From: Salmonella phage vB_SenS-3 | Direction: 5' to 3' (one strand) | Sequence record: OR896822.1 | DNA length: 64,000 nucleotides | Part shown: positions 1 through 64,000 of the stretch, piece by piece | How the letters are laid out: every line of letters begins with the position of its first letter | Numbering within the stretch: position 1 is the first letter of the stretch | Notes under the pieces: generated by a model | Databases searched by the model: none | What the model saw: only the letters and a program-made list of their open reading frames with translations | What the model was told of the DNA's origin: nothing | Program-made: the position numbers and the translations under genes

Positions 1-1317
1 ATGAAAGTCTCTAGAGACTATATTAACACCACAGATGTTATTGACTTTGGTATTGACAAACGATTCTTTCGTCTACCAGTCTCTAGCATCCTAGCACAAG
101 AGGGAATTACACCTAATGCCCCTCAAATTGCAATTATTAATGCGTTGGAAGACCCAAGACACCGTTTCGTGACCGCATGTGTATCACGTCGTGTAGGTAA
201 GTCATTCATCGCATATACACTTGGGTTCCTAAAGCTTCTGGAGCCTAATGTGAAAGTGCTAGTAGTTGCACCTAACTACTCACTGGCTAACATCGGTTGG
301 TCTCAGATTCGTGGTCTTATTAAGAAATATGGGCTACAGACTGAACGTGAGAACGCCAAAGATAAGGAGATTGAACTAGCGAATGGTTCTCTCTTTAAGC
401 TGGCTTCTGCGGCACAGGCTGACTCCGCGGTTGGTCGTTCGTATGACTTCATCATCTTTGACGAAGCAGCTATTTCCGATGTTGGTGGTGCAGCTTTCGA
501 TATTCAGTTACGTCCTACCCTAGATAAACCAAACTCTAAAGCTCTATTTATTTCTACACCTCGTGGTGGTAACTGGTTCAAAGAGTTCTACGAGAAAGGA
601 TTTAATGAAACGTTACCTAACTGGGTATCTATTCATGGTACATATCGTGATAACCCACGTGCTGACCTGAACGATATCGAAGAAGCGCGTCGTACTGTTA
701 GTAAAAACTACTTCCGTCAAGAATATGAGGCTGACTTCTCTGTATTCGAAGGTCAGATCTTTGACACCTTCAATGCTATCGAACATGTTAAAGACCTCAA
801 AGGTATGCGTCACTTCTTTAAAGATGATGAGGCTTTCGAAACATTACTTGGTATCGACGTTGGTTATCGTGACCCTACAGCAGTTCTTACTATCAAGTAT
901 CACTATGATACTGATGTTTATTACGTACTAGAAGAGTATCAGCAGGCTGAAAAGACTACAGCCCAACATGCTGCTTATATCCAACACTGCATAGATCGTT
1001 ATAGTGTTGATCGTATATTTGTAGACTCCGCTGCTGCTCAGTTCCGTCAGGACTTAGCATATGAACATGAAATCGCTTCTGCTCCTGCTAAGAAATCTGT
1101 CCTAGATGGTTTGGCATGCCTGCAAGCACTGTTCCAGCAAGGTAAGATCATCGTAGATGCTTCATGTACCTCACTGATCCACGCCCTAGCGAACTACAAG
1201 TGGGACTTCCAGGAAGGCGAAGAGAAATTATCACGTGAAAAACCACGTCATGATGCGAACTCTCACCTTTGTGACGCACTGCGTTATGGAATTTACTCAA
1301 TTTCCCGTGGGAAATAA
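1..1317 (+). CDS. terminase large subunit
   Basis: 438-aa ORF starting at window base 1; P-loop-like RRVGKSF near N-terminus; sits immediately upstream of portal, protease and capsid genes; size matches T5-type TerL from memory. Confidence 0.85.
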   Translation: MKVSRDYINTTDVIDFGIDKRFFRLPVSSILAQEGITPNAPQIAIINALEDPRHRFVTACVSRRVGKSFIAYTLGFLKLLEPNVKVLVVAPNYSLANIGWSQIRGLIKKYGLQTERENAKDKEIELANGSLFKLASAAQADSAVGRSYDFIIFDEAAISDVGGAAFDIQLRPTLDKPNSKALFISTPRGGNWFKEFYEKGFNETLPNWVSIHGTYRDNPRADLNDIEEARRTVSKNYFRQEYEADFSVFEGQIFDTFNAIEHVKDLKGMRHFFKDDEAFETLLGIDVGYRDPTAVLTIKYHYDTDVYYVLEEYQQAEKTTAQHAAYIQHCIDRYSVDRIFVDSAAAQFRQDLAYEHEIASAPAKKSVLDGLACLQALFQQGKIIVDASCTSLIHALANYKWDFQEGEEKLSREKPRHDANSHLCDALRYGIYSISRGK

Positions 1318-1344
1318 ATAAGTATAGGATGGGATACTACTCAG

Positions 1345-1869
1345 TTGGTATCCCATTCCTGCATTTTAAAATCCCCTTTACAAATTCGACATGATTATGT
1401 ATACTATATTCATACAGTTGAGGAGAATACTGTGGCAGGAAATGTAAAATATAAACGTGATGCTATATCACTAATGCGAGACGGTATAAAAAGTCAATAT
1501 AAAAAAGCCAATCGCTGCGAAATCTGTGGTAATGGTGAAGAATTAGAGCTTCATCATTACCATACAGTGTCTCTACTAGTTAAAAAATTTGCTAAAGAAC
1601 TCCAGTTGGATTTCACTGACGAAGAAACAGTCCTCTCAAATAGGACGGCATTCTATGAAAGATATAGGCATGAGCTAGTAGATGACACTGTTACCCTTTG
1701 TGTCCACCATCACCAACTATTACACAAGGTGTACACTAAAGAACCTCCCCTTTTCTCTGCTAATAAGCAGAAGGTATGGGTTCTTAAACAAAAGGAAAAG
1801 CTACAGAATCCTCAAGAAAAGACACAAGTCAAGACTGAAATTAAATCAGGATTCGCAAGGTTCTTATAA
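1345..1869 (+). CDS. HNH endonuclease (free-standing, between terminase and portal)
   Basis: Motifs CEICG...ELHHYH...N...CVHHHQLLH (C-x2-C, HH, CxHHHx3H). Likely true start is GTG at 1432 preceded by GAGGAG RBS; possible own promoter TTTACA-17-TATACT at about 1385-1415. Confidence 0.65.
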   Translation: MVSHSCILKSPLQIRHDYVYYIHTVEENTVAGNVKYKRDAISLMRDGIKSQYKKANRCEICGNGEELELHHYHTVSLLVKKFAKELQLDFTDEETVLSNRTAFYERYRHELVDDTVTLCVHHHQLLHKVYTKEPPLFSANKQKVWVLKQKEKLQNPQEKTQVKTEIKSGFARFL

Positions 1870-3086
1870 TGGGTTTAAAAAGCTGGATTACTGAAAAGCT
1901 AAATCCGGGTCAACGTATTATAAGAGACATGGAACCCGTTAGTCATCGCACTAACCGTAAGCCATTTACCACTGGACAAGCCTACAGTAAGATTGAGATT
2001 CTCAACCGAACTGCTAACATGGTTATCGATAGTGCGGCGGAGTGTTCTTATACTGTCGGAGATAAATATAATATTGTCACGTACGCTAATGGCGTCAAGG
2101 CAAAGACTCTAGACACTCTCTTAAATGTACGACCTAATCCATTCATGGATATAAGCACATTCCGTAGACTTGTAGTCACTGACCTACTTTTTGAGGGTTG
2201 TGCATACATCTATTGGGATGGCACAGCACTTTACCATGTCCCTGCTGCACTAATGCAAGTAGAGGCAGATGCCAATAAGTTTATCAAAAAATTCATATTT
2301 AATAACCAGATAGACTATCGCGTAGATGAGATTATCTTTATAAAGGATAACAGTTACGTGTGTGGCACAAACTCCCAAATTTCTGGACAATCTCGTGTTG
2401 CTACAGTTATTGACTCTCTTGAGAAGCGTTCTAAAATGCTTAACTTTAAAGAGAAGTTCCTCGATAACGGCACAGTGATTGGTCTTATTCTTGAGACGGA
2501 TGAAATCCTGAACAAGAAATTGCGTGAGCGTAAACAAGAAGAATTACAACTCGATTATAATCCTAGTACTGGTCAGTCTACTGTCCTGATTCTAGATGGT
2601 GGTATGAAAGCAAAACCGTACTCCCAAATATCCTCTTTTAAAGATCTAGACTTCAAGGAAGATATCGAAGGATTTAATAAATCCATCTGTCTTGCCTTTG
2701 GTGTTCCGCAAGTGTTACTTGATGGTGGTAATAATGCTAACATTCGACCAAACATCGAATTGTTCTATTACATGACTATCATTCCTATGCTGAACAAGCT
2801 GACTAGTTCTCTTACTTTCTTCTTTGGCTACAAGGTTACTCCTAATACTAAGGAAGTAGCTGCACTGACGCCAGATAAAGAAGCTGAGGCTAAACATTTA
2901 ACCTCTTTGGTTAATAACGGTATCATGACTGGTAACGAAGCTCGTGAAGAGCTTAACCTTGAACCTTTAGATGATGAGCAGATGAATAAGATTCGTATTC
3001 CTGCTAACGTTGCTGGTTCTGCAACAGGTGTATCTGGTCAAGAAGGTGGTAGACCGCAAGGCACTGCCGATGGGGATAAAGAATGA
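1869..3086 (+). CDS. portal protein
   Basis: 405-aa ORF directly after terminase in the head module; start overlaps upstream stop (TAATG); size matches T5 pb7-type portal. Confidence 0.8.
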   Translation: MGLKSWITEKLNPGQRIIRDMEPVSHRTNRKPFTTGQAYSKIEILNRTANMVIDSAAECSYTVGDKYNIVTYANGVKAKTLDTLLNVRPNPFMDISTFRRLVVTDLLFEGCAYIYWDGTALYHVPAALMQVEADANKFIKKFIFNNQIDYRVDEIIFIKDNSYVCGTNSQISGQSRVATVIDSLEKRSKMLNFKEKFLDNGTVIGLILETDEILNKKLRERKQEELQLDYNPSTGQSTVLILDGGMKAKPYSQISSFKDLDFKEDIEGFNKSICLAFGVPQVLLDGGNNANIRPNIELFYYMTIIPMLNKLTSSLTFFFGYKVTPNTKEVAALTPDKEAEAKHLTSLVNNGIMTGNEAREELNLEPLDDEQMNKIRIPANVAGSATGVSGQEGGRPQGTADGDKE

Positions 3087-3565
3087 TTGATTATAATGGT
3101 CTAAAGGCCATTTTTGGTGAAAAGCTGCCAGAATCTCATATCTTCTTTGCTACGGTTGCAGCACACAAGTTCGTTCCAAACTACGCTACTCTACGTAAAG
3201 AGTTTGGAATGACCACTGCACATACCAACCGCAAGGTTTGGAATAAGTTCAAAGAAGCATACGAAGTTACTGCTCCGGTTGTTCCGGCTCTAGCTTTCAC
3301 GAAGAATCTGGCTAAAACTCTAGCTGTTGATACTAGTGCAGCAATTAATCTGGGCGTAACAGTTACTGGTGGTACTGCACCATATACTTATGCTTGGACT
3401 AAAGACGGTTCTCCACTTAGTGGTGTTACTGGCCCTAATTTCAACAAAGCTACAGCTGCTGCAGAAGATGCTGGTACTTACAAAGTTGTTGTAACGGATA
3501 GTAAATCTACTTCTATTACTTCTAACGAGTGCGTAACAACTATCAACCCTGCGCCGGAGGCTTAA
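3083..3565 (+). CDS. head decoration protein with C-terminal Ig-like domain (pb10-like)
   Basis: 160 aa; C-terminal segment GVTVTGGTAPYTYAWTKDGSPLSGVTGPNF...DAGTYKVVVTD looks like an Ig-like domain; located between portal and protease. Confidence 0.6.
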   Translation: MIDYNGLKAIFGEKLPESHIFFATVAAHKFVPNYATLRKEFGMTTAHTNRKVWNKFKEAYEVTAPVVPALAFTKNLAKTLAVDTSAAINLGVTVTGGTAPYTYAWTKDGSPLSGVTGPNFNKATAAAEDAGTYKVVVTDSKSTSITSNECVTTINPAPEA

Positions 3566-3568
3566 TAA

Positions 3569-4201
3569 ATGACAAATGCTGCTATTGACTATAACAAGTT
3601 AAAATCAGCACCGGTTCATTTAGACGCTTACATTAAGTCTATTGATAGCGAATCCAAAGAGGGTGTTATAAAAATCCGTGGATTCGCTAATACAATTAGT
3701 AAAGATCGTGCTGGTGACGTAATTCCTGCTTCGGCATGGAAAACGTCTAATGCACTTGCTAACTACATGAAAAACCCGATTATTCTTTTCGGCCACGACC
3801 ATCGTCGTCCAATCGGCAAGTGTATTGATCTTAACCCTACTGAAATGGGTCTCGAAATTGAATGCGAGATTTATGAAAGTTCTGATCCAGCTATCTTCTC
3901 ACTAATTAAAAACGGTGTACTGAAAACCTTCAGTATCGGATTCCGCTGCCTAGACGCAGAATGGGATGAAGCTACTGACATATTTATTATTAAAGATTTA
4001 GAACTATACGAAGTTTCGGTAGTTTCTGTACCTTGTAATCAGGACTCAACGTTCAACCTCGCTAAGAGTATGAATGGCCACGATTACACTGAATGGCGCA
4101 AATCTTTTACTGCAACAAGTTCTAAGGCTGTCCCAGCTCAAGAACGTAATCTTTCTGAACTAGAAAAACTTGCGATAGCTTTAGGCTACGTTAAAGAATA
4201 A
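3569..4201 (+). CDS. prohead maturation protease (HK97 family)
   Basis: 210 aa immediately upstream of the major capsid gene; His-containing segment LFGHDHRRPIGK; size and position as in T5 pb11. Confidence 0.75.
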   Translation: MTNAAIDYNKLKSAPVHLDAYIKSIDSESKEGVIKIRGFANTISKDRAGDVIPASAWKTSNALANYMKNPIILFGHDHRRPIGKCIDLNPTEMGLEIECEIYESSDPAIFSLIKNGVLKTFSIGFRCLDAEWDEATDIFIIKDLELYEVSVVSVPCNQDSTFNLAKSMNGHDYTEWRKSFTATSSKAVPAQERNLSELEKLAIALGYVKE

Positions 4202-4218
4202 CGGAGAATTATTTAAAA

Positions 4219-5595
4219 ATGACTATTGATATTAATAAGCTGAAGGAAGAACTTGGTCTGGGTGATCTGGCTAAATCTCTGGAAGGTCTGACTGCTGCTC
4301 AGAAAGCTGCGGAAGCTAAGCGTCTGCGTGAAGAGCAGGAAGAAAAAGAACTGGCTCGTATGAACGACCTAGTATCTAAAGCTGTTGGTGAAGACCGTAA
4401 GCGTCTGGAAGAAGCTCTGGATCTGGTTAAGAACCTGGACGAGAAGTCTAAGAAGAGCGCAGAACTGTTTGCACAGACTGTAGAAAAGCAACAGGAAACC
4501 ATCGTTGGTCTTCAGGACGAAATCAAGTCTCTGTTGGCAGCTCGTGAAGGTCGTTCCTTCGTTGGTGATAGCGTAGCTAAAGCTCTTTATGGCACTCAGG
4601 ATGCTTTCGAAGATGAAGTTGAGAAACTGGTTCTTCTGTCTTATATGATGGAGAAGGACGTATTCGAAACTGAACATGGTAAGGCTCACGTTAAAGCTGT
4701 TAACGGTTCTTCTTCCGTTTCCATGTCTAGCGAAGCATACGAAACTATCTTCTCTACCCGTATTATCCGTGACCTGCAGAAGGAACTGGTAGTTGGTGCA
4801 CTGTTCGATGAACTGCCAATGTCCAGCAAAATCCTTACTATGCTCGTTGAACCAGAAGCTGGTCGTGCTACTTGGGTAGATGCTTCCAAATTCGGTACTG
4901 ACGAAACTGTTGGTGACGAAGTTAAAGGTCAACTGACTGAAATCAGCTTCAAAACTTACAAGCTGGCTGCTAAGTCCTTCATCACTGATGAAACTGAAGA
5001 AGATGCAATCTTCTCCCTGCTGCCTCTGCTGCGTAAGCGTCTGATCGAAGCACACGCTGTTTCTATCGAAGAAGCTTTCATGTCCGGTAATGGTACTGGT
5101 CAGCCTAAGGGTCTGCTGAAACTGGCTGCTGATGATGGTGCTAAGGTTGTTACCGAAGCTAAAGCTGACGGTTCTGTTCTGGTAACTGCTAAAACTATCT
5201 CCAAGCTGCGTCGTAAACTGGGCCGTCACGGTCTGAAACTTAGCAAACTGGTACTGATCGTATCTATGGATGCTTACTACGATCTGCTGGAAGATGAAGA
5301 ATGGCAGGATGTTGCCCAGGTTGGTAACGATGCTGTTAAACTGCAGGGTCAGGTTGGTCGTATTTACGGTCTGCCGGTTGTAGTTTCTGAGTACTTCCCA
5401 GCTAAAGCTGCTTCCGCTGAATTCGCAGTTATTGTTTATAAAGATAACTTCGTAATGCCGCGTCAGCGTGCCGTTACTGTTGAACGTGAGCGCCAAGCTG
5501 GCAAACAGCGTGACGCATACTACGTTACCCAGCGTGTTAACCTGCAACGTTACTTCGAAAACGGCGTTGTATCTGGTGCTTACGCTGCATCTTAA
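4219..5595 (+). CDS. major capsid protein with N-terminal coiled-coil scaffolding (delta) domain
   Basis: 458 aa; N-terminal about 160 aa is charged and coiled-coil-like (EELGLGDLAKSLEGLTAAQKAAEAKRLREEQEEKELARM); strongly optimised codon usage; followed by a strong terminator; size equals T5 pb8. Confidence 0.85.
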   Translation: MTIDINKLKEELGLGDLAKSLEGLTAAQKAAEAKRLREEQEEKELARMNDLVSKAVGEDRKRLEEALDLVKNLDEKSKKSAELFAQTVEKQQETIVGLQDEIKSLLAAREGRSFVGDSVAKALYGTQDAFEDEVEKLVLLSYMMEKDVFETEHGKAHVKAVNGSSSVSMSSEAYETIFSTRIIRDLQKELVVGALFDELPMSSKILTMLVEPEAGRATWVDASKFGTDETVGDEVKGQLTEISFKTYKLAAKSFITDETEEDAIFSLLPLLRKRLIEAHAVSIEEAFMSGNGTGQPKGLLKLAADDGAKVVTEAKADGSVLVTAKTISKLRRKLGRHGLKLSKLVLIVSMDAYYDLLEDEEWQDVAQVGNDAVKLQGQVGRIYGLPVVVSEYFPAKAASAEFAVIVYKDNFVMPRQRAVTVERERQAGKQRDAYYVTQRVNLQRYFENGVVSGAYAAS

Positions 5596-5614
5596 TACAG
5601 GCTTTTCAGCCGAT

Positions 5615-5641
5615 AAGGAGAGCTTCGGCTCTCCTTTTTTA
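5615..5641 (+). terminator. rho-independent terminator after major capsid gene
   Basis: Hairpin GGAGAGC-TTCG-GCTCTCC followed by TTTTTT. Confidence 0.75.
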
Positions 5642-5654
5642 TTGGGAAAAATAA

Positions 5655-6167
5655 ATGCAAATCATCACTGTTGAAGATTATAAACTATATGGGAACTTAA
5701 AACGTCCTGATATGGAAACTCAGGTTGAGATGATGATTAAAGCTGCCAATACGCTGATTACAAGCCTTCTAGGTATGGATGATGCAGACGCGGTAGATCA
5801 ATTAATCACCACAAAACCTAGCCGTAGGAAATATTTTCTGAGTTCCCCCTCAGCCACATCTATTACAAAGATTACTATTAACGAGAAAGAAATAGACCCG
5901 GAACAGTTTAAACTGTATCCTGATGGTGTTATTCTTCTTAAGTTTAATCCTCCTGAAGGGTATATGGATGTAGAGTATACTCAAGGTGGTTTCAATCCAA
6001 TGCCTGAAGATCTTAAACTGGCAGCATGTCTGTTAGTAGACCACTGGCATAAGCAAGATTATCGTCAAGCCAAGACTATTGGTGGTGAGACAGTTACGTT
6101 TAACAATACTAAGTCTGGTATTCCAGAGCATATTCGTACAATCATCGAAGTCTACAGGAGAGTATAA
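5655..6167 (+). CDS. head completion / head-tail adaptor protein (p144-like, by synteny)
   Basis: 170-aa ORF directly after capsid terminator; position matches connector genes of T5-like phages; no motif evidence. Confidence 0.45.
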   Translation: MQIITVEDYKLYGNLKRPDMETQVEMMIKAANTLITSLLGMDDADAVDQLITTKPSRRKYFLSSPSATSITKITINEKEIDPEQFKLYPDGVILLKFNPPEGYMDVEYTQGGFNPMPEDLKLAACLLVDHWHKQDYRQAKTIGGETVTFNNTKSGIPEHIRTIIEVYRRV

Positions 6168-6934
6168 TGGCTCTTTCTGATCTAGCCACACAAATTATTA
6201 AAGAGCAGCTAGATACTGCAGGACGATCTGAGAATAATAAGAATACTGTTGTGTATACAGTTGAGACAGGTTTGAAAGATCCTACAAGAGATGGTACAGT
6301 TGCACAGGCATCTTTCAAATTCTCAAAACCAGTATCTCAAGACTTATTAAACGTTAGGACAGCATCTATACTGAAGGCTGTTTCTTCTAATTTAGATTTT
6401 TCTGGTGATTTAGGCGCTCTAGAGAATTTAATTCAAGCAACAGCAGGTAAACGTTCTGCTGTTGGTAAAAAACGTTCTACCGGTAGAGTTCAGGTAAACT
6501 TTGGAGATCCTAGAGATACTGAAGATGGCTATTCTGGTGTAGTAACAGGTGCTTCCGGTCGTTTCGTATCGAACAGTAACATGCGTGCTATTCTTGAGAT
6601 AGTTGCTAAGGAATATTTAATCAAGGATATGAAAAAAGCAGGGGCACCATTGAAGTTCAGAACTGGTCGCTTTGCTAACTCCTTAAAGATTAAAGACGTT
6701 ATGCTACGTGATGTAGAAACTAGTAAAGGTGCTCCAGAGCTGAATGTGACGTATAACTATATGGTTCGTCCTTACTCTGTGTTCAACCCCGCAGTTTCTA
6801 CATATCGAAGACTTTCTCTACGACCTTACCCTGGCGCTCGAAACCCTCAAAAACTTATTGGGGAGGCAATCGCAAAAGCTGCAAGAGACCTGATTCACTC
6901 TAGATATAAAATCAAGGTTAATCAAGGAACCTAA
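6167..6934 (+). CDS. head-tail connector protein (p143-like, by synteny)
   Basis: 255-aa ORF, start overlaps previous stop (TAATG); synteny only. Confidence 0.4.
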   Translation: MALSDLATQIIKEQLDTAGRSENNKNTVVYTVETGLKDPTRDGTVAQASFKFSKPVSQDLLNVRTASILKAVSSNLDFSGDLGALENLIQATAGKRSAVGKKRSTGRVQVNFGDPRDTEDGYSGVVTGASGRFVSNSNMRAILEIVAKEYLIKDMKKAGAPLKFRTGRFANSLKIKDVMLRDVETSKGAPELNVTYNYMVRPYSVFNPAVSTYRRLSLRPYPGARNPQKLIGEAIAKAARDLIHSRYKIKVNQGT

Positions 6935-6937
6935 TAA

Positions 6938-7423
6938 ATGGATCACAGAACAAGTATTGCACAAGCAGTGGTTGACCGAATCGCCACACAAATGGATGGT
7001 TCACAACCTGACGAGTATTTCAATAACCTTTATGGAAACGTTTCTCGTCAAACTTATAAATTCGAGGAAATCCGAGAATTTCCTTTCGTGGCAGTTCATA
7101 TCGGAACTGAAACTGGGCAGTATCTTCCTTCAGGCCAACAGTGGATGTTTTTAGAACTTCCAATCCTCGTGTATGACAAAGAGAAAACAGATATTCAAGA
7201 GCAACTTGAAAAACTCGTAGCTGACATAAAAACCGTCATTGACACAGGTGGAAATTTAGAATATACTGTTAGTAAACCTAATGGATCGACCTTCCCATGT
7301 GAGGCAACTGATATGAGCATCACCTCAGTAGCTACAGATGAGGGTCTACTGGCCCCATATGGTTTAGCGGAAATAAATGTAACAGTGAGGTATCAGCCAC
7401 CTCGTAGGGCGCTTCGCAGATAA
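6938..7423 (+). CDS. tail terminator / tail completion protein (p142-like, by synteny)
   Basis: 161-aa ORF immediately before tail tube gene; synteny only. Confidence 0.4.
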   Translation: MDHRTSIAQAVVDRIATQMDGSQPDEYFNNLYGNVSRQTYKFEEIREFPFVAVHIGTETGQYLPSGQQWMFLELPILVYDKEKTDIQEQLEKLVADIKTVIDTGGNLEYTVSKPNGSTFPCEATDMSITSVATDEGLLAPYGLAEINVTVRYQPPRRALRR

Positions 7424-7449
7424 GTTACAGATTAGGAGAATATAAATAA

Positions 7450-8859
7450 ATGTCTTTACAACTATTACGTAATACTCGAATCTTCGTGTCTACGGTTAAG
7501 ACTGGTCACGATAAGACCAACACGCAAGAGATTCTAGTTCAAGATGATATTTCTTGGGGTCAGGACAGTAACTCAACCGATATTACTGTTAACGAAGCTG
7601 GTCCGCGTCCAACTCGTGGTTCAAAACGTTTCAACGACTCCCTGAATGCAGCTGAGTGGAGTTTCTCTACTTACATCCTGCCTTACTTAGATAAGACTAC
7701 TAGTAAGCAGATCGTTCCGGACTACATGCTGTGGCATGCTCTTTCTAGTGGTAAGCCTATCAACCTAGATGGTGATACAGGTGCTCACACTAACGAAACT
7801 AACTTCATGGTTAACTTTAAGGATAACGCATACCACGAGCTGGCAATGCTACATATTTACATCCTTACTGATAAAGCATGGAGCTACATCGATTCCTGTC
7901 AGATCAACCAGGCTGAAGTAAACGTTGATATCGAAGATATCGGTCGTGTAACTTGGTCAGGTAATGGTAACCAGCTGATTCCTCTGGATGCTGCTCCATT
8001 TGATCCTGATACTGTAGGTATTGATGATGAAACTTACATGACTATCCAGGGTTCTTACATCAAGAACAAACTGACTATCCTCAAAATTAAGGATATGGAT
8101 ACTGGTAAGGCGTATGACATTCCGATCACTGGTGGTAGCTTTACAATCAACAACAACATCACCTATCTGACTCCGAACGTCATGTCCCGCGTTAACATCC
8201 CAATCGGTTCATTTACTGGTGCATTCGAGTTAACTGGTTCTCTAACTGCTTATCTTAACGATAAAGCTCTAGGTTCTATGGATCTGTACAAAGATCTGAT
8301 TAAGACTCTTAAAGTAGTTAACCGTTTCGAAATCGCCCTAGTACTTGGTGGTGAATATGATGATGAGCGCCCAGCTGCTGTTCTAGTTGCTAAGCAAGCT
8401 CATGTAAACATCCCAACTATTGAGACTGATGATGTACTTGGTACTTCTGTAGAATTCAAAGCAATTCCTACTGATCTGGATACTGGTGACGAAGGTTATC
8501 TTGGTTTCTCTAATAAGTACACCAAAGCTACTATTGCAAATCTGATTGCAACTGGTGACGGTGGTAAAGCAGCTCCGGTTAAGGTAACAGGTATTACTGT
8601 TAAATCTGCGGGCGATGCAACTTCCGTTGAGAATAGCGCAACTCTTCAGATGACTGTAGACGTTTTACCTGCTGAAGCTACTAATAAGGAAGTAACTTGG
8701 TCTATTTCCTCTGGTACTGCTGCTACTATTGATGCAACTTCTGGTTTACTGACCGCTGATGCTTCTAAGACTGGTGCAGTTACTGTGAAAGCTGTAGCTA
8801 AAGATGGTTCTGGTGTAGAAGGTACTAAGAGCATTACAGTTACTGCTTCTGGTGGCTAA
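7450..8859 (+). CDS. tail tube protein with C-terminal Ig-like (Big_2-type) domain
   Basis: 469 aa; AGGAG RBS upstream; C-terminal VKVTGITVKSAGDATSVENSATLQMTVDVLPAEATNKEVTWSISSG...VTVKAVAKDGSG resembles a bacterial Ig-like domain; size close to T5 pb6. Confidence 0.75.
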   Translation: MSLQLLRNTRIFVSTVKTGHDKTNTQEILVQDDISWGQDSNSTDITVNEAGPRPTRGSKRFNDSLNAAEWSFSTYILPYLDKTTSKQIVPDYMLWHALSSGKPINLDGDTGAHTNETNFMVNFKDNAYHELAMLHIYILTDKAWSYIDSCQINQAEVNVDIEDIGRVTWSGNGNQLIPLDAAPFDPDTVGIDDETYMTIQGSYIKNKLTILKIKDMDTGKAYDIPITGGSFTINNNITYLTPNVMSRVNIPIGSFTGAFELTGSLTAYLNDKALGSMDLYKDLIKTLKVVNRFEIALVLGGEYDDERPAAVLVAKQAHVNIPTIETDDVLGTSVEFKAIPTDLDTGDEGYLGFSNKYTKATIANLIATGDGGKAAPVKVTGITVKSAGDATSVENSATLQMTVDVLPAEATNKEVTWSISSGTAATIDATSGLLTADASKTGAVTVKAVAKDGSGVEGTKSITVTASGG

Positions 8860-8863
8860 TTAA

Positions 8864-9763
8864 ATGTACTACTCTCTAATGCGAGAGTCAAAAGTTATAG
8901 TTGAGTACGATGGCAGGGCTTATCATTTTGATGCCCTGTCAAATTACGATATCAATACGTCCTATGAGGAATTTAAAACTCTTCGTAGGACTATCCATCG
9001 TAGAACCAACTATGCTGACTCTATTATTAATGCACAAACTCCATCTTCAATATCGCTGGCTATAAATTTTAGTAATACCCTTACTGAGGCTAACTTCTTT
9101 GAATGGATGGGCTTTGATAGAGAGGGTAACACATTCTTACTACCACTTTATAGTACAAATATTGAGCCAACAATGTTTAATATATACATAGTTAATAAAG
9201 ATAATAACTGTGTGTACTTTGAGAATTGCTATGTATCTACTGTAGACTTTTCTCTAGACAAAAGCGTTCCTATCCTAAACGTAGGAATTGAATCTGGTAA
9301 GTTCTCTGAGGTGTCTACTTTTACTCCTGCTGGTTCTATTGTTCAGGGTGAAGTTATGTCATATAGTCCTCCTAGAGTATCTACCAACAGTAATGTTTTA
9401 CCAGCTCTTTTATCCGCTTCTATGTCATTCCAGCAACAATGTTCTTGGAGAGAAGATAAAAGCGTATTTGACATAAACAAAATATATAATAATAAGAGAG
9501 CTTATGTTAATGAAATGAATGCTTCGGCAACAATTGCATTTTACTACACTAAGCGATTTGCTGGTGATATGTTTTATAATATTGAACCCGAAACTGACAT
9601 ACCATTAACCATCCGAAATGAACATATTTCGATTGACTTTCCTTCAGCACGTATAACAAAACGCCTACAATTCTCGGATATATACAGAGTTGAATGGGAT
9701 GTAATCCCTACTGCAGACTCTGATCCGGTAAGAATCGACTTCTTTGGAGAAATAAAGAAATGA
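8864..9763 (+). CDS. tail-associated protein (possibly collar protein p140-like)
   Basis: 299-aa ORF between tail tube and chaperone genes; assignment by synteny only. Confidence 0.35.
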   Translation: MYYSLMRESKVIVEYDGRAYHFDALSNYDINTSYEEFKTLRRTIHRRTNYADSIINAQTPSSISLAINFSNTLTEANFFEWMGFDREGNTFLLPLYSTNIEPTMFNIYIVNKDNNCVYFENCYVSTVDFSLDKSVPILNVGIESGKFSEVSTFTPAGSIVQGEVMSYSPPRVSTNSNVLPALLSASMSFQQQCSWREDKSVFDINKIYNNKRAYVNEMNASATIAFYYTKRFAGDMFYNIEPETDIPLTIRNEHISIDFPSARITKRLQFSDIYRVEWDVIPTADSDPVRIDFFGEIKK

Positions 9764-10164
9764 TCAATTTAAAAGATATTACCCTTGAAACTCGTACTAT
9801 TGAGCTGGCTTACCCAGGTATGCCTAACTTCAAGCTGCAACTGAACTACATGTCTCGTGCTGCATCTAAGCGTGTTATCTCTTCCGCTAAGCGTGATGAG
9901 TGGGTTAACGGTACTATGATTCAGGTTCAGGACGATGATAAGTTTATTGAAGCTTTCGTTGATACTGCAATTGCTGGCTGGACTGGCTTGACGATTGGAG
10001 ATGTTGAGAAGCTGATGCTTATCGAAACTGAAGCTGATCCTACTACTGAAGTTCCGTTTAGTCGCGATAACGCTATCATGCTTATGCAGAACTCTGCTGC
10101 GTTTGATTCTTGGATCAACCAGACAGTGTTCCACTTAGACACTTTTCGTAGCTCAAAAGCGTAA
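9760..10164 (+). CDS. putative tail assembly chaperone (upstream ORF)
   Basis: 134-aa ORF located just before the tape measure gene, the usual chaperone position. Confidence 0.4.
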   Translation: MINLKDITLETRTIELAYPGMPNFKLQLNYMSRAASKRVISSAKRDEWVNGTMIQVQDDDKFIEAFVDTAIAGWTGLTIGDVEKLMLIETEADPTTEVPFSRDNAIMLMQNSAAFDSWINQTVFHLDTFRSSKA

Positions 10165-10225
10165 GCAGTTACTAGATGCTGTTGCCGATTTTGCAGATAA
10201 ATGCATTAAATCCTCAGCATCTAAA

Positions 10226-10594
10226 ATGACAAAACAACAATATTTAATGCTTTGCGAGTCTCTAGGTATTGAACCTGATCCTAAGGCAATGCCTGTTGAA
10301 CTCGAAGATTTTCCACCTATTGTATCTACTAGTATGAATATTTATAATAGTCTTATTGACTGTTTCATACCAGGTGACTTTCCTATCTTTATAGGAAAAG
10401 ACAAAAGTGCATTAGGTGTTTTATTTGATATCTATGGGATTACTGATCCTATAGAGAAAGAGTTTGTTCTACACATCATCAATATATTTGATTCGAAAGC
10501 TGTAGATGCAGCTCGTAAGAGAGCCGAGAAGCATAGTAAACCTAATGGTCGTACCCCGAACATTAAACCACATGCTAGATCTCGAGCTCAGTAA
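10226..10594 (+). CDS. putative tail assembly chaperone (downstream ORF; frame open from 10139)
   Basis: 122-aa ORF in the +1 frame relative to 9760..10164; its frame is open from 10139 and overlaps the end of the upstream ORF; no clear SD before the ATG at 10226. Confidence 0.35.
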   Translation: MTKQQYLMLCESLGIEPDPKAMPVELEDFPPIVSTSMNIYNSLIDCFIPGDFPIFIGKDKSALGVLFDIYGITDPIEKEFVLHIINIFDSKAVDAARKRAEKHSKPNGRTPNIKPHARSRAQ

Positions 10595-10628
10595 AAGTTT
10601 CCTCCAATGGGCGTTCCACGATGAGGCT

Positions 10629-10662
10629 TGGCTCTGGGTGATTTGCCCAGAGCCTTTTTTAT
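10629..10662 (+). terminator. rho-independent terminator immediately upstream of tape measure gene
   Basis: Hairpin GGCTCTGGG-tgatttg-CCCAGAGCC followed by TTTTTT. Confidence 0.7.
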
Positions 10663-10674
10663 TGGGAAAAATAA

Positions 10675-13600
10675 ATGACTGATAAGCTAATACGAGAACT
10701 ACTTATAGATGTAAAGCAGAAAGGGGCAACCCGTACTGCAAAATCTATTGAGAACGTTTCCGATGCGTTAGAAAATGCTGCTGCCGCTTCCGAACTGACT
10801 AATGAGCAGTTAGGAAAAATGCCCAAAACTCTTTACTCCATTGAGAGGGCAGCGGATAGAGCAGCTAAAAGTCTAACTAAAATGCAGGCTAGCAGAGGTA
10901 TGATAGGTATCACCAAATCTATGGATAGTATTGGTGCTAAGTTAGATGACCTTGCTATTGCTATGATTGAGGTATCCGATAAGCTAGAGTCTGGATTTAC
11001 ACATGTTGGTAAATCTGTTAAGGCGATGGGTAACGATGTAGCTGCTGCAACTGAAAAAGTTCAAGATAGATTATACGATACAAACCGTGTTTTGTCGGGT
11101 ACTACTAGAGGCTTCAATGATACTACCACATCCGCAGGTCGTGCTAGTCGTGCTCTAGGTAATACCTCTGGTTCTGCACGGGGTGCAACTCGTGACTTCG
11201 CAGCAATGGCTAAAGTTGGTGGTTCTCTACCTCTTATGTATGCTGCTATCGCATCTAACGTGTTCGTTCTACAATCTGCATTCGAACAACTTAAGATGGG
11301 TGACCAGTTAAACCGTCTGGAGAAGTTCGGTACTATTGTAGGTACTCAAACAGGTACTCCGGTACAAACTCTAGCTAGATCTCTACAAGAGGCTGCTGGT
11401 TATGCAATCTCCTTCGAAGAAGCAATGAGACAGGCATCCTCTGCTTCTGCATATGGATTCGATGCCGAACAACTTAATAAATTTGGTCTAGTAGCCCGTC
11501 GTGCTGCTGCTGTTCTTGGTGTTGATATGACTGATGCACTTAACCGTGTAATCAAAGGTGTATCTAAACAAGAAATCGAACTTCTGGACGAACTTGGTGT
11601 TACTATTCGTCTTAATGATGCTTACGCTGACTACGTTAAACAGTTAAATGCTGCTAACACAGGTATCACATATAACGTCAATAGTCTTTCCACTTTCCAA
11701 AAGCAACAAGCATATGCTAACGCAGTTATTGCTGAATCTACTAAACGTTTCGGCTACTTGGATGACGTACTCCGTGCAACTCCATGGGAACAGTTTGCTG
11801 CTAACGCTGATGCTGCACTAAGAAAGGTTCAACAGGCTGCTGCTAAGTATTTAGGGCCAGTAATTGATTCTATCAACGCAGTGTTCTATACTTCTCAAGC
11901 ATCTATCTCGGCCTCTGCTGCTAGAGCACAGGAAGAAACTAACCGCCAGATTGACCCAGCTAACATTGGTGCTGTAGCTTTAAGTCTTTCCGCTTCTGAG
12001 GAGGGATATAATAAAGCTCTTGATATGTATAAAGAGTCTCTGGATAAGCGTAATAAACTAAAGACTGAGTTTGATAAACGTATGTCCCAAGCAGATGCTA
12101 GTACTGCTGCCGCTATTAGATTAGTGGGTGAGGGAATGCCTGTTGGATTAGCTGCTGGGGGGTTTGAAGTAGGGGGAGTGCGCATAGGTTCTTCCGAAGC
12201 TAACAAAAAGTTTGTAGAAGAAACCGCAGCTATGGGACTACAGGTAGCAAGGTTAGGTAAAGAAGTTGATGATTCTACTGAAAACCTTAATGCTTGGAAA
12301 TCTGCGTATCAAGCTGCTGGTGCTGCGGCTGCTAAGACTAATCCAGAATTTCAGAAGCAGATTAATCTGCAGAAGGATATGAATGACCCTGATGCGGTTT
12401 ATGACTTTAACTCCGCAACTCTGAAAGGACTGACGGAACAGCAGAAAGCATATGATCAGGCTAAGAAAACTGCTAGTGATTTAGCTAACGATATCCAGAA
12501 CATCGCTCAGAATACTAATACTGCGGCTAAAACTAGTGCATCCCTATCAGATACGATTAAAACTATTGAGTCTCTTTCTGCTGGTACTGGTAAAAATGCT
12601 GATGAGTATGTTAAGAGTCTGAACTTAGGATATAATACTCTTAGTGAGATGAAGACTGCTTCACAAGCTCTTGCTGGTTACGTAAAATTAACTGGTAATG
12701 AGACTAAGAATCAGTTAGAAGTTCAGCAGAAGATTGCAGAAGTATACAACCAGACTAAGGACAAAGAGAAAGCACAGGAAGCTGGTAGACGTCTGGAAAT
12801 CCAACAGTTAGAAGAACAGGAAGCAGCTCTTAAACGTGTCCTAGAAACTAACAAGGGTAATAAAGCAATCGAGAATGAAATAGCTAAGATTCAGTTAGAA
12901 CGTATCAAAGTTACTAACCAGGGTATGGAAGCCCAGAAGAAGGTTAAGGACTATACGGATAAGATTCTTGGTGTTGATCGTGAAATTGCTCTCCTGAATA
13001 ACCGTACTATGACAGATACTCAGTATCGTTTAGCTCAGTTGAACCTTGAACTGACTGTCGAGAAAGAGAAATACACATGGTATACTAAGCAAGCAGATAA
13101 GCAGAAAGAAGCAGAACAGTCAAGACGTGCTCAGGCACAGATTGAACGTGAAATCTGGAAATTCCGTCAAGATCAGCAGATGGAAATGGCTTCTGGACGC
13201 GAAAGAGCTCTTAATATTTCACAGACTAGCAGAAACGTTACTGGGGAATCTCAGAGACTAACTGAACAGCAAGCTCTGTACCAAAGTTTACTGGAAATTA
13301 CAAAAGGAAATGCACAAGCTCAGGAAGAGTATAAGCGTAAAATCCAAGAAACTTCGGCAGCTCTAGCACAGCTTAAGATGCAACGCGATGCTCAGATGCA
13401 GCAGCAAGTCACTTCTTCTGTTGGTGGTGTTTACACTCCAACAACTGGACTGGAAGGAGATGATAAAGCAAATATGGATATGCAGAATAGAATGGCATCC
13501 TATGACCAGGCTATCTCTAAACTATCCGAGCTGAACTCTGAAGCAACTGCAGTGGCACAAAGTATGGGTAACCTAACTAATGCTATGATTCAGTTCTCTC

Positions 13601-14382
13601 AGGGATCTCTGGATACTACATCTTTAGTTGCTGCTGGTATGCAAACTGTGTCTTCAATGATTCAGTATAGTGTTGGTCAACAGGTAAGTGCTATTGATGC
13701 AGCTATTGCAGCAGAACAGAAACGTGATGGTAAATCTGAGCAATCCAAAGCTAAGATCAAGAAGTTAGAGGCTGAAAAGCTCAAGATCCAGCAAGATGCA
13801 GCTAAGAAGCAAATCATTATCCAGACGGCAGTAGCGGTGATGCAAGCAGCAACAGCTGTTCCATACCCATTTTCTATTCCTCTGATGGTTGCGGCTGGTT
13901 TAGCAGGTGCTATGGCTCTTGCTCAAGCATCCTCTGCATCTGGTATGTCTTCTATTGGGGACTCTGGTGCTGAGACAGCTGGTTACTTAACTCTTGGAGA
14001 GCGCCAGAAGAACGTAGACGTTTCTATGTCGGCTAACGCAGGAGAACTTTCTTATATTCGAGGGGACCAAGGGATTGGTAATGCTAACTCTTTCGTACCT
14101 CGTGCAGAAGGTGGTAATATGTATCCTGGAGTTAGTTACCAGATGGGTGAGCATGGTACCGAAGTAATCACTCCTATGGTTCCGATGAAGGCTACTCCTA
14201 CTGATGAACTCAAAGGATCTTCAAAGGGTACATCGGGTAGACCTATTGTGCTGAACATCAGTACGATGGATGCGGCTAGCTTCCGAGACTTTGCTTCGAG
14301 CAACAGTGCTGCTTTCAGGGATGCCGTGGAACAGGCTCTTAATGAGAATGGAACCACCCTGAAATCACTTGGTAATTCTTAA
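10675..14382 (+). CDS. tape measure protein (pb2-like)
   Basis: 1235-aa ORF, Ala/Gln/Lys-rich and coiled-coil-like throughout; hydrophobic segment near C-terminus (IIQTAVAVMQAATAVPYPFSIPLMVAAGLAGAMALAQA); located between chaperones and distal tail protein. Confidence 0.85.
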   Translation: MTDKLIRELLIDVKQKGATRTAKSIENVSDALENAAAASELTNEQLGKMPKTLYSIERAADRAAKSLTKMQASRGMIGITKSMDSIGAKLDDLAIAMIEVSDKLESGFTHVGKSVKAMGNDVAAATEKVQDRLYDTNRVLSGTTRGFNDTTTSAGRASRALGNTSGSARGATRDFAAMAKVGGSLPLMYAAIASNVFVLQSAFEQLKMGDQLNRLEKFGTIVGTQTGTPVQTLARSLQEAAGYAISFEEAMRQASSASAYGFDAEQLNKFGLVARRAAAVLGVDMTDALNRVIKGVSKQEIELLDELGVTIRLNDAYADYVKQLNAANTGITYNVNSLSTFQKQQAYANAVIAESTKRFGYLDDVLRATPWEQFAANADAALRKVQQAAAKYLGPVIDSINAVFYTSQASISASAARAQEETNRQIDPANIGAVALSLSASEEGYNKALDMYKESLDKRNKLKTEFDKRMSQADASTAAAIRLVGEGMPVGLAAGGFEVGGVRIGSSEANKKFVEETAAMGLQVARLGKEVDDSTENLNAWKSAYQAAGAAAAKTNPEFQKQINLQKDMNDPDAVYDFNSATLKGLTEQQKAYDQAKKTASDLANDIQNIAQNTNTAAKTSASLSDTIKTIESLSAGTGKNADEYVKSLNLGYNTLSEMKTASQALAGYVKLTGNETKNQLEVQQKIAEVYNQTKDKEKAQEAGRRLEIQQLEEQEAALKRVLETNKGNKAIENEIAKIQLERIKVTNQGMEAQKKVKDYTDKILGVDREIALLNNRTMTDTQYRLAQLNLELTVEKEKYTWYTKQADKQKEAEQSRRAQAQIEREIWKFRQDQQMEMASGRERALNISQTSRNVTGESQRLTEQQALYQSLLEITKGNAQAQEEYKRKIQETSAALAQLKMQRDAQMQQQVTSSVGGVYTPTTGLEGDDKANMDMQNRMASYDQAISKLSELNSEATAVAQSMGNLTNAMIQFSQGSLDTTSLVAAGMQTVSSMIQYSVGQQVSAIDAAIAAEQKRDGKSEQSKAKIKKLEAEKLKIQQDAAKKQIIIQTAVAVMQAATAVPYPFSIPLMVAAGLAGAMALAQASSASGMSSIGDSGAETAGYLTLGERQKNVDVSMSANAGELSYIRGDQGIGNANSFVPRAEGGNMYPGVSYQMGEHGTEVITPMVPMKATPTDELKGSSKGTSGRPIVLNISTMDAASFRDFASSNSAAFRDAVEQALNENGTTLKSLGNS

Positions 14383-14389
14383 TACTGGA

Positions 14390-14417
14390 GGAGGACTTTA
14401 TGTCCTCCTTTTCTTTA
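14390..14417 (+). terminator. rho-independent terminator after tape measure gene
   Basis: Hairpin GGAGGAC-tttat-GTCCTCC followed by TTTTCTTT. Confidence 0.65.
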
Positions 14418-14435
14418 TGGAAAAATAAAAATTTC

Positions 14436-14464
14436 TTGATAAAATTTTCCAATCCTATTATAAT
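14436..14464 (+). promoter_or_regulatory. sigma70-like promoter upstream of distal tail protein gene
   Basis: TTGATA at 14436-14441, 17-nt spacer, TATAAT at 14459-14464, then AAGAGGAG RBS and ATG at 14491. Confidence 0.5.
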
Positions 14465-14490
14465 ATTGTTATTAAGAGGAGAAATTAACT

Positions 14491-15105
14491 ATGAGACTAC
14501 CAGACCCATACACGAACCCAGAGCTATCAGGGTTAGGTTTTGAAAGCGTTAACTTAGTAGACAATGACCCTATGATTCGTGATGAATTACCTAATGGTAA
14601 AGTTAGGGAGGTTAAGGTGTCTGCTCAATATTGGGGTATTAATATCTCTTATCCAGAATTATTCCCAGATGAATTTGCTAAATTAGACTCATTCATTCTA
14701 GATTATAAAAGAACAGGTAGCTATATTGATGTGTTATTACCACAATATGAAGCTTTCCGAGTTCGTGGTGATACTAGTGCTGTAAATATTCCTGCTGGAC
14801 AAAAAGGTTCAACAGTTATTATGGACACTAAAGGTACACTTCGTGGACTGCCTAAACCAGGCGATTTATTTAAATTGTCCAACCATCCAAAAGTGTATAA
14901 AATCACTTCTATCAACACAGCAGGAAATACTTGGAATATAAGTGTTTATCCTGATCTATTCATTACTACTACGGGTAGTGAGAAACCGGTATTTAATGGT
15001 ATTCTGTTTAGAACTAAATTAATGAACGGAGACAGTTTTGGCTCTACGTTAAATAGTAATGGTACATATACTGGTATTTCACTTTCCTTGAGGGAAAGTC
15101 TATGA
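14491..15105 (+). CDS. distal tail protein (pb9-like)
   Basis: 204-aa ORF immediately after tape measure and before the baseplate hub; size equals T5 pb9. Confidence 0.6.
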   Translation: MRLPDPYTNPELSGLGFESVNLVDNDPMIRDELPNGKVREVKVSAQYWGINISYPELFPDEFAKLDSFILDYKRTGSYIDVLLPQYEAFRVRGDTSAVNIPAGQKGSTVIMDTKGTLRGLPKPGDLFKLSNHPKVYKITSINTAGNTWNISVYPDLFITTTGSEKPVFNGILFRTKLMNGDSFGSTLNSNGTYTGISLSLRESL

Positions 15106-17951
15106 AGAAAATTCTTGACAGTGCAAGAGAGTATTTAAGAACCAATAATAAAATAAAAACTGCATGCCTTATTACTCTTGAATTGCCAAGCTCTACCGGA
15201 TCAAGTTCTGCGTACATTTATCTTACAGACTATTTTAGGGATGTAATTTATAATGGTATTCTTTACACATCTGGTAAAGTTAAGTCTATAACAACACATA
15301 AACAAAATAGAAAACTTTCCATTGGTAGCCTTTCTTTTACTATCACAGGTACTGCTGAAGATGAAGTATTAAAACTAGTCCAAAATGGTGTATCCTTCCT
15401 AGATAGATCCATCTCAATCCATCAAGCGGTTATTGATGAAGAAGGTAACATTCTTACTGTAGATCCAGACACTAATGGTCCTTTACTTTACTTCCGTGGT
15501 AAAATCACTGGTGGTGGTATTAAGGATAACATTGGTACTTCTGGAGTTAGTACATCTGTTATTACATGGAACTGTTCAAACCAATTCTATGACTTTGATA
15601 GAGTAAACGGACGTTTCACAGATGATGCTGACCATAGGGGACTTGAGATTGTTGCTGGCCAATTAGTTCCATCTAATGGTGCTAAACGACCTGAATATCA
15701 AGAGGACTACGGATTCTTCCACGCTAACAAGAGTATTTCTATTCTTGCTAAGTATCAGGTTCAGGAAGAACGTTATAAGTTACAATCTAAGAAAAAGTTA
15801 TTTGGTCTTTCTAGAAGCTATAGCCTAAAGAAATACTATGAGACTGTAACTAAGGAAGTCGATCTTGATTTTAACTTAGCAGCTAAATTCCTTCCAGTAG
15901 TATACGGAGTTCAGAAAATTCCTGGAATCCCAGTATTTGCAGATACTGAACTGCATAACCCTAATATCGTATATGTAGTATACGCTTTCTGTGAGGGTGA
16001 GATTGATGGATTTCTAGATTTCTACTTTAGTGATGTACCAATGATCTGTATTGATCCTAATGATAGTAAGTCTCGTACTTGTTTTGGTACTAAGAAAGTA
16101 GCTGGTGATACCATGCAACGTATTGCTTCTGGTCAACCAAGCTCTGAACCTTCTGTTCATGGACAGGAATATAAGTATAATGATGGTAATGGCGATATCC
16201 GTATCTGGACTTATCATGGTAAGGCTGATCAATCTGCTGCTGATGTTCTAGTTAACATTGCAAAAGAGAAAGGTTTCTATCTACAGAACATGAATGAGAA
16301 TGGACCGGAATACTGGGACTCTCGTTATAAACTGTTAGATACTGCTTATGCTATCGTTCGCTTTACTATTAATGAAAACAGAACAGAAATTCCAGAAGTT
16401 AGTGCTGAAGTTCAAGGTAAGAAGATTAAGATCTATCATTCAGATGGTAGAGTAACTGCTGATAAGACCAGCTTAAATGGTATATGGCAAACTCTGGACT
16501 ACCTAACCTCTGATCGCTACGGTGCTAATATCACTATCGATCAGTTCCCACTCCAGCAACTTATTCAAGAAGCAGCTATTTTGGATATCATTGATGAATC
16601 CTACCAGGTTTCTTGGCAACCCTATTGGAGATACGTTGGATGGACTGATGCTGTAGGAGAGAATAGACAAATAGTTCAAATGAACACTATTCTCGATACC
16701 TCTGAGTCCGTATTTAAAAACGTGCAGGGATTAATAGAGTCTTATGGTGGTGCTATCAACAACTTATCTGGTCAATATAGAATAACTGTTGAGAAGTTCT
16801 CAAACACCCCATTAGAGATTGACTTCTTAGATACCTACGGTGATTTGGAGCTATCAGATACCACAGGTAGAAATAAGTTCAACTCAGTACAAGCCTCCAT
16901 ATTAGATCCTGCATTAAGCTGGAAGACTAACTCCATTACATTCTTTAACTCTATATTTAAGGAACAAGATAAAGGATTAGATAAAAAACTTCAGCTTTCT
17001 TTTGCAAATATCACTAACTACTATACTGCACGTAGCTTTGCAGATAGAGAACTGAAAAAGTCTCGTTACTCACGAACTCTCACATTCTCATTACCATATC
17101 ATTTCATAGGCATTGAGCCTAACGATCCGATTGCTTTTACATATGGTCGTTATGGTTGGAATAAGAAATACTTCCTAGTTGATGAGGTTGAAAACTCTAG
17201 AGAAGGTAAGATTAATATTACACTGCAAGAGTATGGTGAGGATGTATTTATTAACTCCGAGCAGGTTGATAATAGTGGTAACGATATCCCTGATGTTAGT
17301 AATAATGTACTGCCTCCTAGAGACTTTATGTATACACCAACACCGGGTGGACAAGTAGGATCTATTGGTAAGAATGGTGAGTTATCTTGGCTTCCTAGCT
17401 TAACTAATAACGTTGTTTACTACTCCATTGTTCATTCTGGACATGCTGATCCTTACATCGTACAGCAATTAGAAACTAATCCAAATCTACGAATGATCCA
17501 AGAAATTATTGGAGAACCTGCTGGTTTAGCAGTCTTTGAGATTAGAGCTGTAGATATTAATGGTAGACGAAGTTCTCCTGTAACACTATCGGTAGAACTT
17601 AACTCTGCTAAAAACTTAAGCGTCGTTAGTAATTTCAGGGTTACTAATACAGCTTCAGGAGATGCATCGGAGTTTGTAGGACCAGACGTTAAGTTGGCCT
17701 GGGATAGAATTCCAGAAGAAAATATCATTGATGGAATCTTCTACACTCTCGAAATCTACGATAACCTAGATCGTTTATTAAGAAGTGTACGAATTGAAGA
17801 TCAGTATGTCTACGATTATCTACTGATATACAATAAGGCAGACTATGCTCTTCATAACGAGGATGCTCTAGGTATTAATAGGAAGTTACGCTTCCGTATA
17901 AGAGCAGAAGGTGATAATGGCGAGCAATCTGTGGATTGGGCATCTATTTAA
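15102..17951 (+). CDS. baseplate hub / tail tip protein (pb3-like)
   Basis: 949-aa ORF following the distal tail protein; size equals T5 pb3; synteny. Confidence 0.65.
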   Translation: MKKILDSAREYLRTNNKIKTACLITLELPSSTGSSSAYIYLTDYFRDVIYNGILYTSGKVKSITTHKQNRKLSIGSLSFTITGTAEDEVLKLVQNGVSFLDRSISIHQAVIDEEGNILTVDPDTNGPLLYFRGKITGGGIKDNIGTSGVSTSVITWNCSNQFYDFDRVNGRFTDDADHRGLEIVAGQLVPSNGAKRPEYQEDYGFFHANKSISILAKYQVQEERYKLQSKKKLFGLSRSYSLKKYYETVTKEVDLDFNLAAKFLPVVYGVQKIPGIPVFADTELHNPNIVYVVYAFCEGEIDGFLDFYFSDVPMICIDPNDSKSRTCFGTKKVAGDTMQRIASGQPSSEPSVHGQEYKYNDGNGDIRIWTYHGKADQSAADVLVNIAKEKGFYLQNMNENGPEYWDSRYKLLDTAYAIVRFTINENRTEIPEVSAEVQGKKIKIYHSDGRVTADKTSLNGIWQTLDYLTSDRYGANITIDQFPLQQLIQEAAILDIIDESYQVSWQPYWRYVGWTDAVGENRQIVQMNTILDTSESVFKNVQGLIESYGGAINNLSGQYRITVEKFSNTPLEIDFLDTYGDLELSDTTGRNKFNSVQASILDPALSWKTNSITFFNSIFKEQDKGLDKKLQLSFANITNYYTARSFADRELKKSRYSRTLTFSLPYHFIGIEPNDPIAFTYGRYGWNKKYFLVDEVENSREGKINITLQEYGEDVFINSEQVDNSGNDIPDVSNNVLPPRDFMYTPTPGGQVGSIGKNGELSWLPSLTNNVVYYSIVHSGHADPYIVQQLETNPNLRMIQEIIGEPAGLAVFEIRAVDINGRRSSPVTLSVELNSAKNLSVVSNFRVTNTASGDASEFVGPDVKLAWDRIPEENIIDGIFYTLEIYDNLDRLLRSVRIEDQYVYDYLLIYNKADYALHNEDALGINRKLRFRIRAEGDNGEQSVDWASI

Positions 17952-20009
17952 ATGATTTCGAATAATGCACCAGCCAAGATGGTCTTAAATAGTATTATGA
18001 CTGGATATACTATGGCGTATATCCAGCATTCTATCTATACCGACTACGATGTTATCGGTAGATCATTCTGGCTTAAACTTGGCGAAGAAGTGGATAGAAG
18101 AGATTTCACTGGAATCGACACTTTCTTTGTTATGATCAATAACTTAACTCCCTCAACTACCTATCAGGTTCAGGGAGCTTTTTATGACTCAATTATTGAC
18201 TCAGAACTTTTAAATGCAAAAATTGGTATTAACCTCTCTAATGAAACTAACTTTAAAACAAAAGAGAAGCCAATAATTGTTACAGCAAGGTCTGAGTCAG
18301 AACCAGTGGATGTTGGGGTGGGCGCACCGATAGTTGTTGTGGAAACTACTGGTGAAGCAAGTTACTGTACTATTGAGTTAAAAAGTACAGCCACGGAAGA
18401 TAGTCCTTGGACTAAGTATTACATTGGGGCTTTAGGTTCTACTATTAAATTTGGTGGAGTTCCTATCGGAGATTATAAGATCAGAATATCTGGTCAAGTA
18501 ACTATGCCTGATGGTGTTACAGTTGATTCTTCTGGTTACTATGAGTTCCCTAGTATTCTAACTGTAGCTTATAATTTTGTTCCTCCTACTGCACCTATCG
18601 ATATTGTTTTTAAAGCTGCACGAATTGCTGATGGTAAAGAACGATATGATGTTAGAATTGAGTGGGATTGGGAACGCGGTGCTGGTGCTAATGTTCGTGA
18701 GTTCTTGGTTACTTATATAAACTCCGAAGAATACGCTAAGACTGGCTGGGCTAAAGCTCAAAAGATAAACGTGGGGGCTGCTAGAGCTGCAACGATTATA
18801 TCATTCCCCTGGAAAGTTGAACATACCTTTAAGGTTTCATCAATTGCCTGGGGACCAAATAAGCAAGATATAACAGAATCAGCTCCTGTAACATTTATTC
18901 TGAATGAGGATACTCCTCTAGATAACAGTTTTGTCAATGAGACGGGTATTGATGTTAACTATGCCTTTATTAAGGGTAGTATGAAAGATGGGGAAATCTG
19001 GAGACAGACATTCTTAATTGATGCAGCTACTGGTGCTATTAACATTGGTCTGCTCGATGAAGAAGGAAAAGCACCTATTTCTTTCGACCCTATAAATCGT
19101 GTTGTTAACGTTGATGGTAAAGTAATTACTAGAGATATTAATGCTGCGAACTTTATCATGACTAACTTGTCTGGTAAAGATAATCCAGCAATTTACACTC
19201 AAGGTAAATCTTGGGGAGATAATAATTCTGGTATTTGGATGGGTATGGATAATACCTCTGCCAAAGCGAAACTAGACATTGGTAATGCTACACAATGGAT
19301 ACGTTATGATGGTACTACTCTGCGCATCTCTAGTGGTGTAGTAATTGGAACGCCAAATGGTGACGTAGATATTGGAACTGGTTTACAAGGTAAGCAAACA
19401 GTATTTGTTTATAAGTTAGCAACATCTTTACCGGCCAAACCGCTAGAACAAGATTATCCGCCTCCTGGTTGGTCAAAAACTCCACCTAATCGTACAGATA
19501 TGACACAAAATATCTATGCTACTACGGGTACACTTGATCCAGTTACTAACAAACTTCTTGAAGGTACTAGCTGGTCTGATGTGGTTCAGTGGAGTGGTAC
19601 TGAAGGTACTATAGGGCATGATGGACAGCGTGGTCCTGGGATGTACTCCATGGGTATTCCTGGATTAGGTGGTTGGGATGATGGACAGGCTAATGCATTC
19701 TTCCAAAATAACTTTGGAAAACCTCCAGTTAAATACGATGTCTTAACACAATTTAACAGTAATGCTCCACAAACAGCATTTACCCGCCAATGGAACGGGG
19801 GTGGATGGATTAACCCTGCAATGGTTCTTCATGGCAATATGATTGTTAATGGAACTGTTACTGCGGATAAGATTGTGGCAGGAAATGCCTTCTTATCACA
19901 AATCGGTGTTAATATAATCTACGATAGAAATGCTGCGTTATCAGGGAACCCTGAAGCATACTACAAGATGAAGATAGACCTAAATAGTGGGTATATCCAT
20001 ATAAGGTAA
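17952..20009 (+). CDS. tail tip central fibre protein (pb4-like)
   Basis: 685-aa ORF after the hub gene; close to T5 pb4 in size; synteny. Confidence 0.55.
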
Positions 20010-20014
20010 TTATA

Positions 20015-20437
20015 ATGAGTACAGAAAACCGAGTTATTGATATTGTTGTTGATGAGAAAGTACCTTATGGTCTTATCATGCAGTTTATGGATGTTGATGA
20101 CAGTGTATATCTACCAACAGAAGTTCCTGTTAACTTAACCGGATATTCACTCCGAGGAACTATTAAATCTAGTCTAGATGAGAACGCCGAGGTTCTAGCT
20201 AATTTTAAAACTCATATTATTGATGCTACTCAAGGTGCTGCTGCAATTAGTCTTTCCATTGCAGACACTACTAATATTAGTGAAAAAGCATCTAAAGAAC
20301 GTGATAAGTATAACCCAAGACAACGTTTTGCTGGTTATTATGATATCATAATGACTCGTGATGTAATTGGCTCTGAAGTCAATTCTTTCCGTATTATGGA
20401 AGGTAAAGTATACATCAGCGATGGAGTAACTCAATAA
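20015..20437 (+). CDS. tail collar protein (p132-like)
   Basis: 140-aa ORF between pb4-like and fibre genes; same size as T5 p132. Confidence 0.45.
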
Positions 20438-22704
20438 TGGCACTTAAAACTAAAATTATTGTACAGCAGATTATGAACATAGATGACACTACAACTACTG
20501 CTAGTAAATATCCTAAGTACACAGTAGTTTTAGGTACTTCTATTAGTTCTATTACTGCTAGCGAACTAACAGCGGCTGTTGAGGTCTCTGCTGCTTCTGC
20601 TGCGGCAGCAAAAGATTCTGAAATTGCAGCAAAAGAATCTGAAATAAATGCTAAGGACTCTGAGAACCTATCTGCAAATTATGCTAACTCTTCAGAAGCT
20701 TCTGCAACTCAATCTGCTACTTCTGCTACTGAAGCGAAGAGACAAGCTGATTTATCTAAAGATAGTGCTGATGCCTCTGCTATTTCTGCTTCTCAATCTG
20801 CTGCGTCCGCTACTAAAGCTGCAGAATCATCAGCTGCAGCAAAAACTAGTGAGACTAACACTCTAGAATCATCAGCTGCAGCAAAAACTAGTGAGACTAA
20901 TGCAAAAACTAGTGAGACTAATGCAAAAACTAGTGAGACTAATGCAGCAGCATATGCAGCAGCAGCAAAAACTAGCGAGACTAATGCTGCTGATTCCGCT
21001 GCCTCTGCTTCTGACTCCAAAGGATTCAGGGATGAAGCAGAAGCATTCGCTGCACAAGCCTCCACATCAGCATTAGCAGCAAAAAACTCAGAAACTAATA
21101 CAAAGACTAGCGAAATTAACTCAAAAGCTAGTGAAGACGCTGCTAAGCTAGCTCAGCAAGGTGCATCAGATAGCGCGAACACAGCTACGCAAGCGATGAC
21201 CACAATACAGGGTCTTAAGTCCGATGTTGAACAGCTTAAAGCTGACACTCAGACCATTAAAGAAGGTGCGGCGACAGAGATTAGAGCAGCTAAGACGGAG
21301 GCAGTAGGAGCAATTGACACAGCTAAGGTAAACGCAATTGCTGAAATCACCCCGTTAAAACAAGCTGCGGAAGACGCTGCCACCTTAGCTGGACAAAAGG
21401 CAGTAACGGCTACAGAACAGGCTACAGCCGCGGCTGGAAGCGCTACAACCGCAGGAGAACAAGCCGTAGCAGCATCCAGTTCCGCAACTCGAGCTGAGAC
21501 CGCAGCAAACAAAGCTGAACAAACTTTGAGCATATCTTTGTTAAAGGATCAGAACCTTGCAGACTTAAGTGACAAGGTACAGGCTCGTATAAACCTAAGT
21601 GTGGATCGTCTTAAACAGAGCGCTGATAGTTCCCGCATTTATGACCCGACAAACCGCTACAACTTAGTTGTAATGGATACAGGGTCTTGGGGTGTCTATG
21701 ACGATACTAGTAATGTATTTAAACCTTTAGGAGTAGGACAGGGCGGCACGGGAGCTTGGGACGCAGAGGGTGCTCGCAACAACATCGGGGCGCTGTCCAA
21801 AGGTGGTGACACTGCGACCGCCATGATTGCTACTAAACATTCTTATCCTGCTGGCTCAACAGGGCAAATTTTGGGTTGGTCGTGGCGATCAATTGTAGAA
21901 GGCTATGGTATCGGAACGGCGACTGCTGATTTTTACGTAAACCACACAGTAGGAAGCGTCACATATGCCTGCATTAAGCCTACTCGAGTGACCGGTGAAA
22001 GCTGGGAGTATCTTTTTAGCGACTTTGGCGAAATGTCTAATATTAGAAGCCTGATTATTAGTCGTAACACAGGTGCGGCAGGAGAGGCGTCCGGTAACAT
22101 GGAGTTGAGTTATGGGGCGGGGCAGGTGACACAGTACGCCGCTCGTGTAGATTTTTACGATGGAACTGCACGATCTGTTTTAGATACCTACGATGCTACT
22201 CGCTTAACAACTCTCTTACCCTCGGCAGGTGTCATTTGCCGTAGAGGTATTGGTGGTAATTACCAAGCAAATAGCTATTCTTTCTCGTGGGAAAATCCTG
22301 GAGTAGATGTATGGATTGATAGTACTCGTATTGGGCGAGTAACGCTGGATCCTACAAGCGACATTGATTATAAAGAACAGGTTGAGCCATGGGACGGTAA
22401 GAGTGCGTTAAACAATATCAATCAGTTAGAGCTCGTGACGTTTATCTTCAAAGATGATATAAAGCGTCGGGTACGTCGTGGAATCATTGCACAGCAAGCG
22501 GCAACCATAGACCCTGAATACACACACTCAAGCGAGGATAAGGAGGGAAATACAATTCTTTCGCTTGATACTAACGTGCTGTTACTGGATGCGCTTGCTG
22601 CTATCCAGGTGCTAAGCGCCCGTGTCAGTAAATTAGAGTCTTTGTTAGAAGATAAACCAACCACTCTACCTGAAGACCCCGCTCCAAATCAAGACCTTCC
22701 TTAA
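20437..22704 (+). CDS. L-shaped tail fibre protein with C-terminal intramolecular chaperone domain
   Basis: 755 aa; Ala/Ser/Thr-rich shaft with perfect tandem repeats (AKTSETN); C-terminal segment GIIAQQAATIDPEYTHSSEDKEGNTILSLDTNVLLLDALAAIQVLSARVSKLESLL resembles the self-cleaving chaperone domain of T5 pb1 and endosialidases. Confidence 0.7.
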   Translation: MALKTKIIVQQIMNIDDTTTTASKYPKYTVVLGTSISSITASELTAAVEVSAASAAAAKDSEIAAKESEINAKDSENLSANYANSSEASATQSATSATEAKRQADLSKDSADASAISASQSAASATKAAESSAAAKTSETNTLESSAAAKTSETNAKTSETNAKTSETNAAAYAAAAKTSETNAADSAASASDSKGFRDEAEAFAAQASTSALAAKNSETNTKTSEINSKASEDAAKLAQQGASDSANTATQAMTTIQGLKSDVEQLKADTQTIKEGAATEIRAAKTEAVGAIDTAKVNAIAEITPLKQAAEDAATLAGQKAVTATEQATAAAGSATTAGEQAVAASSSATRAETAANKAEQTLSISLLKDQNLADLSDKVQARINLSVDRLKQSADSSRIYDPTNRYNLVVMDTGSWGVYDDTSNVFKPLGVGQGGTGAWDAEGARNNIGALSKGGDTATAMIATKHSYPAGSTGQILGWSWRSIVEGYGIGTATADFYVNHTVGSVTYACIKPTRVTGESWEYLFSDFGEMSNIRSLIISRNTGAAGEASGNMELSYGAGQVTQYAARVDFYDGTARSVLDTYDATRLTTLLPSAGVICRRGIGGNYQANSYSFSWENPGVDVWIDSTRIGRVTLDPTSDIDYKEQVEPWDGKSALNNINQLELVTFIFKDDIKRRVRRGIIAQQAATIDPEYTHSSEDKEGNTILSLDTNVLLLDALAAIQVLSARVSKLESLLEDKPTTLPEDPAPNQDLP
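20824..20990 (+). repeat. perfect tandem DNA repeats inside tail fibre gene
   Basis: 35-nt block gaatcatcagctgcagcaaaaactagtgagactaa occurs twice (20824 and 20866), followed by three exact 21-nt units gcaaaaactagtgagactaat and a degenerate copy. Confidence 0.85.
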
Positions 22705-22712
22705 TCCTAAAA

Positions 22713-22738
22713 TACGCGGCTTCGGCTGCGTATTTTTA
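22713..22738 (+). terminator. rho-independent terminator after tail fibre gene
   Basis: Hairpin TACGCGGC-TTCG-GCTGCGTA (one G-U pair) followed by TTTTT. Confidence 0.75.
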
Positions 22739-22860
22739 TCACTTTTAACTTTACAAAACTTTACATCAGATGCCAGGTAAACTTTTTGTTATGCACTATG
22801 CTTAACTCGTAATATGCGTGTTACATGTGTTTAACAATCAACTCTCAGGAGTGTTTACTA

Positions 22861-23189
22861 TGTCTGACAGGACTCTTTTACCGACCAACATGGGCGGGCT
22901 CGGTGGTGACGGTGTTATGCCTGGTATCGCTGCTTTTAGTGGTGCGCTGATTGATTCCTGGTTAGGTAATGGTGCGGGTGGTCGTGGTGTTGGTGCGGGT
23001 GGTGTGGATGGCGCGGTTTCCGTTGCTAGTACTGCTGCAAACATGCTGACTACTTCACTGGTAAGCGATATCGAATCCATTCAGAGCGGACTGAACAATC
23101 TGGGCCTAACTGTTGTACAGGGTCAGGGTACAACCAATCTGGCAATCGCTAACACAGGCGCAATGAACCTGAACGCTATTACCCAATAG
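22861..23189 (+). CDS. glycine-rich hypothetical protein (moron-like); in-frame TAG at 23187-23189 followed by a 65-codon open extension
   Basis: ATG at 22861 with AGGAG RBS 8 nt upstream; GC-rich Gly/Ala-rich ORF (GGLGGDGV...GNGAGGRGVGAGGVDG); frame stays open after the TAG to TGA at 23385-23387. Confidence 0.45.
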
Positions 23190-23334
23190 AATACTCAAAA
23201 CCTGTTGGCGTCTGTCCAGGGTTTTGTAGAGCTGAACACTGCGATCACCTCCAGCACTAGTACCATCGCTGGCGCGATCTCTGCTCAGTCGTTTGATCAA
23301 CAGCGTACAGCATTCCAGGAGCAACTTGCCACTG

Positions 23335-23358
23335 AAAAAAAAAAAAAAAAAAAAAAAA
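23335..23358 (+). repeat. 24-nt poly(A) homopolymer tract
   Basis: Uninterrupted run of 24 A, in frame within the open extension downstream of the TAG (would encode Lys8). Confidence 0.9.
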
Positions 23359-23554
23359 TATTGCTGCGAAACAAGCCTGAGTCTTGATTATCCTAGCAAC
23401 GCAATGCATGTTCTACTGTATTAACAGTTCGCTGATTCTTAGGCTGTTCTTATGTACAATATGAAAACACAAAATGCAAGAGGTTCGTTTTGCACCCTCT
23501 CAGAAAAAAAATTAATAAAATAAAGGAATTAGTAAAACAACTCCTTACTAAATA

Positions 23555-23592
23555 AGAGAAAACCCCAGTGGATTGTTCACTGGGGTTTTTTA
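23555..23592. terminator. bidirectional rho-independent terminator between convergent late (+) and early (-) units
   Basis: Hairpin CCCCAGTG-gattgtt-CACTGGGG flanked by an A-run upstream and T-run downstream. Confidence 0.75.
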
Positions 23593-23769
23593 TTACTCTT
23601 TACCTCCTGCGATAATACCTAAGTTATACACGGCAAGCATATCACTAATGGTAGGATCTTGAGACTCAGAACACAGTTTAATAAACCCTTCTTCATCCCA
23701 TTGCTCTACATTGCCAAACATATCCACTTTTAGTACTACCTTATCAAGGGTAGGGGGTGCTATAATCAT
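23593..23769 (-). CDS. small hypothetical protein (58 aa)
   Basis: ORF MIIAPPTLDKVV...GIIAGGKE lying between the dUTPase stop and the bidirectional terminator; no convincing SD. Confidence 0.2.
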   Translation of the reverse strand: MIIAPPTLDKVVLKVDMFGNVEQWDEEGFIKLCSESQDPTISDMLAVYNLGIIAGGKE

Positions 23770-23831
23770 ATCATAGAAATTCGGGTGTTGATTAGCATCA
23801 ATCTCTATTTGATTAGGATCAACAAAATTAC

Positions 23832-24278
23832 TTACTTACTTCCTGAGCTTCCAAAGCCGCCTTCTCCACGATCAGTCTCCTCTAGTTCGTCAACGATTTC
23901 AAAATGATTAATTGAGTAGTGTGGTAGTACTACTAGCTGACAAAGTCTCTCGAAATTCTCTAGAGTTTGCATTTCAGAACCGTAGTTAAACAGGTTCATC
24001 TTAATAGTACCACGGTAGTCTGAGTCGATCACTCCTGCGGTATTTGCGATCATTAGTTTACGCTTACCTAAAGAGCTGCGAGGAACTACCAAACCAAACC
24101 AACCTCGCGGAATTTCCACCGCGACACCGGTGTCTATCATAAGGGATTTGCCTGGTGCAATAGCACGTAAATCTGCTGCAAGGTTAGTACCGAAGAATGC
24201 ACGCAGATCCATACCTGCAGCATCATCAGAACCAATCTTTGGCATGCAATCTGGATGGGTTAGTTTAATTTTAATCAT
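23832..24278 (-). CDS. dut: dUTP diphosphatase (dUTPase)
   Basis: 148 aa with dUTPase motifs AGMDL, RSSL, GVIDSDYRG and C-terminal GGFGSSG. Confidence 0.85.
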   Translation of the reverse strand: MIKIKLTHPDCMPKIGSDDAAGMDLRAFFGTNLAADLRAIAPGKSLMIDTGVAVEIPRGWFGLVVPRSSLGKRKLMIANTAGVIDSDYRGTIKMNLFNYGSEMQTLENFERLCQLVVLPHYSINHFEIVDELEETDRGEGGFGSSGSK

Positions 24279-25150
24279 TGTCCTGCGATCTCCAAAATAT
24301 CTTTCGTAAACTTATCTAATACGTCTTGACCTACAGCAGCAATAGCATCTATACAATAGGTCGGTAAATCAACCAGAATCAGATTTCGGAAAAGCAACTC
24401 CTCCGATGCGTTCAGATTCTGTATATATTTCTGTTTCCCAGGCAGAGGGAGTTGATCAATAATATCCAGAACATTACCAAATTCACGGATAATATTATAA
24501 CCACGTTTTGCACCGATGCCTTCAACACCACGGATGTTATCACCAAGATCTCCCATAATTGCTTTCAGAGAGATAAACTGATCTACATCATCAACGTTAT
24601 GATGTTCATACATATCACGAAGATGGTACTCACGACGTGTGGTGAAGGAGAAGCGAGAAACTCGATCAGTTAATAGAGTATCCCAGTCACCATCAGTAGA
24701 GATCAGCCAAACGTGATCATATAAATGACCAATGAGCTTAACAATATAAGCTGCCATATCGTCTGCTTCTACACCACGAATAGTGAAAGTTGGGAATGTG
24801 GTTTCACACAACTCGAAAGCATCACGAAGATACTCAAAGAACTGTTCATCTAGTGCTTTCTCTTCTTCTGTACGTTGTGCATACTTTTCGTCACGGTTCC
24901 CTTTGTAATCAGGAAGATGTTCTAAACGGAATACAGACTTTCCTTTATCGCCTAGAACGATTGTAGTTCTAGCTGAATAGGATTTTGCTAAAGATTGAAT
25001 TGTAGAAACATAACTTGAAGCGAATGGTTTCTTACTATTATTATGTTTGAAGCGGAAGCCTAAGTTAGTTCCATCAACAATCATTAGGTTGCGACGAGAA
25101 GCCAGCTCAGCTTCTTCCTCTTCAATAAATTTTCCCCAGGATTTACTCAT
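24275..25150 (-). CDS. 5'-3' exonuclease / flap endonuclease (T5 D15-like)
   Basis: 291 aa, same length as T5 D15; N-terminal MIVDGTNLGFR and acidic clusters typical of FEN/5'-nuclease family. Confidence 0.85.
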   Translation of the reverse strand: MSKSWGKFIEEEEAELASRRNLMIVDGTNLGFRFKHNNSKKPFASSYVSTIQSLAKSYSARTTIVLGDKGKSVFRLEHLPDYKGNRDEKYAQRTEEEKALDEQFFEYLRDAFELCETTFPTFTIRGVEADDMAAYIVKLIGHLYDHVWLISTDGDWDTLLTDRVSRFSFTTRREYHLRDMYEHHNVDDVDQFISLKAIMGDLGDNIRGVEGIGAKRGYNIIREFGNVLDIIDQLPLPGKQKYIQNLNASEELLFRNLILVDLPTYCIDAIAAVGQDVLDKFTKDILEIAGQ

Positions 25151-25632
25151 TATTTAATTAAGTCCTCAACAGATGCGTGATGTAACCACGGTTCGAATAA
25201 CCCGATTACGATTTCCATGTCTTTCTTATTTAACACCATATGGGTACGACTCATTAAGTTGTCAACCATCGGGTCTGAGCTATCCAAAGCAATTAACCAC
25301 TGTCCTCTGTCTTTCTTGAATATTAAAGCTGGTTTGGAGTTCATCTGTTCACCCTCACGGGAACACTGCTGCCACCATTTCTCTAGAGTGGATTCACCAA
25401 CGTTAAATAAATTACTTGATATGTTATCATCTTTATACCACTTAACTTCGAAGCAGTATTTACTAATGTGTCCGCTTTGTGGTGGAAGGTAGATGTCGCC
25501 CTTCAGTCCATGGCTCTGGCCAAAAGCACCAGAACCTGGAACACGTTCCCACTCAAGACCTGTACGTTCACGTAGTATATCTCTTACCTGATATTCACCA
25601 CGTTTACCTTTCTCTCTACTATCTACGGCCAT
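25150..25632 (-). CDS. hypothetical protein (D14-like; possible nuclease)
   Basis: 160-aa ORF between flap endonuclease and Rad50-like gene; N-terminal EKGKRGEYQVRDIL is reminiscent of Hjc-type resolvases (weak). Confidence 0.4.
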   Translation of the reverse strand: MAVDSREKGKRGEYQVRDILRERTGLEWERVPGSGAFGQSHGLKGDIYLPPQSGHISKYCFEVKWYKDDNISSNLFNVGESTLEKWWQQCSREGEQMNSKPALIFKKDRGQWLIALDSSDPMVDNLMSRTHMVLNKKDMEIVIGLFEPWLHHASVEDLIK

Positions 25633-25635
25633 GTT

Positions 25636-27474
25636 TTATTCTAAGTAGGAAAATCCTTCTGCATCTTTTTTGACAGTAATCTTATGAGCTAATGGATGCG
25701 TATGCCCATGAGAAACAATGATAGAATTCAGACTATCTTCTTCATTTAATAATTCAACGAGAGTATCAAGTCCTTTCGTATCAATAAAGCTAATAACTTC
25801 GTCAAGGAACAGAAGATTAATATTAACTTTACTAATAGATGTTAACAGCATTCGAATAGCTAACAGAGTTGCTAGGTTAATTCTACTCTGCTGACCAGTA
25901 GAGCAGTTCTCCATACTGGTGCGGTTTCCATCATTGAAGATTACTACTTGTAATTTAGTTTCATCAAGTTCAAATCCAAGTGCGAACTTACCACCAGTCA
26001 TAATAGAAAGATATTTATTAATCAATTCCTCAAATACTTTCACACTATGCTCTAGTTTATATCCTACCAGATTTTTCAATGCAGCGATCAGAATATCAAG
26101 ATCAGCAACAGCTTCTGATACTCCATCCAGTTTGGACGTTATCTCAGACATTTCTGCCTCAGCTTTTTCAATCTGTTCTAGTTTCGCTTTATATTTTGCA
26201 TTGGCTAATTCGACATTTGCATTATGCTCTTTGGCAATTGCAACTTTAGAACGGCCATCAGCGATTTCCTGTTCTAATTGTCGGATTTGCACCTGTAGGA
26301 TCTGCACATTGAGTTCTTCAAAAGAAGCATCACTCATTGAATTTTTGAACTCGTCTCTAGCTGCTACTGCCTTATCCAAAGCATCCTTAGCTCTAGTATA
26401 TGCAGTGTACTCGACTTGTTCTTTCTTCAACTGCTCTAGTGTAGCTTCAAGGGATTGTTTCTCTTTAAACAGAGGATCATACTCTGTTCTAGCCATATCC
26501 ATTGCTTTTTGAGCAGCAGTTGTATCAAGGTGAGTACCACAAGTAGGACATTCAGTATTTGAAGCCTCTTGCTTGAACTTCTGATAACGTTTCTTGACTT
26601 CTCCCGCACGTGAGGTAACAATCGTTAGGTCACGCGTAACACTTGAGATCTCTTCAGATTGGTCAGTGGGCGCAGGGAAATTTTTGAAAGGCTCGAAAGA
26701 TTGTTCGGCAACTTGTACAGCTTTGTCCAAATTACGAAGTTTAGTAATATTAGCCTCTTGTGACTTGGCTAATGCCGCCTTAATTTTCGATTCAGTAAGT
26801 TCTTGTGCTAACGGTTCTTCATCAAACTCTGGAATTTCGACTGGCTCCTGTAAACTTCCGAGATTACCTTTTCCATTGAGGATCTTCGTAATTACGGCCA
26901 TCTGGCCTTGCAAATTACTTAACGTACTTGCCACTTCTTTACGATCAGCCTTAATAGTTTCTGACATCTCTTTATACTGTTCCTGATTGAACAGGTTAAC
27001 AAGAAAAGCTTTACGTGTTGCATCAGTTGCTTTGAGGAAGTCTAGATTGGAACCGACAGATTGATAGATCAGCTTAGTGAATGTTTGGAAGTCACCACCC
27101 ATAATCTCTTCAATCATCTTGTACGTTTGAGTTGCTGTGTGTCCACTGATATCTTCTCCATTCTTAATCAGTGTAACCTTAGCAGTTGATTTAACTACTT
27201 TATGTAACTCATACTCATCTTCATCTTTCGAGAAGTAAGCGTGCATATCGTACTCTTTCTTCGGAGAACCCCAAGAGAATAAGGCGTCCTTCTTGATACC
27301 ACGTGAGTTCTTGTTATAAAACAATTCCTCAATAACAGTAGCAATAGTGGACTTCCCTAGACCGTTTCCTCCGATTAACTGAGTAACTGGATTTTTATCG
27401 AAATGAATTACGATATCCTTACCATAAGACATAACGTTGCTGAATTTTAGTGTCTTAATTATAATCTTTGACAT
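25636..27474 (-). CDS. SbcC/Rad50-like recombination ATPase (D13-like)
   Basis: Walker A GGNGLGKST; zinc hook CPTCGT; long coiled-coil middle; D-loop/Walker B LLFLDEV near C-terminus. Start moved to ATG at 27474 (MSKIIIKTLKF), which limits overlap with the upstream gene to 20 nt; ORF track gives 27549. Confidence 0.8.
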   Translation of the reverse strand: MSKIIIKTLKFSNVMSYGKDIVIHFDKNPVTQLIGGNGLGKSTIATVIEELFYNKNSRGIKKDALFSWGSPKKEYDMHAYFSKDEDEYELHKVVKSTAKVTLIKNGEDISGHTATQTYKMIEEIMGGDFQTFTKLIYQSVGSNLDFLKATDATRKAFLVNLFNQEQYKEMSETIKADRKEVASTLSNLQGQMAVITKILNGKGNLGSLQEPVEIPEFDEEPLAQELTESKIKAALAKSQEANITKLRNLDKAVQVAEQSFEPFKNFPAPTDQSEEISSVTRDLTIVTSRAGEVKKRYQKFKQEASNTECPTCGTHLDTTAAQKAMDMARTEYDPLFKEKQSLEATLEQLKKEQVEYTAYTRAKDALDKAVAARDEFKNSMSDASFEELNVQILQVQIRQLEQEIADGRSKVAIAKEHNANVELANAKYKAKLEQIEKAEAEMSEITSKLDGVSEAVADLDILIAALKNLVGYKLEHSVKVFEELINKYLSIMTGGKFALGFELDETKLQVVIFNDGNRTSMENCSTGQQSRINLATLLAIRMLLTSISKVNINLLFLDEVISFIDTKGLDTLVELLNEEDSLNSIIVSHGHTHPLAHKITVKKDAEGFSYLE

Positions 27475-28432
27475 ATTTAGCAGCTCTAGCCAAGATTCTA
27501 TCGATGTCGTCTTGAGACAGCTTTTCAACTTCACGGAAGTAAAGTTCAAGTTCGCCTAACATATCAAGATCAACAAGATTTAACTTAGCATCTTTAGTAA
27601 CTCGATGGTTAATCTTTTTATCTAAGAGATCGGAATCTTTAATAGACTTTAACTGAACAACGTCACCAGTGACTTCATAAATTACACGGTCATAGTCACT
27701 AGGCTCCATTTCCTCACCAACTCCGATTGTTTTACGAATCAGTTGAGGTAAGTCACCAAGTTCAATCCATTCTACTTTTAATGTGTCGGTATCAATGATA
27801 AAACAACCATTTGTACCTTTTGTGCGTTCTCTATGGAACGATGTAGTTAATGGAGATCCTGGATATAGAAGTTTAGTAGAGCCAACAGTTTGACTATTAG
27901 TATAAGAATGTAAATCGCCAGCAATTACAGTGTCATAACAGTTATACCTCGTTAGATCAATCTCTGGTTTTACATGTGGAGGGATTTCACCACGAACATG
28001 CGTGAAACATAATTTTGATTCAGATGGTTTCCACTTTGGTTTGTGGATTTCATCATAGGGGATAATATCAAATTCAGGAGAACGATATGGTTTAGTAATG
28101 ACTTCCCAATTTCCGTTTGTTACTTTATTAATAACTCCTGCATAATGATATAGGCATGAAATAGTTTTAGTTAACATTTCATGGTTCCCTGTGAAGATCT
28201 TGCCTGGATGGTCAAGTCTTGACATGAACTGTTCAAGAAGTTCTATTTCTTCCGACGATGGGTCGGCAACATCAAGAATATCACCACCAGCAATATGCAG
28301 ATCACAGTTATGATTATGGAATATGTCATTTAACCGTTCTCCTAGCATCAGGAAGCGACGCTTCTGCCACTCCTTTGGAACTTTATCTTGTCCTAGTTTG
28401 ATATGATGATCAGCACTAAATAGTATTCTCAT
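27455..28432 (-). CDS. SbcD/Mre11-like nuclease (D12-like)
   Basis: N-terminal MRILFSADHH phosphoesterase motif, GDILD, GNHE motifs of calcineurin-like phosphoesterases; paired with Rad50-like gene. Confidence 0.8.
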   Translation of the reverse strand: MRILFSADHHIKLGQDKVPKEWQKRRFLMLGERLNDIFHNHNCDLHIAGGDILDVADPSSEEIELLEQFMSRLDHPGKIFTGNHEMLTKTISCLYHYAGVINKVTNGNWEVITKPYRSPEFDIIPYDEIHKPKWKPSESKLCFTHVRGEIPPHVKPEIDLTRYNCYDTVIAGDLHSYTNSQTVGSTKLLYPGSPLTTSFHRERTKGTNGCFIIDTDTLKVEWIELGDLPQLIRKTIGVGEEMEPSDYDRVIYEVTGDVVQLKSIKDSDLLDKKINHRVTKDAKLNLVDLDMLGELELYFREVEKLSQDDIDRILARAAKYVKDYN

Positions 28433-28471
28433 AAGTTAAAAAGAAAGGGAGCCGTAGCTCCCCTTGGTTTA

Positions 28472-29245
28472 TTAGTCGTCCAGATCGCTAGCAGCTTCAG
28501 CGTCGATGCCTTTCTGAGAACCAGCATCTCCACCAGACTTAGCGTCACCGCCGTCTTGCTTCTCACGACCTTCCATGAAGGCGAGAATAGCTTCTTTCTG
28601 CTCTTCATAGGACGGAACCGGGTAGGTTTCTTCCAGAGAAGGAACTTTTTCGAACTTGATGAACTCACCAGTATCATCACACATAGCTTCACCGAGGATA
28701 TCAACATCAGCGGCGTGCAGTTTAGACTCAGCACTGGTAGGATCTTTCAGTTTCATCTGGAACTGCATTGCTGCGATCTGCTGTACATCGTACTCAGTAT
28801 CGAAGCCTTTACCTTTCTTCTCGATAGAAATATCGATATCGAATGGATCTGCCAGTTCAAGCTGCTTCATGATAGACTGGATGCCTTTCAGGATAGTAGC
28901 TTTAACTTCCATAACTTTCAGTTTGTTATCGGAACGGTCGATAACGAAGGCGATGTAGTTTTTCTTCGGTTTCAGCGGAACACGATTACCATCTTTGTCC
29001 AGCTCTTTCTCGAAGAAGCCCATTTCGTGAATCGGGTCAGCTTTACCGCGAACGAAGCTCTCTTTAGTACGGTTGAAACGCAGACACTCAAACGGAGCTG
29101 CATTACCATCTTTGTTAGTCAGCCAGTAGACATAACGTGGAAGAACACCAGAAACGATACGAACACGAGTTACACCGTTGTTGAATTTCAGGAAGTCGAT
29201 TTTATCGTTAGAACCGCCAGTAGTTTCGCCCCAAGACTTAGCCAT
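28472..29245 (-). CDS. putative ssDNA-binding protein (D11-like; acidic C-terminal tail)
   Basis: 257 aa; AAAGAGGAAA RBS; C-terminus DAEAASDLDD is acidic as in SSB-type proteins; weak inference. Confidence 0.4.
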   Translation of the reverse strand: MAKSWGETTGGSNDKIDFLKFNNGVTRVRIVSGVLPRYVYWLTNKDGNAAPFECLRFNRTKESFVRGKADPIHEMGFFEKELDKDGNRVPLKPKKNYIAFVIDRSDNKLKVMEVKATILKGIQSIMKQLELADPFDIDISIEKKGKGFDTEYDVQQIAAMQFQMKLKDPTSAESKLHAADVDILGEAMCDDTGEFIKFEKVPSLEETYPVPSYEEQKEAILAFMEGREKQDGGDAKSGGDAGSQKGIDAEAASDLDD

Positions 29246-29600
29246 ATTTTATTTCCTCTTTAAAGATTATCTTCGATTTATTGATTGCAATTAGTGGGTT
29301 AGTGTCGATTACAGAACGTGGTATCCATATGGGAACATATTGCATGTCCAAACTCGGATCGTTTGTAACCTTATATTCGGCATAATTTCGTAGACTTAGA
29401 ATTCCTAGATATTCTGCCAGTTGTCTATTAGACAATTTGTAAGGGTTATCAACAATAGTTGATTCATTCAAGATGAATGAAGAACCGACCAGTAGTTGGT
29501 GAGCATCAGGCTCTGCAAGCATTCTATTAAATAGCTTGACAATCAGGTCGGAGTTTCCTCTAGCTAAGAGGTAAATTCTCTCGTAATCAAAGAATTTCAT
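29238..29600 (-). CDS. hypothetical protein
   Basis: 120-aa ORF downstream of two tandem T5-type promoters on the minus strand. Confidence 0.4.
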   Translation of the reverse strand: MKFFDYERIYLLARGNSDLIVKLFNRMLAEPDAHQLLVGSSFILNESTIVDNPYKLSNRQLAEYLGILSLRNYAEYKVTNDPSLDMQYVPIWIPRSVIDTNPLIAINKSKIIFKEEIKYG

Positions 29601-29627
29601 TTTTGTCTCTCATCAATTTATGTATAT

Positions 29628-29657
29628 ATTATACATTAAATCGGGAGGATTTGACAA
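29628..29657 (-). promoter_or_regulatory. T5 early-type sigma70 promoter (proximal of tandem pair)
   Basis: Minus strand TTGTCA-18-TATAAT followed by ATATACATAAATTGATGAGAG element. Confidence 0.6.
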
Positions 29658-29728
29658 GTACAATTTTTATTTTTCTGCCTCGGACTTTCTTATCAATCCG
29701 AAACTTTCTCTCTCAAATTTATGTATAT

Positions 29729-29757
29729 ATTATACAATAATTATGAGTAGTTGCCAA
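29729..29757 (-). promoter_or_regulatory. T5 early-type sigma70 promoter (distal of tandem pair)
   Basis: Minus strand TTGGCA-17-TATAAT followed by ATATACATAAATTTGAGAGAG; shares an exact 21-nt block with the proximal promoter. Confidence 0.6.
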
Positions 29758-29765
29758 ATGCAATT

Positions 29766-30296
29766 TTACTTATCTAAGTCCTCACGTCGGCAAATATATC
29801 CTTTAAATAGTTCTTGCCTGGAATCCATACCTAGATGCTGTACTCTAAGTTCATTAGCTTTATTTATAGCTAATTCTAATTCCTCATAAGGGAATAATCC
29901 ACCATATATTTTAACACCTATACAGTTAGTTATTTCTACCTTCCATTTAGAAGAATTAGTATCCCAATGTACGCCTAAGTATCCAGAAGTACTTCTAGTG
30001 TTTCTATTTCTGCAGTTTTGCTGATGTGTGGTCTCTCGCAAGTTACTCCACCTATTATCCCACCTTATACGATTAATATGGTCTATCTCTTCTGGAAACC
30101 TGCCTTCCATATATAGGAAGGCAAGCCTATGTGCAGGATAAGATATTTTATCTATTTTTATATAGACATAATCATTAGAGTTACGAGATCCAGCAATACT
30201 TCCCTTTGCAGCTCTACCTTTAGCTACTCTACGAGTAAAATCACCTGTATCTGGATTATACTCGAAAAGTTCTTTGAGCTTATCTTGTGTTATCAT
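29766..30296 (-). CDS. HNH homing endonuclease
   Basis: 176 aa; motif YPAHRLAFLYMEGRFPEEIDHINRIRWDNRWSNL; N-terminus MITQ...FEY shared with the HNH at 42416..42874. Confidence 0.7.
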   Translation of the reverse strand: MITQDKLKELFEYNPDTGDFTRRVAKGRAAKGSIAGSRNSNDYVYIKIDKISYPAHRLAFLYMEGRFPEEIDHINRIRWDNRWSNLRETTHQQNCRNRNTRSTSGYLGVHWDTNSSKWKVEITNCIGVKIYGGLFPYEELELAINKANELRVQHLGMDSRQELFKGYICRREDLDK

Positions 30297-30297
30297 T

Positions 30298-31644
30298 TTA
30301 TACCTTAAATACTTCCTGGGCTAATCTAACTGCTTTCTCCGGAGTCATAGTAATAGTTTTCCATGCGTTATTGCGATATACGGCCATACGTCCAGAAGCC
30401 TGTCTTAAACCAGTACCTCCTTTCATAATTAAATCTACAACAATCGGATCTAGTTTTCCGTCAACAATACGTTGAACGCGACCTGCTAGCTGTTCTATGA
30501 GAGATTCATTATTAATGAGACTTCCCATTATTAAACAAGATAGCTCGTTAAGAGAAATACCTTCTGAGAAGATACTCTGAGCTGATGCAAGTACACAAGG
30601 TCCGCCCTCCGCTACATCTTTCTGGATTCTCAATCGATCATCCAAAGGAGTTGCACCTATAATCTCATAGGTTGTAACACCACGTTGTGCGAGAGCTTCT
30701 AGTATTGTTTGAATTAGTTCTGTTCTATCACTTACAAAGAGAACCTTATGCCCCATAGACACATATAAATGAGCTAGATTTATAATAGTCTCTCGATATT
30801 CAGGATGGTTATACACATCGTTAGCACGTAATGCCCACGGTACGTTCTGGTTTCCTGATAACTCAACAGGCACGGAGTACCTATGGATTGTGGGTGGAAT
30901 AGTGTTATTGACAGGTGGACTAAAGATCTTATATCCAAAGAAATCTTTGAACATAACTTGTAGGCCATCTTTACGTTTTAACGTACCCGATAAACCAATC
31001 TTGTAGCGAGCACATGAGATCTCTAGGAAATTAGTGAAAGTTGTAGCTACACAGTGGTGAACTTCATCAACTATAACAGTACCGAACACCTTAGAAAGAT
31101 TATTCGCATGTTTGTTCACTGTTTGTATATTACTGACCACGATTGGTGGATCAGTGTTATACTTTCCAGAACCTATAATACCAGGCTCAAATCCAAACCA
31201 TTTACGAACTTCTGCAGCCCACATTTCACGAATGGATGTGTTGGTACAGATTACCAGAGTTTTCTGGCCAAACTTATATGCAAGAGCTAGCGCTAAGATA
31301 GTTTTACCAAATCCAGGCTTACCATTAATAATACAAGTATCATCACACTCTTCATATATAGGAAGCTGATCTTCTTCACGTAGCTTGAACTGAGGTTCTG
31401 GTATTTCTACAGGAGCTAACGTGCGTTTATCAACTAATTCGTATTTCACTCCCTTAGCATCTAGTAAATCCAGACGCGTAATGGGGATCCACTTAATCTC
31501 TTTAGCAACAACACCACTATTCTTATACATAATAGGGTATTTACTAGTCATTGTCTCAATGTGATAAGTGGTTTGCTTACTACAATAATCCCAGAGTTCA
31601 TCATCGGGCTTGAAATAGGCTTTATTAGATATAACAACCTTCAT
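30298..31644 (-). CDS. SF2 DNA helicase (D10-like)
   Basis: 448 aa; Walker A GKPGFGKT; DEVH box VIVDEVHH; helicase C-terminal domain motifs. Confidence 0.75.
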   Translation of the reverse strand: MKVVISNKAYFKPDDELWDYCSKQTTYHIETMTSKYPIMYKNSGVVAKEIKWIPITRLDLLDAKGVKYELVDKRTLAPVEIPEPQFKLREEDQLPIYEECDDTCIINGKPGFGKTILALALAYKFGQKTLVICTNTSIREMWAAEVRKWFGFEPGIIGSGKYNTDPPIVVSNIQTVNKHANNLSKVFGTVIVDEVHHCVATTFTNFLEISCARYKIGLSGTLKRKDGLQVMFKDFFGYKIFSPPVNNTIPPTIHRYSVPVELSGNQNVPWALRANDVYNHPEYRETIINLAHLYVSMGHKVLFVSDRTELIQTILEALAQRGVTTYEIIGATPLDDRLRIQKDVAEGGPCVLASAQSIFSEGISLNELSCLIMGSLINNESLIEQLAGRVQRIVDGKLDPIVVDLIMKGGTGLRQASGRMAVYRNNAWKTITMTPEKAVRLAQEVFKV

Positions 31645-32138
31645 AATTTTATTCTAAGTCTAGGAATTTCAGGCTCCTCTTGATGGACTTGATAAATAAC
31701 AGGGCTATTATTTACCAGAATATAGCTTATATAAGCTGGAACGTAGGATAGCACGAATGGGTATGGGACTTTAGCCACATAACATTGATACTTTCCATTA
31801 TAAATTCTTGCAGAATGCAGAACTTTAGACGTGATAACATCGTAGAACGTAGTTTTCTTCCAGTTAATGAGATTTCCATCAGAATCTATGAACTGGCTAC
31901 GCTTTGACCCAACTAATTGGGACAACATTGATATTCTACCACGAATAGGGTAGAGCTTATACGGTAATTCTTTCCGCTTCTCAAATAAGGCTAACCTACG
32001 TTGAGAGAATGTGCCAGGCAACTCCCTGTTATCTAGCACATATTTATTATATCTTGTTGTAATTACGGAATAATCACCTTCCTGCTCAATTGATACAAAC
32101 GCCCGTAAAGCATATACGGGCAATTTGAAATCAAGCAC
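31641..32138 (-). CDS. hypothetical protein
   Basis: 165-aa ORF between DNA polymerase and helicase genes, overlapping both by a few nt. Confidence 0.45.
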   Translation of the reverse strand: MLDFKLPVYALRAFVSIEQEGDYSVITTRYNKYVLDNRELPGTFSQRRLALFEKRKELPYKLYPIRGRISMLSQLVGSKRSQFIDSDGNLINWKKTTFYDVITSKVLHSARIYNGKYQCYVAKVPYPFVLSYVPAYISYILVNNSPVIYQVHQEEPEIPRLRIKL

Positions 32139-34698
32139 CTAAAATCCTTTTCACATTATCCAGATCTTTACATACAGCAATAAACTTATCATCCTTGTAC
32201 TTGCTGTGGTCTGGATGCTCTTTATCCATTGCAGCTAACTTCTTATACTCGAAATCTGCATCGAGTAATACACCCTTAACATAACGAGTATATTCATCAT
32301 CATCAATACAAGCGATTGATGGGTGCTGTTTCTTCATCTTACCACAAGAGTAGTCGCGAGAACCACCTTTCTCAGAATCAGAATCAATACCGATTGGGCA
32401 ACCAGGGATACTAATACCACGATCCTTCTGGATGTTACGAATCAGAATCTCGTTATACTGATCGATCAGATCTTCACGTACAATGGCAACCACGGAGTCG
32501 TGAACCAACATGACGATCTTCATCTCTTTTCCTAGACCCAGTGACAGGATTTCTTCATCAGCATCAATAGCACCTAACAACAGGCTATCAGAAGATGCAG
32601 ACTGAATGATTGCGTTAAATCCAGAACGGATTTCTTCACCTTGAACACCACGATCTTCGGAATGGATGTTGTGCAGACGACGCTTACGACCAAAGTGACT
32701 ATAGATGAATCCAAAGTTCTTGATCTGATCGTGGCACTTATCAATCCAACGCTTAAGCTGAGGGAACTGACCGAAGTAAGTTTCGATATAGTCCTTAGCA
32801 TCTGCAACGGTACATTCAACAAACGGTTCGCCTGTCTTAGCAGCCTGTTCCAGAAGAGCTTCGTTAACAGAATGAGCTACTTTCGCTGGGCCAGAACCAT
32901 ACAGAATACCGAAGGTAATTGCCTTAGCAGCCTGACGCAGAGCTGGGAACAGCTTTTTAACATCACGTGGTTCACAGGTCAGTTTAAATACCATGTGTGC
33001 GATGTTTGAGTGGAAGTCAGGGTATTTATCCGGCTCATTCTTCATGTTGATAAATACTTGTTGCATGTTTCTGTCACCAGACAGTACAGCAGCGTAATAA
33101 ACTTCCGCAGTTGTTAAGTCCCATGCGATTACACGATATCCAGGGGGAGCTACTACACAACCCTTGATAATAGATTCATCACGTGGTAACTGTTGCAGGT
33201 TTAGCTTACCAGAAGAACTCAGACGACCAGAAGTAGTCATGTGTTCGTGGAAACCGGTACGAATGCAACCATCTGCATCGATGCTCAGAAGAATCTTCTC
33301 AACATAAGTAGAGATCAGCTTAGTCAGCTTACGAATCTCTAGCAGAGTTTTAGCAATCGGGTGCTGAGTAGCCAGTTCATTCAGAGCTTCTGCATTTGTA
33401 GAATCTGCACCTGTATCCGTCAGTTTACCAGTTGGAGTCAAACCAACATAATCAAACAGAAGAACACGGAGTTGCTTAACAGAGTTCGGGTTAAACGCCT
33501 CGTTCTGATTCTTCTCCAGCTGAACGACTTCTGGATAAGTATACAGCTTCTCACGAGCCATATTTAATCGATGTGTCAACTGATACTGAGCTTCTTTCAA
33601 GCGATCAACGGAAATCGGTACACCACGATCTTCAACACGTTGCAGGAATACACAACCAGGCATCAGAACTTCGTAGTATAGACTGCAAAGCTTTTCGTTC
33701 TTCTCAATTTTTGGTAAGAAGAAGTTATGCAGACGCAGAGTAGCATCGGTATCTTTTGCAGCATATGGCCACATAATATCAAAAGGAATCAGATCATAGC
33801 TGAAATCCTCTTTTTTGATCTTATGTGCCTTGCAATAATCATCCTTGAACTTATCCAGTTCAAAGTCATAATCGCCCATGTCAGTATACTTCATAGCCAG
33901 AGATTTCAAGCCGTGAGTACCACGACGTTCATCAAGAACATAGTGTTGCAACATGGTATCATGAAGTCTACGCTCTTTATGTGCTTTCTCGAAGGAAAGT
34001 CTTAGATGATAGGAGTAAAAGTGCATATCGAACTTCAAGTTATGAAAAACGATCTGATGATTCTTGCTATCCAGAATTTTCTGGAGATAATGTACAGCTA
34101 CTTCGGTAATGCTGTCAGAGTCAATATAGACACCCTGATACTCTTGGTGAGACATAGAAACACCAAGAAGATAACCATCACGAGCATACAGAGCTGAGGT
34201 TTCGGAGTCGAATGCGATAGGTCCGATAACCATGTTATACACCATCTTGATGTATTCTTCAGCTTCGTCTGGATCAGTAATAGGACGATAATCACCAGCT
34301 TTTGCAATCTTCTCACGACCATTAATAATGTCGTGAATACTTTCAACAGTAGCATCGAAAACTGGTTTCATTTCAGGTTTAAAGTGTAGCTGAGCTGGAC
34401 TAATACTTGCAATCCAGTTGGCATAGCCACCATGCTCTACACGTTTACCAGTATAATCACCGATACCTTTCTTACCTGCGAAGTACAGGAAAGGTTCAGC
34501 ACCGACTAGCACAACAAAATCGTAATCGTTCGGATCGAACGGGTTATCTGGAGTTCCGATTGTAATATGCTTTTTCAGCAAACGACCAGATAACTTCTCG
34601 TTACACATATGGAATACATCAACTTCCTCACCATAAAGCTGGAAGTGTTTATCATAACGAGTGTTATTTAGAGCTTTATCAACTACTGCAATTTTCAA
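32131..34698 (-). CDS. DNA polymerase (family A, with 3'-5' exonuclease domain)
   Basis: 855 aa; exo motif IAFDSETSAL; motif B-like KAITFGILYGSG; motif C-like LVHDSV; apparent TTG start with AAAGGAGA RBS; same length as T5 polymerase. Confidence 0.9.
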   Translation of the reverse strand: MKIAVVDKALNNTRYDKHFQLYGEEVDVFHMCNEKLSGRLLKKHITIGTPDNPFDPNDYDFVVLVGAEPFLYFAGKKGIGDYTGKRVEHGGYANWIASISPAQLHFKPEMKPVFDATVESIHDIINGREKIAKAGDYRPITDPDEAEEYIKMVYNMVIGPIAFDSETSALYARDGYLLGVSMSHQEYQGVYIDSDSITEVAVHYLQKILDSKNHQIVFHNLKFDMHFYSYHLRLSFEKAHKERRLHDTMLQHYVLDERRGTHGLKSLAMKYTDMGDYDFELDKFKDDYCKAHKIKKEDFSYDLIPFDIMWPYAAKDTDATLRLHNFFLPKIEKNEKLCSLYYEVLMPGCVFLQRVEDRGVPISVDRLKEAQYQLTHRLNMAREKLYTYPEVVQLEKNQNEAFNPNSVKQLRVLLFDYVGLTPTGKLTDTGADSTNAEALNELATQHPIAKTLLEIRKLTKLISTYVEKILLSIDADGCIRTGFHEHMTTSGRLSSSGKLNLQQLPRDESIIKGCVVAPPGYRVIAWDLTTAEVYYAAVLSGDRNMQQVFINMKNEPDKYPDFHSNIAHMVFKLTCEPRDVKKLFPALRQAAKAITFGILYGSGPAKVAHSVNEALLEQAAKTGEPFVECTVADAKDYIETYFGQFPQLKRWIDKCHDQIKNFGFIYSHFGRKRRLHNIHSEDRGVQGEEIRSGFNAIIQSASSDSLLLGAIDADEEILSLGLGKEMKIVMLVHDSVVAIVREDLIDQYNEILIRNIQKDRGISIPGCPIGIDSDSEKGGSRDYSCGKMKKQHPSIACIDDDEYTRYVKGVLLDADFEYKKLAAMDKEHPDHSKYKDDKFIAVCKDLDNVKRILGA

Positions 34699-34760
34699 AT
34701 TTAGTCTCCTTTTGGTAAGTAAGTATAACTTCAGTGTTTCTTCTCTAACTTACCAATATA

Positions 34761-35651
34761 TTATACCAAATCTTTGAGCGATTCGGCAACTAAAATTTCA
34801 ATACGTTGAGCCAACATATCGATCTCTTCTTTATTTAAATCACCTGGGTCTTTGCCTTCTGGAAGAAGGAAGTTACCAACTATAGGTGTTAAACGTGTTT
34901 TTGTACGAATTAGCTTCGCTAGTGCTTGGGCAGCTTTATTACCAGAGGCATCATTATCTAGCAAGATAACAACTACTCTTACTCCAGCAATAATGTAAGG
35001 ACTAAACTTATCCGCAATGTTATCAGATGTAAACTGATGTGTACCAAAGCAGCAAGAAGCATAATCTACACCATTGTCTTCTAGATTTAACATATCAAAG
35101 ATACCTTCAACTAGAACAAGAACTGGTGTATTATATCGTACAGGGAAAATCGGTGGTGAAACTTGTTTTGGTTTTACTAAGTATTTAGGAGGGGCAGAAC
35201 TGTTTATAGAACGTCCCAGGAATAGGATATTGCGTCCAACAGCATCTGTTATTGGGAATACAATTCTGCCTTCCCAGTCTGCTTGATGTTGGAAAGCAAA
35301 ATATTTCTTCAAGGTCTTAGAACTGATACCTCGGAAATCACCTTCGAAAAGGTAAGCAGATTCAGGAATTGCAAGATTCGTAGATCCATTCCTAATCTCT
35401 GAAATCTTTTTACGTACTTGTGACAATCTTGGGGACTGTCTGTACTGAGTCTCATTAAAATAATGGTAAATGCTCGGTATTCCTCTACCGAAGCCACAGC
35501 TCAAGCAATGCATAATACCTGATTCAGGATCAATACGCAAGCTTGGGTGTTTATCATCATGATCTGGATTGAGACAACAGATGAGGATGTCCCCACCTGT
35601 GTCTTTGTATTCAATGCCTTTCAGATCAAGTAGTTCTGTTATTCTACTCAT
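34761..35651 (-). CDS. DNA primase (DnaG-like, zinc finger + TOPRIM)
   Basis: 296 aa; zinc ribbon CLNPDHDDKHPS...CLSCGFG; TOPRIM-like LVEGIFDMLNL and acidic DNDASG. Confidence 0.75.
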   Translation of the reverse strand: MSRITELLDLKGIEYKDTGGDILICCLNPDHDDKHPSLRIDPESGIMHCLSCGFGRGIPSIYHYFNETQYRQSPRLSQVRKKISEIRNGSTNLAIPESAYLFEGDFRGISSKTLKKYFAFQHQADWEGRIVFPITDAVGRNILFLGRSINSSAPPKYLVKPKQVSPPIFPVRYNTPVLVLVEGIFDMLNLEDNGVDYASCCFGTHQFTSDNIADKFSPYIIAGVRVVVILLDNDASGNKAAQALAKLIRTKTRLTPIVGNFLLPEGKDPGDLNKEEIDMLAQRIEILVAESLKDLV

Positions 35652-37120
35652 ATATCGCTGGCCTGTTCACCTGTTGAATTTTCAGCTTTGTCTTTCTTAG
35701 CACGTTTAGGTTGAGCTGGTTTATCCTTTTCAATAGGAATAACGAACTCAGCTTCCATTTGCGCAATATCTTCCATTGCTAGGTTGGTAGTGTTATCCAT
35801 TCGCAGAGTTTCCCAGTTCATCTTAGGCATAAACTTCACACTATCAGAGGAACGAGTCTTAACGAAGTCAAACATAATAGCACCTTGACCATTATCAGCT
35901 TTTGCAGCATTAAGATTAGCAGCCATATCTGCGGAATCAAGAATCCCTTTAGACATACGCGTTCTACCATCTTGGTCAATCTGATAAGGAGCAACACCAG
36001 CCACGTTATGTTTCTGGCAGATAGATTTGAAAGACGAACTAACAACCATCTGTTCTTTCCAGTCATACATGTCAATGGTCTTTGAATCTGGAAGTCTTGT
36101 TTGGTTAATATAGTCTAGAAGAGCTACAGTAACCTTATCACCATACTTAGCAACTAGTTTATTTAATTCTACGTCAACCGTCGTAATAGACAGTTCAGGA
36201 TCGTAAACGATGATCATAGGAGTGTGAAGTTCATAGCTTTCAAGGAGTTTACTTTCCATATCATAGAAGTCACTCATTTTAGCCATAGTGTACTGCTTAA
36301 CGAAACTATCGAAAAGCTCTTCACCACCATTAAACATTCTAGCCCTAGTTCTGGCTAATCTCAACAGAGCAGCACCTTCAAGAGTGTTATTACGCATTGC
36401 TAATGCAGATACTCCAGCTAACATAGCCAGATTACGTCTAAACACTTCGTGCTCTTTCATCTCAATTGAGAAATATGGAGCAATGTCTCCATTCAAATAT
36501 TGCTGAACCTGTATGTTTGAACAGATAATGGATTTACCAGTACCACGCCAACCACCAAGCAGTAACGTTTCTGTGCGAGCTAAACCAATTTGAGCGTCGA
36601 ACTCATTACAAATACCAAGAGCGATCAAGTTCAGTTTGGTATCTTCTTCTCTCTGGAAAATACGCATTGTGTCCGCGTTGAATACCTTTCCAGTATTCGT
36701 TACTTTCTCTTCTAATTTTAAGTGAAGGGAGGCAACTCGATTGAGAATTTCTCCCTGATCCAGCATTGTTAAATCTTGAAGCACGTCTGTTTCTAGAAGT
36801 TTCAGGAATAGATCCTGTGTATATTCAGCTTCTAGGACTTCAAGTGCCTGTTCCATGCTCACTTCTGGAATTTGAGTGTTAGCTAAGACGACAAGAGCTT
36901 GAGAAAGGCGGGCGTTCCTATTGGCCTCAAGCATCAGTGCGTCAATGGACGGCATTGCGTTATATTTCTTATAATAATTCTGGACGGCTTGGTAAATTGA
37001 GGAGAAAGCGTCATTAAAATGATCTTTATGCAGTTTTGAGAATGTTTCCAATGCTATTTGCTTCTGTTCAGAAGCGAGAAGCATCTTCAACACTACAGCT
37101 TGCACGTTAAACAAGGTCAT
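35648..37120 (-). CDS. replicative DNA helicase (DnaB-like)
   Basis: Walker A GGWRGTGKS; RecA-like core. Start moved to ATG at 37120 with AAAGGAGA RBS; ORF track gives 37171. Confidence 0.75.
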   Translation of the reverse strand: MTLFNVQAVVLKMLLASEQKQIALETFSKLHKDHFNDAFSSIYQAVQNYYKKYNAMPSIDALMLEANRNARLSQALVVLANTQIPEVSMEQALEVLEAEYTQDLFLKLLETDVLQDLTMLDQGEILNRVASLHLKLEEKVTNTGKVFNADTMRIFQREEDTKLNLIALGICNEFDAQIGLARTETLLLGGWRGTGKSIICSNIQVQQYLNGDIAPYFSIEMKEHEVFRRNLAMLAGVSALAMRNNTLEGAALLRLARTRARMFNGGEELFDSFVKQYTMAKMSDFYDMESKLLESYELHTPMIIVYDPELSITTVDVELNKLVAKYGDKVTVALLDYINQTRLPDSKTIDMYDWKEQMVVSSSFKSICQKHNVAGVAPYQIDQDGRTRMSKGILDSADMAANLNAAKADNGQGAIMFDFVKTRSSDSVKFMPKMNWETLRMDNTTNLAMEDIAQMEAEFVIPIEKDKPAQPKRAKKDKAENSTGEQASDI

Positions 37121-37202
37121 TCTCCTTTGCACGCTTTCGTGCCTTCTAAATGCAAAAAGGGGAAGGAGCATAGCCCCCTCCCCTTAGGTTTAATTTACCA
37201 GA

Positions 37203-37970
37203 TTATTCAGCAGCCGCAGCTTTTGCATCCAGTTTAGCACGCTTAGCGGCACCATCATAGTCCTTAGCAACCAGACCACGACGAGACAGCATAGATTTAA
37301 CACCGCGCTCAGACTTACCAGTTTTCTCAGCGATCTCAGCAACAGTCATGTTAGCCAGATCCAGACCTTCTAACAGATCTTCACGAGTTTTAGCACTTGA
37401 AGTTTCCTGTACCGGCATAGCAGCGATACGACCTTCACGAAGCAGGCTCAGAGCTTTACCACGGATCTGCTTAATATTGCGACCGAAGTGAGCAGCGATA
37501 GCTTCAATAGTAGCACCAGCAACAACCTGATTAACGAAATCAGTTTCTTCGTCAGGAGTGAAGGAACGAACAGCAGCAGTTTTTTCAGTTGGCTTAACAG
37601 AAGCAGTCATTTCCAGACTCAGGATCTTACCCTGTACCTGCTTAGCACCGAACTGACCACCAGCTACAGCAGCAGCGATTTCAGCGTAAGTATACTGACC
37701 AGCATGAGCGTTCAGGAAATCAACCAGTTCAGCTTCCTGTTCAGGAGTCCACGGGGATTTCTGTACTTCGTTAGCTTTCTGTACTTCGAAACCTTCTTTA
37801 CGCAGCTTAGAGCCAACAGAGCGAGCGGTAACGTCTTTACCAGTCTCGGTAGCCAGTTCAGCAGCGATAGCAGCTACTTGTTCTTGAGAGATTACAGCAA
37901 CACCCAGAGCAGTGGCTTTTGCTTTCAGAGACTCGGTTACACCTTCTACGTTCCAGTTCAGTTTAGACAT
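37203..37970 (-). CDS. DNA-binding protein with four HTH-like repeats (possibly D5-like)
   Basis: 255 aa; repeated units AEIAAAVAGGQFGAKQVQGKILSL / IEAIAAHFGRNIKQIRGKALSL / VAEIAEKTGKSERGVKSMLSRRGL; optimised codon usage; GGAG RBS. Confidence 0.5.
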   Translation of the reverse strand: MSKLNWNVEGVTESLKAKATALGVAVISQEQVAAIAAELATETGKDVTARSVGSKLRKEGFEVQKANEVQKSPWTPEQEAELVDFLNAHAGQYTYAEIAAAVAGGQFGAKQVQGKILSLEMTASVKPTEKTAAVRSFTPDEETDFVNQVVAGATIEAIAAHFGRNIKQIRGKALSLLREGRIAAMPVQETSSAKTREDLLEGLDLANMTVAEIAEKTGKSERGVKSMLSRRGLVAKDYDGAAKRAKLDAKAAAAE

Positions 37971-38745
37971 TATTATTTTTCTCCAATAGTTCTTTAATCG
38001 ACAGGATTTCTATCCCATTCGTTTCGGCTTTCTTATAAGATGAGGAAGAACGTTTTGATTCATCCTCACAGATTAGGTATTTGACGTCTTTGGTAACGGA
38101 CTTCTTGACCGTATATCCTAGACTTTCTAAATAGTTTGTTGCATCCGTTCGATTTGCAAAATCTTGCAAAGATCCGGTAATACAGATCGTGATTCCATTT
38201 GGCTGGGCAACTAAATCATCCGTAATGATGATATCAGCTTTAGTACCTCGAATACCAGTTGAGAATTTCCATGGTAATTCAATAACATCCTTGCCTTGTG
38301 GGGAATTTAGCCAGGTTTTGTAATTTTCTCCAGCCTTGCCGTCAGCCTTCACATCGTGGAAGCTAGTGCAATTTTGGGACAGTTTCTTTGCTGCAACCTC
38401 TCCAATAAGAGGAATTCCTAAAGAACCGAGAACCGAACCAAAGTCAATGTCTCCGCGAACCTTAGTATTTAACTCGCTAATCAACTTAGCGGCAACCTTG
38501 CTACCAACAGCTCCGACCAAATCTTCTTCGGTCAGGTAAAACAGTTCTGAGATCTTAGTCAGTTCCAGCTTCTCAATAGTTTTCGGGCCAAAGCCCTTTA
38601 ACTTCATTTTTGTGCAGAAGTTCTCGATTAACTTACTTGATTGCGCTGGACAGTTGGACTTATTCCTACAGAATAATTGCCCGTTGACAAGATCTAGCTT
38701 AGAACCACAAGAGGGACATTGTGTTGGAATTTCGATTTTCATCAA
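37963..38745 (-). CDS. NAD-dependent DNA ligase, C-terminal part (zinc finger, HhH, BRCT; subunit B)
   Basis: 260 aa beginning with zinc finger CPSCGSKLDLVNGQLFCRNKSNCPAQ, then HhH-like GFGPKTIEKL; own promoter upstream. Confidence 0.75.
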   Translation of the reverse strand: MMKIEIPTQCPSCGSKLDLVNGQLFCRNKSNCPAQSSKLIENFCTKMKLKGFGPKTIEKLELTKISELFYLTEEDLVGAVGSKVAAKLISELNTKVRGDIDFGSVLGSLGIPLIGEVAAKKLSQNCTSFHDVKADGKAGENYKTWLNSPQGKDVIELPWKFSTGIRGTKADIIITDDLVAQPNGITICITGSLQDFANRTDATNYLESLGYTVKKSVTKDVKYLICEDESKRSSSSYKKAETNGIEILSIKELLEKNNNV

Positions 38746-38772
38746 ATTTCTTCCTTATCAATTTATATAAAT

Positions 38773-38801
38773 ATTATAGCAAGTATTTAAGCATTTAGCA
38801 A
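38773..38801 (-). promoter_or_regulatory. T5 early-type promoter for ligase B part
   Basis: Minus strand TTGCTA-17-TATAAT followed by ATTTATATAAATTGATAAGGAAG and ATG. Confidence 0.6.
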
Positions 38802-38865
38802 CTACAATTTTAACTAACTTTGCTTACCCTCGCCATAACTTTCTATCCCTCAACTGAATGATAAT

Positions 38866-38894
38866 AGTATATACCTAAGCGGCGAAAATGTCAA
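38866..38894 (-). promoter_or_regulatory. second sigma70 promoter between ligase parts
   Basis: Minus strand TTGACA-17-TATACT. Confidence 0.45.
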
Positions 38895-38944
38895 TAACCA
38901 CTTTATAATTCCGACATGGTAAACGGGTAGCAAAGGGTTACGAA

Positions 38945-39919
38945 TTAGTCGTATACTCGCTCTACTATACAAGGGATTACACCACCAGCACGAATCACTC
39001 GAATCTGGCAACCGATCTCTAAATCGAGAGCGTTAATATAATCAACGTTATTAAGAGTTGCTTTAACGATTGTGGCATCATCAATAATCACCGGCTCGAA
39101 ATAACCAACTGGAGTTACTTTACCAGAAGCCCCTACTTGCCATTCAACTTTAACAAGTGTGGTAATTTCGCCTTCTTCATCCTCTTTAATAGCAAATGCA
39201 CCGCGAGGAAATTTATTAGTCCAACCTTCACGGAAGAATTTGTTGTTATCATTAATACGAACAACTTTACCATCCGTCGGAATCCACTTAAAGAAGGAAC
39301 GAACATTAACAACTGTCAAGAAGTTCTCATTCTCTAGCCAAAGCATATCTTTTAAATAGGCTTCTGTAATACCGACTGTTTCCGCTGAACACTGGATACC
39401 ATATGCAACGAAGATTAAACCACCTTCACCAATACGTTGCATGAAATCATCACTATCTTTCAGGTTAATAGCACCAGAAGCATAGTTACGTTTGTTCTCT
39501 ACTTCTTTAGTAATGAGAACTTCACCAGTGATTTGAGTTGGTACTTTTTGGGAAATAGTTTTGGGGATGTTCAGCATTTTAACATTATGCGTTACATCAT
39601 TCCCTAGAATACCGTTACCACGAGTTAACGCTTGAACAAACTCACCATTAATATATAATAGAGAAATCGCACAACCATCTAACTTATCAGTTTCAACCTG
39701 ACCAAGTGGGTTGAATGGAGCTTTATCACCACGATCGTAATAGACTTTCTGCAAAGAATACATACGATACAAATGAGGGATATCACCTTTCGGTCCGATT
39801 TCTTCCTCTAGTGGGAATCTTTTAATCAGACGATCATATTCTTCATCGGAAATAAGACTCATTCCCTGGTAGTACGCTTCTTGACAACGTTTAATAAAGT
39901 CTTTTACATTATTCATCAT
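38945..39919 (-). CDS. NAD-dependent DNA ligase, N-terminal part (adenylation + OB domains; subunit A)
   Basis: 324 aa; adenylation active-site motif KLDG (DKLDGCAISLLYING); ends exactly after the OB-fold region, where the zinc finger would follow. Confidence 0.8.
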   Translation of the reverse strand: MMNNVKDFIKRCQEAYYQGMSLISDEEYDRLIKRFPLEEEIGPKGDIPHLYRMYSLQKVYYDRGDKAPFNPLGQVETDKLDGCAISLLYINGEFVQALTRGNGILGNDVTHNVKMLNIPKTISQKVPTQITGEVLITKEVENKRNYASGAINLKDSDDFMQRIGEGGLIFVAYGIQCSAETVGITEAYLKDMLWLENENFLTVVNVRSFFKWIPTDGKVVRINDNNKFFREGWTNKFPRGAFAIKEDEEGEITTLVKVEWQVGASGKVTPVGYFEPVIIDDATIVKATLNNVDYINALDLEIGCQIRVIRAGGVIPCIVERVYD

Positions 39920-40109
39920 CTGCGATTTCCATTTTGAGTTCTTTATTATACTGAGCAGCCATACCAGCTAAATCAGCAGCTTCTTTTAACCACGCATCTT
40001 TGTACGCTTTCTGGTTTGGAGTGCCAGTATTGTCCTGATAATTGATCTTTGCTATGGAAAGCAAATTAAGTTTTGCTTGAATCTTTGGAAGTGTTATTGT
40101 CATTGCCAT
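39909..40109 (-). CDS. small hypothetical protein
   Basis: Start placed at ATG 40109 (MAMTITLPK) with GAGAGGA RBS directly after a T5-type promoter; ORF track start is 40127. Confidence 0.35.
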   Translation of the reverse strand: MAMTITLPKIQAKLNLLSIAKINYQDNTGTPNQKAYKDAWLKEAADLAGMAAQYNKELKMEIADDE

Positions 40110-40138
40110 AATTGATCCTCTCATCAATTTATATAAAT

Positions 40139-40167
40139 ATTATATATGAAAACTGAGTCGAAAGCAA
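40139..40167 (-). promoter_or_regulatory. T5 early-type promoter
   Basis: Minus strand TTGCTT-17-TATAAT followed by ATTTATATAAATTGATGAGAGG. Confidence 0.6.
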
Positions 40168-40194
40168 GTACATTTATAAAGAAAAAGCCAAGAA

Positions 40195-40503
40195 CTAGGC
40201 ATTCTTGGCTTTGAGTTCTTCAGCTCGTTTCTGTACTTCATGCAAGACCTCGGATTCACTGAGGATTTGCGTAAAAGCGTAGAATAGCTGTGACGTAGTT
40301 TCTAGGGTATAAGGAAAAGAGAAGCCGGATTTCGTTGGAAACCACTCTCCAGTAATATCTTGGAGCCAGTAACGAATTCCCATGTATAGATTCCCACGAA
40401 ATTCAGATACGGTTAGTCTTACTTGTTCTCCCTCCTTCTCCCAAAGCATGATGGACTGGTCGTCAACGTGTCCTTCATAGTTTTGATTTACCTGATCGCT
40501 CAT
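40195..40503 (-). CDS. small protein, possibly PC4-like ssDNA-binding fold
   Basis: 102 aa; segment VRLTVSEFRGNLYMGIRYW resembles the PC4/YdbC-type motif (vs...EFkGk.yidiReyw); from memory, unverified. Confidence 0.4.
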   Translation of the reverse strand: MSDQVNQNYEGHVDDQSIMLWEKEGEQVRLTVSEFRGNLYMGIRYWLQDITGEWFPTKSGFSFPYTLETTSQLFYAFTQILSESEVLHEVQKRAEELKAKNA

Positions 40504-40553
40504 TTACATATCCCAAATACACAAAAAGCCCCATATAGGGGCTAATTGGTTTC

Positions 40554-40850
40554 TTATCGGCCTACTGGAGAAGCACGATCTAACTCTGACTGGAGGCTCG
40601 TCACACGGCGAACTTTCGCAACAGGAATGAAACGGAAGCTATCATTAGTACGAGAGAAAACGAGGATTTCATCTTCTTTCGGCTTACGGATGCGCTCACG
40701 TTTAATACGCTCAGCCAGGTATTTATCCTGAGCTGGATCAAATTCCATCGTACCCTGAAGGTACGTGGTTCCTTTCTGACGAAGTTTTTCGTAATGAAGA
40801 TAAAACTCACCAAATTTTTCGCATTGAGCAATAATTTCAGCTTTATTCAT
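40554..40850 (-). CDS. hypothetical protein
   Basis: 98-aa ORF in early minus-strand operon. Confidence 0.4.
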   Translation of the reverse strand: MNKAEIIAQCEKFGEFYLHYEKLRQKGTTYLQGTMEFDPAQDKYLAERIKRERIRKPKEDEILVFSRTNDSFRFIPVAKVRRVTSLQSELDRASPVGR

Positions 40851-40886
40851 AACTGTATTCCTTGTGTTGGTGGATTTATCTAAGAA

Positions 40887-41297
40887 TTACTTAGTGATAG
40901 CTCGGATAGCTTCTGCCAGATGAGCAGCTGCTTTACCGGTCAGCTTGTCGATGATTGCGTAGTCCAGGAAGTCCGGGGCTAAGCCAGCATCAGAGAATGC
41001 AGAGCGAAGATCGGAGTGAGCCTGAGCTTTGGAAGTACGAGAACCACCAGAAGCTTTTTCTCCAGTAGATGCGCTTGATTTAGAAGTAGAGCCAGCAGCT
41101 TTCTTGATATACAGACCTGCTTTGGTCAGCTTCATACGAAAACCGTTCGGAGTTACACCATTTTCCTGAGCAATTTCGCTAACAATTTCCATGCTAACGC
41201 CCGGACGCTCATCCTCTGGGAATTGCTCCATACGAGCAACGTAGTCGGAAGACATTTTTTCGAACAGTTCATCAGTCCACTGAGTTGGAGTAGTCAT
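40887..41297 (-). CDS. hypothetical protein
   Basis: 136-aa ORF with a low-complexity Ser/Thr/Ala linker in the middle. Confidence 0.4.
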   Translation of the reverse strand: MTTPTQWTDELFEKMSSDYVARMEQFPEDERPGVSMEIVSEIAQENGVTPNGFRMKLTKAGLYIKKAAGSTSKSSASTGEKASGGSRTSKAQAHSDLRSAFSDAGLAPDFLDYAIIDKLTGKAAAHLAEAIRAITK

Positions 41298-41404
41298 ATT
41301 TTTCGATTTCCTTAATTAAGAATTAAACAGAATAGTTCTTTCAAACTATGAGAATATTATATCAATAATTACAGGATTAAGCAACTGAAATTTTTCAGTA
41401 ACTG

Positions 41405-41650
41405 CTACACATCTAGTTCAACGATCTCCCAATCGTCAGCCAGGGCTTCGTCTAGGGAGAGTTCTACCTCTTGCTTATACGCTCGCTTTACATCCTCAGC
41501 CGTATCGTTAGGTAATGGCACAAACCTTTTAACAGTATCGGCATCAACGTTAAACTCGAAAAGCATAGTAAATGTTTTACTATTTTCCCAGCAATCTCGC
41601 TGGAGATATTTTACGTCTCCAGCTTTTAACAGATCAGTTAGTTTACTCAC
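41405..41650 (-). CDS. hypothetical protein
   Basis: 81-aa acidic ORF overlapping upstream gene stop by 8 nt. Confidence 0.35.
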   Translation of the reverse strand: MSKLTDLLKAGDVKYLQRDCWENSKTFTMLFEFNVDADTVKRFVPLPNDTAEDVKRAYKQEVELSLDEALADDWEIVELDV

Positions 41651-42347
41651 GGCGTTTTCCTTTCTCTTTATCGAGTTTTAGGGCAGCTTTAACAGCTTCA
41701 TTAACCAACGTGATAACTTCTTCACGACTCCATTTAAAGCCCAGAGCCTTAACATCAACTCCCAGCTTTTCCAGATGTTTAACAGAGGCTAATTCGTAGT
41801 GCATATAGTGAACGTTCTGTTGTTTACCTTCTGATAACAACCAAACACGATAGCAACCAACTGGATTAGTCATTGCTTTCTTGATTTCACCAATACACTG
41901 ATAGCCAGGAACCCAAACAAGTTCACCAACTTCAAATTCTTCTGCCATCGCATCATCAGGAATCAGCGGTGGATTCAATGGATCAACAATATCGTTTAAA
42001 CGAAGCAAAGCACCATAACGTTCCAGAACAGATTTAATCATCGCTACAGAACGATAATTACGATCTGCGATTTCTTCAAAAGAATCACCAGAAAGATACT
42101 GTTCAATTACGTTTGCAAGCTCAACACCTTCAATCAGTGTTCCACGCTTCTTCTTTTTCATTTCCGCAACCTGAACCTGACGATCTCTCCATTCTTCAAT
42201 CATTCGTTCCATAGTTGGGTTAGAAGAAACACCGAGCATTTCACATGCTGCTTTCTTAGTACCACCATTCTCTAGATGTTCAATAACCTTTTTAAAGGTT
42301 TCATCAGGGATTTCATGGATAAGTTTCTTTCTACGAGAACCAGCCAT
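41643..42347 (-). CDS. putative HTH DNA-binding protein
   Basis: 234 aa; HTH-like segment GTKKAACEMLGVSSNPTMERMIEEW; driven by a promoter near-identical to the classical T5 PN25 promoter; GAGGAG RBS. Confidence 0.45.
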   Translation of the reverse strand: MAGSRRKKLIHEIPDETFKKVIEHLENGGTKKAACEMLGVSSNPTMERMIEEWRDRQVQVAEMKKKKRGTLIEGVELANVIEQYLSGDSFEEIADRNYRSVAMIKSVLERYGALLRLNDIVDPLNPPLIPDDAMAEEFEVGELVWVPGYQCIGEIKKAMTNPVGCYRVWLLSEGKQQNVHYMHYELASVKHLEKLGVDVKALGFKWSREEVITLVNEAVKAALKLDKEKGKRRE

Positions 42348-42378
42348 ATTTAAACTCCTCTCTCAAATTTATGAATCT

Positions 42379-42407
42379 ATTATACAGAAAAATTTTCCTG
42401 AAAGCAA
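42379..42407 (-). promoter_or_regulatory. T5 PN25-like strong early promoter
   Basis: Minus strand TTGCTTTCAGGAAAATTTTTCTGTATAATAGATTCATAAATTTGAGAG, matching the PN25 promoter as I recall it. Confidence 0.7.
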
Positions 42408-42415
42408 ATAAATTT

Positions 42416-42874
42416 TTAAGCTGGATATAGCTCGGCTTTGAAAGCAGCTCTAACTTCTATGGCCTCTTCTAACGAATTGCATTGTTGGTACTTACGAGTA
42501 TTTCCTTTTTGCATAAGTACACAGTATTTTTCACCGCGCATATAGATATTAGATTCTCCTAACTTATTGTCCTTTCTCACATCTATATTATGCATTTGAT
42601 CAGATCTATTGGAATCTTCTAGATTCTCTATGAAATTACAATCCTTAATTCTGTTATTATGGTCTATCTCTTCAGGAATATATCCTTTATGATACAGAAA
42701 GACTAACTGATGTTCTCCCCATTTCTTGCCTTTGAAACCAATCCTGATATACCCTTTGTGCTTCCCACCCGCAAACTGCCCTATTAACCTCTTTTGGTTA
42801 GTTTTCCTCCATTTGAGGTGGCCAGTTTCTGAATCATATTCAAAGGCTTCTCTAACCTCTTCTTGAGTTATCAT
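42416..42874 (-). CDS. HNH homing endonuclease (paralog of 29766..30296)
   Basis: 152 aa; N-terminus MITQEEVREAFEYDSETGHLKW and HQLVFLYHKGYIPEEIDHNNRIKDCN align with the other HNH. Confidence 0.7.
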   Translation of the reverse strand: MITQEEVREAFEYDSETGHLKWRKTNQKRLIGQFAGGKHKGYIRIGFKGKKWGEHQLVFLYHKGYIPEEIDHNNRIKDCNFIENLEDSNRSDQMHNIDVRKDNKLGESNIYMRGEKYCVLMQKGNTRKYQQCNSLEEAIEVRAAFKAELYPA

Positions 42875-43103
42875 CTTCTTTAATTAATTCTCCTAATTCC
42901 TTATAAACACGTTCTAACTCAAAAGGGATACGTAAGGATATTCGTACCTTACGTTGTTTTAACAGCCATATAGATACGTTCGGAATACCAGCCAATCTGG
43001 GAGGGACCACTCGGCATAGTTTCTCCGCAGTATCGTAAACAGAAGTTTTCCGTTCTTTTACTGAAAACTTCCTTGTTTCCCACTTTTTATTCTTCGCTGT
43101 CAT
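42852..43103 (-). CDS. small hypothetical protein
   Basis: ATG at 43103 (MTAKNKKWETRKF...) overlapping the 3' end of the upstream gene; weak RBS. Confidence 0.2.
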   Translation of the reverse strand: MTAKNKKWETRKFSVKERKTSVYDTAEKLCRVVPPRLAGIPNVSIWLLKQRKVRISLRIPFELERVYKELGELIKEDDNSRRG

Positions 43104-45876
43104 TTCTAGCCCCCAATTCAGCAAGAGCTTCCTCATGCATCTGACGTTCTTCATCTGTCATAAACTTAACTGGAATCGGCATACATTCGATCTTACAGTA
43201 AGTTCTGTACCAGTCCACAATCTTTTCCGTATCCAGATCTTTACCGATACCCATCATGCCAAGATACATACGAGCATATTTTGGGTTAGCGCTCTGACCT
43301 GTCTTAAGGAAGAAATCCTTCTTCTTATTCTTAAGAGCTTCGATAAACGGTTTGATTGTTACGTTTGAACACTTTTTAATATCTTCCCAGAACATGTCGT
43401 GCATCTTATGGAAGAATGCAGCTCTATCGTTTGGTTTATCCTTGATATACTGTTCAACGTGTTCCACTGTTACATCTTTAATAGAATCCAGATGATAATA
43501 GCGAACCAGAAGTAACTTGGCTTCATAGGCATCTGCATGACGTGGTGCACAATATTCAGGAGTTGAGTGCAAAATAGCTTTGATTCGCTCTTCTGTATAC
43601 TCTTTGCCTGCACCTTCGATAGTCCCCCAGCTTTCACTGAAGATATCAATAGTTGCACCTTGATCGAGAAGATAATAACGCAAAGTACTGGTATAGTTTC
43701 TAGATTCCAGCTCACGACGGCGTGCGTACAGTTGCTGAGCTAACTCAATCCAACCCTCGTCAATATTATATTGCTCGGAACCAGCAGAGAATCCACTCGT
43801 AGATTTATCAATAAAATAATAAATGTTCTGAGCACCACGGTCGCGCCTGATTGCTTGAAAACGCATGTTTGGCGCTTGGTTTGAGGTTCTAGTGATTACG
43901 AATACGTTATCAAAATAGTTAAAGTCAACACCACTCGTTACAGATGGACTACATAACAAACAATCAATCTGTTGATCAATTAGCTCATTAGTTGTATAAT
44001 CCAGAATACGTCGGATATCTACATCAGACGTAGAGTTTGAGTGAATTTCTTTAACTAACGCACCAGTATTACGACGTAATGCCATTCCCTTCTCATTCAG
44101 TTCATCCGGGCCACAGTCAGATACTAGGATTGATTTCTCCCCCATCTCTAAAGATGTTTGAAGTGCAACCCAAATACTGGATTCATCAGGGAACTCATAT
44201 GCATGAGCTTTTGCCAGCATTTTACGGTGATGATTATAGAACGCGACCGGTTTATCAAAATCAATCAAAGAACCATAGGCTTCAATCGTTTCTGCACTGA
44301 TATCACCATCAGATAAGATAACCGTTTTTGCAGTAATAAGAATATCGCGAAGAACCTGAATACATTCACGACGGTTTTTAACAACCGGGGCGAATAACAG
44401 ATCATTCATTACTGCGTCACATTCATCAATAAAGATCGTATCAATCTGACCCACAAAGCTCTTGAACTTATGGATAGAGTGAATAGTTGAAGACATACGA
44501 TCAATAGCACCACGTTTGAAGTTCAGCATATCAACTGACTTATCATACTGACCAGCACCGAATTTCTTCGCGTTTGAAGATACAAGTGCCCTAGTATTTG
44601 TGATTGCAATAAAGTTTCCTGGAAGAACACCTGCATCTAGCCACTTAGTTACTGCTGTGGTTTTACCTGTACCAAGACTTGCCTTAACAAATGTTAAATG
44701 TCCTTTTGGGGGTACAATGTTAATCTTCAAGTATGGAACTTCTGGCGGTGAATCTGTGTCCAGACGCTTTAGTGGTACACCTTTTAAGTTGGGTGGAATC
44801 TCACGTTTGGAGTTATTCACAAAGGCTTTTAGAGCCTGCTTACGACCGTTATTAAAGTAATCTTGAATATTACGACTATTATCTTTAGTTGCAATATATT
44901 CAGATAAAGCTGGTTTAATCTCACGTTCTAACCACGTAAAGTCAACACCATCTTCTAACGCTCTGTGATAAAGTTTTGGGATAATACGCAGGTACACCCC
45001 ATCCTCAGCTTCTTCTAGTTCGCTGATGGTTTCTTCCACTTTATCAGATGCAGCTTTCTTGCCTTTAATTTGGTCAAGTAAGGAGTAGAATTCTTCTTTA
45101 AACTCACCTCTAGTTGTTTCAAAGTCAACTAGGTTATTGGGTAGATTCACTTTCGAACCCTTAACATACACAAGACGTGGTTTATTCTCCGCTTTAAACG
45201 GATCGACTATACCATCATCAAACAAGGGATCTGCGAAATAGTGAAGCTGAACAGAAGAATAATAAGCTAAGTCAGCAATATCAAAGCCATACTTTTGCTT
45301 ACTACTGTCATTGATAGATGTAAATAAGAACTTTAACTGTCCCTGCGTTACCTTGACATTAGATTCTAGCATTAAGTGCATTCGGATACCTGGTTTTAAT
45401 CCAGCCGAAGACGATGCATGGGCAATAAACCCTGCATCAAGAGGAAACATATCCTCACTAATACTATTCAACATCTTAATAATATGACGTGCCATGCCAA
45501 CAAGATTAAACTTGTCATAGCCACCAGTATCTACAATACCATCCACGTCCATAGCGATAATATGACTAGGATTGGATACGTTAAAGTTTCCTCTGGTACG
45601 ACGCACATTATCTTTTGGAGCTAGACATTTACCACGAATAGCTACAATATGCGGGTCTTTGGTAAGACGACGCATGATAGATAACATTTCAGCAAGGTTT
45701 TGCGGGTCAAGTTCTTCAAGTACATCAAATTTGAAGGGCATGGAAGCTGGTTTACCTTCTGGATGCTCTTTAGAGAATCGCTTTGCAAAGGTATAATCTT
45801 CCACTTTGATCTCTTTCCAGATGCCAGTGGCTTTATCTCTGGAAAATCCTGCGTGACCTTGTAGGATTGAGAACAC
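43087..45876 (-). CDS. putative primase-polymerase (AEP-like) / P-loop helicase fusion protein
   Basis: Start moved to GTG at 45876 with AGGAG RBS 7 nt upstream (ORF track ATG at 45999 has no RBS); N-terminal D-x-D motif HIIAMDVDG resembles AEP primase motif I; central Walker A SLGTGKTT and DExD-like IFIDECD. Confidence 0.6.
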   Translation of the reverse strand: MFSILQGHAGFSRDKATGIWKEIKVEDYTFAKRFSKEHPEGKPASMPFKFDVLEELDPQNLAEMLSIMRRLTKDPHIVAIRGKCLAPKDNVRRTRGNFNVSNPSHIIAMDVDGIVDTGGYDKFNLVGMARHIIKMLNSISEDMFPLDAGFIAHASSSAGLKPGIRMHLMLESNVKVTQGQLKFLFTSINDSSKQKYGFDIADLAYYSSVQLHYFADPLFDDGIVDPFKAENKPRLVYVKGSKVNLPNNLVDFETTRGEFKEEFYSLLDQIKGKKAASDKVEETISELEEAEDGVYLRIIPKLYHRALEDGVDFTWLEREIKPALSEYIATKDNSRNIQDYFNNGRKQALKAFVNNSKREIPPNLKGVPLKRLDTDSPPEVPYLKINIVPPKGHLTFVKASLGTGKTTAVTKWLDAGVLPGNFIAITNTRALVSSNAKKFGAGQYDKSVDMLNFKRGAIDRMSSTIHSIHKFKSFVGQIDTIFIDECDAVMNDLLFAPVVKNRRECIQVLRDILITAKTVILSDGDISAETIEAYGSLIDFDKPVAFYNHHRKMLAKAHAYEFPDESSIWVALQTSLEMGEKSILVSDCGPDELNEKGMALRRNTGALVKEIHSNSTSDVDIRRILDYTTNELIDQQIDCLLCSPSVTSGVDFNYFDNVFVITRTSNQAPNMRFQAIRRDRGAQNIYYFIDKSTSGFSAGSEQYNIDEGWIELAQQLYARRRELESRNYTSTLRYYLLDQGATIDIFSESWGTIEGAGKEYTEERIKAILHSTPEYCAPRHADAYEAKLLLVRYYHLDSIKDVTVEHVEQYIKDKPNDRAAFFHKMHDMFWEDIKKCSNVTIKPFIEALKNKKKDFFLKTGQSANPKYARMYLGMMGIGKDLDTEKIVDWYRTYCKIECMPIPVKFMTDEERQMHEEALAELGARNDSEE

Positions 45877-46372
45877 AACAATACTCCTATGTTGGTTATT
45901 CGAATATCTTTCTTTAGGACTATTCAAAAGAATAGAACAACTATTACTACCATTTACACAAACATTAATCATCATCAAGCAGTATGAATAAGTTATCATA
46001 CCTCAGTGCTGCGCTCTCTTAACTCTTATCCAGATCAGAACCTAGGTCATTGGCCGCTAAGCCGATTCTGATTGCCCTCACTATCCTATTGGTAGGTGGC
46101 TACTGGACGTGTCACCATTCGCTGCTCTTTTCGTTCGCACCCCCATATAAAGCTCTGCCTATATAACGAGCTAAATATGCACGGTTTGGATTTACCTTTC
46201 CGAATTCAGGGTACGCAGATCACTTAATTGATAATTAACTAATGCAGTATAAACACTAGTAATAGTTAAAACAACCCTTAATGGGGCAGCCTAACTGTTC
46301 CGTATTGCGGACTGTAAACAAGAAAAATTAGCAAAATCAATTTTTACTAATGTCTCTCAATTCAATATAAAT

Positions 46373-46401
46373 ATTATATCAAGATTTTGAGCATCCTGCA
46401 A
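46373..46401 (-). promoter_or_regulatory. T5 early-type promoter about 480 nt upstream of primase-helicase start
   Basis: Minus strand TTGCAG-17-TATAAT followed by ATTTATATTGAATTGAGAGACA. Confidence 0.55.
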
Positions 46402-46440
46402 GTAAAATTTTTCCGAAGGTGCTATCAGTGTCCTTGAGCA

Positions 46441-46468
46441 CAGAGAAAACCGAGTCAAAATGACTCGG
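46441..46468 (-). terminator. rho-independent terminator (minus strand)
   Basis: Minus strand hairpin CCGAGTC-atttt-GACTCGG followed by TTTTCTCTG. Confidence 0.6.
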
Positions 46469-46492
46469 TAATCAGGATTGAGCTAATGAAAA

Positions 46493-46816
46493 TCAATCAT
46501 CATTTAGGCCTGGGACATAGATTCCAATGCGATTTAATTGACCTTTAGCTTCTTCGAGAATATCTTCGGTGTACTCCCAAATATCATCTTCTACTTGCAA
46601 AAGATAAGGGGATTCACCAGTTTCGGGCTCACGTGTAATGGCTAAGCCACGTGGATGGAATATAGAGAAGTTGAGGGCAACAATCAAGCCCATGCTGGAC
46701 AATTCATTCCAGTCAGCTTCCCAGCCATCATCTTCATCTTCGTCCACAAATACACCTACACTAGGGTCTGTTACAGAAGTAAACGGAAATGTTACACTAA
46801 CCTTGTCAACCCCCAA
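46493..46816 (-). CDS. hypothetical protein, paralog of 46898..47326; N-terminus interrupted by in-frame TAG (possible pseudogene)
   Basis: C-terminal 70 aa align with the neighbour (DWNELSSMGLIVALN...GIYVPGL vs DWKELDEMGLVFALN...GYMIPGL); an in-frame ATG at 46888 with TAAGGAGG RBS gives MEQVFWRQIDPSLV, then TAG at 46844-46846. Confidence 0.4.
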   Translation of the reverse strand: MGVDKVSVTFPFTSVTDPSVGVFVDEDEDDGWEADWNELSSMGLIVALNFSIFHPRGLAITREPETGESPYLLQVEDDIWEYTEDILEEAKGQLNRIGIYVPGLNDD

Positions 46817-46897
46817 CCAACGTGCAAGGAGCCCCTCAGCACGCTATACCAAACTAGGATCTATCTGACGCCAAAATACTTGTTCCATTCTGCCTCC

Positions 46898-47326
46898 TTA
46901 AGCAGTTAAACCTGGGATCATATACCCGAAACGACGAAGTTTCTGAATCCCCTCATTTACTTCCTCGGGCGAATATGACCAGCCCTCACGTTCATTTACC
47001 TGGAAAGCAGGAGCTTCACCAGTGCGATAGTTTACAATAAGACGGTGATTTGCAGGCATAAACAGCTTATGGTTCAAGGCAAAAACCAGACCCATTTCAT
47101 CGAGTTCTTTCCAGTCTACAATTTCTTCTACTCCCCCACCTAAATCCACGCTAACTCCAATACACGGAGCTTCCTCTAGTGGGCCTTTAAAAGACAGGAA
47201 GATATCGTTATTCTCACACCAAATCTTAAGCAGATTGATGGTTTCATTGTACATACCATTAGGGAGAGAACGCCAGAAGTTGAGGAGCATAGGATTTACC
47301 TCTTTCATGAAAATATTATTGAACAT
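46898..47326 (-). CDS. hypothetical protein (paralog pair member A)
   Basis: 142-aa ORF; start 2 nt after upstream stop; homologous to the downstream ORF. Confidence 0.5.
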   Translation of the reverse strand: MFNNIFMKEVNPMLLNFWRSLPNGMYNETINLLKIWCENNDIFLSFKGPLEEAPCIGVSVDLGGGVEEIVDWKELDEMGLVFALNHKLFMPANHRLIVNYRTGEAPAFQVNEREGWSYSPEEVNEGIQKLRRFGYMIPGLTA

Positions 47327-47328
47327 GC

Positions 47329-47868
47329 TTATACCTTAAGTTTCTGAAGAGCCTTACACATTTCAAGATCTGGACTAAATTCCAGCATATAGCTTATAGC
47401 ATTTAAATCTTGAAGGTTTATTCCAGTCCTGCCATTTACAATAACAGTAGGAAATTGGTACATCATAGCACCAGCATCATCTAGGACGCACCAATGCTTG
47501 AGCTTATGTTTTTCTACGAAACGTAAGACAGAATTACCTCGAGATAAACCACCTCCAGTAAAATCTGTTGTACCAAGAAAACGATCGATCAAACCGAGTC
47601 CGGTCATAATCTGAACGTTCTCCATTTCATTTCGTACAGAAAACCATGAAGATACCCCAACAATCATTATTGGGGATGGCTTAAGAAAGTTCTGAAAAGC
47701 CTGGAGTAATGGCTTGTAAACCCAATCACCACCAAAGAATAGCTTTTCACTATCTGGAGCATGATGGTGAGAGATGCTCGAATTGAGCACCCCATCAATA
47801 TCCGGGAAAATCACAGGAGTATTACTTATTTCCACCAGTAGCATCCCACGTCCAGACTTTAACTTCAT
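47329..47868 (-). CDS. HAD-superfamily phosphatase, 5'(3')-deoxyribonucleotidase-like
   Basis: Motif I FPDIDGVLN (DxDGxL) near N-terminus as in NT5C-type nucleotidases; true start may be the internal Met (MLLVEIS). Confidence 0.5.
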   Translation of the reverse strand: MKLKSGRGMLLVEISNTPVIFPDIDGVLNSSISHHHAPDSEKLFFGGDWVYKPLLQAFQNFLKPSPIMIVGVSSWFSVRNEMENVQIMTGLGLIDRFLGTTDFTGGGLSRGNSVLRFVEKHKLKHWCVLDDAGAMMYQFPTVIVNGRTGINLQDLNAISYMLEFSPDLEMCKALQKLKV

Positions 47869-48007
47869 CAGTAAAAGGAACTGGAACCTTCAATTCACCT
47901 TTACCCCACATAACAGATAGGAACAGAGAATAAATGGTAATCATACCGATTAGGTTGACAAACCATACTAGACCTTTCCAGATACCCTTAAAAATCTTCT
48001 TCACCAT
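47822..48007 (-). CDS. small membrane protein (61 aa)
   Basis: ATG at 48007 with AAGGAGG RBS; single hydrophobic helix GLVWFVNLIGMITIYSLFLSVMW. Confidence 0.35.
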   Translation of the reverse strand: MVKKIFKGIWKGLVWFVNLIGMITIYSLFLSVMWGKGELKVPVPFTDEVKVWTWDATGGNK

Positions 48008-48170
48008 ATTCTCCCTCCTTAATAAGGAACTCTTTCCATTCTGCTGTATCCTCATAGATAACGCAGAAATCATCACTCTTCCATGAGAAGTCATCAGTAG
48101 CAAATTCGAAACGGTAGCACCAACTACCGTCTGGCCATACTAAAAGATCACACATGCTTTTCTGGGACAT
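47988..48170 (-). CDS. small acidic protein (60 aa)
   Basis: ATG at 48170 with GGAGGG RBS; acidic C-terminus EGEYGEEDF. Confidence 0.3.
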   Translation of the reverse strand: MSQKSMCDLLVWPDGSWCYRFEFATDDFSWKSDDFCVIYEDTAEWKEFLIKEGEYGEEDF

Positions 48171-48999
48171 AAATATTTCCCTCCATAAAAGCTTCAACTT
48201 GATCAATAAAGTGTTTATTACCAAAAACTTCGGCAGCTCCAGCACGCCATACAGTAACACCACGTTTCTCATATTCAAGCTGTTCATCATAGCGAACTTG
48301 AGGGTTAACAACCATCATCTTAGTTCCACGACATACAGCAGGGAATAGTTCCCAGTTGAAGTCAATCACTTGGTTGCTACAACCTACTACAATAACCATA
48401 TCATTGCTAGTAAGTGTATCAAACAGGTTAATCTGACCCATATACCACGGAGCCGTCTCACCAAAGAATGTTACGTTTGGTTTTACCCATTCGTAATCTT
48501 CAGGAACAATTGCAGTGTATCCAACATCTTCGATGATTTGATTGCGACCCCGACGATAGATCACCTCTTTCAAGTACCCGTGAGCGTGAATGATTTCATC
48601 ACGAGGGATACCAGCACGTTCCAGAAGGTCATCAACGTTAGTAGTGAAGTTCTTCACGCTATCCGCACCATAACGCTGGAACCATTCTGCAATTCGCAGA
48701 TGGGCAATGTTAGGCTCAACAGTCTGTAATTCCTGACGACGCATGTTGTAGAACTCATGAGTCTTGAGATACAGATCGTTACCCTCTTCATCAATGCCAG
48801 GGAAACGAGCACTGAAGTAGTTAGGATCATCTTCACCACAGAAGCGACGGAAGCCAGCTTCAAAGTTAGGCAAGCTACATACTTCCTCTAGATCGTACTC
48901 ATCCCACAAAGATTTTCCACTAGCAGTATCAGTACGGAAAGCACGAACACCACTATCAACACTTAAACCAGCACCACTAACAATGATTAGTCTACGCAT
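48148..48999 (-). CDS. Sir2-family (sirtuin-like) NAD-dependent protein
   Basis: 283 aa; N-terminal Rossmann motif IIVSGAGLSVDSGVRAFR (cf. GAGIS..SGIP.FR); His-containing IIHAHGYL; C-terminal VVNPQ; no obvious zinc ribbon. Confidence 0.65.
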   Translation of the reverse strand: MRRLIIVSGAGLSVDSGVRAFRTDTASGKSLWDEYDLEEVCSLPNFEAGFRRFCGEDDPNYFSARFPGIDEEGNDLYLKTHEFYNMRRQELQTVEPNIAHLRIAEWFQRYGADSVKNFTTNVDDLLERAGIPRDEIIHAHGYLKEVIYRRGRNQIIEDVGYTAIVPEDYEWVKPNVTFFGETAPWYMGQINLFDTLTSNDMVIVVGCSNQVIDFNWELFPAVCRGTKMMVVNPQVRYDEQLEYEKRGVTVWRAGAAEVFGNKHFIDQVEAFMEGNIYVPEKHV

Positions 49000-49193
49000 T
49001 ATACGATTCCTTGCTTGAATCCTTCGATGATATTTTGGAGCAGAATTGCTTCTTCTGGGCGAACCTTCTCTTGCTTAATAAGCATATCCAAACCAGCAAT
49101 ACAGGTAGCTACTCCAGCATTATACCCAGCATTCCACTGCTCCATAAGCATATTTTCTAAATTACTTTTTAGATTCTGATTCAAGAAGTCCAT
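48999..49193 (-). CDS. small hypothetical protein
   Basis: ATG at 49193 (MDFLNQ...) with GGAGGA RBS; ORF track start 49277 lacks RBS. Confidence 0.35.
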   Translation of the reverse strand: MDFLNQNLKSNLENMLMEQWNAGYNAGVATCIAGLDMLIKQEKVRPEEAILLQNIIEGFKQGIV

Positions 49194-49365
49194 AAAGTTT
49201 TTCCTCCAATTCCATAATACGATTTTCGTAAGAAGCACGCAGCTTCTCGATGGACAAAGCACGAACTGTAACTTCATCTGAATTGATCGCTAGCTGAGCT
49301 AGATCTTCTGTTTCCATACGTCCGTTGTAAATTAAGCGATATTTAAGATGTTTTACGTTTTTCAT
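49162..49365 (-). CDS. small hypothetical protein
   Basis: 67 aa, ATG with TAAGGAAC RBS; overlaps next gene start by 32 nt. Confidence 0.35.
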   Translation of the reverse strand: MKNVKHLKYRLIYNGRMETEDLAQLAINSDEVTVRALSIEKLRASYENRIMELEEKLYGLLESESKK

Positions 49366-49374
49366 TCTTGTTCC

Positions 49375-49656
49375 TTAGTTCTGTACTGTAAATTCATTCT
49401 TATCACAGTGAGCATAATAATACCCATACATACGATAAATTTTCACAGCCTTAGTAGACCCCTTCGATTCTTCATAATCAATCCAGAGCCACTTGTCTTT
49501 ACCTACATAATGTACCCGAAACTTCTTAACTTTCTTATCATTCCATGTTGCAACAACACGACGATAATCAAATCCGCCCAACCAATCTAGAGCCTTACGT
49601 TCTTCACTAGGCTCTCCAAGATGGGAAACATCTACTTTCGGAAGCAATTCGCTCAT
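49375..49656 (-). CDS. hypothetical protein
   Basis: 93 aa; first gene downstream of a T5-type promoter; GAGGAG RBS. Confidence 0.45.
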   Translation of the reverse strand: MSELLPKVDVSHLGEPSEERKALDWLGGFDYRRVVATWNDKKVKKFRVHYVGKDKWLWIDYEESKGSTKAVKIYRMYGYYYAHCDKNEFTVQN

Positions 49657-49684
49657 AGCTTTCTCCTCTCAAATTTATAAATCA

Positions 49685-49713
49685 ATTATACATAAGTTTT
49701 AGCTCGAAAGCAA
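49685..49713 (-). promoter_or_regulatory. T5 early-type promoter
   Basis: Minus strand TTGCTT-17-TATAAT followed by TGATTTATAAATTTGAGAGGAG. Confidence 0.6.
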
Positions 49714-49747
49714 ATAAAATAAAAGCCAGGTCGACTAGCAACCTGGC
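49712..49747 (-). terminator. rho-independent terminator after nrdD (minus strand)
   Basis: Minus strand hairpin GCCAGGT-tgctagtcg-ACCTGGC followed by TTTTATTTTATTT. Confidence 0.65.
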
Positions 49748-49754
49748 TGATTCA

Positions 49755-51629
49755 TTATTTAGCGCGAATGTCTTGATGTTTCACTCGACCCATAACCTCA
49801 TGTTGTTTACCTGGGTTAAACGGACGAGCACCTGGATTTCCAAGATATCCACAAACTCGACGAGTTACCTCAAGAGTCTCAGGATCATGATTGCCACAAA
49901 TTGGGCATTTGAAACCATCCTCAGAAGCTATAGTTTCACCCAAGAACCCACATTCCCCACAAGAGTCTACTGGAGTATTAATACCGAAGTAATGAACTTT
50001 ACTTGCAGCATAGTTAATAACCCATTCCAGTGCATCAGGGAATCGTTTCATATCAGGCAATTCCACATAGGAAATGCACCCACCAGAAGCAATTGGGGTA
50101 AAGTTAGACTCATAATCGAACTTCACGTTCGGAGCAACCTTACGCTCCACATCAAGGTGATGAGAGTTAGTGTAATATCCTTTAACCAGAATATCTTCAT
50201 GCTCTGGGAAATACTCACGATCTAGACGACAGAAGCGATCACATAGAGATTCAGATGGTGTAGCATACAGACTATACCCTAATTGAGTCTCTTCCTTCTT
50301 CTGATCAGCACGATCACGCATGTATTGTAGCACACGTTGAACGAACTTGATACAGGATTCAGACATTGTATCTACATCTTTACCAAACATGAACTGTAAC
50401 ATTTCGTGGCAGCCAATATATCCTAGAGATACAGAAGCACGCTTGTAGAAATGATCAAATACATATTCATCTGGCCCCAGACGTAATCCAAAGGCTCCTG
50501 ACATATAGAGGATGGGCGCAGCTTTAGCTTGAATGTACTTTAAGCGATCAACCCTCCACTCCAATGCTTTTAACGCGGTATCCACACGCAGCTCAAGCAG
50601 ATCGAAGAATAGATCAATATTACCTTCCGCTTCGATAGCAATTCGAGGTAGGTTTACAGAAACAACGCCTAAGTTGTTACGACCAGAAGTTTCACCATCT
50701 TCCGCAGCAGCCAGGAATGAACGACAGCCCATAGAGACTTTGTAGTCTCCCGTAACTTCTACAACCTTATCATAACTGATGTAGTCAGGATACATACGTT
50801 CAGCAGTACATTTCATAGCTAACTTCTTGATATCATAGTTAACATCACCAGGTTTCATGTTTACGCCATCACGCAAAACAAATACCAGTTTAGGGAAGAT
50901 AGCTGTACGTTTATTGATACCCAAACCATCCATACGCACTTCTAGGATTGCTTTCTGTACAAGACGTGCTTCCCAAGAAGTTCCTAGACCAAACCCAAAG
51001 GTAATAAACGGACTTTGACCATTAGAGTTGAACATCGTATTGATTTCATACTCCAGGCCCTGACAGGCATCGTAAACTTCTTTCTCAGTCATTTCCGTAG
51101 CCATTACAGATGCTTTAGCTTCATCCTTAGTCCAACGCTTTGCAAACGCATGATTCTTATCATAAGACTTACGAACATAAGGAGCCAATACTTCATCTAA
51201 TCGGTCTACAGAAGTACCCCCATATTGATGTGAACTAACCTGAGTGATAATCTGAGCTGTGATAGCAGCCGCAGTAGTAATAGAGTTTGGTGTACTGATT
51301 TCAGCATTACCAACCTTCATACCATTCTTCAACATATCTTCCAAAGCAACCAGGCAACAGTTAGTCATACCTAACGCAGCGTAATCAGCATCATGGAAGT
51401 GAATATCACCAATCATGTGAGCATTTCGAATCTGGATTGGCATTTCTTCCAGAATCAGATGTTTACTCAATTCCCCTGCAAGCATGTCCCTTTGTGTAGG
51501 GAAACGTTCGCTTGGTTTGTTCGCATTATTAAAGAGTAGCTCTTCATCTGCTGATCCTTCGATAATTTCTTTGCAGTTTCGAATTAAGGACTGCACTCCT
51601 TTATACTTTAGTTCTTCATTGCGATTCAT
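49755..51629 (-). CDS. nrdD: anaerobic ribonucleoside-triphosphate reductase (class III)
   Basis: 624 aa; C-terminal glycyl-radical motif RVCGYLG; zinc ribbon CGECGF...CPICGN; GAAGGAGGG RBS. Confidence 0.85.
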   Translation of the reverse strand: MNRNEELKYKGVQSLIRNCKEIIEGSADEELLFNNANKPSERFPTQRDMLAGELSKHLILEEMPIQIRNAHMIGDIHFHDADYAALGMTNCCLVALEDMLKNGMKVGNAEISTPNSITTAAAITAQIITQVSSHQYGGTSVDRLDEVLAPYVRKSYDKNHAFAKRWTKDEAKASVMATEMTEKEVYDACQGLEYEINTMFNSNGQSPFITFGFGLGTSWEARLVQKAILEVRMDGLGINKRTAIFPKLVFVLRDGVNMKPGDVNYDIKKLAMKCTAERMYPDYISYDKVVEVTGDYKVSMGCRSFLAAAEDGETSGRNNLGVVSVNLPRIAIEAEGNIDLFFDLLELRVDTALKALEWRVDRLKYIQAKAAPILYMSGAFGLRLGPDEYVFDHFYKRASVSLGYIGCHEMLQFMFGKDVDTMSESCIKFVQRVLQYMRDRADQKKEETQLGYSLYATPSESLCDRFCRLDREYFPEHEDILVKGYYTNSHHLDVERKVAPNVKFDYESNFTPIASGGCISYVELPDMKRFPDALEWVINYAASKVHYFGINTPVDSCGECGFLGETIASEDGFKCPICGNHDPETLEVTRRVCGYLGNPGARPFNPGKQHEVMGRVKHQDIRAK

Positions 51630-51658
51630 TACACCCTCCTTCTCTAATTAAGACTACT

Positions 51659-51687
51659 ATTATAACTCATTCGAAGGCGGATGTCAA
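51659..51687 (-). promoter_or_regulatory. consensus sigma70 promoter for nrdD
   Basis: Minus strand TTGACA-17-TATAAT (perfect consensus hexamers). Confidence 0.7.
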
Positions 51688-51737
51688 CAATATTTTACCA
51701 TAAAGTTCTGTAACATGATCTGAGTCAAAAAATTTTA

Positions 51738-51766
51738 TTTGCCAACCTCTATTAAAAATAGTATAA
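51738..51766 (+). promoter_or_regulatory. sigma70 promoter (plus strand, divergent from nrdD promoter)
   Basis: TTGCCA-17-TATAAT. Confidence 0.5.
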
Positions 51767-51879
51767 TCACACGCCCGTGTACGCGATATAAAATGATTAT
51801 CTAGTACCATACATCTCCCAATAAAAGCAAGTAAATTTTTTATTTAAAAGCAATATCATGGGTTTATTTAAAATTATAC

Positions 51880-51908
51880 TTGCTTTTTGCTGTAAACCTT
51901 GTTATAAT
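51880..51908 (+). promoter_or_regulatory. T5 early-type promoter upstream of phoH
   Basis: TTGCTT-17-TATAAT followed by ATATTTGTAAGTTGAT. Confidence 0.6.
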
Positions 51909-51984
51909 ATATTTGTAAGTTGATAAACAAGATCTCTTTGTTGATCCTCTGTTAGAAGCGAAGTACACTATAGGAGTGTTATTT

Positions 51985-52737
51985 ATGGGAAAAGCACGTC
52001 AAAAAAGAGAGAACCGCAATGGTTCAAGAAAGCGTGGCAACAAGTATGATAGTAACGTAATTCAAGCAGATTTCTCTGGTGATTACGCCAATCCAGTTGC
52101 TAAATCCCTAGTTGGTAAAAACCGTGAGCAAAAATCATATATCAATATGATCAAGAACAACACAGTGACTGTTGGTATTGGTGAACCAGGTACTGGTAAA
52201 ACCTTTATTCCGTCCGTTCTTGCAGCTCAGGAACTCGTAGACATTCACTCAGATATTGAGCAAGTGATCCTCGTGCGTCCGAACGAACCTCTAGGTAAAT
52301 CTCTTGGTATGCTCCCAGGTGATCTGGCAGAAAAGCTAGAGCCTTGGTTGGAACCAATAGCCGATGGCATGAAATGGGCAATCGGTGATCACGCCTACAA
52401 AGGATATGTCGAACGTCAGAAAATTAAATTCCTGGCTATCGAACATGCCCGTGGCCGAACTTTCAACAACTCCTATGTAATTGTCGATGAAGCTCAGAAT
52501 ATCTCCGTTGAAGCAATGATCTGTCTCCTGACTCGTGTAGGACAAGATTGTCGTTTAATTATCTGTGGGGATATAGCGCAGAAAGACATCAAGGGTGATT
52601 CAGGTCTAGCACTTCTTATGGAAGTCTATGAGAAGTATGAAAACTCTCCTTTCTCTATGATCGAACTGATCGACAACGTTCGCTCACCAGAGTCTAAAGC
52701 ATTCTACGATATCTTTAAGGATATGGGGAAGGTGTAA
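51985..52737 (+). CDS. phoH: PhoH-like ATPase
   Basis: Walker A GEPGTGKT; Walker B YVIVDEAQN; ATG at 51985 with TAGGAG RBS (ORF track GTG 51976 sits within the RBS). Confidence 0.8.
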   Translation: MGKARQKRENRNGSRKRGNKYDSNVIQADFSGDYANPVAKSLVGKNREQKSYINMIKNNTVTVGIGEPGTGKTFIPSVLAAQELVDIHSDIEQVILVRPNEPLGKSLGMLPGDLAEKLEPWLEPIADGMKWAIGDHAYKGYVERQKIKFLAIEHARGRTFNNSYVIVDEAQNISVEAMICLLTRVGQDCRLIICGDIAQKDIKGDSGLALLMEVYEKYENSPFSMIELIDNVRSPESKAFYDIFKDMGKV

Positions 52738-52738
52738 T

Positions 52739-52981
52739 ATGGGAAACGTCGTACATCTGCACCGCAAAACTAAGATTCACCGTACTTCACTGAGTGCTGC
52801 TAATATGATTACACGTAAGGAAGGGGAAGAAAGTCCTAAGACTACCCTAGCGTGGAAAATTGTAGCCTCTAATCCAAATCGGCCTTTTAATTATAACGAA
52901 TTGAGTACTTCTATAGACATTCTTATGGCTAAGGAAATACGACAGAAACTAACTGATATGACCGATAAACTTAAATGGTAA
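52739..52981 (+). CDS. hypothetical protein
   Basis: 80-aa ORF between phoH and a terminator. Confidence 0.4.
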   Translation: MGNVVHLHRKTKIHRTSLSAANMITRKEGEESPKTTLAWKIVASNPNRPFNYNELSTSIDILMAKEIRQKLTDMTDKLKW

Positions 52982-52989
52982 GACAGACG

Positions 52990-53023
52990 AGCCTGGGTAT
53001 GAAAATATCCGGGCTCTTTTTAT
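52990..53023 (+). terminator. rho-independent terminator
   Basis: Hairpin GAGCCTGG-12 nt-CCGGGCTC followed by TTTTTAT. Confidence 0.6.
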
Positions 53024-53037
53024 CTGTAAAATTGTAC

Positions 53038-53066
53038 TTGCAAAATGACCCAAAACAAAGTAGAAT
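53038..53066 (+). promoter_or_regulatory. sigma70 promoter for nrdA
   Basis: TTGCAA-17-TAGAAT; overlaps the ORF-track N-terminal extension, supporting the later start. Confidence 0.55.
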
Positions 53067-53104
53067 ATTTCCTAAATCCTGATAACTACAAAAAGGAAAG
53101 CCAA

Positions 53105-55435
53105 ATGAGCCATCGCATCGAAAAAGTAATTAAACGTGACGGTACTGTTCAGGACTTTGCTCCTGAAAAACTCAATGATTGGGCTGCATGGGCATGTAAA
53201 GATACTGACGTAAGTTGGTCTGCCGTAGTTATGGCTGCCCTGAAAAATCTACCCAAAGGTGTTGTAGACTCCGATACACTCCAAGATGTGTTAATTAAAG
53301 CCGCTGAAGGTCTTATCAAAGACAACCCAGCATATGATACTGTAGCAAAGGAATTACGTCTTGCGCAGATGCGTAAACGCCTATATGATTCCTTTGAACC
53401 TCCTTCTCTGCGTTTCTTCCACGATCATATGATTCGTGTTGGCGCCTGGGAAGACATGAGTGCATGGATTAGCGATGATCAGTTTGATGCTCTGAATCAA
53501 GTTATTGATCATGATCGCGATCGTTTATTCACCAGTGGTGGACTGAAACAGTTCTTCGACAAGTATTCCCGTCGTAATATTGCAACTGGTGAAATTTATG
53601 AAACCCCGCAGTTTGCCTACATGGGTATGGCAATGGCGATGTTATCTCAACCTAACTGGACAATTCTCGATGCAATCGACCTCTACAACGCAATGTCACT
53701 CCATAAAATCAACGTGCCGACTCCACCTCTCGTGGGTCTTAGGAGCAGCGACCGCGGTTTTGCTTCTTGTTGTCTTGTTGATAGTACTGATACCCTCGAT
53801 TCAATCGACACAGCCGAGCACATCGTCTTCAAAATGGTCGCAGCCAGAGCGGGAATCGGGTATCATCTTGAAAGCCGATCAATTGCTGATCCGGTGCGAA
53901 ATGGGGCATTCCCGCATTCCGGAAAACTGCCATATTATCGACACATTGACCGATCAGTAAAAGCTAACACTCAGCAAACCCGTGGTGGTTCTGCTACTGT
54001 GTCTTACCCATACTTCGATCCTGAAATCATTCAGTTGATGCAGGTTAAGCAGCAACGTGCTACAGACGAGAATAAAATCGATAAGATGGATTACTCTCTG
54101 AGCTTTAACAACCTTCTGTTAAAACGTTACCTGAAAAATGAAGATATTACGCTAATGTCCTACTTCTACGCACCAGAAGTTCATGAAGCGTTTTATGGCG
54201 AAGATGAGGCTAAGTTTGAAGAAATCTACGTGGCAGCGGAGAAACGTGTGGCATCTCTTACAAAGATCGACCACGAAGGAAAAACAATTCCAGCAGCTCC
54301 TAGAATCTCTGCAAAAGAAATCCTAGATACTTGGTTACGTATCCGTATGGAAACAGGGCGTATGTATGCTCATCACATTGGTGAATCTAACCGTCATGGT
54401 AACTTCCTTGACCCGATTCGTATGACCAACCTTTGTGTTGAAATTACTCAGCCAACCCGTCCATTCCATCACATTACGGAGCTGTATAAGACCCAAGATC
54501 AGTTAGACGATATGCGTCCAGAAGATATTGGTGAAGTATCTCTGTGTAACTTAGGTGGTGTTGTACTAGGTCGTATGGAATCTCTGGCTGAATGGGAGAA
54601 AACTTGCTACATTCTTCTGAAATTCGTTGATACAATCATCGAGATTCAGGATTACCCATTCCCAACTATGGAGTACACGGCTAAGAAACGTCGTAACGTT
54701 GGTATTGGTCTGATGAACGCAGCAGGTGCAATGGCAGCAGAAGGTTTGGCTTACGAAGGTGTTGAAGCCCGTAACTGGATTCACCGTGAAGCTGAAAAGC
54801 TGTCCTACTTCCTACATAAAGCCTCTGTACGTCTGGCTAAAGAACAAGGTGCATGTGACTGGTTTAATCGTACTAAGCCTTCGCAAGGAACTCTGGTAAT
54901 CGACACGTACAAGAAAACTGTTGATGAACTGGTAACTGTAGGTCTAGAAATGGATTGGGAATCTCTGCGTGCAGATATTCTGAAATATGGTATGCGCAAC
55001 TCTGTTCTGACTGCTCAGATGCCAGGTGAAAGTTCCTCTGTACTGCTAGGTGTTACTAACTCTATCGAACCGCCCCGTAAGATCGTATCTATCAAGGGTA
55101 GTGCAGTGAATAAAGTAATTGCAATTGCTCCAGGTGCAACTGATTGGGATACATTAATGAGCTATAAACTGGCTTATGATGTAGATCGTATCGAGTGGAT
55201 CAAATGGGTAGCAACCATGCAGAAATTATTCAGCCAGTCTATCAGTACGAATATGTACTATGACTACACCAAGTTCGAGAATGAAATCATTCCCGGCCCA
55301 GTAGTAGTTCGTGACTTTATGACTGCTGTTAAGTACGGTTGGAAAACTTGGTACTACGCTAACTTCAACACTGAAAATGGTGGTGGAGCTGGTGAAGAAG
55401 CAGCAGGTTGTGCATCAGGTGGTTGTAACCTATAA
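53105..55435 (+). CDS. nrdA: ribonucleoside-diphosphate reductase alpha subunit (class Ia)
   Basis: ATP-cone start MSHRIEKVIKRDG; uninterrupted 776-aa frame; AAGGAAAG RBS; C-terminal Cys/Gly-rich tail. Confidence 0.85.
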   Translation: MSHRIEKVIKRDGTVQDFAPEKLNDWAAWACKDTDVSWSAVVMAALKNLPKGVVDSDTLQDVLIKAAEGLIKDNPAYDTVAKELRLAQMRKRLYDSFEPPSLRFFHDHMIRVGAWEDMSAWISDDQFDALNQVIDHDRDRLFTSGGLKQFFDKYSRRNIATGEIYETPQFAYMGMAMAMLSQPNWTILDAIDLYNAMSLHKINVPTPPLVGLRSSDRGFASCCLVDSTDTLDSIDTAEHIVFKMVAARAGIGYHLESRSIADPVRNGAFPHSGKLPYYRHIDRSVKANTQQTRGGSATVSYPYFDPEIIQLMQVKQQRATDENKIDKMDYSLSFNNLLLKRYLKNEDITLMSYFYAPEVHEAFYGEDEAKFEEIYVAAEKRVASLTKIDHEGKTIPAAPRISAKEILDTWLRIRMETGRMYAHHIGESNRHGNFLDPIRMTNLCVEITQPTRPFHHITELYKTQDQLDDMRPEDIGEVSLCNLGGVVLGRMESLAEWEKTCYILLKFVDTIIEIQDYPFPTMEYTAKKRRNVGIGLMNAAGAMAAEGLAYEGVEARNWIHREAEKLSYFLHKASVRLAKEQGACDWFNRTKPSQGTLVIDTYKKTVDELVTVGLEMDWESLRADILKYGMRNSVLTAQMPGESSSVLLGVTNSIEPPRKIVSIKGSAVNKVIAIAPGATDWDTLMSYKLAYDVDRIEWIKWVATMQKLFSQSISTNMYYDYTKFENEIIPGPVVVRDFMTAVKYGWKTWYYANFNTENGGGAGEEAAGCASGGCNL

Positions 55436-55444
55436 TAAAAACAA

Positions 55445-55470
55445 GGAGATCTTCGGGTCTCCTTTTTTCT
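55445..55470 (+). terminator. rho-independent terminator after nrdA
   Basis: Hairpin AGGAGATC-TTCG-GGTCTCCT followed by TTTTTT. Confidence 0.7.
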
Positions 55471-55482
55471 TTGAAATTTTAC

Positions 55483-55511
55483 TTGCTAATCTCTACCAGA
55501 TTTGCTATAAT
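55483..55511 (+). promoter_or_regulatory. T5 early-type promoter for nrdB
   Basis: TTGCTA-17-TATAAT with TG extension (TGCTATAAT). Confidence 0.65.
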
Positions 55512-55542
55512 ATTCCTGAAATAGTGAGAAAGAGGAAAATCA

Positions 55543-56688
55543 ATGACTACTTTACTAAACCTGAATTGGGATCATACTAACGCTGACCTTTTCCTGGGCG
55601 ATTCTCTTGGTATCGCAGATTACGTTCGTGTAGCACATCCTGAACTTGAGCGTCTAGCACTTCTGCAACGTTCTCAATTTTGGACTGAAACTGAAATCAG
55701 TCTGGAAGCTGATAAGAAACAATGGCCAAACCTCCCGCGTGATATCCAGGAAATTACTCTCCTGAACTTAGCATGGCAAACTCAAACAGATTCTTTCATT
55801 AGTCGTGCTCCTGAGGCAGCTATTATGCCACTTGTAAGCCGTCCTGAATTGGAAGGTATGCTCAAGCAGTGGAGCTACTTCGAAGATCTACATAGCCGTG
55901 CGTATAGTAACATTATTCGTAACGTTCTGACTGACCCAGCAGAATTTATTGATTCTGTAACTAAAAACCAAGAAGCATTTGCACGTATCGCAGATTCTGT
56001 TGAACTGTTTGATGAATTGTATCTGTTAGGTCAGTATTTCCTTGCAGTACGTGATCATCGTGGTGATAATACTTATCCAGAAACTGAGTTCCCTGAAGTT
56101 AAACGTGAAACTCAGGCTAAACTGTTAGACGCTTACTTTGCAATCTACGGTCTGGAAGCAATGCAGTTCTACGCATCCTTTGCATGTACCTTTGCTCTAG
56201 CAGAGAACGATATTCTGCAAGGTATTGCTAAGAACCTGCAATTAATCGCTAAAGATGAAGCTCTACATACTCAAATGTCTAAAGCTATCATCCAGATTAT
56301 GTTCCAGCAGTTTGATAAAGATCTGGTAGATGAAGCATTAGCTAAAGCACCAGCACAACTCCTAAAAACTCTGAAAACTGAGATTGAATGGGGCCACTTT
56401 ATCTTTAAAGGCCGCAGTCTGATTGGTTTGAACGCAGAATTGCTTGAAGAATACCTTTACTTTGTAGGACGTAACGCATTTATGCACATTGGTGTAGAAT
56501 GGCCAAGCCACTTACCTGTAATTACTAAGAACCCTATTCCGTGGATTATGAACTGGTTGGATACTACATCTTTACAACCTGCTCCACAAGAGATTCAGAT
56601 TGGTGCAGCGTACCGTGTAGGTCAAGTAACTGAAACCTCTGCTGATACTCTGAAAGATCTTGGCAACGAATTTGAGGATATGTTCTAA
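55543..56688 (+). CDS. nrdB: ribonucleoside-diphosphate reductase beta subunit
   Basis: 381 aa; di-iron ligand motifs (E..H pairs, e.g. DEALH) and size typical of NrdB; AGAGGAAA RBS. Confidence 0.85.
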   Translation: MTTLLNLNWDHTNADLFLGDSLGIADYVRVAHPELERLALLQRSQFWTETEISLEADKKQWPNLPRDIQEITLLNLAWQTQTDSFISRAPEAAIMPLVSRPELEGMLKQWSYFEDLHSRAYSNIIRNVLTDPAEFIDSVTKNQEAFARIADSVELFDELYLLGQYFLAVRDHRGDNTYPETEFPEVKRETQAKLLDAYFAIYGLEAMQFYASFACTFALAENDILQGIAKNLQLIAKDEALHTQMSKAIIQIMFQQFDKDLVDEALAKAPAQLLKTLKTEIEWGHFIFKGRSLIGLNAELLEEYLYFVGRNAFMHIGVEWPSHLPVITKNPIPWIMNWLDTTSLQPAPQEIQIGAAYRVGQVTETSADTLKDLGNEFEDMF

Positions 56689-57218
56689 TGATAGCAGCAA
56701 TCTATGCAACTGGGCCGAATGGGGAGTTCGGCCTCAATGGTAAGCTCCCCTGGGGTTCTTTCAAAGAAGAACTAGATATCTTCTATGCTACATTGGATTC
56801 TCTGGCACCTGACAATATTATTGTAGGAGCAGGAACTTGGTTAGCATTCCCTGAGACTCTGCAAAAAAGAATACTAGGAGATTCTGACCTATTTATTTAT
56901 GCAAATAGACCACTACCGAACTCTATAAGATCAGCTACACGCATAAGCAACATTGGATACCGTCTGCCTGATTTTCTCAAGGAAGAGGTAACTGTAGTAT
57001 TAGGGGGAGCAACTCTGCTTCTTGAAATGTATGTCAAAAATCATCTAGATATGGCGTATATCTCTACTGTTACTTCAGCCACACCATTATCTGCTGATGT
57101 ACATCTGCATCATCATATTACTTTAACTAATTCAATGGCAACTAGAATGGACTATGTGGCAGGACAGAATGCAGATAAAACGCTTTCATTCTTACAAGAA
57201 TTGGTGATATTTAAATGA
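56688..57218 (+). CDS. dihydrofolate reductase
   Basis: 176 aa; N-terminal [22 protein letters not shown] resembles DHFR N-terminus (MISLIAA...IGMENAMPW); start overlaps nrdB stop (TAATG); precedes thymidylate synthase. Confidence 0.7.
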
Positions 57219-58069
57219 AGCAATATATTGAAACTGGAAAACGTATTCTTGAAGAGGGTGTATGGGTAACGAATCCTAGAACAGGGGTTCGTTGCCTAAC
57301 CATTATTGATGCAGACTTTACCTTTAACGTAGGAGCAGGAGAACTGCCGCTAGTAACTACTCGTAAAGCATTTGCTAAACAAGCAATAATGGAAATGATC
57401 GGATATCTACGTGGGTACGACTCAGCAGCACAATTCCGCGCTATTGGTGTTAATACATGGAATGCTAATGCAAATGAAAATATTGCCTGGCTAGGTAATC
57501 CATTCCGTAAAGGCGAGGATGATATGGGACGAGTCTATGGTGTTCAAGGACGTCATTGGACTAATTCTGATGGTATGGTATTTGATCAGTTAGCCAAAGT
57601 CTACCATAATTTGAAAAGAGGGATTGACGATCGTGGAGAAATTTTAACTTTTTGGAACCCTGGGGAATTTCGTAAAGGATGCCTACGTCCGTGTATGCAT
57701 ACCCATCAATTCTCTATTTTAGGTGATACACTATACCTAAACTCTTTCCAGAGGTCTAATGATTTCTTGCTGGGCCAAGTATTTAATATGGTGCAATGCT
57801 ATGCACTTCTAGCTATTATGGCACAGATTACAGGTCTTAAGCCAGGTATTGCTCGTCAAAAGATTATTAATCTTCATATCTATGAAGATCAGTATAATGT
57901 TCTGATGGAGCACAAGCAATTCGATCGTGAACCTTTTGCACCTCCTACTTTAGAAATCAATCCAAATATTAGAACTTTGGATGATGTATTAACGTGGGTA
58001 AGTAAGGATGATTTTACTGTTCGTGGCTATGAACACCATCCTGCTATTGCATATCCATTTACGGTGTAA
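57215..58069 (+). CDS. thyA: thymidylate synthase
   Basis: Motifs RPCMHTHQF (catalytic Cys) and [21 protein letters not shown] (RSxD...LG.PFN..SYALL). Confidence 0.8.
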
Positions 58070-58072
58070 CAT

Positions 58073-58426
58073 ATGTTAATTATACTATTATTTGTCATAT
58101 TCTTTCTAAAACATTTTATGGCCGATTATCCACTCCAAACACCATATATGCTAAGAAAGACGCATAAAATAGGGTGGAAACTTCCATTATTAACCCATTC
58201 GCTAGTACATGCTGGATTAACATTTGCAATTCTAATCCTATTCACATCACCAGGAATGTCTATAGCTTTAGCTATTATGGAATTAATTCTACACTTTATT
58301 ATAGATTATTGGAAAGCACAACGCTGTAAATACGCTATAAGCGATGCTAAGTTTTGGATAGCTTTAGGATTTGATCAGTTACTGCATTATCTGACATACG
58401 CCCTAATAATCTTGATTATAATCTAA
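58073..58426 (+). CDS. hydrophobic membrane protein
   Basis: 117 aa with at least three hydrophobic helices. Confidence 0.45.
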   Translation: MLIILLFVIFFLKHFMADYPLQTPYMLRKTHKIGWKLPLLTHSLVHAGLTFAILILFTSPGMSIALAIMELILHFIIDYWKAQRCKYAISDAKFWIALGFDQLLHYLTYALIILIII

Positions 58427-58431
58427 TTCAA

Positions 58432-58456
58432 ATAGCCCTTCGGGGCTATTATATTT
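58432..58456 (+). terminator. rho-independent terminator
   Basis: Hairpin ATAGCCC-TTCG-GGGCTAT followed by TATATTT. Confidence 0.6.
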
Positions 58457-58465
58457 AAATTTCAT

Positions 58466-58494
58466 TTGCTTACTGAGTGAAATTCAAATATAAT
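58466..58494 (+). promoter_or_regulatory. T5 early-type promoter
   Basis: TTGCTT-17-TATAAT. Confidence 0.6.
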
Positions 58495-58524
58495 ATACTT
58501 CTAATTTGACAGAAGGATTTAATA

Positions 58525-59103
58525 ATGACAGCCATAGTAGCATTTAAATATAAAGATAAAGTATACTTAGCTGGTGATCGTATGGGTTCTAATGGCTATA
58601 CGAAACTGCTGGTTAAAAATCCGAAAGTATTCAAAATCTCTGATGATTTGTACTTCGGATACACTAGTTCCTTCTACATGGGACAATTACTAGAGCATAG
58701 CTTTACTGTACCACCACGTTTAGCAGATATTTCCGATGATAAATATTTATATACGGAAATAGTACCTAAATTACGTGATATGTTTAACCAGAAAGATTTT
58801 GGCGAAAAGAAAAATGAAAAATATGCTGAACCTAATCTGGGACAATTTATTATGCTCTACAAAGGAAGAATCTTTATTTTCCAATCTAATGCTTCTATTC
58901 TAGAAGTTGAATATGCCGGTGTAGGCTGTGGAGGAGAAGATGTACTTTCCAGTATTCGTACAGGTTTAGCTATTGCGGATTGTCGAGCCACAGATTTAGA
59001 TGTAGATGATATATTTGAAATCATTGATCTGGCTTTTACGCATTGTGCAGATTATATGTGTGGTGTATCTTCCCAACATGATGTTTTAGTAATTGGAGAA
59101 TAA
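58525..59103 (+). CDS. HslV/proteasome-beta-like Ntn-hydrolase family protein
   Basis: 192 aa; N-terminus MTAIVAFKYKDKVYLAGD (Thr at position 2, cf. HslV MTTIVSV...AGD); GVGCGGEDV resembles HslV GSGG motif; from memory. Confidence 0.5.
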   Translation: MTAIVAFKYKDKVYLAGDRMGSNGYTKLLVKNPKVFKISDDLYFGYTSSFYMGQLLEHSFTVPPRLADISDDKYLYTEIVPKLRDMFNQKDFGEKKNEKYAEPNLGQFIMLYKGRIFIFQSNASILEVEYAGVGCGGEDVLSSIRTGLAIADCRATDLDVDDIFEIIDLAFTHCADYMCGVSSQHDVLVIGE

Positions 59104-59105
59104 AT

Positions 59106-59375
59106 ATGTCTATTCTTTTATCTGCTTTAGAAGCAAAACAAAATACTATTGCTAGCATTAAAAAGGAAGTAATTGACCTAGAATCACTTATTGCCGTAGA
59201 GATTGACAAAGCTATTAAAGATAAAGAATTTAACTGTCACATCCAGGGATTAACTGAATACTCAGAAAACGCTAGAAATAGCGTCATGCAAAAACTTAGC
59301 AAACTAGGTTATGTTGTAGAAGCTAAGTATGAACAGCGTGAAGGTTTTTGGCTTGAAATTGATTGGAGCAAATAA
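59106..59375 (+). CDS. hypothetical protein
   Basis: 89-aa ORF, stop overlaps RNase H start (TAATG). Confidence 0.4.
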   Translation: MSILLSALEAKQNTIASIKKEVIDLESLIAVEIDKAIKDKEFNCHIQGLTEYSENARNSVMQKLSKLGYVVEAKYEQREGFWLEIDWSK

Positions 59376-59851
59376 TGTCGGTTTTCCACATATATACAGA
59401 TGGTGCATGTAAGGGCAATCCTGGTTTAGGTGCGTGGGGATTCGTTGTCTATAATGATAATGATGATCGTATTGGCTCTAAATCTGGCTTCAGCCATAAA
59501 ACTACTAATAACGAAATGGAACTTACTGCAATTGTTGAAGTTCTTCGTTGGTCTACTAAGAAAGATAATCGTCCAGTAATTATCTACACTGATTCTGCTT
59601 ACTGCAAAAATGGTATGGAAAGCTGGATGTGGTCTTGGCAGAAGAAAGGATGGAAGAAAGGAGATGGTGAAACTCCTCTTAATCTAGAACTCTGGCAAGA
59701 AGCGTTTAAACTAACTCAACAGTATATTAATTTCCATGATACTAACCCAACCTTTGTTAAGGTTAAAGGTCACTCAGGTATTCGTGGTAATGAAGAAGTT
59801 GATGCTCTATGCAATACTGTAATTACTGAGCAAGAACTTGCTGAGATGTAA
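59375..59851 (+). CDS. rnhA: ribonuclease H (RNase HI)
   Basis: N-terminal IYTDGACKGNPG; TDS, and GHSG..GNEEVD motifs of RNase HI; ATG at 59375 with GGAG RBS (ORF track TTG 59363). Confidence 0.8.
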   Translation: MSVFHIYTDGACKGNPGLGAWGFVVYNDNDDRIGSKSGFSHKTTNNEMELTAIVEVLRWSTKKDNRPVIIYTDSAYCKNGMESWMWSWQKKGWKKGDGETPLNLELWQEAFKLTQQYINFHDTNPTFVKVKGHSGIRGNEEVDALCNTVITEQELAEM

Positions 59852-59871
59852 TAAATAAATTAAAAATTCAC

Positions 59872-59900
59872 TTGCTTAAAGCCCTCGAATTTATTATAAT
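59872..59900 (+). promoter_or_regulatory. T5 early-type promoter
   Basis: TTGCTT-17-TATAAT; a 9-bp inverted repeat (AAAGCCCTC at 59878-59886 / GAGGGCTTT at 59917-59925) spans the promoter and the downstream RBS. Confidence 0.6.
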
Positions 59901-59927
59901 ATTCGTATTGAAAGTGAGGAGGGCTTT

Positions 59928-60206
59928 ATGCGAATTTACAACTCAAATTCATTAGGATTTAAACCTTTGAGAAAACGCGCACAATCTCCGCGTCAGATCA
60001 GAAAGGCAAATATTGGTGAGCCAGAAACTAGGCTTCCACCACCTCCGGAGCAACGTCTAGTTTACTTAGACGAAGAATTAGCCGAAAGGGAACGTAAAGC
60101 TCAAGAAGAAATTGAGCGTAAGAAACTGTGTACTGCTCCTGCATATAATAAGGGTGGTTATCAGTACGTTTCCAGTGAGGAACAAGCTAAGATGATCGGC
60201 AGATAA
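59928..60206 (+). CDS. hypothetical protein
   Basis: 92-aa ORF with GAGGAG RBS. Confidence 0.4.
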   Translation: MRIYNSNSLGFKPLRKRAQSPRQIRKANIGEPETRLPPPPEQRLVYLDEELAERERKAQEEIERKKLCTAPAYNKGGYQYVSSEEQAKMIGR

Positions 60207-60222
60207 TTTTTAAAAAATTCAT

Positions 60223-60251
60223 TTGCTAAACGCTTCAAAATTTCGTATAAT
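60223..60251 (+). promoter_or_regulatory. T5 early-type promoter
   Basis: TTGCTA-17-TATAAT followed by ATATCTCATAAATTGATCAAC. Confidence 0.65.
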
Positions 60252-60289
60252 ATATCTCATAAATTGATCAACAAAAAGGAAAACAAATA

Positions 60290-60805
60290 ATGGCTAAGCA
60301 GAAAAACGCAAAAACTCAGGCAGCTCCGGCAGTTAAAACTTTCGCTCAGACCGAAGCCAATCGTAAGGCTCGTCTGGAACGTCATCTGCGTAAGCATCCT
60401 ACTGATGCTCAGGCTCAGACTGCCCTGAAGTCTGCGGCTCCGGTTCGCCAGAAGCCGAAGGCCAAGAACTCTACTCGCGCAACTGCTAAGCAGGTTGTGT
60501 TCATCAAGGGTGAAGGTCATAAGTCTGTACCGGTAACTCTGAGCTTTAACGGTGGTGCTGAGATGTTCGCCCGCAACGGTATGGCTCTGAAAGACTACGA
60601 AAAAGCAGTCAATCAGAAGCGTAAGCCAATGGCTGACGTAATGCGTGAATCGCGTGGACAGTTTGGCTCCGTTAAACCGAATATCTTCGGTGTAGAGTAC
60701 AGCCGTGACAACGTTCGCGCTCTGTGCTACGGTATCGGTATTAAGTTTACTGGTGCTTCTGATCGTAAATCCGCTAAACCTACTCGTAAGCGTAAAGCGA
60801 AGTAA
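60290..60805 (+). CDS. basic Lys/Arg/Ala-rich protein, possibly abundant nucleic-acid-binding protein
   Basis: 171 aa; strongly optimised codon usage; own promoter and downstream hairpin; function inferred only from composition. Confidence 0.5.
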   Translation: MAKQKNAKTQAAPAVKTFAQTEANRKARLERHLRKHPTDAQAQTALKSAAPVRQKPKAKNSTRATAKQVVFIKGEGHKSVPVTLSFNGGAEMFARNGMALKDYEKAVNQKRKPMADVMRESRGQFGSVKPNIFGVEYSRDNVRALCYGIGIKFTGASDRKSAKPTRKRKAK

Positions 60806-60813
60806 TGATTGAT

Positions 60814-60827
60814 GGGGCGAAAGCCCC
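60814..60827 (+). terminator. GNRA-tetraloop hairpin (GGGGC-GAAA-GCCCC), weak terminator or RNA-stability element
   Basis: Perfect 5-bp GC stem with GAAA loop; downstream U-tract is poor. Confidence 0.4.
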
Positions 60828-60866
60828 ATATACTAACTCTTTCTCTGACTAATCAAGGATATTTTT

Positions 60867-61082
60867 ATGTTCTCTAAGAAACCACGTTCCGTTACTGAAA
60901 TCGTTGCTTCCTTTACCACTATTACTGATGAACTTCAAGCTCGTATTGAAGCTGACCAGAAAACTGCTGCTGATATTCAGAAACAGCAGGAAGAACTCGC
61001 TCTGAAACTGGCTGAAACCAATAAGAGTGAAAAATCTGCTCAAACTATTAAGGAAAATATCCTTAAACTGCTGGGCAAGTAA
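60867..61082 (+). CDS. hypothetical protein
   Basis: 71-aa ORF, coiled-coil-like. Confidence 0.4.
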   Translation: MFSKKPRSVTEIVASFTTITDELQARIEADQKTAADIQKQQEELALKLAETNKSEKSAQTIKENILKLLGK

Positions 61083-61091
61083 TTTAAATCA

Positions 61092-61112
61092 GGGGGCGAA
61101 AGCCCCTCTTAT
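61092..61112 (+). terminator. hairpin GGGGGC-GAAA-GCCCCT plus U-rich tail
   Basis: Same GGGGCGAAAGCCCC core as at 60814; followed by CTTATTT. Confidence 0.45.
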
Positions 61113-61123
61113 TTGGAGAAACT

Positions 61124-61336
61124 ATGCGTAACTTCGTTGCAAAGAATGATTTTAACCGTGCTAGCACTCACAAGTCTGCTAGAGACTACACTCGTCTTTC
61201 TAAACATGAGCTTCTAGAAGAAATCATGGAAGAAAACTGGGATGTTAGTGAAAATGGAACAGACCTGTTTGAAGAAGAGGAACTTCCTCTGAAAGACCCC
61301 AAACAGTGGGAGTCTATTAAAGAGACAGCTCTTTAA
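61124..61336 (+). CDS. hypothetical protein
   Basis: 70-aa ORF. Confidence 0.4.
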   Translation: MRNFVAKNDFNRASTHKSARDYTRLSKHELLEEIMEENWDVSENGTDLFEEEELPLKDPKQWESIKETAL

Positions 61337-61366
61337 TAGTTTTCTACAACAATAAAGGACATAATT

Positions 61367-62068
61367 ATGAAATTCAAGCCCTTTGGTATGCTGGACATTG
61401 AATCTCTAGGTACTCCAGGAAATTGCGGTACTACTCATATTGCAATGCCTTCTTTCGCTTTTGTAGCGATGCACGGAATTGATAAAGATCCTGATCTGGT
61501 ATTCGTTACTCTAGACGTTCAAGATCAGCTTAATGCGGGTGCTAAGGTAACTGCCTCTACTATTGCATTCTGGATGGATCAAGCTAAAAACAGTCCATCT
61601 GCGCTCCATATTATGGAGGCTCTAAATGGTCGTAATCCTAAACTGATTGCCTTCCGTGATGGTAAGCATCACTGCACTAATGACGTAGGCTCTAATTATG
61701 CTGCCTTCTCTATGGCTCAGAACATTATGGAATTGTCTCTAGGAGATAATGCTCTGTATTATGGCAATGGCCCAGAGTTTGATATGACAATCTACTCTGC
61801 AAATACGTTCCATGCCGGAACCCATGAAGAAATAGTTCCGTGGAAATTCTGGAACTTAGGTAACGTTCGATCTTTCCGTAATCAGTGGATGCAAGCTGGT
61901 TATAGCTATAAAGATCTAGAAGCCGAAGGTGCTAGCTGGGCAAAAGCTAAAATGGAAAAGATGGACACCATTCGTTATGGAATCTATCCTGTGAAGCATG
62001 ATCCAGCATTCGATGCTTTAGTTGAAAGTTATTGTGTAGCCGTCATGATCGAAAAAATCAAAATTTGA
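61367..62068 (+). CDS. putative DEDDh-type 3'-5' exonuclease-like protein
   Basis: N-terminal MLDIESLGT (Exo I DxE motif) and C-terminal KHDPAFDALVESY (Exo III H-x4-D motif); middle motif less clear. Confidence 0.45.
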   Translation: MKFKPFGMLDIESLGTPGNCGTTHIAMPSFAFVAMHGIDKDPDLVFVTLDVQDQLNAGAKVTASTIAFWMDQAKNSPSALHIMEALNGRNPKLIAFRDGKHHCTNDVGSNYAAFSMAQNIMELSLGDNALYYGNGPEFDMTIYSANTFHAGTHEEIVPWKFWNLGNVRSFRNQWMQAGYSYKDLEAEGASWAKAKMEKMDTIRYGIYPVKHDPAFDALVESYCVAVMIEKIKI

Positions 62069-62069
62069 T

Positions 62070-62098
62070 TTGCTTTCAGCTCCAAAATTCTGTATAAT
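62070..62098 (+). promoter_or_regulatory. T5 PN25-like early promoter
   Basis: TTGCTTTCAGCTCCAAAATTCTGTATAAT followed by ATATTCATAAATTTGAGAGAAC. Confidence 0.65.
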
Positions 62099-62138
62099 AT
62101 ATTCATAAATTTGAGAGAACAACAAAAGGAAAATAATT

Positions 62139-62321
62139 ATGCCAGTATCTAAAAACGTCCGTAAAAATGGTAAAGTAGCAAAACGTAACCTGGGTCTGCG
62201 TCGTATGGCTGAGCGTCAGTCCGGCATCCAGAAAATCTTTAATGTGCTGAATCGCGCCAACCCGAATATTGATAACAGTTCTGATACTGTTCTGCGCACT
62301 CTGCTGGCAATCGGTCTGTAA
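62139..62321 (+). CDS. hypothetical protein
   Basis: 60-aa basic ORF with optimised codons, first gene after promoter. Confidence 0.35.
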   Translation: MPVSKNVRKNGKVAKRNLGLRRMAERQSGIQKIFNVLNRANPNIDNSSDTVLRTLLAIGL

Positions 62322-62374
62322 TAGACCATTTTTAAAACAAATTCAAATCTCAAACTTCATATAAGGAAGAAATA

Positions 62375-63013
62375 ATGACTACTCGTATCTCTAAAACTCG
62401 TGCTCTGGCAACTATCAAGTCTCTAGAAGCTAAAATCCGTAAAGCTACTGAACAACAGCTTTTGATTGCTGTTGGTGAAGGTAAGGATAAGAACCAAGTT
62501 GTAGTTGGCGCTGCAATCGAAGTAGATGCTCTGTCTACTCGTATTAAGACTGATTTCCAGTCTCTGTTGGATATGATGTCCCAGCGTGATCATCTGAAAG
62601 CAGCGCTGATCAAGAGCAATGCTGAAACTGTTGTAGAGATCGGTTCCCGATCTATGACTGTTGCGGAAGCAATCGAAGCTAAGCGTTCTATGGAACTCAA
62701 AGCTCAGTTGCTGGCTAACATGCGTAAGCAGTTCCATGCTGCTACTGTTAAGTTTAACACTCAGAAGGCTCAGTTTGATAACAAGTATGAGCGTTTGCAG
62801 GATACCATGGCTACCCGCGACAAGAAGACTTCTGAGGATGAAGTTAAGATGCAGCTTAACCTGCTGGAACTCAAGAACACTCCGTTCCTGATCGATCCGC
62901 TGGAGCTGGAAAAGCTGATCAAGCAACACGACGAAGAATACCAGGATTTTGCAACCAACGTTGACTTTGTTATGTCTGAGTCCAACGCCTCTACTTTTAT
63001 CGAAGTAGAGTAA
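62375..63013 (+). CDS. hypothetical protein
   Basis: 212-aa ORF, optimised codon usage, AAGGAAGA RBS. Confidence 0.45.
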   Translation: MTTRISKTRALATIKSLEAKIRKATEQQLLIAVGEGKDKNQVVVGAAIEVDALSTRIKTDFQSLLDMMSQRDHLKAALIKSNAETVVEIGSRSMTVAEAIEAKRSMELKAQLLANMRKQFHAATVKFNTQKAQFDNKYERLQDTMATRDKKTSEDEVKMQLNLLELKNTPFLIDPLELEKLIKQHDEEYQDFATNVDFVMSESNASTFIEVE

Positions 63014-63403
63014 TGATTTAAAAGACTAGTAAATCGGTAGACGAAAGCCCAAGCATCTTACCTCGCAGCAGCGGTTGAAATACGAGGTTAAATAAGACCG
63101 CTGACCATACTATAAAGTATAATCTATTGGAGATTATCTTAATTTATTTTTCGGCAGATGTTGCATCTGTCAAAATAAAACAAGACGTCGTTGGTAGTAC
63201 CAACACAACTTCAAAGATCAACGCTCAAGTATGAAAGCTGAAAAGTTAAAAGCACTCAAACTTCTAACCTTCTAAAGCTAAAAGATGCAAAGTATTCGTT
63301 GATGATTCAAACCCTAGATCAAAGGTACATGGCTCATAAGATATGGCCTGTGGCGCCTCTAGGCTATTTATCGGTTTACTAGTTTCACAATTTAAAAATG
63401 TAT

Positions 63404-63432
63404 TTGCTAATTAGTTTAGTTTTCTGTATAAT
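63404..63432 (+). promoter_or_regulatory. T5 early-type promoter
   Basis: TTGCTA-17-TATAAT followed by ATATTTTTAAATTGATGAGACGAGG. Confidence 0.65.
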
Positions 63433-63462
63433 ATATTTTTAAATTGATGAGACGAGGCTATT

Positions 63463-63780
63463 ATGATTTTTCATATTCTTATTGATGATGTGCGTAACCT
63501 TCATGGAATGGACATTATAATTCGAACCCCCGAAGCCGCTGTTGAGTTTCTGAATAAAACCGATACCACAGGTCATTTCGTTTATATGGATAACGATCTG
63601 GCTGTAGATGATATGGAAGGTTATCAAATTCTTCGTTTACTCCTAGAATTTGGTCAGAGACCCAAGAAAGTGGTACTAGTAACCTCGAACCCAGTAGCTA
63701 AAGAGACCATGCGTAATGATCTCTTAGACGAAGGGTATCAAGAAAGCCCTAATCGTATTGAGTACGATTGGCCGGAGTAA
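63463..63780 (+). CDS. hypothetical protein
   Basis: 105-aa ORF with GAGG RBS; spacing of acidic and Ser/Thr residues is faintly receiver-domain-like, not supported. Confidence 0.4.
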   Translation: MIFHILIDDVRNLHGMDIIIRTPEAAVEFLNKTDTTGHFVYMDNDLAVDDMEGYQILRLLLEFGQRPKKVVLVTSNPVAKETMRNDLLDEGYQESPNRIEYDWPE

Positions 63781-63785
63781 ATAAA

Positions 63786-64000
63786 ATGAAGGCAGCTTTG
63801 CTTTTAATAGCTGCCCTAACCTATAGCTTCAATAGTCATGCTACCTACGACGCTAAACAGATTGATTGCATTGCAAAAAATGTCTATTTTGAGAGCCGAG
63901 GTGAGGGCACGAAGGGAATGGTTGCAGTTGCACAGGTCACCAAAAACCGTGTTAACTCTGGTACATTCCCGGATTCTTACTGTAAAGTAGTATATCAGTC
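63786..64000 (+). CDS. secreted cell-wall hydrolase, SleB/CwlJ-like (3' partial at window edge)
   Basis: ATG at 63786; signal-peptide-like MKAALLLIAALTYSFNSHA; motif AKNVYFESRGE...GMVAVAQVTKNRV...FPDSYCKVVYQ resembles the Hydrolase_2 (SleB) family; truncated by window end. Confidence 0.5.
   Translation, partial: MKAALLLIAALTYSFNSHATYDAKQIDCIAKNVYFESRGEGTKGMVAVAQVTKNRVNSGTFPDSYCKVVYQ

What the first reader, a model, noticed from the sequence alone, without database searches (positions are those of the whole stretch)
58525..59103. HslV/proteasome-beta-like Ntn-hydrolase gene without a partner ATPase
The N-terminus MTAIVAFKYKDKVYLAGD with Thr directly after the initiator Met, and the later GVGCGGED, recall the HslV/20S beta-subunit fold in which Thr1 is the nucleophile. 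No HslU-like AAA+ gene is adjacent. A phage-encoded stand-alone proteasome-like peptidase could hijack host HslU or ClpX-like unfoldases, or act in host takeover.
Basis: partly seen in the sequence, partly recalled or inferred. Interest (0 to 1): 0.55.

Follow-up and report, generated by a model that had tools for sequence, protein, structure and literature searches.

The report
Stand-alone proteasome-like peptidase, T5-like phage

Summary

It is not HslV proper. The NCBIfam HslV equivalog models do not match it, and no unfoldase is found nearby, in the annotated EPS7 genome, or next to relatives. By size, helices and taxonomic spread (Streptomyces, alpha-proteobacteria, phages) it best fits the "AAH" cluster of Fuchs et al. 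2021. That cluster has no known function.

The window is an Epseptimavirus (EPS7-like). The protein is 100% identical to GenBank ACB97546.1, which RefSeq names "peptidase HslV family". The gene is an optional cassette behind a conserved early promoter in the thy-rnh slot. That slot is empty in T5, and in phage beppo the gene is exactly replaced by an unrelated 84-aa ORF.

Verdict: observation confirmed, interpretation supported, already known as a kind, substrate unknown. The idea that it hijacks host HslU is untested and rather disfavoured.

The parts
58431..58450 (+). Hairpin (8-bp stem AATAGCCC / GGGCTATT, UUCG loop) followed by an A/T-rich tract. It is a likely intrinsic terminator that closes the thyA-DUF3307 unit just upstream of the peptidase promoter.
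   Evidence: RNA fold gives -12.2 kcal/mol, z -4.4 against shuffles. The simple consensus scan did not flag it because the T-run is imperfect. BF23 carries an annotated terminator at the homologous place.
58466..58494 (+). Sigma-70-type promoter: -35 TTGCTT (58466-58471), 17-nt spacer, perfect -10 TATAAT (58489-58494). It is probably an early promoter that drives the peptidase gene, the 89-aa ORF and rnh.
   Evidence: Read. It falls below the scan's -35 threshold. The segment 58424-58500 is 81-90% identical to the thy-rnh intergenic region of T5 and BF23, which is annotated there as a promoter (T5 record 46937-47011). Promoter activity is inferred, not shown.
58512..58517 (+). Ribosome-binding site GAAGGA, 7 nt upstream of the ATG.
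   Evidence: Read from the sequence.
58525..59103 (+). CDS of the 192-aa proteasome/HslV-like (family T1) N-terminal-threonine peptidase, with stop codon.
   Evidence: 100% identical to GenBank ACB97546.1 of phage EPS7.
58528..58530 (+). Codon for Thr2 (mature Thr1), the predicted nucleophile once the initiator Met is removed.
   Evidence: Invariant in 144 of 144 aligned relatives. 160 of 167 fetched homologues begin with Met-Thr.
58576..58578 (+). Codon for Asp18 (mature Asp17) of the catalytic triad.
   Evidence: Invariant, 144 of 144.
58624..58626 (+). Codon for Lys34 (mature Lys33) of the catalytic triad.
   Evidence: Invariant, 144 of 144.
58657..58692 (+). Family signature G45-Y-T-S-S-F-Y-M-G-Q-L-L56. 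Gly45 aligns with the oxyanion-hole Gly (HslV Gly45, 20S Gly47). The remainder starts helix H1 and is specific to this family.
   Evidence: G45 occurs in 143/144, S49 in 138/144, and G53 and Q54 in 133/144 each. hhalign places Gly45 on the HslV 'AGF' Gly. This motif alone retrieved 444 bacterial and 457 viral relatives.
58924..58932 (+). Codons for G134-C135-G136. This is the active-site G-S-G loop (20S Gly128-Ser129-Gly130), with Cys in place of Ser.
   Evidence: G134 occurs in 144/144 and G136 in 143/144. Position 135 is Cys in 71, Ser in 62 and Ala in 6 sequences. It aligns to 'IGSGG' of HslV.
58501..59094 (+). Limits of the exchangeable cassette. This exact segment (5' UTR plus nearly the whole ORF) is replaced by an unrelated 84-aa ORF in Epseptimavirus beppo. 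It is missing in phage ende, and the slot is empty in T5.
   Evidence: In blastn of the window against beppo, ende, T5 and BF23, homology stops at 58500 and resumes at 59095.

Best explanation
The gene encodes a catalytically competent N-terminal-threonine peptidase of the proteasome/HslV superfamily (MEROPS family T1). It belongs to the phage-associated 'group I' proteasome homologues and most probably to the AAH type of Fuchs et al. 2021. It is not HslV itself.

Proposed mechanism, step by step:
1. Host RNA polymerase transcribes the gene early in infection from a conserved sigma-70 promoter that it shares with the downstream 89-aa ORF and RNase H (inferred).
2. The protein is made without a propeptide. 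Host deformylase and methionine aminopeptidase remove fMet and expose Thr1 with a free alpha-amino group (inferred from the Met-Thr start and the known MetAP preference for small P1' residues).
3. Thr1 O-gamma attacks peptide bonds with the help of the Lys33/Asp17 pair, the Gly45 oxyanion hole and the G-C-G loop (conservation shown, chemistry inferred by homology).
4. It probably assembles into a homo-oligomeric ring or double ring like HslV and BPH (not tested).
5. It works without a dedicated unfoldase. It would therefore act on peptides, unfolded or loosely folded proteins, or one specific host or phage protein that is still unidentified.

It is a dispensable accessory gene, not part of the core T5-like programme.

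For: Catalysis. M1, T2, D18, K34 and G134 are invariant, and G45 and G136 are at least 99% conserved, across 144 sequences of about 30-94% identity. 160 of 167 homologues start Met-Thr.

Family placement. 2402 cluster representatives reach E<=1e-3. Bacterial relatives are 177-195 aa and lie mostly in Streptomyces, alpha-proteobacteria, Myxococcota and some Firmicutes, and 457 viral contigs carry relatives. This matches the published description of AAH: compact, with H1-H4, most abundant in Actinobacteria, and present in many phages (PMC8665760).

No partner. No AAA+ gene lies within 5 kb, none is annotated in the parts of the EPS7 genome I read, and no neighbour family is conserved across 83 viral or 80 bacterial loci.

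Accessory status and early promoter. The slot is empty in T5, differently filled in BF23, and exactly swapped in beppo. The promoter segment is conserved and is annotated as a promoter in T5. A 51%-identical homologue sits in the same slot in Erwinia phage KEY.
Against: No experiment exists for this protein or, as far as the searchable literature shows, for any member of its cluster. BPH, a solved relative, showed no activity in standard assays even though it bound epoxomicin (PMC5777263), so 'peptidase' may be too simple a label. Oligomeric state, Met removal and substrate are all inferred. The Ser129 equivalent is Cys, and the equivalents of 20S Asp166/Ser169 are not conserved in the family, so the fine chemistry may differ. 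Assignment to AAH rests on description-level features, because I could not obtain the AAH reference sequence WP_035979212.
Confidence: 0.7

Rival explanations
1. HslU hijack. The phage protein forms HslV-like rings that dock onto host HslU, or poison or compete with host HslV. This would redirect the host ATP-dependent protease toward substrates useful to the phage.
For: HslV is the best sequence-profile match among solved structures. The hosts, E. coli and Salmonella, have HslUV (general knowledge). The phage encodes no unfoldase of its own.
Against: The NCBIfam HslV equivalog models TIGR03692 and NF003964 give no hit at E<=1. The middle third, comprising helices H1/H2 and the following loop, does not align to HslV in the profile search. 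HslV Lys28, which by my recollection of the HslUV crystal structures binds the HslU C-terminal carboxylate, aligns to Leu in the query and is a variable position in the family. The linker after H2 is about 18 residues (median 16 in the family), whereas in HslV it is 'merely a short linker' carrying the Arg86/Arg89/Lys90 cluster (PMC5777263). The family thrives in Streptomyces; Table 1 of Fuchs et al. 2021 lists no HslV for Actinobacteria.
Confidence: 0.1
2. A specialised enzyme that does not degrade proteins. It could be a sequence-specific transpeptidase or ligase like archaeal connectase, a single-site processing protease, or an amidase acting on a small molecule or a nucleotide-linked amide.
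Confidence: 0.12
3. A pseudo-enzyme or decoy. The protein would be kept for binding (for example sequestering a host factor) or as a structural component, and would have no catalytic role.
For: No activity has been demonstrated. Ser129 is replaced by Cys, and the Asp166/Ser169 equivalents are not conserved.
Against: Thr1, Asp17 and Lys33 are strictly invariant, and the oxyanion and G-x-G glycines are nearly so, over 144 sequences with a mean column identity of 23%. That is the signature of selection on catalysis. The gene lies in the early region, and the phage has its own head-maturation protease among the structural genes.
Confidence: 0.05

Closest known systems
[quoted passage not shown]
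   Same: Both are compact subunits of about 180-190 aa with the S1-S11 core and both helix pairs H1-H4, without the C-terminal S12/H5 elements and without a propeptide. Both have Thr1/Asp17/Lys33. Relatives are most abundant in Actinobacteria and alpha-proteobacteria and occur in many phages and some Firmicutes. Neither has a conserved genomic context or a co-occurring AAA+ partner.
   Different: Membership is inferred from the published description only. I could not compare with the AAH reference sequence or alignment. The T5-like branch has Cys instead of Ser in the G-S-G loop, Ala instead of the commoner Cys after Thr1, and a slightly longer loop after H2 (19 residues against a median of 16).
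HslV (ClpQ), the peptidase of the bacterial HslUV ATP-dependent protease
   Different: Identity is only about 16-20%. The protein fails both NCBIfam HslV equivalog models. There is no hslU. The H1/H2 region and the pore loop are not alignable or are longer. The Lys28 equivalent is not conserved, though that stretch of the alignment has low confidence. RefSeq's name 'peptidase HslV family' describes the superfamily resemblance, not orthology.
BPH (Betaproteobacteria proteasome homologue; PDB 5OVS, 5OVT, 5OVU)
   Different: The BPH pore loop is strongly acidic, whereas the loop here is mixed Lys/Glu with net charge near 0. The family motif GYTSSF(R/Y)MGQLL is not reported for BPH. Its profile E-value is weaker than for HslV. 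BPH's heptameric double ring cannot be checked here.
[quoted passage not shown] 2021)
   Same: Both are phage-borne group I proteasome homologues without an ATPase. Longer relatives of the query (301-388 aa, for example in Pseudoalteromonas phage J2-1) carry an unassigned C-terminal extension, as described for RPC.
   Different: PPH is described as about 140 residues and lacking helix H2. The query has 192 residues and a confident H2 at 71-89.
20S proteasome beta subunits (archaeal, actinobacterial, eukaryotic)
   Different: There is no propeptide, no alpha-subunit partner and no C-terminal H5. The NCBIfam 20S models score only 12-15 bits against cut-offs of 190-224.

Membership tests
Peptidase family T1 / Pfam PF00227 (proteasome-beta-like Ntn hydrolases) | Profile match above the curated threshold over the whole domain | tested here: met
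   38.5 bits against a gathering score of 22.4. Residues 2-189 match profile positions 5-188 of 189.
Peptidase family T1 / Pfam PF00227 | Alpha-beta-beta-alpha sandwich fold shared with solved members | tested here: met
Peptidase family T1 / Pfam PF00227 | N-terminal Thr nucleophile with Asp17 and Lys33 | tested here: met
   T2, D18 and K34 are invariant in 144 relatives. No upstream start codon is possible.
Peptidase family T1 / Pfam PF00227 | Oxyanion-hole Gly47 and the Gly128-Ser129-Gly130 loop | tested here: inconclusive
   The three glycines are conserved at 143-144 of 144. Ser129 is Cys in the query, and Cys 71 / Ser 62 / Ala 6 in the family. The Asp166/Ser169 equivalents are not conserved.
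Peptidase family T1 / Pfam PF00227 | Actual removal of Met1 and peptidase activity | not testable with these tools
   This needs intact-mass spectrometry and activity or inhibitor-labelling assays.
HslV (ClpQ) proper | Match to the NCBIfam equivalog models TIGR03692 (cut-off 157.75) or NF003964 (cut-off 137) | tested here: not met
   The query gives no hit at E<=1. A distant family member, P0015, reaches only 26 bits.
HslV (ClpQ) proper | A co-encoded HslU AAA+ partner | tested here: not met
   None lies within 5 kb. None is annotated in the 106,999 of 111,382 bases of EPS7 that I read. None recurs next to relatives.
HslV (ClpQ) proper | HslU-docking residues (Lys28, which binds the HslU C-terminus; role recalled from the HslUV crystal structures) and a short basic pore linker (Arg86/Arg89/Lys90) | tested here: not met
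   Lys28 aligns to Leu29 of the query, a variable column, but this part of the hhalign alignment has low confidence. The linker after H2 is about 18 residues with mixed charge (PMC5777263).
HslV (ClpQ) proper | Dodecamer of two hexameric rings | not testable with these tools
   Only monomer prediction is available here.
AAH cluster (Fuchs et al. 2021) | Compact group I architecture: S1-S11 core, helices H1-H4, no S12/H5, no propeptide, no insertions | tested here: met
   The model shows H1 50-59, H2 71-89, H3 137-153 and H4 160-177, a last strand at 185-190, and nothing beyond.
AAH cluster (Fuchs et al. 2021) | Taxonomic distribution: most abundant in Actinobacteria, also in alpha-proteobacteria, many phages and Firmicutes | tested here: met
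   Of the best 80 of 444 genomic relatives, 34 are Streptomyces. The rest include Azospirillum, Mesorhizobium, Devosia, Myxococcota and Bacillales. 457 viral contigs carry relatives.
AAH cluster (Fuchs et al. 2021) | Sequence clustering with the AAH reference WP_035979212 or the AAH alignment | not tested
PPH cluster (Fuchs et al. 2021) | About 140 residues, with helix H2 missing | tested here: not met
   The query has 192 residues, with H2 present at 71-89 at pLDDT above 95.
Connectase | Monomeric, lacks H1/H2, has a two-helix insertion between S3 and S4 | tested here: not met
Anbu | A long C-terminal H5 that forms coiled coils | tested here: not met
Known anti-phage defence proteins (PADLOC) | Match to any PADLOC model | tested here: not met
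   No hit at E<=1.

The most novel reading that the evidence does not exclude
The phage proteasome homologue could be an ATP-independent protease that targets one host protein early in infection, for example an immunity or stress-response factor. That would make it a new class of proteolytic counter-defence or host-takeover factor. The thy-rnh slot would then be an exchangeable accessory-gene hot spot, since other T5-like phages carry YbiA/NADAR-type, GTP cyclohydrolase II or small unknown genes there. A related variant is that it teams up with a host unfoldase other than HslU.
Probability: 0.12. Interest if true: 0.75.

Novelty: already known. Interest (0 to 1): 0.3.

Why it matters
Phage-borne proteasome homologues are widespread. 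None has a known substrate or role, and their bacterial cousins in Streptomyces and alpha-proteobacteria are equally unexplained. This copy is useful mainly as a model. It sits in phages that grow on E. coli K-12 and Salmonella (the BASEL phages IrmaTschudi and TrudiRoth carry copies 99-100% identical). It has natural near-isogenic relatives in which exactly this ORF is swapped or absent (beppo, ende). Its hosts have clean hslU, hslV and clpX knock-outs. The question of what an unfoldase-less proteasome homologue does could therefore be tested directly here. As a discovery it adds nothing new: the sequence has been public since 2008, it is annotated, and its family was described in 2021.

Tried and rejected
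1. Conserved partner search in bacteria. I clustered all ORFs within 4.5 kb of 80 bacterial homologues. No family is shared by more than 3 genera, only Azospirillum is syntenic, and Streptomyces contexts vary. My first crude gene caller failed on high-GC DNA, so I repeated the analysis with six-frame ORFs.

2. Conserved partner search in phages. Across 83 viral loci in 33 target groups, the commonest neighbours are PhoH (5 groups), portal (4), capsid, methylase, HNH, thyA and dCMP deaminase (3 each). There is no unfoldase and no universal partner.

3. A second proteasome-like gene in the window. An HMM of the family, E. coli HslV and the L004 second homologue were each searched against all window ORFs. 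Only 58510-59100 matched.

4. The 89-aa downstream ORF as an obligate partner. Rejected, because it is present in beppo and ende without the peptidase.

5. The DUF3307 membrane gene as a co-cassette. Rejected, because beppo keeps it while lacking the peptidase.

6. The 84-aa replacement ORF as a remnant of the peptidase. Rejected, because there is no similarity.

7. Covariation between Cys at position 3 and Cys/Ser at position 135, which would point to an obligatory active-site thiol. There is none: 16 of 144 sequences have neither.

8. Prohead protease role. Rejected, because the gene lies in the early region and EPS7 has its own head-maturation protease among the structural genes.

9. Defence-system membership. 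No PADLOC hit.

10. C-terminal extensions of long homologues. No Pfam domain.

11. Literature search for any functional study of phage HslV-like, PPH or AAH proteins. I found only genome notes and the 2021 bioinformatic survey.

Full report
OBSERVATION. The ORF is real. It runs from 58525 to 59103 on the + strand, is ATG-initiated and encodes 192 aa, beginning MTAIVAFKYKDKVYLAGD and holding GVGCGGED at residues 132-139. The frame is open for only five codons upstream and holds no alternative start, so the protein must begin Met-Thr and cannot carry a propeptide. A GAAGGA ribosome-binding site lies 7 nt upstream. Upstream genes are nrdA, nrdB, dihydrofolate reductase, thymidylate synthase and a DUF3307 membrane protein. 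Downstream are an 89-aa ORF of unknown function, RNase H and further small unknowns. None of these is an AAA+ protein.

WHAT GENOME THIS IS. The region is 99.3-99.4% identical in DNA to Epseptimavirus phages (EPS7, Salmonella phage 3-29, OSY-STA and others), which are T5-like siphoviruses of the Demerecviridae. The protein is 100% identical in more than 100 phage records. These call it variously 'hypothetical protein', 'protease', 'proteasome subunit-like protein' or, in RefSeq, 'peptidase HslV family'. The exact sequence is GenBank ACB97546.1 of EPS7, and UniRef names it 'ATP-dependent protease'.

An exhaustive phmmer search found 2402 cluster representatives at E<=1e-3, and 160 of the 167 sequences fetched begin Met-Thr. 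In a 144-sequence alignment with 23% mean column identity, M1, T2, D18, K34 and G134 are invariant. I4, F36, G45, S49, G53, Q54, P63, G106, G136 and V181 are at least 90% conserved. In mature numbering these are Thr1, Asp17, Lys33, the oxyanion glycine, and the two glycines of the G-S-G loop. The serine of that loop (Ser129 in 20S) is Cys in this phage and is split across the family: Cys 71, Ser 62, Ala 6. The equivalents of 20S Asp166/Ser169 are not conserved. The motif G-Y-T-x-S-F-(R/Y)-M-G-Q-L-L at the start of H1 is family-specific and was selective enough to retrieve relatives from whole collections. This pattern argues strongly for selection on catalysis and against a pseudo-enzyme.

NOT HslV ITSELF. 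The NCBIfam HslV equivalog models (cut-offs 157.75 and 137 bits) do not match the query at all, and the 20S models reach only 12-15 bits. The profile-to-HslV alignments cover the N-terminal 47 residues and the C-terminal 75, but not H1/H2 and the following loop. HslV Lys28 binds the HslU C-terminus, by my recollection of the HslUV crystal structures; I could not find this in the searchable papers. It aligns to Leu29 of the query, in a variable column and a low-confidence stretch of the alignment. The linker between H2 and the next strand is about 18 residues (family median 16) with mixed charge. In HslV it is described as a short linker carrying Arg86/Arg89/Lys90, and in BPH, which has no unfoldase, as a long acidic loop (PMC5777263).

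No unfoldase is annotated in the parts of the EPS7 genome I read, 1-106,999 of 111,382 bases. No neighbour family is conserved next to relatives in 83 viral loci, where the commonest are PhoH, portal, capsid, methylase, HNH, thyA and dCMP deaminase, each in at most 5 of 33 groups. The same holds in 80 bacterial loci.

WHICH KNOWN CLUSTER. Fuchs, Alva and Lupas (2021; PMC8665760) surveyed proteasome homologues and defined 'group I' as HslV, BPH, AAH, CPH, PPH, RPC and DPH. AAH is described as compact, with H1-H4 and without S12/H5. It is most abundant in Actinobacteria, also found in alpha-proteobacteria, and present in many phages. PPH is about 140 residues and lacks H2. The authors found no informative gene context, no AAA+ partner and no function for any of these clusters. 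The bacterial relatives retrieved here are 177-195 aa. They come mainly from Streptomyces (34 of the best 80), then Azospirillum, Mesorhizobium, Devosia, Myxococcota, Paraburkholderia and a few Bacillales. That distribution, the size and the four helices fit AAH and exclude PPH. I could not compare directly with the AAH reference sequence, so this assignment is an inference. That paper's Table 1 lists no HslV for Actinobacteria, so the family as a whole cannot depend on HslU.

GENE ANATOMY AND POPULATION GENETICS. An 8-bp hairpin with a UUCG loop (58431-58450; -12.2 kcal/mol, z -4.4) follows the DUF3307 gene. A TTGCTT-17-TATAAT promoter (58466-58494) then precedes the peptidase gene (read; below the -35 threshold of the scan). 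The segment 58424-58500 is conserved at 81-90% identity in T5 and BF23, where it is annotated as a promoter between thy and rnh.

The ORF behaves as a cassette. In T5 the slot is empty. In BF23 it holds a hypothetical gene and an HNH endonuclease. In other Tequintaviruses it holds genes annotated 'swarming motility protein YbiA' or GTP cyclohydrolase II. In the Epseptimavirus beppo, homology to the window stops at 58500 and resumes at 59095, and an unrelated 84-aa ORF lies between. Phage ende lacks the DUF3307 gene as well. Roughly 125 phage records carry a copy that is at least 90% identical, out of about 200 that match the region at Epseptimavirus-level DNA identity. A 51%-identical homologue occupies the same slot in the distant Erwinia phage KEY. 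The gene is therefore old in this subfamily but dispensable.

MECHANISM. What is shown: the fold, the Met-Thr start without a propeptide, invariance of the catalytic residues, absence of a cognate ATPase, cassette behaviour, and homology of the upstream segment to an annotated T5 promoter. What is inferred: early transcription; removal of fMet by host enzymes to free Thr1; Thr1-based peptide-bond hydrolysis; assembly into rings by analogy with HslV and BPH; and action without a dedicated unfoldase on peptides, unfolded proteins or one specific target. The rivals are HslU hijack (about 0.1), a specialised ligase, processing enzyme or amidase (about 0.12), and a pseudo-enzyme (about 0.05). They are weighed in the structured fields.

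NOVELTY AND VERDICT. The sequence has been public since 2008 and is annotated as an HslV-family peptidase in RefSeq. Genome papers have noted that phages carry HslV genes without HslU (PMC7823757). The family was catalogued in 2021. What remains unknown is the biology, because no member has a substrate or a phenotype. Interest is therefore modest, and lies in the value of this copy as a tractable model rather than in discovery.

Noticed in passing
Outside the window: EPS7 record NC_010583.1 22918-23517 (locus L168, minus strand): The same phage type also encodes a 199-aa ClpP-like peptidase (Pfam CLP_protease 30.8 bits, cut-off 20.2; annotated 'ATP-dependent protease'). It likewise has no ClpX/ClpA-type ATPase annotated in the genome. 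These phages therefore carry two chambered-protease-type subunits and no unfoldase.
   Followed up: partly
L004 8001-8552 and 8568-9455 (metagenomic phage contig, Logan SRR34340287): A 40%-identical relative of the query is followed immediately by a second, different proteasome-like gene of 295 aa. It starts (L)TTIIY.., has GDGR and AIGSGS motifs, and carries a C-terminal extension of about 140 aa. It is closer to E. coli HslV (30 bits) than to the query (6 bits). The tandem pair could form a hetero-oligomer. The same pair recurs in L005.
   Followed up: partly
Window 58070-59105 and the homologous thy-rnh slot in T5-like phages (L002, L003, L170, L172): The thy-rnh interval is a hot spot for accessory genes behind a conserved promoter. 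It is empty in T5. It holds a hypothetical gene plus the HNH endonuclease hegE in BF23. In other Tequintaviruses it holds genes annotated YbiA 'swarming motility' (DUF1768) or GTP cyclohydrolase II. In Epseptimaviruses it holds either an 84-aa proline-rich ORF or the peptidase.
   Followed up: partly
Window 58073-58426 (+): This is a 117-aa multi-pass membrane protein (Pfam DUF3307, 46 bits; PHROG 2470 'membrane protein', moron/host-takeover category). It is itself variable: present in beppo and absent in ende. It ends with a strong UUCG hairpin.
   Followed up: partly
Window 61367-62068 (+): This 233-aa protein is annotated 'putative metallopeptidase' in EPS7, BF23 and KEY. It actually matches the Rv2179c-like 3'-5' exoribonuclease domain (Pfam, 31.9 bits) and a PHROG exonuclease family (E 2.6e-52). 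T5 calls its homologue an exonuclease. This is probably a propagated mis-annotation.
   Followed up: partly
Window 53045-55435 (+) versus EPS7 locus L001 1758-4279: nrdA is a single intact 796-aa ORF in the window. In the EPS7 record the large RNR subunit is annotated as a shorter CDS followed by an HNH homing endonuclease (F-TflVI), so homing-endonuclease content differs between near-identical phages.
   Followed up: no
L006 4001-5167 (Pseudoalteromonas phage J2-1); proteins P0077, P0033, P0039, P0046: Some relatives are 301-388 aa. They have the peptidase domain at the N-terminus and an acidic linker followed by a C-terminal domain with no Pfam match, reminiscent of the 'RPC' cluster. In J2-1 the gene lies next to PhoH and RNR genes.
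   Followed up: partly
L007 3633-4130 (Vibrio phage henriette 12B8): A phage-encoded peptide deformylase lies three genes upstream of the proteasome-like gene. Deformylation is a prerequisite for exposing an N-terminal Thr nucleophile, but this may be coincidence.
   Followed up: no
Window 60290-60805 (+): This 171-aa basic protein matches Pfam DUF7022 very strongly (266 bits) and PHROG 4516. It is conserved across T5-like phages and its function is unknown.
   Followed up: no

What the first reader, a model, noticed from the sequence alone, without database searches (positions are those of the whole stretch)
59872..63432. Array of near-consensus T5 early promoters sharing a conserved downstream ATAAATTGA/ATAAATTTGAGAG box
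At least six plus-strand promoters here (59872, 60223, 62070, 63404, plus 55483 and 58466 upstream) and several minus-strand ones (29628, 29729, 38773, 40139, 42379, 46373, 49685) have TTGCTx -35, exact 17-nt spacing and TATAAT -10. Many are followed within about 10 nt by ATAAATT(T)GA(T)GAGAG, an element I recall from the T5 PN25 promoter (the copy at 42379-42407 is nearly identical to PN25 as I remember it). The conserved downstream box suggests a shared initial-transcribed or leader function beyond RNAP recruitment.
Basis: partly seen in the sequence, partly recalled or inferred. Interest (0 to 1): 0.4.

Follow-up and report, generated by a model that had tools for sequence, protein, structure and literature searches.

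The report
T5 early promoters with conserved start region
These are the well-known strong "early" promoters of a T5-like phage, including direct counterparts of PN25 and PH207; the conserved box after them is the start of the transcript, already shown for PN25 to help RNA polymerase leave the promoter, so the finding is correct but not new.

Summary
TTGCT-N18-TATAAT occurs 13 times in the window against 0.1 expected. All eight exact copies of the box lie 6-7 nt after such a -10 hexamer.

The window is a T5-like phage (Epseptimavirus), 99.9% identical to Salmonella phages vB_SenS-3 and vaffelhjerte. The T5 RefSeq record already annotates promoters at the orthologous sites: PH207 = 60223, PN25 = 42379-42407 (identical from -46 to +20), PN26, PK28a/b and P31A/B.

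The box is the initial transcribed sequence (+1 = the A of ATAAAT). It has two parts:
- A base-specific heptamer ATAAATT (+1..+7). It is fixed relative to the -10 hexamer, not to the start codon. Across Klebsiella, Serratia and Vibrio relatives it is conserved about as well as the -35 hexamer. In T5 it is retained in front of tRNA and stable-RNA genes.
- A purine-rich tract (+8..+17). It doubles as the Shine-Dalgarno sequence in about half the cases.

In T5 the heptamer marks the early class (24/39 early promoters against 0/7 pre-early and late).

This element is the "downstream sequence region" of Kammerer et al. 1986 and Hsu's N25 ITS, which speeds promoter escape. Verdict: already known, low interest. 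What reads the heptamer so specifically, and whether it contributes to early-class regulation, is still open.

The parts
59872..59900 (+). Early promoter (TTGCTT-17-TATAAT), ortholog of the T5 promoter at 46337-46411. It drives the T5.090 homolog (59928-60206). The downstream region is degenerate (ATTGAAAGTGAGGAGG, 3 mismatches to the heptamer).
   Evidence: 65/70 identical to T5 over -50..+20
60223..60251 (+). Early promoter, ortholog of T5 P-H 207. It drives the T5.089 homolog (60290-60805).
   Evidence: 65/70
60259..60267 (+). Box ATAAATTGA (+1..+9) of the PH207 ortholog, 7 nt after the -10 hexamer. The real SD (AAGGA) lies about 18 nt further downstream.
62070..62098 (+). Early promoter, ortholog of the T5 promoter at 44393-44467. 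It drives the T5.086/T5.085 homologs. Its UP-like tract and -35 hexamer overlap the 3' end of the preceding ORF.
   Evidence: 67/70
62105..62117 (+). Box ATAAATTTGAGAG (+1..+13). The start codon is 34 nt from +1 and has its own SD.
63404..63432 (+). Early promoter, ortholog of the T5 promoter at 43067-43141. It drives the T5.084 homolog (63463-63780).
   Evidence: 66/70
63439..63452 (+). Box variant TTAAATTGATGAGA (+1..+14; 1 mismatch in the heptamer).
58466..58494 (+). Early promoter upstream of the RNase H operon (T5 46937 ortholog). Its heptamer is CTAATTT (2 mismatches).
55483..55511 (+). Early promoter (T5 50061 ortholog) with TGn (extended -10). It has no heptamer but keeps the purine-rich tract.
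51880..51908 (+). Early promoter (T5 53638 ortholog). Heptamer GTAAGTT; leader of about 70 nt.
49666..49713 (-). Early promoter (T5 55708 ortholog) plus box ATAAATTTGAGAG (49666-49678).
46373..46401 (-). Early promoter (TTGCAG -35; T5 58999 ortholog). Box variant ATTGAATTGAGAG; leader of about 480 nt.
42360..42407 (-). PN25 ortholog (promoter 42379-42407) plus box ATAAATTTGAGAG (42360-42372). It drives D2.
41356..41384 (-). PN26 ortholog. Heptamer ATAGTTT; leader of about 52 nt before D3.
40124..40167 (-). Early promoter (T5 65284 ortholog) plus box ATAAATTGA (40124-40132).
38758..38801 (-). PK28a ortholog plus box ATAAATTGA (38758-38766). It is 70/70 identical to T5.
29710..29757 (-). P31A ortholog (TTGGCA -35) plus box ATAAATTTGAGAG (29710-29722). 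There is no start codon for 122 nt.
29613..29657 (-). P31B ortholog (TTGTCA, 18-nt spacer) plus box ATAAATTGA (29613-29621).
14436..14464 (+). Contrast case: the late promoter PG25 ortholog (TTGATA-17-TATAAT), which lacks the heptamer.

Best explanation
The sites are sigma-70 promoters of the early temporal class of a T5-like phage. The 'box' is their initial transcribed sequence, called the DSR or ITS in the PN25 literature.

Shown here:
(a) The promoters are orthologs of annotated T5 promoters, several of them experimentally characterised.
(b) The box begins at +1 (pppAUAAAUU...).
(c) It has two parts. The first is a base-specific heptamer ATAAATT at +1..+7. The second is a purine-rich tract at +8..+17 with no fixed sequence.
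(d) The box sits at a fixed distance from the -10 hexamer, not from the start codon.
(e) The heptamer is under purifying selection across genera, and in T5 it marks the early class.

Taken from published PN25 experiments: these promoters bind RNA polymerase extremely tightly (UP-like A-tract, near-consensus -35, perfect -10, 17-bp spacer), so the rate-limiting step is promoter escape. The native ITS gives the fastest escape. Purine-rich non-template sequence disfavours the pre-translocated and backtracked states.

Inferred:
- The same mechanism applies to all box-bearing promoters in this phage.
- The A/T-rich heptamer fixes an A+1/U+2 start in a YRY context and makes early bubble expansion cheap.
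- In the ~10 short-leader mRNAs (5' UTR 19-27 nt), the GAGAGG part also serves as the Shine-Dalgarno sequence and AUAAAUU as an A/U-rich leader.
For: Enrichment.

Orthology to T5 PN25, PH207, PN26, PK28a and P31A/B, and to unnamed annotated promoters.

Position of +1: PMC7472727 and 10.1101/042432.

Anchoring: the heptamer lies 6 nt (once 7) after the -10 hexamer, while the distance to the start codon ranges from 19 to 484 nt.

Information content peaks at -45..-40, -35..-32, -12..-5, +2..+7 and +9..+14.

Cross-genus orthologous pairs (37 pairs; Klebsiella, Serratia, Vibrio), identity by segment:
- +1..+7: 0.73
- -35 hexamer: 0.78
- spacer: 0.43
- +22..+35: 0.32

Base specificity: 65 promoters from four other genomes, chosen without reference to the box, give A .75, T .85, A .83, A .78, A .72, T .78, T .85 at +1..+7. 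Positions +8..+16 are only purine-rich.

The purine tract persists in long-leader promoters: 0.78 against a null of 0.50.

In T5 the heptamer stands as a bare 7-8-nt leader directly before tRNA-Ser3 and rnaX.

Class specificity in T5: 24/39 early (counting llp) against 0/7 pre-early and late, p = 0.003.

Function: the native N25 ITS gives an escape half-life of 3.0 min against about 45 min for the anti-ITS, and about 10-fold more full-length RNA; GreB does not help the native ITS (PMC12464699). A canonical -10, a 6-7-nt spacer and YR+1Y predispose promoters to backtracked promoter-proximal pauses (PMC7876045), which explains why such promoters need a favourable ITS.
Against: The escape function has been measured only for PN25 and engineered variants of it. 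It has not been measured for the other promoters or for this phage.

Generic studies of the ITS do not predict this sequence as an optimum. On lambda PR, deoB and lacUV5, T residues within the first 7 nt and a TG step near +5/+6 slow escape (PMC5961368). The box is T-rich at +6..+8 and has TG at +7/+8 or +8/+9.

Known RNA polymerase-DNA contacts do not explain base-specific conservation at +3..+7.

Four of the 19 early promoters in the window lack the heptamer, so it is not obligatory.

No transcription start sites have been mapped in this phage.
Confidence: 0.8

Rival explanations
1. The heptamer, together with the ATATT discriminator, is a class-specific regulatory target. A phage-encoded factor would recognise it in the open or initial transcribing complex and switch early promoters off at the early-to-late transition. 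Candidates are an RNA-polymerase-binding protein such as gpT5.026, or the D5 DNA-binding protein. This could coexist with the escape function.
For: In T5 the heptamer is confined to the early class. Its only occurrence in the late region is the promoter of llp, which is expressed early.

The heptamer is base-specific, not merely A/T-rich, and it is conserved across genera as well as the -35 hexamer. A generic escape requirement would not obviously demand that.

PMC7472727 states that the mechanism of class switching in T5 is unknown. It also reports that gpT5.026 weakens RNA polymerase binding to the -5/+2 segment of N25, and that early transcripts increase in the gene 026 mutant.
Against: There is no dyad symmetry beyond that of the consensus itself and no co-variation between upstream and downstream sequences, so a classical dimeric operator is not supported.

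gpT5.026 binds RNA polymerase, not DNA, and its effects are small (two-fold or less in transcription assays). PMC7472727 attributes the class difference to the discriminator, not to the ITS.

PN25 and PH207 work as very strong promoters in uninfected E. coli, so the box needs no phage factor to function.
Confidence: 0.2
2. The box is selected mainly at the RNA level. A common 5' end, AUAAAUU(U)GAGAGG, would act as a translation-initiation leader (A/U-rich enhancer plus SD) or as a 5'-end stability or processing signal for early mRNAs.
For: In 10 of the 19 window promoters the 5' UTR is only 19-27 nt long and GAGAGG/GGAG lies at SD distance from the start codon. Purine content at +8..+17 is highest in this group (0.89).
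Against: The position is fixed relative to the -10 hexamer while the distance to the start codon varies from 19 to 484 nt.

Long-leader promoters keep both the heptamer and the purine tract but use a separate SD.

In T5 the heptamer precedes tRNA-Ser3 and rnaX, which are not translated.

The effects on PN25 are seen in purified transcription systems (PMC12464699).
Confidence: 0.15
3. TAAATT at +2..+7 is a -10-like element that re-engages sigma-70 region 2 after escape. This would cause a sigma-dependent promoter-proximal pause near +16..+20 on every early transcript.
For: TAAATT matches TATAAT at 4 of 6 positions, including the critical A at position 2 and T at position 6, and these positions are 78-85% conserved. 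Sigma-dependent pauses at 16-20 nt depend on an extra -10-like hexamer close to the TSS (PMC7876045).
Against: In that study the second base of the -10-like hexamer lies at -1..+2, whereas here it lies at +3. The N25 papers read here (PMC12464699; 10.1101/042432) describe abortive products up to 10 nt and escape at +11, with no sigma-dependent pause mentioned. T5 has no known Q-like factor that would use such a pause.
Confidence: 0.06
4. The similarity has no function. It would be A/T-rich drift, or recent copying of one promoter cassette around the genome.
For: Paralogous promoters cross-hit at about 85% identity over about 60 nt. The genome is 60% A+T.
Against: Orthologous promoters in genera whose D2 proteins are only 36-69% identical keep +1..+7 while their spacers have randomised. 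The choice between A and T is strongly non-random at every heptamer position. The box never occurs away from a promoter.
Confidence: 0.02

Closest known systems
Bacteriophage T5 early promoters (PN25, PN26, PH207, PK28a, P31A/B and others; Gentz & Bujard 1985; annotated in NC_005859)
   Same: The architecture is the same: an A-rich block near -43, TTGCTt, a 17-bp spacer, TATAAT, an ATATT-type discriminator, and +1 ATAAATT(T)GAGAG. Each window promoter sits at the orthologous genome position. Identity to the T5 counterpart over -50..+20 is 63-70 of 70 for eight of the nine pairs compared; P31B is 50/70.
   Different: The host range and genus differ (Epseptimavirus, Salmonella). There are a few substitutions, mainly in spacers and beyond -46. 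The 58466 promoter has a different downstream gene set from T5.
PN25 'downstream sequence region' (Kammerer et al. 1986), also called the N25 initial transcribed sequence (Hsu laboratory)
   Same: The box is this element. +1..+20 of the window's PN25 ortholog is identical to N25. N25 is the promoter on which ITS effects on abortive cycling and escape were defined (PMC12464699, PMC5961368).
   Different: Published work treats the ITS of a single promoter and explains it through purine content and translocation bias. Those papers do not dwell on the family-wide, base-specific heptamer or its restriction to the early class. I could not read the 1985 and 1986 primary papers.
T7 A1 early promoter ITS (AUCGAGAGGGACACGG; sequence recalled from memory)
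   Same: It is another strong phage early sigma-70 promoter with a purine-rich GAGAGG tract after an A start. When placed on N25, the A1 ITS supports escape almost as well as the native ITS (3.4 against 3.0 min, PMC12464699).
   Different: It has no ATAAATT heptamer, and the phage family is unrelated.
Sigma-70-dependent promoter-proximal pause promoters of E. coli (G1p/G1d classes, Sun et al. 2021)
   Same: They share a canonical -10, a 6-nt discriminator and a YR+1Y start site. All three are present here (C/T, A+1, T+2).
   Different: Those promoters pause and backtrack and depend on Gre factors. GreB does not stimulate escape on the native N25 ITS (PMC12464699), which suggests that the T5 ITS counteracts this tendency.

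Membership tests
T5 early-class sigma-70 promoter | -35 TTGCTt (or a close variant), a 17 (+/-1) bp spacer and -10 TATAAT | tested here: met
   13 exact TTGCT-N18-TATAAT matches against 0.1 expected. 17 of the 19 early promoters have a 17-bp spacer and 2 have 18 bp.
T5 early-class sigma-70 promoter | A-rich (UP-like) block around -45..-40 | tested here: met
   The information content peaks at -45..-40 (AAAATT; 0.7-1.2 bit, against a null 99.9th percentile of 0.60). Cross-genus identity at -45..-43 is 0.84-0.92.
T5 early-class sigma-70 promoter | A/T-rich discriminator of the ATATT type (Klimuk et al. 2020) | tested here: met
   A at -6 and T at -5 are conserved (1.03 and 0.79 bit). The typical sequences are ATATTC, ATTTAT and ATATAC.
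T5 early-class sigma-70 promoter | Conserved initial transcribed region, +1 ATAAATT(T)GA(G/T)GAG | tested here: met
   9 of 19 promoters match with <=1 mismatch and 6 more with 2 mismatches; 4 lack the heptamer. The same proportion holds in T5, 23 of 38.
T5 early-class sigma-70 promoter | Orthology to promoters mapped in T5 | tested here: met
   The sites correspond in position and sequence to the NC_005859 'regulatory/promoter' features, including P-N 25, P-N 26, P-H 207, P-K 28a/b and P31A/B.
T5 early-class sigma-70 promoter | Early temporal activity and a transcription start at the predicted +1 in this phage | not testable with these tools
   There are no expression data for this phage. For T5, +1 of N25 comes from PMC7472727 and 10.1101/042432.
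Shine-Dalgarno / translation leader element | Fixed distance (about 5-10 nt) from the start codon | tested here: not met
   This holds only for the GAGAGG part in the ~10 short-leader cases. The heptamer lies 19-484 nt from start codons and is fixed relative to the -10 hexamer. In T5 it is also present before tRNA and stable-RNA genes.
Operator of a dimeric DNA-binding regulator | Dyad symmetry that co-varies within sites | tested here: not met
   Local palindrome scores equal those of between-promoter controls. Complementarity between upstream and downstream sequences is 6.89, against 6.86 for the control.
Sigma-70-dependent pause element (-10-like hexamer in the ITS) | A -10-like hexamer with A at position 2 and T at position 6, its second base at about -1..+2, and a pause at +16..+20 | tested here: inconclusive
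   TAAATT (4/6, with A2 and T6) is present, but its second base lies at +3. Pausing cannot be tested here.

The most novel reading that the evidence does not exclude
The base-specific heptamer ATAAATT at +1..+7, together with the ATATT discriminator, is the cis-signature by which Demerecviridae distinguish early promoters from pre-early and late ones, all of which use the same sigma-70 holoenzyme. In this reading a phage-modified RNA polymerase or a phage factor reads the heptamer to shut early transcription off. That would give a concrete handle on the unsolved question of how T5 switches temporal class.
Probability: 0.18. Interest if true: 0.5.

Novelty: already known. Interest (0 to 1): 0.17.

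Why it matters
The practical value is small. The promoters, their conserved start region and its role in promoter escape have been studied since the 1980s, and PN25 is the 'T5 promoter' of common expression vectors.

The analysis adds a sharper description:
- The box is a base-specific +1..+7 heptamer plus a purine tract.
- The heptamer is conserved across genera, as far as Vibrio phages, about as well as the -35 hexamer.
- In T5 the heptamer marks the early class.

Published generic rules for promoter escape do not predict this sequence, and how T5 switches temporal class is still unknown. The heptamer is therefore a reasonable, cheap target for mutagenesis. This is an incremental lead, not a discovery.

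Tried and rejected
1. Palindromic operator. The 12-bp palindrome ATTTATATAAAT occurs only in the ATTTAT-discriminator subset. Across all promoters the dyad scores equal those of between-promoter controls.

2. Promoter-spanning inverted repeat (UP tract against discriminator plus box). It is striking at 63388-63404 / 63430-63446 (17 nt, 94%). It is not general: 6.89 within promoters, 6.86 between promoters, 6.74 after shuffling.

3. Box as Shine-Dalgarno sequence only. Rejected by the anchoring test, by the long-leader promoters and by the T5 tRNA and rnaX promoters.

4. NAD-capping promoter. From memory, the consensus is HRRASWW at -3..+4. The T5 sequence TTC A TAA fits poorly. I did not pursue this.

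5. UTP-sensitive reiterative transcription of the pyrBI type (AATTTG). Only the TTT variant could support it, and the TT variant is equally common. I did not pursue this.

6. Rfam. There was no match in the window at gathering thresholds and none at E<=1 in 62950-63470.

7. Literature gaps. Gentz & Bujard 1985 (PMC214212) and Kammerer et al. 1986 (PMC1167252) are not held in the library. Their content is cited only through later papers or marked as recollection. I found no genome-wide TSS map of T5.

Full report
**What the window is.** The 3.7-kb interval is 99.9% identical to Salmonella phages vB_SenS-3 and vaffelhjerte (Demerecviridae, Epseptimavirus). It matches 444 T5-like records. Relative to phage T5 (NC_005859) the window is inverted and covers roughly T5 42.5-106 kb. 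This span includes part of the late (tail) region, the D-gene replication region and the nrd/thy/rnh region.

**Check of the observation.**
- TTGCT-N18-TATAAT occurs 13 times against 0.10 expected, and no shuffle gave more than 1.
Four of the seven minus-strand sites are also exact.
- 29628 (TTGTCA, 18-nt spacer), 29729 (TTGGCA) and 46373 (TTGCAG) are promoters with variant -35 hexamers.
- The hit at 27437 lies within genes on the other strand, lacks the upstream A-tract and the box, and is probably chance.
- The box is real. All four ATAAATTGA and all four ATAAATTTGAGAG copies in the 64 kb lie 6-7 nt after a promoter -10 hexamer, and none lies elsewhere.
- In the window, the heptamer follows 9 of 24 TATAAT hexamers that have a TTG -35, against 1 of 60 that do not (p = 3e-5). 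In T5 the figures are 25/46 against 0/99.

**Identity of the sites.** The T5 RefSeq record annotates 75-bp promoter features at each orthologous position:
- 43067 (= window 63404)
- 44393 (= 62070)
- 45985 'P-H 207' (= 60223)
- 46337 (= 59872)
- 46937 (= 58466)
- 63043 'P-N 25' (= 42379-42407, minus strand)
- P-N 26, P-K 28a/b, P31A/B and others

Ungapped identity over -50..+20 is 63-70 of 70 for eight of the nine pairs compared; P31B is 50/70. The PN25 ortholog is identical from -46 to +20, and PK28a is 70/70. The sequence also equals the T5N25 template printed in 10.1101/042432.

**Anatomy.** An alignment of the 19 early promoters of the window, anchored on the -10 hexamer, shows conserved blocks at:
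- -45..-40 (AAAATT, UP-like)
- -35..-32 (TTGC)
- a C at -25
- -12..-7
- -6/-5 (AT)
- +2..+7 (TAAATT)
- +9..+14 (GAGAGA)

Each block exceeds the 99.9th percentile of random columns. +1 is the A of ATAAAT. This follows from the -12..+2 N25 oligonucleotide TATAATAGATTCAT in PMC7472727 and from the ApU primer used for N25 in 10.1101/042432. The box is therefore the first 13-18 nt of the transcript.

**Two parts with different behaviour.**
- The heptamer always lies 6 nt (once 7) from the -10 hexamer, while the first start codon lies 19 to 484 nt from +1.
- In about ten promoters the 5' UTR is only 19-27 nt and GAGAGG is the Shine-Dalgarno sequence.
- In PH207, 62070, P31A, PN26, Ppol, 46373 and 51880 the start codon is far away or has its own SD. 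The heptamer and/or a purine-rich +8..+17 tract is still kept (mean purine 0.78 against a null of 0.50).
- In T5 itself, ATAAATT stands as a bare 7-8-nt leader directly in front of tRNA-Ser3 (P15b) and the stable RNA rnaX (P16-17).
- In 65 promoters from T5 and from Klebsiella, Serratia and Vibrio relatives, chosen without reference to the box, +1..+7 is base-specific (A .75, T .85, A .83, A .78, A .72, T .78, T .85). Positions +8..+16 are purine-rich without a fixed sequence. These promoters are related to one another, so the nominal p-values overstate independence.

**Evolution.** I found relatives through the D2 protein (906 records; identity falls to 36% in Vibrio phages). I then compared ten orthologous promoter sets from Klebsiella vB_Kpn24-P2, Serratia Slocum and Vibrio PG07. 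Over 37 cross-genus pairs, identity by segment was:

| segment | identity |
|---|---|
| -10 hexamer | 0.99 |
| -35 hexamer | 0.78 |
| +1..+7 | 0.73 |
| UP-like block | 0.61 |
| discriminator | 0.53 |
| +8..+14 | 0.47 |
| spacer | 0.43 |
| +22..+35 | 0.32 |

The promoters were selected on the -35 and -10 hexamers only, so the value for the heptamer is not an ascertainment artefact. This rules out drift or recent copying as the explanation.

**Class specificity (T5 annotation).** The heptamer (<=1 mismatch) is present at 23 of 38 promoters in the early region. It is absent from all three pre-early promoters tested (PH22 and two unnamed) and from the four true late promoters tested (PG25, PJ5 and two unnamed). 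The only late-region promoter that has it belongs to lpp/llp. A reference title in PMC7472727 describes the llp product as 'expressed early during infection'. Counting llp as early gives 24/39 against 0/7 (p = 0.003). In the window, the PG25 and PJ5 orthologs (14436, 7239) lack the heptamer.

**Mechanism.** The published PN25 work supplies it.
- N25 forms an extremely stable open complex and is rate-limited at promoter escape.
- Replacing +3..+20 with the 'anti' sequence lowers full-length RNA about 10-fold and lengthens the escape half-life from 3 to about 45 min. Forty-three ITS variants span a 25-fold range.
- Purine-rich non-template sequence disfavours pre-translocated and backtracked states.
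- GreB does not help the native ITS (PMC12464699; PMC5961368, both citing Kammerer 1986).
- Sun et al. (PMC7876045) show that a canonical -10, a 6-7-nt spacer and a YR+1Y start site predispose promoters to backtracked promoter-proximal pauses. The T5 early promoters have all three features, which gives a rationale for an ITS that resists backtracking.

I therefore read the box as the escape-optimised initial transcribed sequence of very tightly binding early promoters, reused as leader and SD where the gene follows immediately. The extension from PN25 to the other promoters and to this phage is inference.

**What this does not explain.** Generic high-throughput ITS data associate T residues in the first 7 nt, and a TG step near +5/+6, with slow escape. 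Known RNA polymerase contacts do not account for base-specific conservation of +3..+7. PMC7472727 states that the mechanism of T5 class switching is unknown. It also shows that gpT5.026 weakens polymerase contacts with -5/+2 of N25. A class-specific regulatory role for the heptamer therefore remains possible (about 0.2) and could coexist with the escape role.

I tested and rejected a dyad-symmetric operator and a promoter-spanning inverted repeat. A sigma-dependent pause through TAAATT at +2..+7 is conceivable, but its register is off by one from the described class, and the N25 papers I read do not report such a pause.

**Verdict.** The element is already known: the T5 early promoters and the PN25 DSR/ITS. 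Interest is low. The residual interest is the family-wide, early-class-specific, base-specific heptamer as a target for mutagenesis.

Noticed in passing
window 63014-63403: A noncoding gap of about 390 nt lies between the T5.085 and T5.084 homologs. It folds far better than shuffled sequence (z = -5.0 on the + strand, -3.9 on the - strand) and is closed by a long-range stem (63025-63039 / 63369-63383). Its first ~125 nt are 100% identical to T5. In 100-nt bins, three of the four bins across the gap are 0.93-0.98 identical to T5 (63100-63199 is 0.76), against about 0.72-0.90 for most bins in the flanking genes. It is present and unannotated in 441 T5-like records (403 of them at 90-95% identity). 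It has no Rfam match and was not found in the Klebsiella, Serratia or Vibrio loci. It is a candidate ncRNA or cis-acting DNA element.
   Followed up: partly
window 60814-61106: Relative to T5 there is an insertion of about 265 nt (60828-61092) carrying a 71-aa ORF (60867-61082). It is bracketed by two copies of the hairpin GGGGCGAAAGCCCC (60814-60827 and 61093-61106). This looks like gene gain by recombination at a repeated terminator-like hairpin.
   Followed up: partly
window 51659-51908: A divergent promoter cluster. It contains a perfect-consensus TTGACA-17-TATAAT on the minus strand (51659-51687, the nrdD promoter, ortholog of T5 53884), which lacks the heptamer. Two plus-strand promoters face it at 51739 and 51880. 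In T5, promoters with a TTGACA-type -35 generally lack the heptamer.
   Followed up: partly
window 14436-14490 (+): Ortholog of the late promoter PG25 with the leader ATTAAGAGGAGAAATTAACTATG. From memory, this is nearly the same as the synthetic 'RBSII' ribosome-binding site of pQE/pDS expression vectors. It lacks the early-class heptamer.
   Followed up: no
window 45890-46401 (-): The promoter at 46373-46401 (T5 58999 ortholog) is followed by an untranslated leader of about 480 nt before the gene for the replication-origin-binding protein. The long leader is also present in T5 (promoter at 58999, CDS at 59545).
   Followed up: no
promoter spacers, position -26..-24 (e.g. window 62080-62082, 60233-60235): A conserved 'GCT' (C at -25, 0.96 bit) sits in the otherwise variable 17-bp spacer of the window's early promoters. 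It is not conserved in the cross-genus comparison (0.35-0.43).
   Followed up: partly
window 63388-63404 and 63430-63446: A 17-nt, 94% complementary inverted repeat pairs the UP-like tract of the 63404 promoter with its discriminator plus box. It is peculiar to this promoter, and no general co-variation was found.
   Followed up: yes
window 58500-59335: The two ORFs (192 aa and 89 aa) between the 58466 promoter and RNase H have no nucleotide match in T5. This is a gene replacement downstream of a conserved promoter.
   Followed up: no
window 27437-27465 (+): An exact TTGCT-N18-TATAAT match lies inside the overlap of two minus-strand genes (25636-27549 and 27455-28432). It has no upstream A-tract and no box, and T5 annotates no promoter there. 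It is probably a chance or cryptic site.
   Followed up: yes

What the first reader, a model, noticed from the sequence alone, without database searches (positions are those of the whole stretch)
61367..62068. Candidate DnaQ-like (DEDDh) exonuclease among small early genes
N-terminal DIESLG and C-terminal H-x4-D-A motifs match the Exo I and Exo III motifs of DEDDh 3'-5' exonucleases, though the middle motif is not clear. Such an enzyme in the early nucleotide-metabolism module could take part in host DNA or RNA degradation or oligonucleotide recycling.
Basis: inference. Interest (0 to 1): 0.35.

Follow-up and report, generated by a model that had tools for sequence, protein, structure and literature searches.

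The report
T5-type DexA-like 3'-5' exonuclease gene
This gene of a T5-like Salmonella/E. coli phage almost certainly encodes a small DNA/RNA-end-trimming enzyme (a DEDDh 3'-5' exonuclease related to phage T4 DexA); databases already list it, often under the wrong name "metallopeptidase", so the finding is correct but ordinary.

Summary
The ORF exists exactly as described (61367-62068, +, 233 aa). The window is a T5-like phage (Epseptimavirus), and the gene is the ortholog of T5 gene T5.087.

All five DEDDh catalytic residues are present and conserved:
- D10 and E12 (Exo I)
- D139 in YGNGPEFDM (Exo II, the "unclear" middle motif)
- H211 and D216 (Exo III)

Evidence for the family assignment:
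- Pfam PF16473 (Rv2179c-like) scores above its gathering cut-off, and PHROG 255 "exonuclease" gives E = 2.6e-52.
- A second-iteration profile finds T4 DexA at E = 1.4e-21.
- A confident AlphaFold model matches DEDDh exonuclease structures.

The widespread "metallopeptidase" label traces to an InterPro peptidase-M14 note on T5.087 and has no profile support.

New details:
- A 70-aa DUF7230 gene always sits directly upstream and is fused to the exonuclease in Klebsiella phages.
- Published CRISPRi-ART data call T5.087 "Not Fit", meaning knock-down had no significant fitness effect.
- T5 host-DNA breakdown is done by pre-early A1, and T5 does not recycle host nucleotides. A DexA-style scavenging role is therefore doubtful.

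The enzyme class is well supported. The substrate (DNA or RNA) and the physiological role remain inferred. Low novelty.

The parts
61367..62068 (+). CDS, 233 aa plus stop: DEDDh 3'-5' exonuclease, ortholog of phage T5 gene T5.087 (Rv2179c-like/DexA family, PF16473)
   Evidence: ORF list. 100% nt identity to several Epseptimavirus genomes. T5.087 is annotated 'exonuclease' in RefSeq T5. Pfam and PHROG hits. AF2 model with mean pLDDT 88.
61355..61359 (+). Shine-Dalgarno AAGGA, 7 nt upstream of the ATG
   Evidence: Read directly from the sequence.
61394..61411 (+). Exo I motif D10-I-E12-S-L-G, at the end of predicted strand beta-1 (aa 6-12)
   Evidence: D10 and E12 are invariant in 50/50 sequences. 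They align to DexA D7/E9. Secondary structure.
61760..61786 (+). Exo II motif Y132-G-N-G-P-E-F-D139-M. D139 lies at the N-terminus of helix 137-149, after strand 130-133
   Evidence: D139 50/50, G135 49/50, F138 48/50. Aligns to DexA D119.
61838..61855 (+). Family-specific P158-W-K-F-W162-N motif. W162 is the counterpart of DexA W152, a substrate-contacting Trp contributed by the partner subunit in the DexA dimer
   Evidence: Alignment mapping. Role of DexA W152 from PMC12153337. A short strand is predicted here in the fused homolog's model.
61997..62017 (+). Exo III motif H211-D-P-A-F-D216-A217 at the start of the C-terminal helix (aa 213-231). H211 makes this DEDDh rather than DEDDy
   Evidence: H211 50/50 and D216 49/50. 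They align to DexA H186/D191.
61811..61843 (+). HAGTHEEIVPW (aa 149-159): a chance match to the old PROSITE zinc-carboxypeptidase signature. This is the probable source of the legacy 'metallopeptidase' label. It lies in a lower-confidence stretch of the model (pLDDT block means 75 and 64 for residues 151-170)
   Evidence: Regex match (the pattern is quoted from memory). The T5.087 note cites IPR000834. No peptidase family appears in Pfam at E<=1. pLDDT blocks.
61124..61336 (+). 70-aa DUF7230 protein (T5.088 ortholog). It is the conserved upstream partner and is fused to the exonuclease in Klebsiella T5-like phages
   Evidence: Pfam PF23876 27.7 bits against a gathering score of 27. Phrog_4586. 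Fusion in a 334-aa CDS. Immediate adjacency in divergent contigs L006-L008 and Serratia phage Kamaji.
60290..60805 (+). DUF7022 protein (T5.089 ortholog), first gene of the same early transcription unit
   Evidence: Pfam PF22887 E = 1.5e-79. Conserved upstream position in L006-L008.
60223..60251 (+). Sigma-70 promoter-like site TTGCTA-17-TATAAT. It is positionally equivalent to T5 early promoter P-H207 and is the likely promoter of the DUF7022...DUF7230-exonuclease unit
   Evidence: Consensus scan, 10/12 matches. The T5 annotation shows P-H207 upstream of T5.089 and no promoter between T5.089 and T5.087.

Best explanation
The ORF encodes an early-expressed, divalent-metal-dependent DEDDh 3'-to-5' exonuclease. 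It is the Epseptimavirus ortholog of phage T5 gene T5.087 and a divergent member of the Rv2179c-like/DexA family (PF16473).

Mechanism, inferred from the family. D10, E12, D139 and D216 hold two metal ions. H211 activates the attacking water. 5'-mononucleotides are removed one at a time from a free 3'-OH end of single-stranded nucleic acid or short oligonucleotides. By analogy with DexA and Rv2179c the enzyme is probably a homodimer, in which the conserved PWKFW loop (W162) of one subunit helps form the substrate pocket of the other.

Expression, partly shown. The gene lies in one early transcription unit with DUF7022 and the DUF7230 peptide, behind a P-H207-type promoter.

Role, inferred. It is a dispensable accessory enzyme that trims single-stranded 3' ends and clears oligonucleotides during phage DNA replication, recombination or homing, and during RNA-primer or mRNA turnover. 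It is not the enzyme that destroys the host chromosome. I put DNA/oligonucleotide substrates at about 55%, RNA at about 35% and other substrates at about 10%.
For: Family membership:
- PF16473 scores 31.9 bits, above the gathering score of 27.
- PHROG 255 'exonuclease' gives E = 2.6e-52.
- 48 of 50 sampled relatives hit PF16473, and T4 DexA itself scores 79.9 bits.

Catalytic residues: D10/E12/D139/H211 are invariant and D216 is present in 49 of 50 across 50 sequences. They map onto DexA D7/E9/D119/H186/D191.

Homology to a characterised enzyme:
- hhalign of the narrow clade against DexA gives probability 64%, E = 6e-5.
- A profile of second-iteration hits without DexA finds DexA at E = 1.4e-21, with all three motifs aligned.
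- The same family profile reaches RNase T, DnaQ and PolC-exo chains.

Structure:
- AF2 gives pLDDT 88 and pTM 0.89, with the beta1-beta2-beta3 / helix / beta4 / helix order of the RNase H-like DEDD fold.
- The seven best PDB matches are all the DEDDh nuclease 3'hExo (best E = 0.014, probability 0.99).
- 29 viral models match at E<=1e-3. Nearly all the named ones outside the T5-like clade are exonucleases or nucleases, including a DexA and a Goslar Rv2179c-like protein.

Context: the gene sits downstream of nrdA/nrdB/frd/thy/rnh, in conserved synteny in T5 and in divergent T5-like contigs.

Dispensability: T5.087 is 'Not Fit' in the CRISPRi-ART knock-down screen (PMC11879866 supplementary file 16). 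T4 DexA is likewise conditionally required only in optA hosts (PMC12153337).
Against: - No biochemical data exist for any member of the T5.087 clade; a literature search for 'T5.087' found no paper.
- Structural similarity to solved DEDDh enzymes is only moderate (TM 0.45-0.51), and Foldseek did not return DexA 8kel/8ken.
- The narrow-clade HMM alone does not reach DexA or any PDB exonuclease, so the link is transitive.
- Substrate type cannot be read from sequence. The two characterised family members differ: DexA acts on DNA and Rv2179c on RNA.
- The DexA-type scavenging role conflicts with T5 biology.
- Dimerisation was not tested.
Confidence: 0.8

Rival explanations
1. Same fold and chemistry, but the physiological substrate is RNA. 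The enzyme would be an Rv2179c/Orn/RNase T-like exoribonuclease that does one or more of three things: degrades oligoribonucleotides (for example primer fragments released by the neighbouring RNase H, or host mRNA fragments), supplies rNMPs for the adjacent ribonucleotide reductase pathway, or trims 3' ends of the many phage tRNAs.
For: - The Pfam family is named after an exoribonuclease.
- The best PDB fold matches are the RNA exonuclease 3'hExo.
- The family profile reaches RNase T.
- The gene lies about 1.5 kb downstream of rnh and near nrdAB. A tRNA cluster starts a few kb further downstream in related genomes.
- T5 makes its nucleotides de novo and does not reuse host DNA.
Against: - The only characterised phage member, T4 DexA, is a DNA exonuclease (PMC12153337).
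- Several database records call it exodeoxyribonuclease, though only by transfer.
- No RNA-binding accessory domain is present.
Confidence: 0.3
2. The exonuclease and the DUF7230 peptide form a two-part counter-defence or host-takeover module. The largely disordered basic/acidic peptide would target or regulate the nuclease towards a specific host nucleic acid or nucleoprotein, such as a defence-system DNA/RNA or linear signalling oligonucleotides.
For: - The pairing is strict and there are gene fusions.
- Knock-down has no fitness effect in a laboratory host, as is typical for conditionally needed genes.
- Bacterial DexA homologs act in defence, so the family is used in phage-host conflict (PMC12153337).
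- Variable accessory genes surround the module.
Against: - No PADLOC hit.
- No experimental link to any defence system.
- The fusion keeps an internal SD plus ATG, so it may be a trivial loss of a stop codon.
- The DUF7230 part is predicted with low confidence and gives no functional clue.
Confidence: 0.12
3. It is a zinc metallopeptidase (M14 carboxypeptidase-like), as most GenBank records of T5-like phages label it.
For: - Hundreds of records carry the label 'putative metallopeptidase'.
- The T5.087 note cites InterPro IPR000834.
- The peptide HAGTHEEIVPW fits the old short PROSITE carboxypeptidase pattern (pattern quoted from memory).
Against: - No peptidase family appears in Pfam even at E<=1.
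- The matching peptide lies in a lower-confidence stretch of the model, and its histidines are not conserved in the family.
- The fold is RNase H-like, not carboxypeptidase-like.
- RefSeq T5 and PHROGs have already renamed it 'exonuclease'.
Confidence: 0.01
4. It is a catalytically dead DEDDh-fold protein that only binds nucleic acid ends or another protein.
For: The clade is divergent. It carries a roughly 30-residue insertion (beta-hairpin aa 92-106) and gives weak matches to solved enzymes.
Against: All five catalytic residues, plus N134/G135/F138, are strictly conserved across the clade and the wider family. This is not expected for a pseudo-enzyme.
Confidence: 0.03

Closest known systems
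Phage T4 DexA (exonuclease A; PDB 8kel/8ken)
   Same: - Same Pfam family PF16473.
- Similar size (227 against 233 aa).
- Identical DEDDh residues: D7/E9/D119/H186/D191 correspond to D10/E12/D139/H211/D216.
- Shared FW(M/K) motif, PxKFWN loop with the substrate Trp (W152 = W162), and an invariant Arg (R158 = R168).
- An accessory phage gene that is dispensable under standard laboratory conditions.
   Different: - Only about 18% identity, and the homology is detectable only by profile methods.
- DexA D169, needed for 5hmC-DNA, corresponds to Q176 here. The tetramer residue D90 corresponds to A112.
- As far as I know (not tested here), T5-like phages have unmodified cytosine, so 5hmC discrimination would be irrelevant.
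- T4 recycles host nucleotides and T5 does not.
- DexA has no DUF7230 partner.
Mycobacterium tuberculosis Rv2179c (founding member of PF16473; a 3'-5' exoribonuclease, from my own knowledge of the literature)
   Same: Same Pfam family and DEDDh chemistry. It is a small single-domain protein.
   Different: - It is a cellular protein of about 170-180 aa, lacking the insertion between Exo I and Exo II seen in the T5 clade (typical family lengths).
- Its substrate is RNA.
- It was not recovered in the PDB sequence or fold searches here, so no direct comparison was made.
3'hExo/ERI1 nuclease domain (PDB 1w0h, 4l8r, 1zbh, 1zbu, 4qoz)
   Same: Best solved-structure matches: DEDDh fold, probability 0.99, TM 0.45-0.51.
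   Different: About 10-12% identity. It is a eukaryotic RNA-specific enzyme with a SAP domain, and the structural superposition is only moderate.
E. coli RNase T, DnaQ (Pol III epsilon) and PolC exonuclease domains
   Same: Reached by the family profile at E = 5e-4 to 1e-3. Same DEDDh motifs. The DexA paper names epsilon as second-closest structural neighbour and Rexo2/Orn as closest.
   Different: These are different families (PF00929). Only 4 of 50 relatives also hit PF00929. They have different partners and roles (proofreading, tRNA maturation).

Membership tests
DEDDh (DnaQ-like) 3'-5' exonuclease superfamily | Exo I motif D-x-E at the end of the first beta-strand | tested here: met
   D10-I-E12 lies within predicted strand 6-12. 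It is invariant in 50/50 sequences.
DEDDh (DnaQ-like) 3'-5' exonuclease superfamily | Exo II motif with an invariant Asp at the start of the helix that follows beta-4 | tested here: met
   GNGPEF-D139. Strand 130-133 is followed by helix 137-149. D139 is present in 50/50 sequences.
DEDDh (DnaQ-like) 3'-5' exonuclease superfamily | Exo III motif H-x4-D (His rather than the Tyr of DEDDy) | tested here: met
   H211-DPAF-D216. H is present in 50/50 and D in 49/50 sequences.
DEDDh (DnaQ-like) 3'-5' exonuclease superfamily | RNase H-like alpha/beta fold | tested here: met
   The AF2 model has pLDDT 88. The top 7 PDB hits are all the DEDDh nuclease 3'hExo, but with TM of only about 0.45-0.5. 29 viral matches at E<=1e-3; nearly all the named ones outside the T5-like clade are exonucleases or nucleases. 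Model coordinates could not be inspected, so clustering of the five residues was not checked.
DEDDh (DnaQ-like) 3'-5' exonuclease superfamily | Metal-dependent 3'-5' exonuclease activity | not testable with these tools
   Needs a nuclease assay. No published assay for T5.087 was found.
Pfam PF16473 Rv2179c-like / DexA family | Score above the curated gathering threshold | tested here: met
   31.9 bits against 27. Close relatives carry a precomputed PF16473 assignment.
Pfam PF16473 Rv2179c-like / DexA family | Profile-level homology to a characterised member | tested here: met
   A profile built from hits of the T5 clade, without DexA, finds T4 DexA at E = 1.4e-21 over residues 4-215. hhalign gives 64%, E = 6e-5.
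Pfam PF16473 Rv2179c-like / DexA family | Family-specific conserved residues outside the DEDDh set (W in the FW motif, PW-FW loop, invariant Arg) | tested here: met
   W69 50/50, R168 50/50, W159 37/50, W162 29/50.
Pfam PF16473 Rv2179c-like / DexA family | Homodimer with a composite active site | not tested
   Only monomer prediction was available.
T4 DexA functional type (5hmC-discriminating host-DNA scavenger and homing exonuclease) | Residues needed for 5hmC-DNA cleavage (W152 and D169) | tested here: not met
   The W152 equivalent is present (W162), but D169 aligns to Q176. Residue roles are from PMC12153337.
T4 DexA functional type (5hmC-discriminating host-DNA scavenger and homing exonuclease) | Tetramer-forming residues S87/D90 | tested here: not met
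   S87 aligns to S109 but D90 aligns to A112. The alignment in this insertion-rich region is uncertain.
T4 DexA functional type (5hmC-discriminating host-DNA scavenger and homing exonuclease) | Supplies dNMPs from host DNA for phage replication | not testable with these tools
   The literature argues against it for T5. A1 alone degrades host DNA, and the products are dephosphorylated and excreted.
Peptidase M14 (zinc carboxypeptidase), the legacy annotation | Significant match to the family profile and conserved zinc ligands | tested here: not met
   No peptidase family appears in Pfam at E<=1. Only an 11-residue pattern match in a lower-confidence stretch of the model, with non-conserved histidines.

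The most novel reading that the evidence does not exclude
The strictly conserved and sometimes fused DUF7230-exonuclease pair is a dedicated two-component module of Demerecviridae. A largely disordered peptide has an invariant basic N-terminus (MRNFVAKNDFNRASTHKS) and an acidic tail. It would dock the DEDDh nuclease onto a specific host or phage nucleoprotein target, or would gate its activity. This would give the module a role in counter-defence or host takeover rather than in general nucleotide metabolism.
Probability: 0.12. Interest if true: 0.5.

Novelty: new member of a known kind. Interest (0 to 1): 0.2.

Why it matters
It matters mainly as an annotation correction.
- Several hundred T5-like phage genomes, many of them therapy or biocontrol candidates against Salmonella, E. 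coli and Klebsiella, carry this gene as "metallopeptidase". The label has even spread to the unrelated 70-aa upstream gene.
- Correctly read, it is a DexA/Rv2179c-type exonuclease, and no member of this clade has been studied biochemically.
- T5 does not recycle host DNA, so this enzyme is a natural test of what DexA-like exonucleases do apart from scavenging.
- Its constant DUF7230 partner is an untouched small-protein family.

None of this is surprising to a specialist.

Tried and rejected
- Single-sequence phmmer against PDB gave only designed armadillo-repeat proteins (E down to 6e-7). These arise from summing many 4-bit matches of one 27-residue stretch to a repeat, with every individual stretch at E > 100. 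Rejected as an artefact.
- The narrow-clade profile A1 against PDB gave only PCNA at E about 1, which is chance. The same profile with HMMER does not reach DexA. A second iteration through the exhaustive representative search was needed.
- NCBIfam gave no hit for the exonuclease, DUF7230 or even T4 DexA.
- PADLOC gave no hit for the three window proteins.
- Rfam on 58000-64000 gave only a sub-threshold plant miRNA match, which is chance.
- Literature searches found nothing for 'T5.087' or 'DUF7230', and 'Rv2179c' with 'phage' gave nothing relevant. The HIDEN-SEQ essentiality paper does not appear to cover a T5-like phage ('Demerecviridae' and 'Markadamsvirinae' do not occur; 'phage T5' once).
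- I suspected from memory that DUF7230 might be an ArfA-like ribosome-rescue peptide. Pfam at E<=10 shows only DUF7230, so the idea was dropped.
- A structure prediction of the fused Klebsiella-phage protein, meant to show how DUF7230 packs, gave pLDDT block means of about 40-70 for the N-terminal part. It was uninformative beyond 'probably flexible'.
- The promoter scan missed the promoter just downstream of the gene because its -35 hexamer matches only 3 of 6 positions. I found it by eye and from the T5 annotation.
Full report
**What is there.** An AAGGA ribosome-binding site lies 7 nt before the ATG. The 702-nt gene is 100% identical to several Epseptimavirus genomes, such as Salmonella phages vB_SenS-3, polluks, vaffelhjerte and gmork. 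It is found at 80% identity or more in 391 phage records. At the protein level 549 records hold a relative, essentially all of them T5-like (Demerecviridae) phages of Salmonella, Escherichia, Klebsiella, Yersinia, Pectobacterium, Serratia and Vibrio. The gene is the positional and sequence ortholog of T5 gene T5.087 (YP_006915.1).

**Motifs.**
- DIESLG is residues 10-15, and H-x4-D-A is H211-DPAF-D216-A217.
- In 25 relatives down to 36% identity, D10, E12, G133-N134-G135, F138, D139, H211 and D216 are all invariant.
- In a 50-sequence alignment reaching 18% identity and including T4 DexA, D10, E12, W69, D139, R168 and H211 are invariant, and D216 is present in 49 of 50.
- Among the 55 ATG-ORFs of at least 120 aa in the six frames of the window, only this one has the three motifs in the right places.

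**Family assignment.**
- Pfam gives PF16473 (3'-5' exoribonuclease Rv2179c-like domain) at 31.9 bits, above the gathering score of 27.
- PHROGs gives phrog_255 'exonuclease' at E = 2.6e-52.
- T4 DexA is in the same Pfam family (79.9 bits).
- An exhaustive profile search of 1.84 billion representative proteins shows a narrow clade inside a large family: 12 representatives at E<1e-30, 36 at E<1e-10 and 983 at E<1e-3.
- 48 of 50 sampled members hit PF16473.
- The narrow-clade profile reaches T4 DexA only with hhalign (probability 64%, E = 6e-5).
- A profile built from the second-iteration hits, with DexA left out, finds DexA at E = 1.4e-21 with all three Exo motifs aligned.
- With DexA included, the family profile also reaches a '3'-5' exonuclease' chain (7t2s, E = 4e-7), RNase T, DnaQ and PolC-exo.
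- DexA residues D7/E9/D119/H186/D191 correspond to D10/E12/D139/H211/D216 here. These DexA residues are the counterparts of Pol III epsilon D12/E14/D103/H162/D167 according to PMC12153337.

**Structure.**
- AlphaFold2 with the 25-sequence alignment gives mean pLDDT 88 and pTM 0.89.
- The predicted order of elements fits a DEDD exonuclease fold with one extra beta-hairpin. The order is: beta1 (6-12, carrying D10/E12), beta2, beta3, helices, an inserted beta-hairpin (92-106), helix, beta4 (130-133), helix (137-149, D139 at its start), then C-terminal helices with H211/D216 at the start of the last one.
- Against solved structures, the seven best matches are all the DEDDh nuclease 3'hExo (best E = 0.014, probability 0.99, TM 0.45-0.51). 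This is consistent but only moderately similar, and DexA 8kel/8ken did not appear.
- Against predicted viral structures there are 29 matches at E<=1e-3. Apart from close T5-like relatives that carry the legacy 'metallopeptidase' name and one protein named adenylate kinase, the named matches are exonucleases or nucleases. They include a DexA (Delftia phage PhiW-14) and the Rv2179c-like protein of phage Goslar.
- I could not inspect model coordinates, so the spatial clustering of the five residues is inferred, not shown.

**The 'metallopeptidase' label.** Most GenBank records call this protein '(putative) metallopeptidase'.
- The T5 record explains the origin. The T5.087 note says 'identified by match to InterPro family IPR000834', which is peptidase M14 (my knowledge), while RefSeq now names the product 'exonuclease'.
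- Residues 149-159, HAGTHEEIVPW, fit the old short PROSITE zinc-carboxypeptidase pattern as I remember it. They do not fit the stricter later form.
- This peptide lies in a lower-confidence stretch of the model (pLDDT block means 75 and 64 for residues 151-170), and its histidines are not conserved.
- Pfam shows no peptidase family even at E<=1. The label is therefore a propagated pattern-match error.
- The label has even spread to the unrelated 70-aa upstream gene (for example polluks_91). This happened because that gene is fused to the exonuclease in Klebsiella phages such as Sugarland.

**Surroundings.** The gene order on the + strand is as follows:
- nrdA, nrdB, frd, thy
- a 117-aa ORF
- an HslV/proteasome-like 192-aa ORF
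- an 89-aa ORF
- RNase H
- a 92-aa ORF
- DUF7022 (60290-60805)
- a 71-aa ORF
- DUF7230 (61124-61336)
- the exonuclease
- small ORFs

Further points on the transcription unit:
- A TTGCTA-17-TATAAT site at 60223-60251 sits where T5 has its early promoter P-H207. T5 has no annotated promoter between T5.089 and T5.087. DUF7022, DUF7230 and the exonuclease are therefore probably co-transcribed early.
- A further promoter lies just after the stop codon and serves the next gene: TTGCTT-17-TATAAT at 62070-62098, with an A-rich upstream stretch.
- No Rfam family is present. The antisense ORFs are short and unsupported.

**The DUF7230 partner.**
- The 70-aa protein upstream matches PF23876 at 27.7 bits (gathering score 27) and phrog_4586.
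- It occurs in 530 phage records, against 549 for the exonuclease.
- It lies directly upstream, with gaps of about 10-25 nt, in Serratia phage Kamaji and in three divergent metagenomic T5-like contigs whose exonucleases are only about 40% identical.
- In Klebsiella T5-like phages the two genes form one 325-334-aa ORF.
- That ORF keeps an internal AAGGA plus ATG where the separate gene would start. Both a fused and a stand-alone product are therefore possible, and the fusion may be a simple loss of a stop codon.
- An AlphaFold model of the fused protein leaves the DUF7230 part at pLDDT block means of about 40-70, with one helix. It is probably flexible unless bound to something.
- The conserved core is MRNFVAKNDFNRASTHKSxxDYTR followed by an acidic tail.
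- No paper mentions DUF7230.

**Function.**
- Shown: sequence, motifs, family and predicted fold.
- Inferred from the family: two-metal-ion 3'-5' exonucleolysis, with H211 as general base, acting on free single-stranded 3'-OH ends.
- For physiological role, the nearest characterised relative is T4 DexA. It prefers ssDNA, supplies nucleotides from host DNA (it is essential only in optA hosts) and helps intron homing (PMC12153337).
- Two facts argue against copying the scavenging role to T5-like phages. [quoted passage not shown] Second, T5 dephosphorylates the products with Dmp, excretes them and makes nucleotides de novo (bioRxiv 10.64898/2026.04.02.716235).
- The DexA residue D169, needed for 5hmC-DNA, is Q176 here, and the tetramer residue D90 is A112.
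- In the genome-wide CRISPRi-ART screen of T5, T5.087 (listed there as 'exonuclease, phrog_255') and T5.088 (DUF7230) are 'Not Fit', meaning knock-down did not significantly reduce phage fitness. T5.089 (DUF7022) is 'Fit' at p = 0.0496 (PMC11879866, supplementary files 8 and 16).
- The enzyme is thus accessory in a laboratory host.
- My best reading is a general trimmer of single-stranded 3' ends and oligonucleotides in early DNA/RNA metabolism (replication, recombination or homing intermediates, primer or mRNA fragments). An RNA-directed role is the main rival, and a DUF7230-guided counter-defence role is an outside possibility.

**Novelty and verdict.** However, Pfam, PHROGs, RefSeq T5 and the CRISPRi-ART re-annotation already say 'exonuclease'. 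This is a member of a known family that has simply not been characterised. The value added here has five parts:
- the resolved Exo II motif;
- the explicit residue map to DexA;
- the explanation of the wrong 'metallopeptidase' label;
- the DUF7230 pairing and fusion;
- the argument that the T4-style scavenging role does not transfer.

Interest is low (0.2).

Noticed in passing
window 61124-61336 (+): 70-aa DUF7230 protein (T5.088 ortholog). It has an invariant basic N-terminus (MRNFVAKNDFNRASTHKS...) and an acidic tail. It always lies directly upstream of the exonuclease, is fused to it in Klebsiella T5-like phages, and is mislabelled 'metallopeptidase' in several records by transfer from the fusion. 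It is predicted largely disordered.
   Followed up: yes
window 58525-59103 (+): 192-aa HslV/proteasome-beta-like peptidase gene between thy and rnh (Pfam PF00227 38.5 bits; phrog_1040). It is present in about 125 close T5-like records. T5 annotates no gene between thy and rnh, and in phage polluks only a 98-aa ORF remains at this position. Distant copies occur in jumbo phages. It looks like a variable accessory gene of unknown role.
   Followed up: partly
window 60290-60805 (+): DUF7022 protein (T5.089 ortholog). It is the first gene of the same early unit and the only gene of the T5.089-T5.087 unit (and of T5.083-T5.090) scored 'Fit' in the T5 CRISPRi-ART screen (p = 0.0496). Its function is unknown. 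Its position upstream of DUF7230 and the exonuclease is conserved in divergent contigs.
   Followed up: partly
window 62070-62098 (+): Strong-looking early promoter TTGCTT-17-TATAAT with an A-rich upstream stretch that overlaps the last codons of the exonuclease gene. It corresponds to an annotated T5 promoter. The consensus scan missed it because its -35 hexamer matches only 3 of 6 positions.
   Followed up: partly
window 60867-61082 (+) and 61092-61107: 71-aa ORF (phrog_2380, unknown function) labelled 'tail length tape-measure protein' in phage polluks, which is implausible for a 71-aa early protein. T5 annotates no gene at this position between T5.089 and T5.088. It is followed by a GC-rich hairpin GGGGGCGAAAGCCCC with a weak T-tract, possibly a partial terminator or RNA-stability element inside the operon.
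   Followed up: no
window 62375-63013 (+): 212-aa ORF (T5.085 ortholog, phrog_1491) annotated 'tail fiber protein' although it sits among early genes. It has no Pfam hit. The label looks like another inherited guess.
   Followed up: no
L004 2466-2480 (Klebsiella phage vB_Kpn_K7_rec4): Inside the fused DUF7230-exonuclease ORF, an AAGGA Shine-Dalgarno and an ATG are retained exactly where the separate exonuclease gene starts in other phages. Two products (334 aa and about 250 aa) may therefore be made.
   Followed up: partly
window 61820-61900 (aa 152-178 of the exonuclease): The stretch THEEIVPWKFWNLGNVRSFRNQWMQAG gives misleadingly low whole-sequence E-values (down to 6e-7) against designed armadillo-repeat proteins in the PDB. 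A 4-bit match is summed over 5-6 repeats. This is a search artefact, not homology.
   Followed up: yes
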